A stretch of 15,207 nucleotides of DNA from Planctomycetota bacterium (lineage in GTDB: Bacteria; Planctomycetota; SZUA-567; H5-PLA8). Positions 1 to 15,207 of the stretch are shown piece by piece. Positions within the stretch are counted from its first letter, which is position 1. Every line of letters begins with the position of its first letter. The notes beneath the pieces are model-generated. The model had not been told where the DNA came from, searched no databases, and saw nothing but the letters and a program-made list of their open reading frames with translations. Where the stretch lies: assembly GCA_045863855.1 (NCBI GenBank), contig BTVV01000141.1, forward strand, positions 1 to 15,207. The letters run 5' to 3'. A program made the position numbers and the translations under genes.

Positions 1-280
1 TATATTGTGACGGAGCGTGTCGGCTGAAAGACCCTCTCGCAGGATGAGCAGTAGCCCGTGAGATGACCCCGAGCCAGCGCTTGTGCATGGTTGAGGGGGA
101 GGGAGGCACCCTGTGCCATCTGGTCTCTACTCTTACTTAATGGATTTCGCATGGTGCACAGATGGTCGAATGCTCGTAATTTTGTTCCTTAATCTTCTTT
201 ACAAGAAGATAGTCGACAGCCTCAAAAACGCCAAAAGAGCGTTTTGAGAACTTTCGACCTCTCAGCAGGGTATCCAAACC

Positions 281-748
281 ATGCGCATCCTCGCTCTGGA
301 CACAGGCACCATTACAGGCTGGGCGTATAAGGATGCCGACCACAGCATCAAATCGGGTACGTGGGATCTTACCCCCCACTCTGGCCAGCGACCCGGCGAA
401 CGGCTTCGGACCTTCTATCTGAATCTACGCGAATTCGACAAAAGCGTACCCATCGACTTAATCGTTTACGAGGAACAGCACGGACATTCCGGTACGGCCG
501 CAGCCCATCTGTACGGCGCCTTCATCGGGATCATCCAGCTCTATTCTGAACTCTTCCAAGTCCGCTACGCGCCCGTCGGCGTACAGATGCTGAAGAAGTT
601 CGCAACCGGGCGAGGTAACGCCTCCAAGGAGGAGATGATCGCCGCTGCGCAAAAACGATTCCACCCCCAGCACATCGAGGACGACAACCACGCCGACGCC
701 CTGCACCTTCTAGACTATGCGATAAAGAACTTCGTATCGCCGTCCTGA
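281..748 (+). CDS. Phage-type RuvC-like Holliday junction resolvase (RNase H fold)
   Basis: 155 aa. N-terminal ILALDTG..TGWA (first catalytic Asp), IVYEE (Glu), ATGRGNASKEEM and DDNHADAL (two C-terminal Asp) follow the RuvC motif order and size. Confidence 0.85.
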   Translation: MRILALDTGTITGWAYKDADHSIKSGTWDLTPHSGQRPGERLRTFYLNLREFDKSVPIDLIVYEEQHGHSGTAAAHLYGAFIGIIQLYSELFQVRYAPVGVQMLKKFATGRGNASKEEMIAAAQKRFHPQHIEDDNHADALHLLDYAIKNFVSPS

Positions 749-1647
749 ACCGCCCCCTTCCCCCCATTCTTCCCTTTCTTCCCGACGATCCCGTGCACCC
801 TCGCTCCGCGTTGCGAGCGCAACAACAAGTAATATTCCTTCAAATTTCGGGCATCCAGGAGCGCTGCGGGGTAGGGGTACGCAGTCAAGACCGCTTTCCA
901 ACACGCCATGACCGAGAACTTTTGAACCTTCACGATCCCCAGACCTTTCACGTTCGTTTCCACCACACCAACCGCTTCCGGCGGATACGGCTGGTCGTGC
1001 ACGTACGTGAGCACGTGGCCGGTCACGAGTTGACCGCCTTTTACCACGGCGAACGGTGCCGTGACCCGCAGCGCCGTCTTGAACGTGCTACCGCGGCGCA
1101 GCAGCACCTGCGCGAATCGAGTCAGCATAGCGCGATCCTCCCTGACCCGGGTCTGGTCCGAGTTGGCCACCTGGATTCGGACCACGGACAAATTCTTCTT
1201 GAACCCCAAGTCCTTCAGCAGAATCGACTTTAACAGCGAGCAGCGCCGCATGTAGCACCACGGACATCCAAAGGAATCGCAGCGCTTGCCCGTATAACCC
1301 TCCTCGAATCGATCGGCCGTCCAGCGACCGCCGGCGGGCTGGCAGTTGAGCATCATCCACGGACGCCAACTCGGGATCTCGTACTCTACGTTCAACGCCA
1401 TCACCTGCGCGCGCCACGCCCAGAGCAGTGCGTACAGGTCCGTTGCCATGCGCGACCGCCAATGCCGTCCTTTGCGGCTCCTCTTGTCCTGTCCCTTAAA
1501 TCGCCGCAGTGAATTCCGGTGAACGGTGCGCACCGTGGCCAGGTAATCGTCCCCAATGCCGGCCCCCACGCAGGCACGCAGCACCTGCCGCAGCAGCCCG
1601 TCCGGCCATATCTTGCGCAGTTCCCAACGTAACGGCTCCACGCACAC
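715..1647 (-). CDS. Hypothetical protein with C-x4-CPWC Zn-binding-like motif; possible divergent replication initiator
   Basis: 310 aa ORF with GTG start preceded by GAGGGG. Contains NCQP and RCDSFGCPWCY. Its 3' end overlaps the convergent RuvC-like gene by 34 nt. Function is inferred only. Confidence 0.6.
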   Translation of the reverse strand: MCVEPLRWELRKIWPDGLLRQVLRACVGAGIGDDYLATVRTVHRNSLRRFKGQDKRSRKGRHWRSRMATDLYALLWAWRAQVMALNVEYEIPSWRPWMMLNCQPAGGRWTADRFEEGYTGKRCDSFGCPWCYMRRCSLLKSILLKDLGFKKNLSVVRIQVANSDQTRVREDRAMLTRFAQVLLRRGSTFKTALRVTAPFAVVKGGQLVTGHVLTYVHDQPYPPEAVGVVETNVKGLGIVKVQKFSVMACWKAVLTAYPYPAALLDARNLKEYYLLLRSQRGARVHGIVGKKGKNGGKGAVQDGDTKFFIA

Positions 1648-1914
1648 GCCCCTCGCTCACGTGACTGCGATCATGCCGTGCCTGTCGGGCACGGCAAGCT
1701 CCACTCCTACTATAGGAAAATATCATGGATCCATTCGACCTTCGCGCTCTCGTGCTCGCCTTCGTCATCCTGCTCATTTGGATCGCGAATGGCCACGACG
1801 ACGACGCCCCCGACTGACCGCCGTACCGACCCGGCCCGCGCCCGCCCTGCACTACCGGGCGCGTGGGCGCTCGGGGTCGGTGGCGTGAGCGTGGCCCTGA
1901 CTCAGGAGCCGCAC

Positions 1915-2511
1915 ATGACCACCGCCGCCGATCTACGCGCATTGCCGTCCACCACACCGACCGCCGCCCAGTTCGAAGCGCTGCTGCCCGAACTGCAATC
2001 GCGGGCCGAGCGTATGTCCCGGCGCCTGCCCCGCCGCTACCAGCGGGACGCCGCCGACGACGCGCTGGGCGCGATGTACCTGAACCACGCCCAGGCCGCG
2101 CAACGTGGCAAACGCCTCAACGGGGAGGCGTTGGGCTGGGCTGCCGCCCAGCACCTGCGGCACCGCAGTCTGGTCACGCAGCGCGCGTATCCCAGCCGCA
2201 GGCGAGAAGATTTCGTATCGCTAGACTCGCCCGATCATCCCGCTCCGATCGCCGAGCGCCTGGCCCGCGCGATCACGTCCGACGAACGCGCGGATCCGGC
2301 GGTACGCGTGCAGCAGGCTGTAGACTGGAGAGCGTTCGCTCGGACGCAGCCCAAACGCATGCGCAGGGTCCTGCTGGACCTGTCCGTCGGCCATGCGAAA
2401 TCCGAGATCGCCGCGCGCCTGGGCATCTCGCGCGGACGACTCTCGCAACTGCTCACCCGGTTGGCCGCAGAGATCACTGCGTTCGGTCACGCCGAGACGC
2501 CCTGCACATGA
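1915..2511 (+). CDS. Sigma-70 region-4-like / HTH DNA-binding protein
   Basis: ATG at 1915 follows CAGGAG (1903-1908). C-terminal RMRRVLLDLSVGHAKSEIAARLGISRGRLSQL is an HTH, and the overall layout resembles a degenerate ECF sigma factor. 198 aa. Confidence 0.7.
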   Translation: MTTAADLRALPSTTPTAAQFEALLPELQSRAERMSRRLPRRYQRDAADDALGAMYLNHAQAAQRGKRLNGEALGWAAAQHLRHRSLVTQRAYPSRRREDFVSLDSPDHPAPIAERLARAITSDERADPAVRVQQAVDWRAFARTQPKRMRRVLLDLSVGHAKSEIAARLGISRGRLSQLLTRLAAEITAFGHAETPCT

Positions 2512-2675
2512 CTCCCGCCCAGGCCGCGCCGGCAAGCCCCGACGCGGCCTGGACTTAAAAGTTTCAGAAGCGGCGCTGCGGAAAGATTCGCCCTAGGATC
2601 ATTATCGAGCCCGGGAAAGGCTATTTTTTGGGGTTTGCGGGCAATATAATTCCGGCGAACGATGCGAGGTGCCCC

Positions 2676-3347
2676 ATGGACGAGGACGTGCCCGACGGTT
2701 ACGCGGAGTATCAGGATGAAGCGCGCGAGCACCGCCGTCCGCGCCGCCCGTGCCCGAGCGAAATGCCTACGCACGAATGGCTCCAGGCGCTCGCGCGCGG
2801 CGGTCAGGTCGGTGCGCTCGTGGACGCGCTCTCGAACCGCTGGACGGCCTGCATCGAGACCGCGAACGAGAAAAGGCGGCTGCTGAACGAGGTACTCAAG
2901 GCCAACGCCGACAAGGGGTTACCGGTTTTGATCGACGCCGTATTTCGCTGCATGATCGAGTACGACGCGAGATTGCTGCTGACGCGCCAGGTGTTGATCG
3001 CCGAGCAGATGGCGCAATACAATGGGAGGGAGGAGGTAACGCTCCGACCGTCGCCTGCGGTGATCGAGGAATTGGGCAAACTTTTGCGCATGGAAATGCG
3101 GCTGGTCGATTTGTGTGAGCGGTACGCGAGAATTTCCCACGTGTTGAAACTCGCCGGCTATCGCCCAATTCTAAACCCGAAAGTTGAGGCGCCTCCCACG
3201 CCGTACCGGCCACCCGCGTCAGAACCTCACGTTCAACACACCTCACAACCCCCGTCTCGTTGTGCCCCGGAGGTGCAAATTGCCTGTCATTCGAAACACG
3301 ATCGGCCCGCCAGACCCGTTTCAGTCCCTGTCTGGGCGCCAACTTAA
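2676..3347 (+). CDS. Hypothetical helical protein
   Basis: ATG 2676 follows GAGGTG, with a TATAAT at 2645-2650. Helical core and Pro-rich tail. 223 aa. Confidence 0.6.
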   Translation: MDEDVPDGYAEYQDEAREHRRPRRPCPSEMPTHEWLQALARGGQVGALVDALSNRWTACIETANEKRRLLNEVLKANADKGLPVLIDAVFRCMIEYDARLLLTRQVLIAEQMAQYNGREEVTLRPSPAVIEELGKLLRMEMRLVDLCERYARISHVLKLAGYRPILNPKVEAPPTPYRPPASEPHVQHTSQPPSRCAPEVQIACHSKHDRPARPVSVPVWAPT

Positions 3348-3801
3348 GGATCTCCTCGTTGAAATGCGTGCCGTTCTGGAGCAAAACGGGATCGTTCAGC
3401 GGCGTGGCGACCACTTTCGACTCAGGTACCGGGAACTTGAGCCCGAGTCTGGTTTCAGAGTTCATCGTTCGATATGGATCGGCCGAGATCCCTACGAGGC
3501 CGGCGCGGTCGCCAGCTTAATAAAGCGCTGGAAGGACGAGCGTAAAGCGCGCCTAGCATTGGCGGAGCAGCGTCGCGTGGCGGAGGCCAAGAACAAACGC
3601 CGCCAGGTGTTAGCGCGCGCCAAGGAGCACCTGTTGCTGGGCCTAATGAGCGGTGGAGGACGCGGCCATATCCGGAACGTGATCCGCGAGTTCGATGCTG
3701 CTGCTGCTAAAGGGACGTGGGCGGCCCTTGAATTCGTCAACGAACTCGCGCGCCGTACGCCGCCGCAAGCGGGCAGGAAAACGGAGATGTGCCTGTGGTA
3801 G
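3280..3801 (+). CDS. Hypothetical basic protein, possibly nucleic-acid binding
   Basis: In-frame TTG at 3280 follows GGAGG (3269-3273); alternative ATG at 3364. FRLRYRE...HRSIWIGR beta motif followed by an Arg/Lys-rich helix. Confidence 0.6.
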   Translation: MPVIRNTIGPPDPFQSLSGRQLKDLLVEMRAVLEQNGIVQRRGDHFRLRYRELEPESGFRVHRSIWIGRDPYEAGAVASLIKRWKDERKARLALAEQRRVAEAKNKRRQVLARAKEHLLLGLMSGGGRGHIRNVIREFDAAAAKGTWAALEFVNELARRTPPQAGRKTEMCLW

Positions 3802-3889
3802 GCGCCACCGGGGCACGCATGTGAGCCGCTCGGGCGGGATTTCCTAAATAGTTCGCGCCCGAATGAATAGCGCACGAGTCTCGTGATTT

Positions 3890-4000
3890 CGACCGTCCGT
3901 GAGCCTCGTTCTGGGGCTGAATTTTCGTAGCCTAACGGACACCCTAAAACGGATAGGGATTTGGGTCCGGCGATGACCGCGATTTAGCGTCCGCATTTTG
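3890..4000. promoter_or_regulatory. Candidate res site / promoter region of the serine resolvase
   Basis: GTCCG/CGGAC-like half-sites in both orientations at 3895, 3936, 3950, 3965 and 3989, directly upstream of the resolvase, where res sites usually lie. Confidence 0.35.
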
Positions 4001-4031
4001 CCGCTCAAACTACCCCCTAAAGGAGGCCGCC

Positions 4032-4664
4032 ATGGCCCGCCAAAAAGCGGCGCTACGCGTCGCGATTTACGCCCGCGTCAGCACCAGCGGGCAAGAGGTC
4101 GAAAATCAGCTTCACGATCTGCGGTTGTTCGTACGGCAGCGCGGCTGGGTCATCCAGGGGGAATACGTGGACGCGGGGGTATCGGGCACGAAAGAGTCGC
4201 GCCCTGCCCTCGACCGGTTGCTGGCTGTGGCGCGAAAGAACCAGGTGGATGTGTTGTTGGTTTGGCGACTTGATCGTCTGGGCCGGAGCGTCAAACACCT
4301 TGTCCTGTTGCTCGATGAGTTACGCAGGCTGGACGTGTCGTTTGTATCCCTCCACGAGAACCTGGATTCGAATTCACCCGTGGGTAAAGCGGTGCTGGGT
4401 ATTTTCGCGGTGCTGGCGGAGATGGAGCGGGAACTGATCGTACAGCGGGTGCAGGCGGGCTTGGCTCGCGCGCGTAGGGAGGGCAAGCGCCTGGGAAGGC
4501 CGCCGGTGGTGATCGATTGGACTCGGTTGCAGAAGTACGCGCGGAAGCACATGTCGGTGCGTGCTATGTCGAAGCATTTGGGAATCTCACGTGGGACCGT
4601 GGCCAGGGCGTTACGAACGTTGAAGCGCCGACGCGGCAGGCGCACTCGTGAACGGAAGCCATAG
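4032..4664 (+). CDS. Small serine recombinase (resolvase/invertase family) with C-terminal HTH
   Basis: YARVST catalytic Ser motif, RPALDRL, VWRLDRLGRS, AEMERELIVQRVQAGLARARREGKRLGRP and a C-terminal HTH. Strong RBS AAGGAGG at 4020-4026. Confidence 0.95.
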   Translation: MARQKAALRVAIYARVSTSGQEVENQLHDLRLFVRQRGWVIQGEYVDAGVSGTKESRPALDRLLAVARKNQVDVLLVWRLDRLGRSVKHLVLLLDELRRLDVSFVSLHENLDSNSPVGKAVLGIFAVLAEMERELIVQRVQAGLARARREGKRLGRPPVVIDWTRLQKYARKHMSVRAMSKHLGISRGTVARALRTLKRRRGRRTRERKP

Positions 4665-4673
4665 GGGGTGGCC

Positions 4674-4691
4674 AACAAACAGCTGTTTGTT
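4674..4691. repeat. Perfect 18-bp palindrome AACAAACAGCTGTTTGTT
   Basis: Read directly. Imperfect arms extend to ~4662-4700 (TAGGG..GTG / CACCCTA). Confidence 0.8.
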
Positions 4692-4739
4692 AGCACCCTA
4701 ACGGGTCGAGCGCCTTAATGAGCCCTGGTCGCACTATAT

Positions 4740-4764
4740 AAAGGTAGGGAAAGACCTGCCTTTT
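4740..4764 (+). terminator. Putative intrinsic terminator downstream of the resolvase
   Basis: AAAGGTAGG-GAAAGA-CCTGCCTTT hairpin (one G-U pair) ending in a short T run. Confidence 0.45.
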
Positions 4765-5298
4765 CAATGGGTGAGCCCGAAACTACAAGGGGTAGTGGGT
4801 CGGGGGCGAGAGGGACACGGGATGGCGGCTGCACGAGCAGATTCTATTGCTGTTGGAGAACTACCGGGCCGGTATGGGGAGATCCGCTAAGTGGATCGAG
4901 AACCTGATCGCTACCTGGGCGCTCATGAGTGAAAGCCGAAGGGGTGACATCCTCCCCTTATTATCTAGGAATTAGATTGATCCGCCGCATACCCGGACTA
5001 GCATCCAGCCTCCACCGTACCGGCGTGCCCATTAGGGCCGAGGGTCGGTGTGCGTGAGCGGCGAGGCATTCAGCCAAACTGCTCGTTCAGTACCTCAGAC
5101 TCTCCACTCCATAGTTGGCGCGGCACCGTTGCCGCCAGACAGAGCCCGTTTGCCTGTCTGGCGACGAATGCGATTCCGTGCCTCAGCACGTACTGCGATT
5201 CCGCGGTGGAGGCGTGGCGGCATGCCCGAACTGAGGTCTGACCGTAATTTTGACCGTCGTAAGCCGTTGCCGAAAAATGACTTGGGAGAATCCTGTCC

Positions 5299-5330
5299 CA
5301 GAACCCCGACAACGATCTATTTTTCGCCAC
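5299..5330. other. Candidate tyrosine-recombinase core site (CGACAA-8 bp-TTTTCG)
   Basis: Imperfect inverted arms 5307-5312 and 5321-5326 around the asymmetric 8-bp spacer CGATCTAT, ~35 bp before the ATPase gene start. Confidence 0.4.
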
Positions 5331-5359
5331 CGCCGTCTGCTACCACCTCCAGCGGATCC

Positions 5360-7813
5360 ATGGAGGCGGTCGCGGTGGATGTGCTGGCGGTGGTCGTCGA
5401 GCGTGCGCAGCAGGCCCTGAGTTCCAGCGCCGACGCGCAGGCGTTCCTGCACGCGCACGGGCTCAACGCTCCCGAAGTGCTGAGTTCGTATCGTGTCGGC
5501 TGGAGCGGACCCAACCTGCTCGACGGGATCGACCCCGCTGCGCTGAAGGCAGCGGGCCTTGTTTTCGGTAACCGGCTTTGTCCGGTGAAAGCTCCCGGCC
5601 TACTGCTGCCCACGTTCGATCCGCACGAACCCAATCAACCTGTGGGCCTCGTCAAACTCGCGCCGTACTTGGGACGGCATGCGTTTTCGACGACACCCCC
5701 GCACGGGCTGGCACTACCGTGCGAGCATGCGGCTGGCCGGACTGTCGTTGCCGATCACCCGATGTTGCTCCTGAAGCTGGCGCAGGAAGGTGTGCGCGGC
5801 GCTGTGCTGGTGTGTGGCGACGAACTGCTCGAAGCCCACGCGGACTGGCTGAAGGCGCGCGAGATCGTCGTGGCCTCGTACCGTAAGCCAGCGCTAAAGC
5901 GTATGCAGGACTTGCTGGGTCCGGATGTGCCGGCCGCGTGGTGCCATACGGAGTTCGTGCGCACGCCTACGGACTCGCTGGCGCTGCTGGGCATCGACAA
6001 GGCCAACCTGCCGGCCTCGAAGCTCGCTGGGCGTTCGCGTCCCAAGAAGCGCAAGGGCAACTCGTCAGTGGCCGTGCAGCAAGCCGAACGCGCCGATACG
6101 CCTGCGCCCGCTGCCGCGCAGACGGTGGCCGAGTGCGGGGATGCCCCGCCGCCCGCGCTTTCTCTTAGCTATCAGCCCGCCGAGGGTACGCCCGGCACGC
6201 AGGGCCACGCGGAGCATGCTCCCGCGCCCCCGCCTGCCGAGGCCGCCGCCCCCTTGGCCATCGAAGTCATTTCGCCGCTGGCCGCCGAATACCCCGAGAA
6301 GCCCGAGTTGGTAACCCACGATACCCGGATGCTACGGGCAGTCTTCAGGGCCGGCGACGCGACCTACGAAGTCGAGACTGCATTCGATGTGGGCAGCAAG
6401 CTGGAGGTGAGCGTCGAGCGGCAGAGCCAGAAGGCCCGGGATCGTTTCGACCTGGCCAAAGAGGCGCAACGCAAGCGCTTCGCCACCAGCGCCGCCCTGC
6501 GTACCGGCGTTCCCTGCGAAGTCGTCGAAGCCCATCTGATCGTGCTCCTGGACGCCGTGCGCGTGCTTCAAGCGGCGGTGCTCGACCCCACCAAGAAAGC
6601 TTCGACGCCTGCGGCCGAACGCATGTCCGATGCCGAGCGCGAGGATGCGCTGGCGCTGCTGCGCCGGCCTGACCTGCTCGACGCGGTTGCCGGTGAACTG
6701 GAAGCCCTGGGGTGGGTGGGCGAAGAGAGCCTCAAGCGCCTGCTTTTCCTGGTCACGCTCTCGCGCAAGCTCCCCGATCCGCTGCACGCGGCCCTGCGCT
6801 CGCCCAGCGGCGGCGGCAAGACCTTCGCCCTGGAGGCGCTGTGCGCCGCCACCCCGCCCGAAGACCTGATCCGATTATCGAACCTGACCCAGGCCGCGCT
6901 GATCCACCAAGGATACGGACTGCGCCACAAGCTCCTGTGCCTCTCCGAGTCGGACGTGCTGGAACGCGAAGTGATCGTCCAACTGCGCGTGCTGCTCAGC
7001 GAAGGTGTGTTGCGCCAAGCCGGTACGATGCGCGACGCCGCCACGGGTACGGTCGTCTCGGACTTCCGGGAAGCGAAAGGCCCGGTGGCGTTCCTGACCA
7101 GCACCACCCGCGACTTGGACCGCGAGGTCTTGGACCGTTGTTACGACCTGACCCCCGATGACTCCGAAGCGCAGACGCAGCGGATTATGGAAGCGCAGCG
7201 GTTGTCCAAGCGCGAAGCGGCCGGCTTAGCCCACCGGGCGCGGATCACGACGCGCCTGCGTAACCTCCAGCGCCTGATCGAACCCCTTCCGGTGGCGATC
7301 CCCTACGCGGACCGGATCGAGTTTCCGGCCGCGAACATCCGCCTGCGCCGCGAGCACCAGCGCTTCCTGCGCCTGATCGAGGCCAGCGCTTTGCTGCATC
7401 AGTACCAGCGCCTGCGGGAGCATGGCTGCATCCTGGCCGATAGCGCCGACTTCGAGATCGCGCTGCACTTGGCGGGGGATTCCATTGGCCGGGCGGTGGA
7501 CGAACTCTCGCGGCATGCGGCGGCCGTATGGGCGTTGGTCCGCGAGCAGCGCTTGGCCGCGTTCAGCCTGAACGAACTGCAGGCGCACTTGCCCGGCTGG
7601 ACCCGGCACCGGATTTACAGCGCCTTGGAAGAACTCAACCGCGTGGAGTTCGTCACGTCCGAGCGTGGCCGGGGCAAGGTCCGCACGTACCGCCCCGTGG
7701 CGCTGAGCGTGCGTGATCGGCTCGAAGCGGCGGTGCGGCTACGCACGATGGAGGAGTTGTCGGAGGCTCGCAAGCGTGACAACAACTTTATTCCTAGGGC
7801 CGCAACGGGTTAA
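5360..7813 (+). CDS. DnaG-primase-derived protein fused to a P-loop (AAA+/MCM-like) ATPase and probable C-terminal winged helix
   Basis: N-terminal AQAFLHAHGL...SYRVGWS resembles the DnaG core N-terminus. Pro/Ala linker, Walker A SPSGGGKT, Walker B-like LLCLSE, DREVLDR Arg-finger-like motif, and RREHQRFLRLIEASALL. Start placed at ATG 5360, where protein-like sequence begins (817 aa); the ORF is open from 5048. Confidence 0.8.
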   Translation: MEAVAVDVLAVVVERAQQALSSSADAQAFLHAHGLNAPEVLSSYRVGWSGPNLLDGIDPAALKAAGLVFGNRLCPVKAPGLLLPTFDPHEPNQPVGLVKLAPYLGRHAFSTTPPHGLALPCEHAAGRTVVADHPMLLLKLAQEGVRGAVLVCGDELLEAHADWLKAREIVVASYRKPALKRMQDLLGPDVPAAWCHTEFVRTPTDSLALLGIDKANLPASKLAGRSRPKKRKGNSSVAVQQAERADTPAPAAAQTVAECGDAPPPALSLSYQPAEGTPGTQGHAEHAPAPPPAEAAAPLAIEVISPLAAEYPEKPELVTHDTRMLRAVFRAGDATYEVETAFDVGSKLEVSVERQSQKARDRFDLAKEAQRKRFATSAALRTGVPCEVVEAHLIVLLDAVRVLQAAVLDPTKKASTPAAERMSDAEREDALALLRRPDLLDAVAGELEALGWVGEESLKRLLFLVTLSRKLPDPLHAALRSPSGGGKTFALEALCAATPPEDLIRLSNLTQAALIHQGYGLRHKLLCLSESDVLEREVIVQLRVLLSEGVLRQAGTMRDAATGTVVSDFREAKGPVAFLTSTTRDLDREVLDRCYDLTPDDSEAQTQRIMEAQRLSKREAAGLAHRARITTRLRNLQRLIEPLPVAIPYADRIEFPAANIRLRREHQRFLRLIEASALLHQYQRLREHGCILADSADFEIALHLAGDSIGRAVDELSRHAAAVWALVREQRLAAFSLNELQAHLPGWTRHRIYSALEELNRVEFVTSERGRGKVRTYRPVALSVRDRLEAAVRLRTMEELSEARKRDNNFIPRAATG

Positions 7814-7898
7814 GGGGGTGTTGTCGGAAACCCGGGGAGGTGACACCCCTCTTTTTTTGCTTGGAAGTTGGTTTTACGTGGATCGTAGTCGTAGGTGG
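7783..7898 (+). repeat. Composite direct repeat, copy 1
   Basis: 32-bp block 7783-7814 matches 7947-7978 at 24/32. Block 7834-7898 matches 8004-8067, beginning with an identical 24-mer GGGGAGGTGACACCCCTCTTTTTT. Confidence 0.85.
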
Positions 7899-7946
7899 TG
7901 CGGGTCCACCTTCGTGCAGTTGGCGAGGTTGGCGAGCGCGTCTCGC

Positions 7947-8067
7947 CAACTTTACGCCTGGCGTAGCAAAGGTTTAAGCCCGGTTGGTGAGTTGGCGTGG
8001 CGTGGGGAGGTGACACCCCTCTTTTTTGTCGAGAAGTATGTTTTCGCTGGAACGTAGCCGTAGGTGG
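7947..8067 (+). repeat. Composite direct repeat, copy 2
   Basis: See copy 1; offset 164-170 bp. Ends ~20 bp before the first recombinase ATG. Confidence 0.85.
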
Positions 8068-8086
8068 ACTCGGTGGGACGGATCGT

Positions 8087-9061
8087 ATGCACGTTATATT
8101 GGACCAGTACCTTAAAGCGCTAGAAGTCGCCGGCCGTGCTTCGACGGCGCGCAGCAACCGCCGTGTCTTGGACCGCTTCGACGCGTACCTGCGCGCCCAA
8201 GGGCTCGAAGACCCGTTGCAGGCCACCGAAGAGCGCTTACGCGCCTTCCAACGGTTCCTGGCCGAGGACTACCGCCGCCCCGATACGCGCCGAGCCCTGG
8301 CCAAGGCCACGCAGGCGACCTGGGTCAGTGTGGTCAAGGCTTTCTACTTGTGGGCGTACCGGCGCGGGATGCTGGGAGTTGATCCGGCCCGGCGCTTAAA
8401 GCCGCCGCGGATCGTGCGGCGCAAGGTCAAGGCCGATCCCCTCGACCAGCAGGAGACGATGGCGTTCCTCCAGACGCAGGCCCAGCGCGTGGCTACGCGT
8501 ACGCACGGCAGCCGGAGTTGGGCCGTCGAATGCCGGAACCTGGCGCTCTTGGCTCTTGCCTTCGCCACGGGGAGGCGGCGCGAATCGCTGCAGGATCTGC
8601 GCGTGGGCGACCTGGACTTCACCCGCAACGAAGTCCGCGTCGAATGGGAGAAGGGGCAAGCCGGCCGCGTGCTTCCCGTCGCCGCCTGGGCCATGCAACT
8701 GGTCCGGCCTTACCTGGAGCACGCTCGGCCTGTCTTGCTAGGCCATGGTCCTGACCCCGGCTGGATCTTCCTGGGTGCGCGCACCGAACGGATCTGCGGC
8801 GAGTACCTGGGCCGGCTGATCCAGGCCCTCCAGGCTCAGACCGTCGAAGCCCACCCCGACCTGGACGAGCTGGCCGCCAAGAAACTCTCCAGCCACTCCA
8901 CCCGCGTCACCTTTGCGACCGTGCTCTTCCGTAACGGAGCCGATATCCGCGGCATTAACGAACTGCTCCTGCATAGGCGCCTGTCCACTACGGCCAAGTA
9001 CACGCCGCTGCACGTGGACGACCTGCGCCGCGCATGCCGGGCTGCGCACCCGAGGGCTTAG
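8087..9061 (+). CDS. Tyrosine recombinase/integrase (XerC/D-like) 1
   Basis: SAM-like N-terminal domain; catalytic set TGRR (R), EKG (K), HSTR (HxxR), LLH (H), AKY (Y). ATG 8087, 324 aa. Confidence 0.92.
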   Translation: MHVILDQYLKALEVAGRASTARSNRRVLDRFDAYLRAQGLEDPLQATEERLRAFQRFLAEDYRRPDTRRALAKATQATWVSVVKAFYLWAYRRGMLGVDPARRLKPPRIVRRKVKADPLDQQETMAFLQTQAQRVATRTHGSRSWAVECRNLALLALAFATGRRRESLQDLRVGDLDFTRNEVRVEWEKGQAGRVLPVAAWAMQLVRPYLEHARPVLLGHGPDPGWIFLGARTERICGEYLGRLIQALQAQTVEAHPDLDELAAKKLSSHSTRVTFATVLFRNGADIRGINELLLHRRLSTTAKYTPLHVDDLRRACRAAHPRA

Positions 9062-9062
9062 C

Positions 9063-9977
9063 GTGGAAGACCAGATCGAAGCGTACCTGGGGCAGCGTGC
9101 GGCCGAAGGGTTATCGCCTAAGACCCAGGCCCATTACCGGCGCGTGCTCACAGGATTGGCGGCGTCCTTTCGGTCACGCGGGGTAGCCAGCTGGGCGGAT
9201 GCCGTCCCCGATACGGTGGACGCGTACCTGGAAGAGTTGTCCAAGCGCTACTCGTTCGGGAGCCGGGCCTCGTTCACGATCACCGCCCGCGCCTTCCTGC
9301 GTTGGCTGGCCGAGAGCGGAGCGATGCCCGTTGACCCGGCCCGCCACGTGACCGTACCGCGGCCCGAGAAGGATGACCTGCCGCTGCCTGAGCCGCCCTT
9401 GAGCGAGGCCGACGTGGCCGAGCTTCTGAACGCGATGCCCAAGCGTAACGCCGTGGACCTGCGCGATATCGCCCTAGTCGAGCTGCTTTATTCCGGGGGC
9501 CTGCGGATCAGCGAAGCGTTGGCGCTGGACTTGCGCGATACCGACTTCCAAAACCGCGTCCTGCATGTCCGTAGCGGCAAGGGCGCCAAGCCCCGCGAGT
9601 TGCCGCTGCTCCAGGGGCTCTTTATCGCCTTGCGTACTTACTTGGCATTGCGCCGCTCGCTCTTGAAAGGCCCTGACCACGGCGCGCTCTTGCTGACCAA
9701 CCGGGGGCAGCGCCTGACGATCGGCGCCTCGGATCGGATGTTCGACAAGCTCAACCGCCGCCGGGGGCCGAAGGCGCCGCACTTGCACGCGCACCGGCTG
9801 CGCCATTCGATCGCGGTGCACATGCTGCGCGGGGGCGCGGACATCCGCTACATCCAGGCGTTCTTGGGGCACGACTCTCTGGAGAGCACCAAGATCTACT
9901 TGAGGCTGGTGCCGGCGGACTTACGGAAGGTTTATGACGCGGCGATGCCGGTGCTGGCGGGTGCTCATGGCGAATGA
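9063..9977 (+). CDS. Tyrosine recombinase/integrase (XerC/D-like) 2
   Basis: GTG 1 nt after the upstream stop. GLRISE, GKGAK, HRLRHS, LGHDS and KIY motifs are all canonical. 304 aa. Confidence 0.95.
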   Translation: MEDQIEAYLGQRAAEGLSPKTQAHYRRVLTGLAASFRSRGVASWADAVPDTVDAYLEELSKRYSFGSRASFTITARAFLRWLAESGAMPVDPARHVTVPRPEKDDLPLPEPPLSEADVAELLNAMPKRNAVDLRDIALVELLYSGGLRISEALALDLRDTDFQNRVLHVRSGKGAKPRELPLLQGLFIALRTYLALRRSLLKGPDHGALLLTNRGQRLTIGASDRMFDKLNRRRGPKAPHLHAHRLRHSIAVHMLRGGADIRYIQAFLGHDSLESTKIYLRLVPADLRKVYDAAMPVLAGAHGE

Positions 9978-10090
9978 GTCTTTAACTCCTTTACCTGTCT
10001 TACTTTGTGCCCTCTTATTAATTACTCATAGAATGTATAGATCGTTCATAAAAGAACTATTTTTACATTTGTTGCTTAATTAGCCGATCC
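9978..10090. promoter_or_regulatory. AT-rich intergenic region with imperfect palindrome; probable promoter/operator of the XRE-ImmA operon
   Basis: Sharp AT-rich shift. AATGTA-TAGATC...GAACTA-TTTT-TACATT dyad at 10032-10069. Confidence 0.4.
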
Positions 10091-10227
10091 TGGGTATCTT
10101 GATGTTGGGGGTGAATCCCTTCAAAGGAGGTGTTACCGCGAAGCAATGGATTGCCGGTGTTAGCACGAGCGACGGGCCAGGAGCAAGGTCCGGGGGGCTA
10201 ATGGCTGGCTTAGAGGAGGAGCAGGGG

Positions 10228-11388
10228 ATGGGGGAACGGGCGGAAGTGATCGCGCCGAACATTAGGCGGTTAAGGCAACGCAGCGGGAAAAGCCAGGCCG
10301 AAATTGCAAGCAGGTGCGGTATGAGCCTTTCTGCGTTTCGCCGCATCGAGGCCGGGGAGGTTGTGCCTCGGGTGGATACGTTGCAGGCATTGGCCGAGGG
10401 GTTTGAGGTGCAGCTACAGGATTTGCTGGCGCCAGCGTTTCAGTTGGAGCGTGTGCGCTTCCGGGCCAAGAAGCAGCTTAAGTGCCGCGAGCAGGTGCTC
10501 ACGGACATGTCGCGTTGGTTGCAGGACTACTGTGGACTCGAAGATTTGCTGGATGAGACCCAAGAGCGGGACAGTTTGAAGAAGATTCCGGTGCCCGAGA
10601 GGCCCGATCTGCTTAAGCGTGCAGAGGACGCAGCGGAGCATGCCCGAAAGGCATTCGGACTGCGCGAAGGCGATCCAATCCGGGACATCTGTGGCCTGCT
10701 AGAAGATAAAGGCGTGAAGGTCTACTCCATGCAGGTGCACTCGGATGATTTCTTTGGCCTTTCGGTGGCTGAAAAGGATACCGGCCCCGCTATCGCCGTG
10801 AACACGTGGGATCGCATTTCGGTGGAACGCTGGATTTTTAGCGCTGCCCACGAGTTGGGGCATCTCATCCTGCATCTTTCCGCCTTTAAATCGGAAGAGA
10901 CCGAAGAGAACGAGAACGAGGAACTTCAGGCGAACCATTTCGCCTCCTGCTTCCTGATGCCGAGACGGGCATTTGAGAAGGAATGGAGTGAAACCTACGG
11001 CCTTCCATTTATTGAACGCGTTTACAAGGTGAAGCATATCTTTCGCGTCAGCTACAAGACCGTCCTGTATCGCCTGGACCAGATGGACTCCAGAGGCACA
11101 AACTATTGGCCGAAATTCTACGCCGCGTATCAGAGAATGAACGGAACTAAGCTCGCAAAGCACGCTGAGCCTGCGTCCGTTCCTGAAAGCGCATACATGA
11201 AGAGCATGCCCGCATCCCGGCGCCCTGAAGAGCCCGAGAATATTCAACATGGATTTGTTCAGGATCGTCTTTACCGGCTAGTTCGAAAAGCCATCGAGGA
11301 CGGGAAGATTACGAGGTCGAGGGCAGCGGAAATTCTGAGAAAAACGCTCGATGAATTCCACGACCTGCAAGCCGCGTGGGTGGAGTGA
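10228..11388 (+). CDS. XRE-family HTH fused to ImmA/IrrE-family (DUF955) Zn metallopeptidase
   Basis: NIRRLRQRSGKSQAEIASRCGMSLSAFRRIEAG is an HTH_3 pattern. ERWIFSAAHELGH (HExxH) and ELQANHFASCFLMP. ATG 10228 follows GAGGAGGAG; alternative ATG at 10201. Confidence 0.93.
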   Translation: MGERAEVIAPNIRRLRQRSGKSQAEIASRCGMSLSAFRRIEAGEVVPRVDTLQALAEGFEVQLQDLLAPAFQLERVRFRAKKQLKCREQVLTDMSRWLQDYCGLEDLLDETQERDSLKKIPVPERPDLLKRAEDAAEHARKAFGLREGDPIRDICGLLEDKGVKVYSMQVHSDDFFGLSVAEKDTGPAIAVNTWDRISVERWIFSAAHELGHLILHLSAFKSEETEENENEELQANHFASCFLMPRRAFEKEWSETYGLPFIERVYKVKHIFRVSYKTVLYRLDQMDSRGTNYWPKFYAAYQRMNGTKLAKHAEPASVPESAYMKSMPASRRPEEPENIQHGFVQDRLYRLVRKAIEDGKITRSRAAEILRKTLDEFHDLQAAWVE

Positions 11389-11394
11389 TTATCC

Positions 11395-11913
11395 GTGTCA
11401 GCGCGCCGAGTGAAGCGGGTCATTGATGCGAGCGCGCTGATTCAGCTTCTGGAGGTGTGTGAGAGTGTACTGGCACTTTCATCAGGTCAGGTGGTCGTGA
11501 TCGCCGTGCCAGTACCCGTTTTGTACGAAAAGCGAAGTTTAACTGAAGAGCGATGCAGGGCCTTGGGGTTGGAAATCGTTCGCGGCGAGACCGAGCAGTT
11601 GTTGGAAGCTGCGGCAAGGAAGGGGAAAGGCGGGCTTTCTTTTCAGGACTGGAGTTGCGTCATCATTGCCCAAGACGCGGGTTGGGGGATCATTTCCGAG
11701 GATAAGCCGTTGATCAAGGTGGCGCGCAAGGAAGGTCTCAAGGTAACCGGTTGTTTCGACCTATTGGCGGAGCTTTACGAGAAAAGCCTCCTACGGATTG
11801 ATGATGCGCAAACGTACGCCAGAAACCTTCAGGCAAACAATCCGGGGTACATACCTTACGACGATGTAGTGGCGCTGATTGAAAGGCTCAGGAGGACCAA
11901 ACCGAAAGGTTAG
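11395..11913 (+). CDS. PIN-domain protein (putative RNase toxin)
   Basis: VIDASALI, LSFQDWSCVIIA and IISEDKPL give the PIN acidic residues. Starts 6 nt after the ImmA-like gene. Confidence 0.8.
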   Translation: MSARRVKRVIDASALIQLLEVCESVLALSSGQVVVIAVPVPVLYEKRSLTEERCRALGLEIVRGETEQLLEAAARKGKGGLSFQDWSCVIIAQDAGWGIISEDKPLIKVARKEGLKVTGCFDLLAELYEKSLLRIDDAQTYARNLQANNPGYIPYDDVVALIERLRRTKPKG

Positions 11914-11919
11914 CCGGAG

Positions 11920-11951
11920 AAAAAAGCACCCCCGGCCTGAACCGAGGGTGC
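11920..11951 (-). terminator. Intrinsic terminator with U-tract on the minus strand
   Basis: GCACCCCCGG-CCTGAA-CCGAGGGTGC hairpin preceded by A6 on the + strand. Confidence 0.65.
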
Positions 11952-12023
11952 GATACTACTAACCCAAAGGGAACCGGACCTCCCTTAGGGCGGGGTTGAA
12001 CACCCCTACTTGAGGCGTGAACA
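11920..12023 (-). ncRNA. Candidate ~105 nt small RNA
   Basis: Minus-strand TTGAAT(12057-12052)-16 bp-GATACT(12035-12030) promoter-like pair, two internal hairpins and the terminator above. No ORF. Confidence 0.4.
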
Positions 12024-12180
12024 ACTTCAAGTATCGGCTGTTTCCCCCCGAATTCAAGTGGTCCTTTTAGCCTGTCGCCTGAGGCGGGAAGGGAGGGGTG
12101 TTGCCTCGCGACGGGCCGCTTGCTTAACGCACGTGTGTGCGATGGGTTTCCTAAGACCAGTTGATGAAAGGGCTTACGTC

Positions 12181-12444
12181 ATGAGATTTGTTAATTTTGA
12201 ATTTAATGCAAGCCGGGGTGACGTAGTTGAGGTAACCCTGCCGGGAAGGGCTGCGAATGTACTGTTGCTGGATCCGTTTAACTTCCGGGATTTCAGATCA
12301 CGTAGAAGCTACCGGTATCGCGGTGGGTTTTTTAGAGGATCTCCGGTTCGACTTGCCGTACCGCAATGTGGTCATTGGTACGTGGTTGTCACGGATCCAC
12401 ATGGCGGAATCGTGAGCGCATCCGCTCGGCTGCTCTCGGCGTAG
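12181..12444 (+). CDS. DUF1883-like small beta-rich protein
   Basis: 87 aa. GDVVEVTL..AANVLLLD..NF..FR..R.YRY.GG....SPVRL.VP..GHWYVVV matches my recollection of the DUF1883 pattern. Confidence 0.75.
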   Translation: MRFVNFEFNASRGDVVEVTLPGRAANVLLLDPFNFRDFRSRRSYRYRGGFFRGSPVRLAVPQCGHWYVVVTDPHGGIVSASARLLSA

Positions 12445-12452
12445 TCGATGGC

Positions 12453-12495
12453 GCCTGAAGACTGCACGACACGGGTTGCCGGGCAGTCTTCAGGC
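12453..12495. repeat. Perfect 13-bp inverted repeat (stem-loop, possible terminator)
   Basis: GCCTGAAGACTGC (12453-12465) / GCAGTCTTCAGGC (12483-12495), 8 nt after the upstream stop. Confidence 0.75.
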
Positions 12496-12556
12496 TACTT
12501 AAGGCAGGTACGATGGCTTTAGAAGTCTGAAGCCGTTCCATTGAGCGAGGACTACC

Positions 12557-13414
12557 ATGCATACCGAATCGGAACTGTTTTTTGAGCGCTACCTATCCCA
12601 GAACGGCTACACAGCGTATGCGTTCGAGCCGTCGATTGCCGGACAAGAGTCGAAGCCAGACTACCGGATCGAATGGCAGGGCGTATCCACCTACCACGAG
12701 ATCAAGGAGCTATGCGAGAAAGGGTCGCGTGATTCCAAGGGCAGGTGGTTTAATCCGTACAAGAGCCTGCGCAAACTGATTGGCAAGGCTCGGTCCAAAT
12801 TCGGCGCGCTTGCAAGTAGTCCTTGCACTTTGGTGGTGATGAACGTAGGCGATTGGACGGCTCTCCTCGATCCGCGAACGATCTTTGGTGCCATGCTCGG
12901 TGACCTCGGATTCAAAATGCGAATCAATACGGTTACGGGGGCTGTGGAGGAGTCGTCGTTTACTAATGCCTTCCTGGGTGGCGGCAAGATGATCGCTCCC
13001 CACACCGGCGATTTCCAGAACCAGACGATTAGCGCCATTGTAGTGCTAAAGGCATCCAGGTTTTTAGAACCTGATTTCGGCCGTGATTTGCGCCGGCTGT
13101 TGTTGGATGCGAAATGGAAGAAGGGGCGGCACCTTTCCGAACGGGAAGACATTGAGTTGCGATGGAACTTTTACGCTCGCTACCCGCGAGGCCGGTTCAC
13201 GGTTCCGCGTGTCGTTGTGGTCGAGAATCCGGTTGCTCGAAAGCCTCTTCCTGCAACCATGTTTCGCGGCCCCTACGACGAGCGGTGGACGGTAGGTGAA
13301 AATGGAATGGCGTGTGAATACGAAGGTGCGCTCTTGAAAGAGCAGAGGCAGATCAAGCGCGATATGCCGATCGTAACGCGTGACGAACCCGAGAACGACG
13401 AATTGAGCGCCTGA
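12557..13414 (+). CDS. Putative PD-(D/E)XK restriction-endonuclease-fold protein
   Basis: RBS GAGGA. N-terminal SELFFERYL helix, then KPDYRI...YHEIKEL (E / PD / ExK). 285 aa. Confidence 0.7.
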   Translation: MHTESELFFERYLSQNGYTAYAFEPSIAGQESKPDYRIEWQGVSTYHEIKELCEKGSRDSKGRWFNPYKSLRKLIGKARSKFGALASSPCTLVVMNVGDWTALLDPRTIFGAMLGDLGFKMRINTVTGAVEESSFTNAFLGGGKMIAPHTGDFQNQTISAIVVLKASRFLEPDFGRDLRRLLLDAKWKKGRHLSEREDIELRWNFYARYPRGRFTVPRVVVVENPVARKPLPATMFRGPYDERWTVGENGMACEYEGALLKEQRQIKRDMPIVTRDEPENDELSA

Positions 13415-13438
13415 TTCAATGGCCGGCTGGAGTTAACC

Positions 13439-14017
13439 GTGCAAGTAAACCCGGAAGCGTTTTGGATCGAATACCGGGAAGCCTTGCGTGCACGCTGCCG
13501 GACTGTGCGCACGCTTGACGATCCGCTGCGGAAGCAGACAGCAGCATGGACCGAGGCCGTCATCAAGGTTGCGCGTGGTGTGATGGAATCGGCCTTCAGC
13601 TTGGAAGTGCGCAGTGAATACTTGAATCTCGATTTAGTCGGTGTGGAGCCCAAGGGGGCGGGTGAGTACGACTTCGACATCAGGATCGCCTTCGAGCACG
13701 AGAACAAGCCAGGCACCTACATGGACGAGTTGTTCAAACTATCGCATGTGGTCGCTGACCTGCGCGTGCTGGCGACCTATTACACCGGCTCCCGAGAAAA
13801 GGCGTTAATGGCTCTGCAAAGCCAGCTTGCAAGCATGGAGGATCGCATACGCCGGCAACCCGATAGCGAATGGCTGTTCATCTGGGGGCCGGTAGATTCT
13901 CTAAAGCACAAGATCCCTTATGCCGCGTTTGCCTTCGACACCCATGGCACCCTGATCGAGTTGGATACGTCCTCGCCCTTCATGCCCTCGGCCGAGTTCA
14001 AACTCATTAGAGCATAG
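13439..14017 (+). CDS. Putative PD-(D/E)XK-like nuclease-fold protein
   Basis: GTG after GGAG. SEYLNLDLVG...IRIAFEHEN...DELFKL...ADLRVLATY fits a D...ExE variant of the fold. 192 aa. Confidence 0.6.
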   Translation: MQVNPEAFWIEYREALRARCRTVRTLDDPLRKQTAAWTEAVIKVARGVMESAFSLEVRSEYLNLDLVGVEPKGAGEYDFDIRIAFEHENKPGTYMDELFKLSHVVADLRVLATYYTGSREKALMALQSQLASMEDRIRRQPDSEWLFIWGPVDSLKHKIPYAAFAFDTHGTLIELDTSSPFMPSAEFKLIRA

Positions 14018-14117
14018 GACGCCCTAGCCCAGCTCTGCCTGAATCCGTCGCTTACCTACCTGAAACGAGCCTCTTCTTCCTCCGTGACGCCCCTGTAACC
14101 GGCGCTATGCTGTTCCC

Positions 14118-14396
14118 ATGGTCATGCTGGCCCCTTCCACCGCCACGTCTTGCGCCGTAGGGGATCGGCGAAACTTCGGAGGTCTTGGCACTGGTTTTAC
14201 CTTGAACGTAGAAGTCCCCGCGGCCAAGGAAGCCTTCAACGGTAACACTGGAGAGGTCTTGTTGAGGGCAACGGCCAGTGACCATAAAGGCGGTGTGAAT
14301 ATCGAAGCTCAGGCCTTACCCGAAATGCGCAACACAAAGATCTTCTCCCTAACGCTGGGAGTGGTACATAAACAGGGGGGGGGGGCAGGTCAGTGA
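14118..14396 (+). CDS. Small hypothetical protein or gene fragment
   Basis: 92 aa, beta-rich looking, no clear RBS. Stop overlaps the next start (GTGA) and the ORF contains a G11 tract. Confidence 0.3.
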   Translation: MVMLAPSTATSCAVGDRRNFGGLGTGFTLNVEVPAAKEAFNGNTGEVLLRATASDHKGGVNIEAQALPEMRNTKIFSLTLGVVHKQGGGAGQ

Positions 14397-14839
14397 GGCG
14401 TGCGATTAGGGTCGCGTATCGGTTGTCTTGGGGCGTGCTGGTCCAGGCGCTCGCGGCGCGCGGGGAGGATGCGGTGCCGGAGAAAGCCGGCGAGGTGACG
14501 GTGGAGTTCGCGGACGAACGGGTCAAGCGGGCGCTCTCGCCGGAGGCGGCGAAGGGACTCAAGCGCTTGATGCGGGAGGCCTATTGGGAAACCCCTCGAA
14601 AGTGGGAAGCGAAGCCGAGCGGTTGGTTCCGCGTTGGGGAACAAACCTACTGCTGGATGGAGGATCTTGTTTGGTCTACCGACTTAAACGCGGGATTCCG
14701 CTCGAACCTAACATTGGCGCAGGATCAGGATCCGGCTGAGGAGGGCGAAAAGCGAGTTGCGGCGTGGAATTGGCGGCTGGAAGCGTTTGAGGGGAAGGGC
14801 GCTGAAGCTGAGGCGGCGGCGCGGCAAGCTCAACGCTGA
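14393..14839 (+). CDS. Hypothetical protein, possibly exported
   Basis: 148 aa. Basic N-terminus, moderately hydrophobic stretch and ALA/ARG cleavage-like site. Confidence 0.45.
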   Translation: MRRAIRVAYRLSWGVLVQALAARGEDAVPEKAGEVTVEFADERVKRALSPEAAKGLKRLMREAYWETPRKWEAKPSGWFRVGEQTYCWMEDLVWSTDLNAGFRSNLTLAQDQDPAEEGEKRVAAWNWRLEAFEGKGAEAEAAARQAQR

Positions 14840-15152
14840 AACCCAAGACGGGTGCGGGTGCGAACTCCGCAAGAAGTCTCTAAGCCGCGCCGCAAGCTGT
14901 CCTATAAGGAGGTGGTAAAGCGTTCGCGGTATGTGGAGAGAACGTGAAAGGAAAAAATTTCGTCGAGCACCGTGCGAAAATCTGCCGGATGCAACCAACC
15001 CAATACAACCTTAGTTCCCCCAAGGTATTACACATTTCGTAAACACAAATGAAACACACTGCTCTCTTTTAGCTTGTCATATATATGCGGTGGTATATAC
15101 AGTCTTGCATTAGCTTTGACTTTCCTGCTCTTCACATCCGAAAGGTATGCTT

Positions 15153-15207
15153 ATGCGTATCCCGCTCTTGTTTTTCTGTGTTGTTGCATTCCTTCTGACA
15201 CCGCTGG
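15153..15207 (+). CDS. 5' end of a probable secreted/membrane protein (runs off the window)
   Basis: AAGG RBS, then MRIPLLFFCVVAFLLTPL..., which is signal-peptide-like. Follows an AT-rich intergenic region. Alternative ATG at 15147. Confidence 0.5.
   Translation, partial: MRIPLLFFCVVAFLLTPL

Follow-up and report, generated by a model that had tools for sequence, protein, structure and literature searches.

Paired tyrosine recombinases and a primase-helicase as the putative core of an integrative element of polymorphic toxin loci in a Planctomycetota bacterium

The window analysed here is a stretch of 15,207 nucleotides from a Planctomycetota bacterium whose genome (G000, 6.9 Mb) holds three copies of the family described below. 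It raises the question of what kind of unit is formed by three linked genes of high GC content, one encoding a primase-helicase and two encoding tyrosine recombinases, and where that unit ends. An earlier note on this DNA had read the trio as a minimal, self-excising or inverting integrative element at 5240..10070 with a two-subunit recombinase, possibly mobilising the genes on its right. The linkage and composition of the three genes are as described there, and the integrative reading is supported by synteny conserved among homologous loci. From sequence comparison we consider it fairly probable that these genes form the core of an integrative element which resides in the loci of polymorphic toxins (Rhs, CDI/haemagglutinin and exported proteins of a similar kind) and probably replicates. 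What interests us most about the locus is its association with polymorphic toxin genes, which the earlier note did not mention. The copy in the window is a member of a two-recombinase branch; its primase part is dead and its right end damaged.

The first gene of the trio, Prim-Hel (5360..7813, plus strand), lies in a reading frame that is open from 5048 and stops at 7813; the likely start is the ATG at 5360, which is the start site of close homologs. Its product consists of a degenerate DnaG core, a disordered linker, a beta domain, an MCM-like AAA+ ATPase and a winged helix. The genes xer1 (8087..9061) and xer2 (9063..9977) follow on the plus strand, and both products match Phage_integrase and SAM_1. 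As had been noted, they are coupled by a 1-nt gap (9061/9063), xer2 starting 1 nt past the xer1 stop in the gene calls. A PinR-like serine resolvase gene (4032..4664, plus strand; Pfam Resolvase, E 2.6e-47) is a recurrent left neighbour that possibly belongs to the unit, a same-strand resolvase being located within 5 kb upstream of Prim-Hel in 9 of 46 Prim-Hel loci. No SymE or HTH match was found among the scanned window proteins, a set that left out the short ORFs of the 4664-5360 gap. The tRNA and Rfam searches of the window yielded no match, and the promoter and terminator scan stayed at chance level.

A profile of 76 Prim-Hel homologs matched DnaG structures (E 1.6e-24), while the window protein as a single sequence gave nothing useful against the PDB; its ESM Atlas neighbours carry Toprim and MTBMA_p00010 P-loop families. 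The window protein contains no CHC2 zinc finger and no counterpart of the second primase core that longer homologs possess. In the alignment, read by eye, D132 stands in place of the catalytic Glu of DnaG and S-Y-R in place of the DxD motif. Judged from these residues, the primase part is dead, a DnaG-derived core minus zinc finger and catalytic acids, and the earlier description of a dead primase-ATPase holds. The ATPase goes undetected by Pfam and NCBIfam, and every Foldseek match listed for it is an MCM protein (best E 7.5e-12). Walker A (GGGKT), R593 and R663 are retained and the Walker B Asp is replaced by Ser; the data support an ATPase that appears live beside the dead primase.

Both recombinases carry the full R-K-H-R-H-Y set, in agreement with the earlier observation, and they share 28% identity; under a strict rule the catalytic set is intact in 60 of 65 family recombinases. 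Identity with the host XerC/XerD proteins was rejected: the best score against the XerC/XerD equivalog was 197.9 bits (cut-off 335), the scores against the NCBIfam PRK01287 'XerC' subfamily were 129 and 164 bits (cut-off 371), and a separate host pair is present on contigs C158 and C65, with its own branch in the tree. A pattern of the E. coli dif site had no match anywhere in G000, so that this search has no positive control. An integron was likewise rejected, with an IntI integrase score of 88 bits against a cut-off of 265. An obligate two-subunit recombinase is not the rule in the family, where 19 of 44 recombinase-bearing elements have a single recombinase (at least two of these 19 are cut by contig ends). 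In the window's branch, Xer1 and Xer2 form separate, co-inherited clades; the single-recombinase relatives fall in another clade than the window pair (recombinase tree, quick version).

A duplicated junction block (7755..8067, plus strand) contains short direct and inverted repeats of origin-like appearance and a G4..C4-T6 motif, which also scores as terminator-like. The composite repeats seen earlier inside the element were recovered in it, with 24 nt identical at 7834 and 8004 and 65 nt matching at 82%, and 7894-7975 is a remnant of the Prim-Hel 3' end of a second allele (a recombination scar). A fuzzy search of both strands of the 6.9-Mb genome with the 17-mer at 7834 returned only three matches, at 7834 and 8004 on the plus strand and at 4941-4957 on the minus strand. 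The last of these, the inverted relative of the pre-xer1 17-bp motif already noticed on the left, is a candidate binding site or hairpin. As an indication of an origin, the repeats give a modest signal, with 11 of 44 elements at or below 5% of local background and the window at 0.05.

The GC content is 0.66-0.67 across the three genes, 0.325 at 9978-10100 and 0.549 in the genes beyond. The sharp compositional edge that had been taken for the right boundary is real, but it marks the start of cargo and not the end of the element, whose right end is found 4 kb further on, in an arm at 14055-14157. The intervening 4.1 kb of toxin-antitoxin-like cargo lie between xer2 and this arm, a placement inside the element that supports the earlier suggestion of cargo on the right. 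They comprise an XRE-HTH/IrrE-type peptidase gene (RmrA-like) and a weakly matching PIN-like gene (E 0.069) at 10228..11913, together a probable toxin-antitoxin pair, and a DUF1883 protein gene with two ORFs without assignment (285 and 192 aa) at 12010..14017, all on the plus strand. No intergenic repeat family was found in the cargo. In run X1 the cargo had a lower contig depth (about 6 versus 10-13), a difference not usable as evidence.

Homology of the window with locus L009 and with the paralog C200 ends at the xer2 end and resumes at the arm, past the variable cargo, which is different in each of four close copies. The right arm is non-coding; its proximal 100 bp (14055..14157, plus strand) show 86-90% identity to C200:6074 and C206:3158, and part of the arm is present in all three elements of G000. 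According to the arm alignments, the window arm has lost the distal ~140 bp, the part that joins toxin genes in other copies, and excision at this end may therefore no longer be possible for the window copy. An orphan C-terminal piece of a PKD-domain exported protein and then a 148-aa ORF follow (14158..14839, plus strand) in a putative tip/immunity-like position; the piece matches the final part of a PKD protein of 1761 aa from G066 at 52% across 52 aa. The neighbour observed for the window copy, which has no rhs tip, is this piece of a PKD-type exported protein; C200 has an rhs core and tip. The alignment of homologous flanks proposed for defining the ends thus yielded a right arm but no left end common to the three G000 copies, which are mosaic. 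Neither an empty allele nor a left end was found for the window copy.

The locus is not a one-off, as had been assumed, but a member of a very large family of 6,254 protein clusters, which is widespread yet barely described and is already annotated as 'DNA primase/CHC2/toprim + xerC'. A large exported toxin-type gene lies directly upstream in six of nine non-E. coli plasmid records examined; two of the nine are small circles with tip/immunity genes and one is unannotated. A narrow Rhs motif, which also missed known cases, was located within 6 kb of only 8 of 44 elements, and with it no Rhs was seen for many members from the window's phylum.

When alleles are compared, the base of the toxin core at which the arm stops is fixed, and an orphan tip comes next. 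In E. coli, 17 of 17 arms from 10 loci of related strains join the same core base (the Asp codon of DPIGL) ahead of seven different tips, with a junction offset of 37 in every arm compared. The empty/filled pair Ec-U14-2 and SCU-113 differs by a 16,714-bp insert with a 15-bp direct repeat at its bounds and about 99% flank identity on both sides; the empty allele carries the same tip on a full-length toxin gene, and the switch from core to arm before the identical tip maps to 15 bp. In Paraburkholderia, both arms compared meet the haemagglutinin core at the same single base, at distances of 323 and 893 bp from xerC and with different tips. In the window's genus, arm-joined rhs pieces begin at the same Gly codon in four of four cases, while five copies continue as core and one has another junction; in G066, identity covers 44 bp past the junction and no base ahead of it. 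The junction position varies from lineage to lineage, several orphans carry long core homology (83-1460 bp), and the arm-end motif was no more frequent outside the genus than the control. Four tip searches for empty alleles yielded one independent empty allele in all. The proposed search for circle junctions gave none in four contig sets, and nothing indicates the suggested inversion, no strand-switch joints being present in the contig sets searched. No match was found among 50,697 phage records or in two metagenome scans and one viral scan.

These comparisons suggest a unit that would run from a new toxin tip and immunity gene through a regulator or resolvase, Prim-Hel, one or two Xer-like recombinases and toxin-antitoxin cargo to the non-coding right arm. 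The recombinase(s) would join the arm end (attP) to the fixed core base (attB); integration would place the element's tip on the host toxin and push the old tip downstream. The excised circle may be replicated by the MCM-like helicase from the repeats at the 3' end of its gene, in the window copy without a self-encoded primase; the cargo would stabilise the unit. RecA-type recombination between tandem copies would change copy number and produce mosaics. We judge that toxin tips are probably displaced by site-specific recombination, with homologous recombination also reshuffling the arrays.

A rather unlikely alternative is a selfish replicating unit carried along in toxin loci. On this view each lineage acquired its arm-core junction once, by an ancestral accident, RecA exchanges tips and amplifies copies, and the Xer proteins do no more than resolve multimers or move the unit in some other way. 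The one-unit/two-unit pair R12 and FDAARGOS_1373 fits it, as its crossover took place through homology, 705-771 bp into the arm, rather than at the junction; so do the mosaic G000 copies, the tandem near-identical units among relatives, the lineage-specific junctions and a Shigella circle that equals one tandem unit. The confinement of the core-to-arm switch before an identical tip to 15 bp, which is too short for efficient RecA action, counts against it, as does the same base preceding seven different tips.

An integron-like array was our first idea but is now very unlikely, since the arm turned out to be cut at variable points. Its cassettes would consist of the final 80 bp of xer2, the cargo and the initial 30 bp of the arm, and a site within xer2 would capture them. 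In its favour, L009 has the order xer2, cargo 1, the beginning of an arm joined directly to the 3' end of another xer2, cargo 2 and arm; the joint recurs in run X7 at chromosome depth (29.7 vs 27.1), and the differing cargo of the four close copies agrees with such an array. However, X7 looks like the same strain, leaving one case with an imprecise joint that a deletion in a tandem array would explain; three loci have three different arm cut points, and the other loci searched held no second arm-to-xer2 joint. Most improbable is a minimal element of just the three genes (about 5240-10070), in which Xer1 and Xer2 act as an obligate pair and excision or inversion takes place between motifs on the element's own flanks. 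The loss of homology with L009 and C200 at the xer2 end, the inverted 17-mers on either side of Prim-Hel and the co-inherited clades accord with it, but homology returns at the arm, the three G000 copies share no left end, strand-switch joints are missing, single-recombinase relatives are common and the motif is terminator-like.

Paired tyrosine recombinases are known as host XerC/XerD and from Tn554 and RIT elements. RIT elements have three adjacent tyrosine recombinases and the window two, which rejects that identity; compared with Tn554 and RIT, the third gene here is a helicase. P4-like satellites and PICI combine an integrase with a primase-helicase, whereas the window helicase is MCM-like, not P4-type, and has no phage match. 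Gene-restoring integrative elements insert into a gene whose 3' end they replace; here the replacement end is a different toxin tip. In the literature searched, with subscription journals mostly outside it, no description of the element's ends or mechanism was found.

The name 'Prim-Hel' for the primase-helicase dates from 2007 (Kawano et al. 2007, PMC1891008). The neighbourhoods described in the main text of that paper share with the window a DnaG-type primase fused to an MCM-like AAA+ helicase and, as in relatives of the window copy, lie on mobile islands beside RHS and haemagglutinin genes; a word search of that main text returned no recombinase or integrase, and its consulted parts give no ends or mechanism. 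Unlike those neighbourhoods, the window copy has no SymE and no Cro-type HTH among its scanned proteins, a dead single primase core and two recombinases. In the Rhs model of Jackson et al. (2009, PMC2935791), as its available text has it, an incoming circle displaces the resident tip downstream and leaves orphan strings, with episomal circles predicted and no integrase known; tip displacement and orphan strings are common to that model and ours. The available text of Kirchberger (2017, PMC5361080) gives no evidence for an integrase in Vibrio arrays. The rAID/polyimmunity loci (PMC12247911, PMC3482391), like the window, link an XerC/D-like tyrosine recombinase to interbacterial conflict genes, but they are orphan immunity gene arrays, and the consulted parts of these sources describe no primase-helicase or toxin-tip swap. 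Identity with rAID was rejected by the cargo GC content of 0.549, not that of a low-GC array, and by the absence of repeated intergenic motifs.

How Rhs/CDI loci gain new toxin tips and orphan arrays has been a standing question. The family offers a candidate recombinase, replicase and 15-bp site for toxin-tip acquisition, and is a candidate for the integrase wanting in the available text of the 2009 Rhs model (Jackson, PMC2935791). It is conceivable, although we hold this somewhat short of probable, that a cross-phylum class of self-replicating integrative elements uses the conserved pre-toxin motif of Rhs/CDI genes as its attachment site. Its members would act as site-specific toxin-tip exchangers that mobilise short non-autonomous tip-immunity cassettes in an integron-like diversification, the Planctomycetota branch having two recombinases and a primase-dead MCM-like helicase. 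If the model is true, it would explain the many extra 'xerC' and 'DNA primase' annotations near toxin genes, and would bring to light an MCM-like replicon in bacteria and an integrase with a short site.

The three genes reported in the earlier note, Prim-Hel (5360-7813), xer1 (8087-9061) and xer2 (9063-9977), are present in the window together with the 1-nt gap between the recombinase genes, the full catalytic sets of both recombinases, an inverted motif at 4941-4957 and a compositional edge, the GC content falling after 9977. The predicted fold of the Prim-Hel protein is confident (mean pLDDT 86.8) and comprises, in order, an N-terminal domain, a disordered linker, a beta domain, an AAA+ module and a winged helix. 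Every structural match among those listed was an MCM helicase, and a profile built from 76 of the 150 listed homologs matched DnaG. The canonical members of the alignment have acidic TOPRIM motifs as well as a CHC2 finger; in a derived branch there are two primase cores, both degenerate, of which the window protein retains only the first, and the sequence thus bears out the claim of a dead primase, which is well supported. The Walker B Asp is replaced in the window protein, and the ATPase is predicted as likely active. Four homologs (P0027, P0032, P0040 and P0108) have lost Walker A in addition to having dead primase cores. Xer1 and Xer2 form separate clades in a quick tree (SH-aLRT 100 and 99), and we infer that they would work as a heteromer in the window branch.

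The composite repeat described at 7834/8004 is real as a duplicated block, and comparable blocks occur in elements of E. coli and of genome G008; it is in part, judging from sequence comparison, a recombination scar, 7894-7975 matching the 3' end of the Prim-Hel copy on contig C200 of the same genome. Element-specific short repeats are clustered at the block beyond chance (11 of 44 elements at or below 5% of background), a modest signal that fits an origin. A G4..C4-T6 motif is a candidate binding site or terminator; it may be a binding site because its copy on contig C179 ranks in the top 6 of 13.9 million positions for a matrix derived from six arm ends.

Relatives of Prim-Hel number 6,254 at the 50% cluster level, with matches in 55 of the 401 genomes of the phylum and in 37 plasmid records; the phage records searched yielded no match. 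MTBMA_p00010 is presumably a protein of plasmid pME2001. A single-recombinase relative occurs in 54 of 5,426 complete E. coli genomes. In a survey of 53 loci (two near-duplicates dropped), a recombinase lay directly 3' of Prim-Hel in 44 (two or more in 25, one in 19). The window copy is almost certainly a member of this family. Its genome contains three copies, mosaic relative to one another. Comparison of window 5473-6027 with C179 and C200 (an L008-type mosaic) shows the primase-like N-terminus exchanged between paralogs and the ATPase in common.

The cargo differs in each close copy (an XRE-peptidase/PIN-like set, a Panacea pair, DUF3800 with ORF6N, and genes of C179 without family match) and is followed by a common non-coding arm, about 240 bp long in C200, C206 and L103 (contig C1 of genome G066) and just 100 bp in the window (14055-14157). 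Intact arms meet the rhs core at one Gly codon (4/4). In G066 a full rhs gene, a gene downstream of it, 60 bp of arm end and an orphan core lie in succession, and identity covers 44 bases past the junction and none ahead of it; rhs tips also follow xer2 in genome G091 and in genome G313, which holds two elements plus a remnant. PKD-domain exported proteins instead of rhs follow the arm in the window and in its close relative L009, which matches window 1829-9960 at 92.8% identity and departs from it where xer2 ends. A left end was looked for in the window element and not found. The lack of the distal arm makes it doubtful that this copy is mobile now. At L009 9386-9501, in between two genes of the cargo, the arm start runs directly into a duplicate of the terminal 80 bp of xer2, a joint that recurs in sequencing run X7; at 9276-9350, after the DUF3800 gene, lies a short structured-looking spacer, which we take to be possibly a type III-like antitoxin RNA.

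In annotated records of well-sequenced relatives the order is exported toxin, immunity gene, HTH gene (often with SymE), Prim-Hel, xer, toxin-antitoxin pair and orphan tip, often as tandem units. All 17 of 17 E. coli arms meet the core at the Asp codon of DPIGL, with 7 tips following. Strain Ec-U14-2 has rhsE without an element, and its full-length rhs bears the tip found in SCU-113 as the last of the arm-joined orphans; the two differ by 16,714 bp with 15 identical bases at the bounds, as expected by sequence of an integrative element that rebuilds its target gene and supplies it with a new 3' end. The module is also present on two small circular records of 8.8 and 11.3 kb; that from Shigella corresponds to a single tandem unit and could be either a genuine circle or an artefact of assembly. 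By a narrow motif, 8 of the 44 elements have Rhs within 6 kb, and toxin linkage is not universal. At two E. coli rhsE loci (L069, L071), two orphan tips resembling non-autonomous cassettes start at the same Asp codon, preceded by a short motif unlike the arm.

Gene content, fixed junctions, the one empty/filled pair and mosaicism were observed, and from these we infer the remaining steps of a site-specific exchange of toxin tips, which is probably the correct reading: the recombinase, acting at the arm end, would both integrate and excise the element, the MCM-like helicase would replicate the excised circle, and the cargo would retain the element. However, three findings speak against a purely site-specific exchange: R12 and FDAARGOS_1373 are distinguished by one 6.8-kb unit, and the crossover between them falls 705-771 bp into the arm; homology to the core is long in several orphans; and the searches gave a single independent empty allele. 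An element carried along by RecA-driven recombination is a distinctly less probable account. A cassette site inside xer2 is improbable. The minimal three-gene element proposed earlier is very improbable, given the shared arm beyond variable cargo.

Window 281-3801 is a separate multi-copy block (RuvC-like gene, 310-aa protein, sigma-like HTH, two genes without assignment) that also occurs without the trio and looks like a second island family; several copies are found in the same genome (C117, C176, C167, C208) and in G066, often ending in a recombinase. Window 14844-15207 and C206 1-3042 contain the start of an exported protein of about 1360 aa without Pfam match; in G066 the former runs on as C206 sequence and two genes, one of them with HEAT repeats, come after it, and in the window's genome C206 1-3042 is followed by the arm and an rhs orphan. 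The PKD-domain exported proteins of L103, L009 (10391-14023) and C271 share an N-terminus and have variable C-termini and distinct downstream genes, possibly a polymorphic system of Planctomycetota. A short repeat lies at contig ends (window 14336-14394, starts of C122 and C227), with variants in runs X1 and X3.

Excerpts of earlier papers name Prim-Hel beside SymE, RHS and haemagglutinin (Kawano 2007, PMC1891008), predict tip circles with no integrase then known with Rhs (Jackson 2009, PMC2935791), report no integrase evidence for Vibrio arrays (Kirchberger 2017, PMC5361080), place XerC/D beside polyimmunity loci (Zhang 2012) and describe immunity arrays (rAID preprint); the text of Poole 2011 does not mention primase, recombinase or integrase, and excerpts of PMC11751169 and PMC8609365 contribute nothing further. 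No account of the element's ends was found in the literature searched, and a description in other journals is possible. The window element is real and belongs to a widespread family that has been noted only in passing; the proposed role in tip swapping appears undescribed so far and is directly testable.
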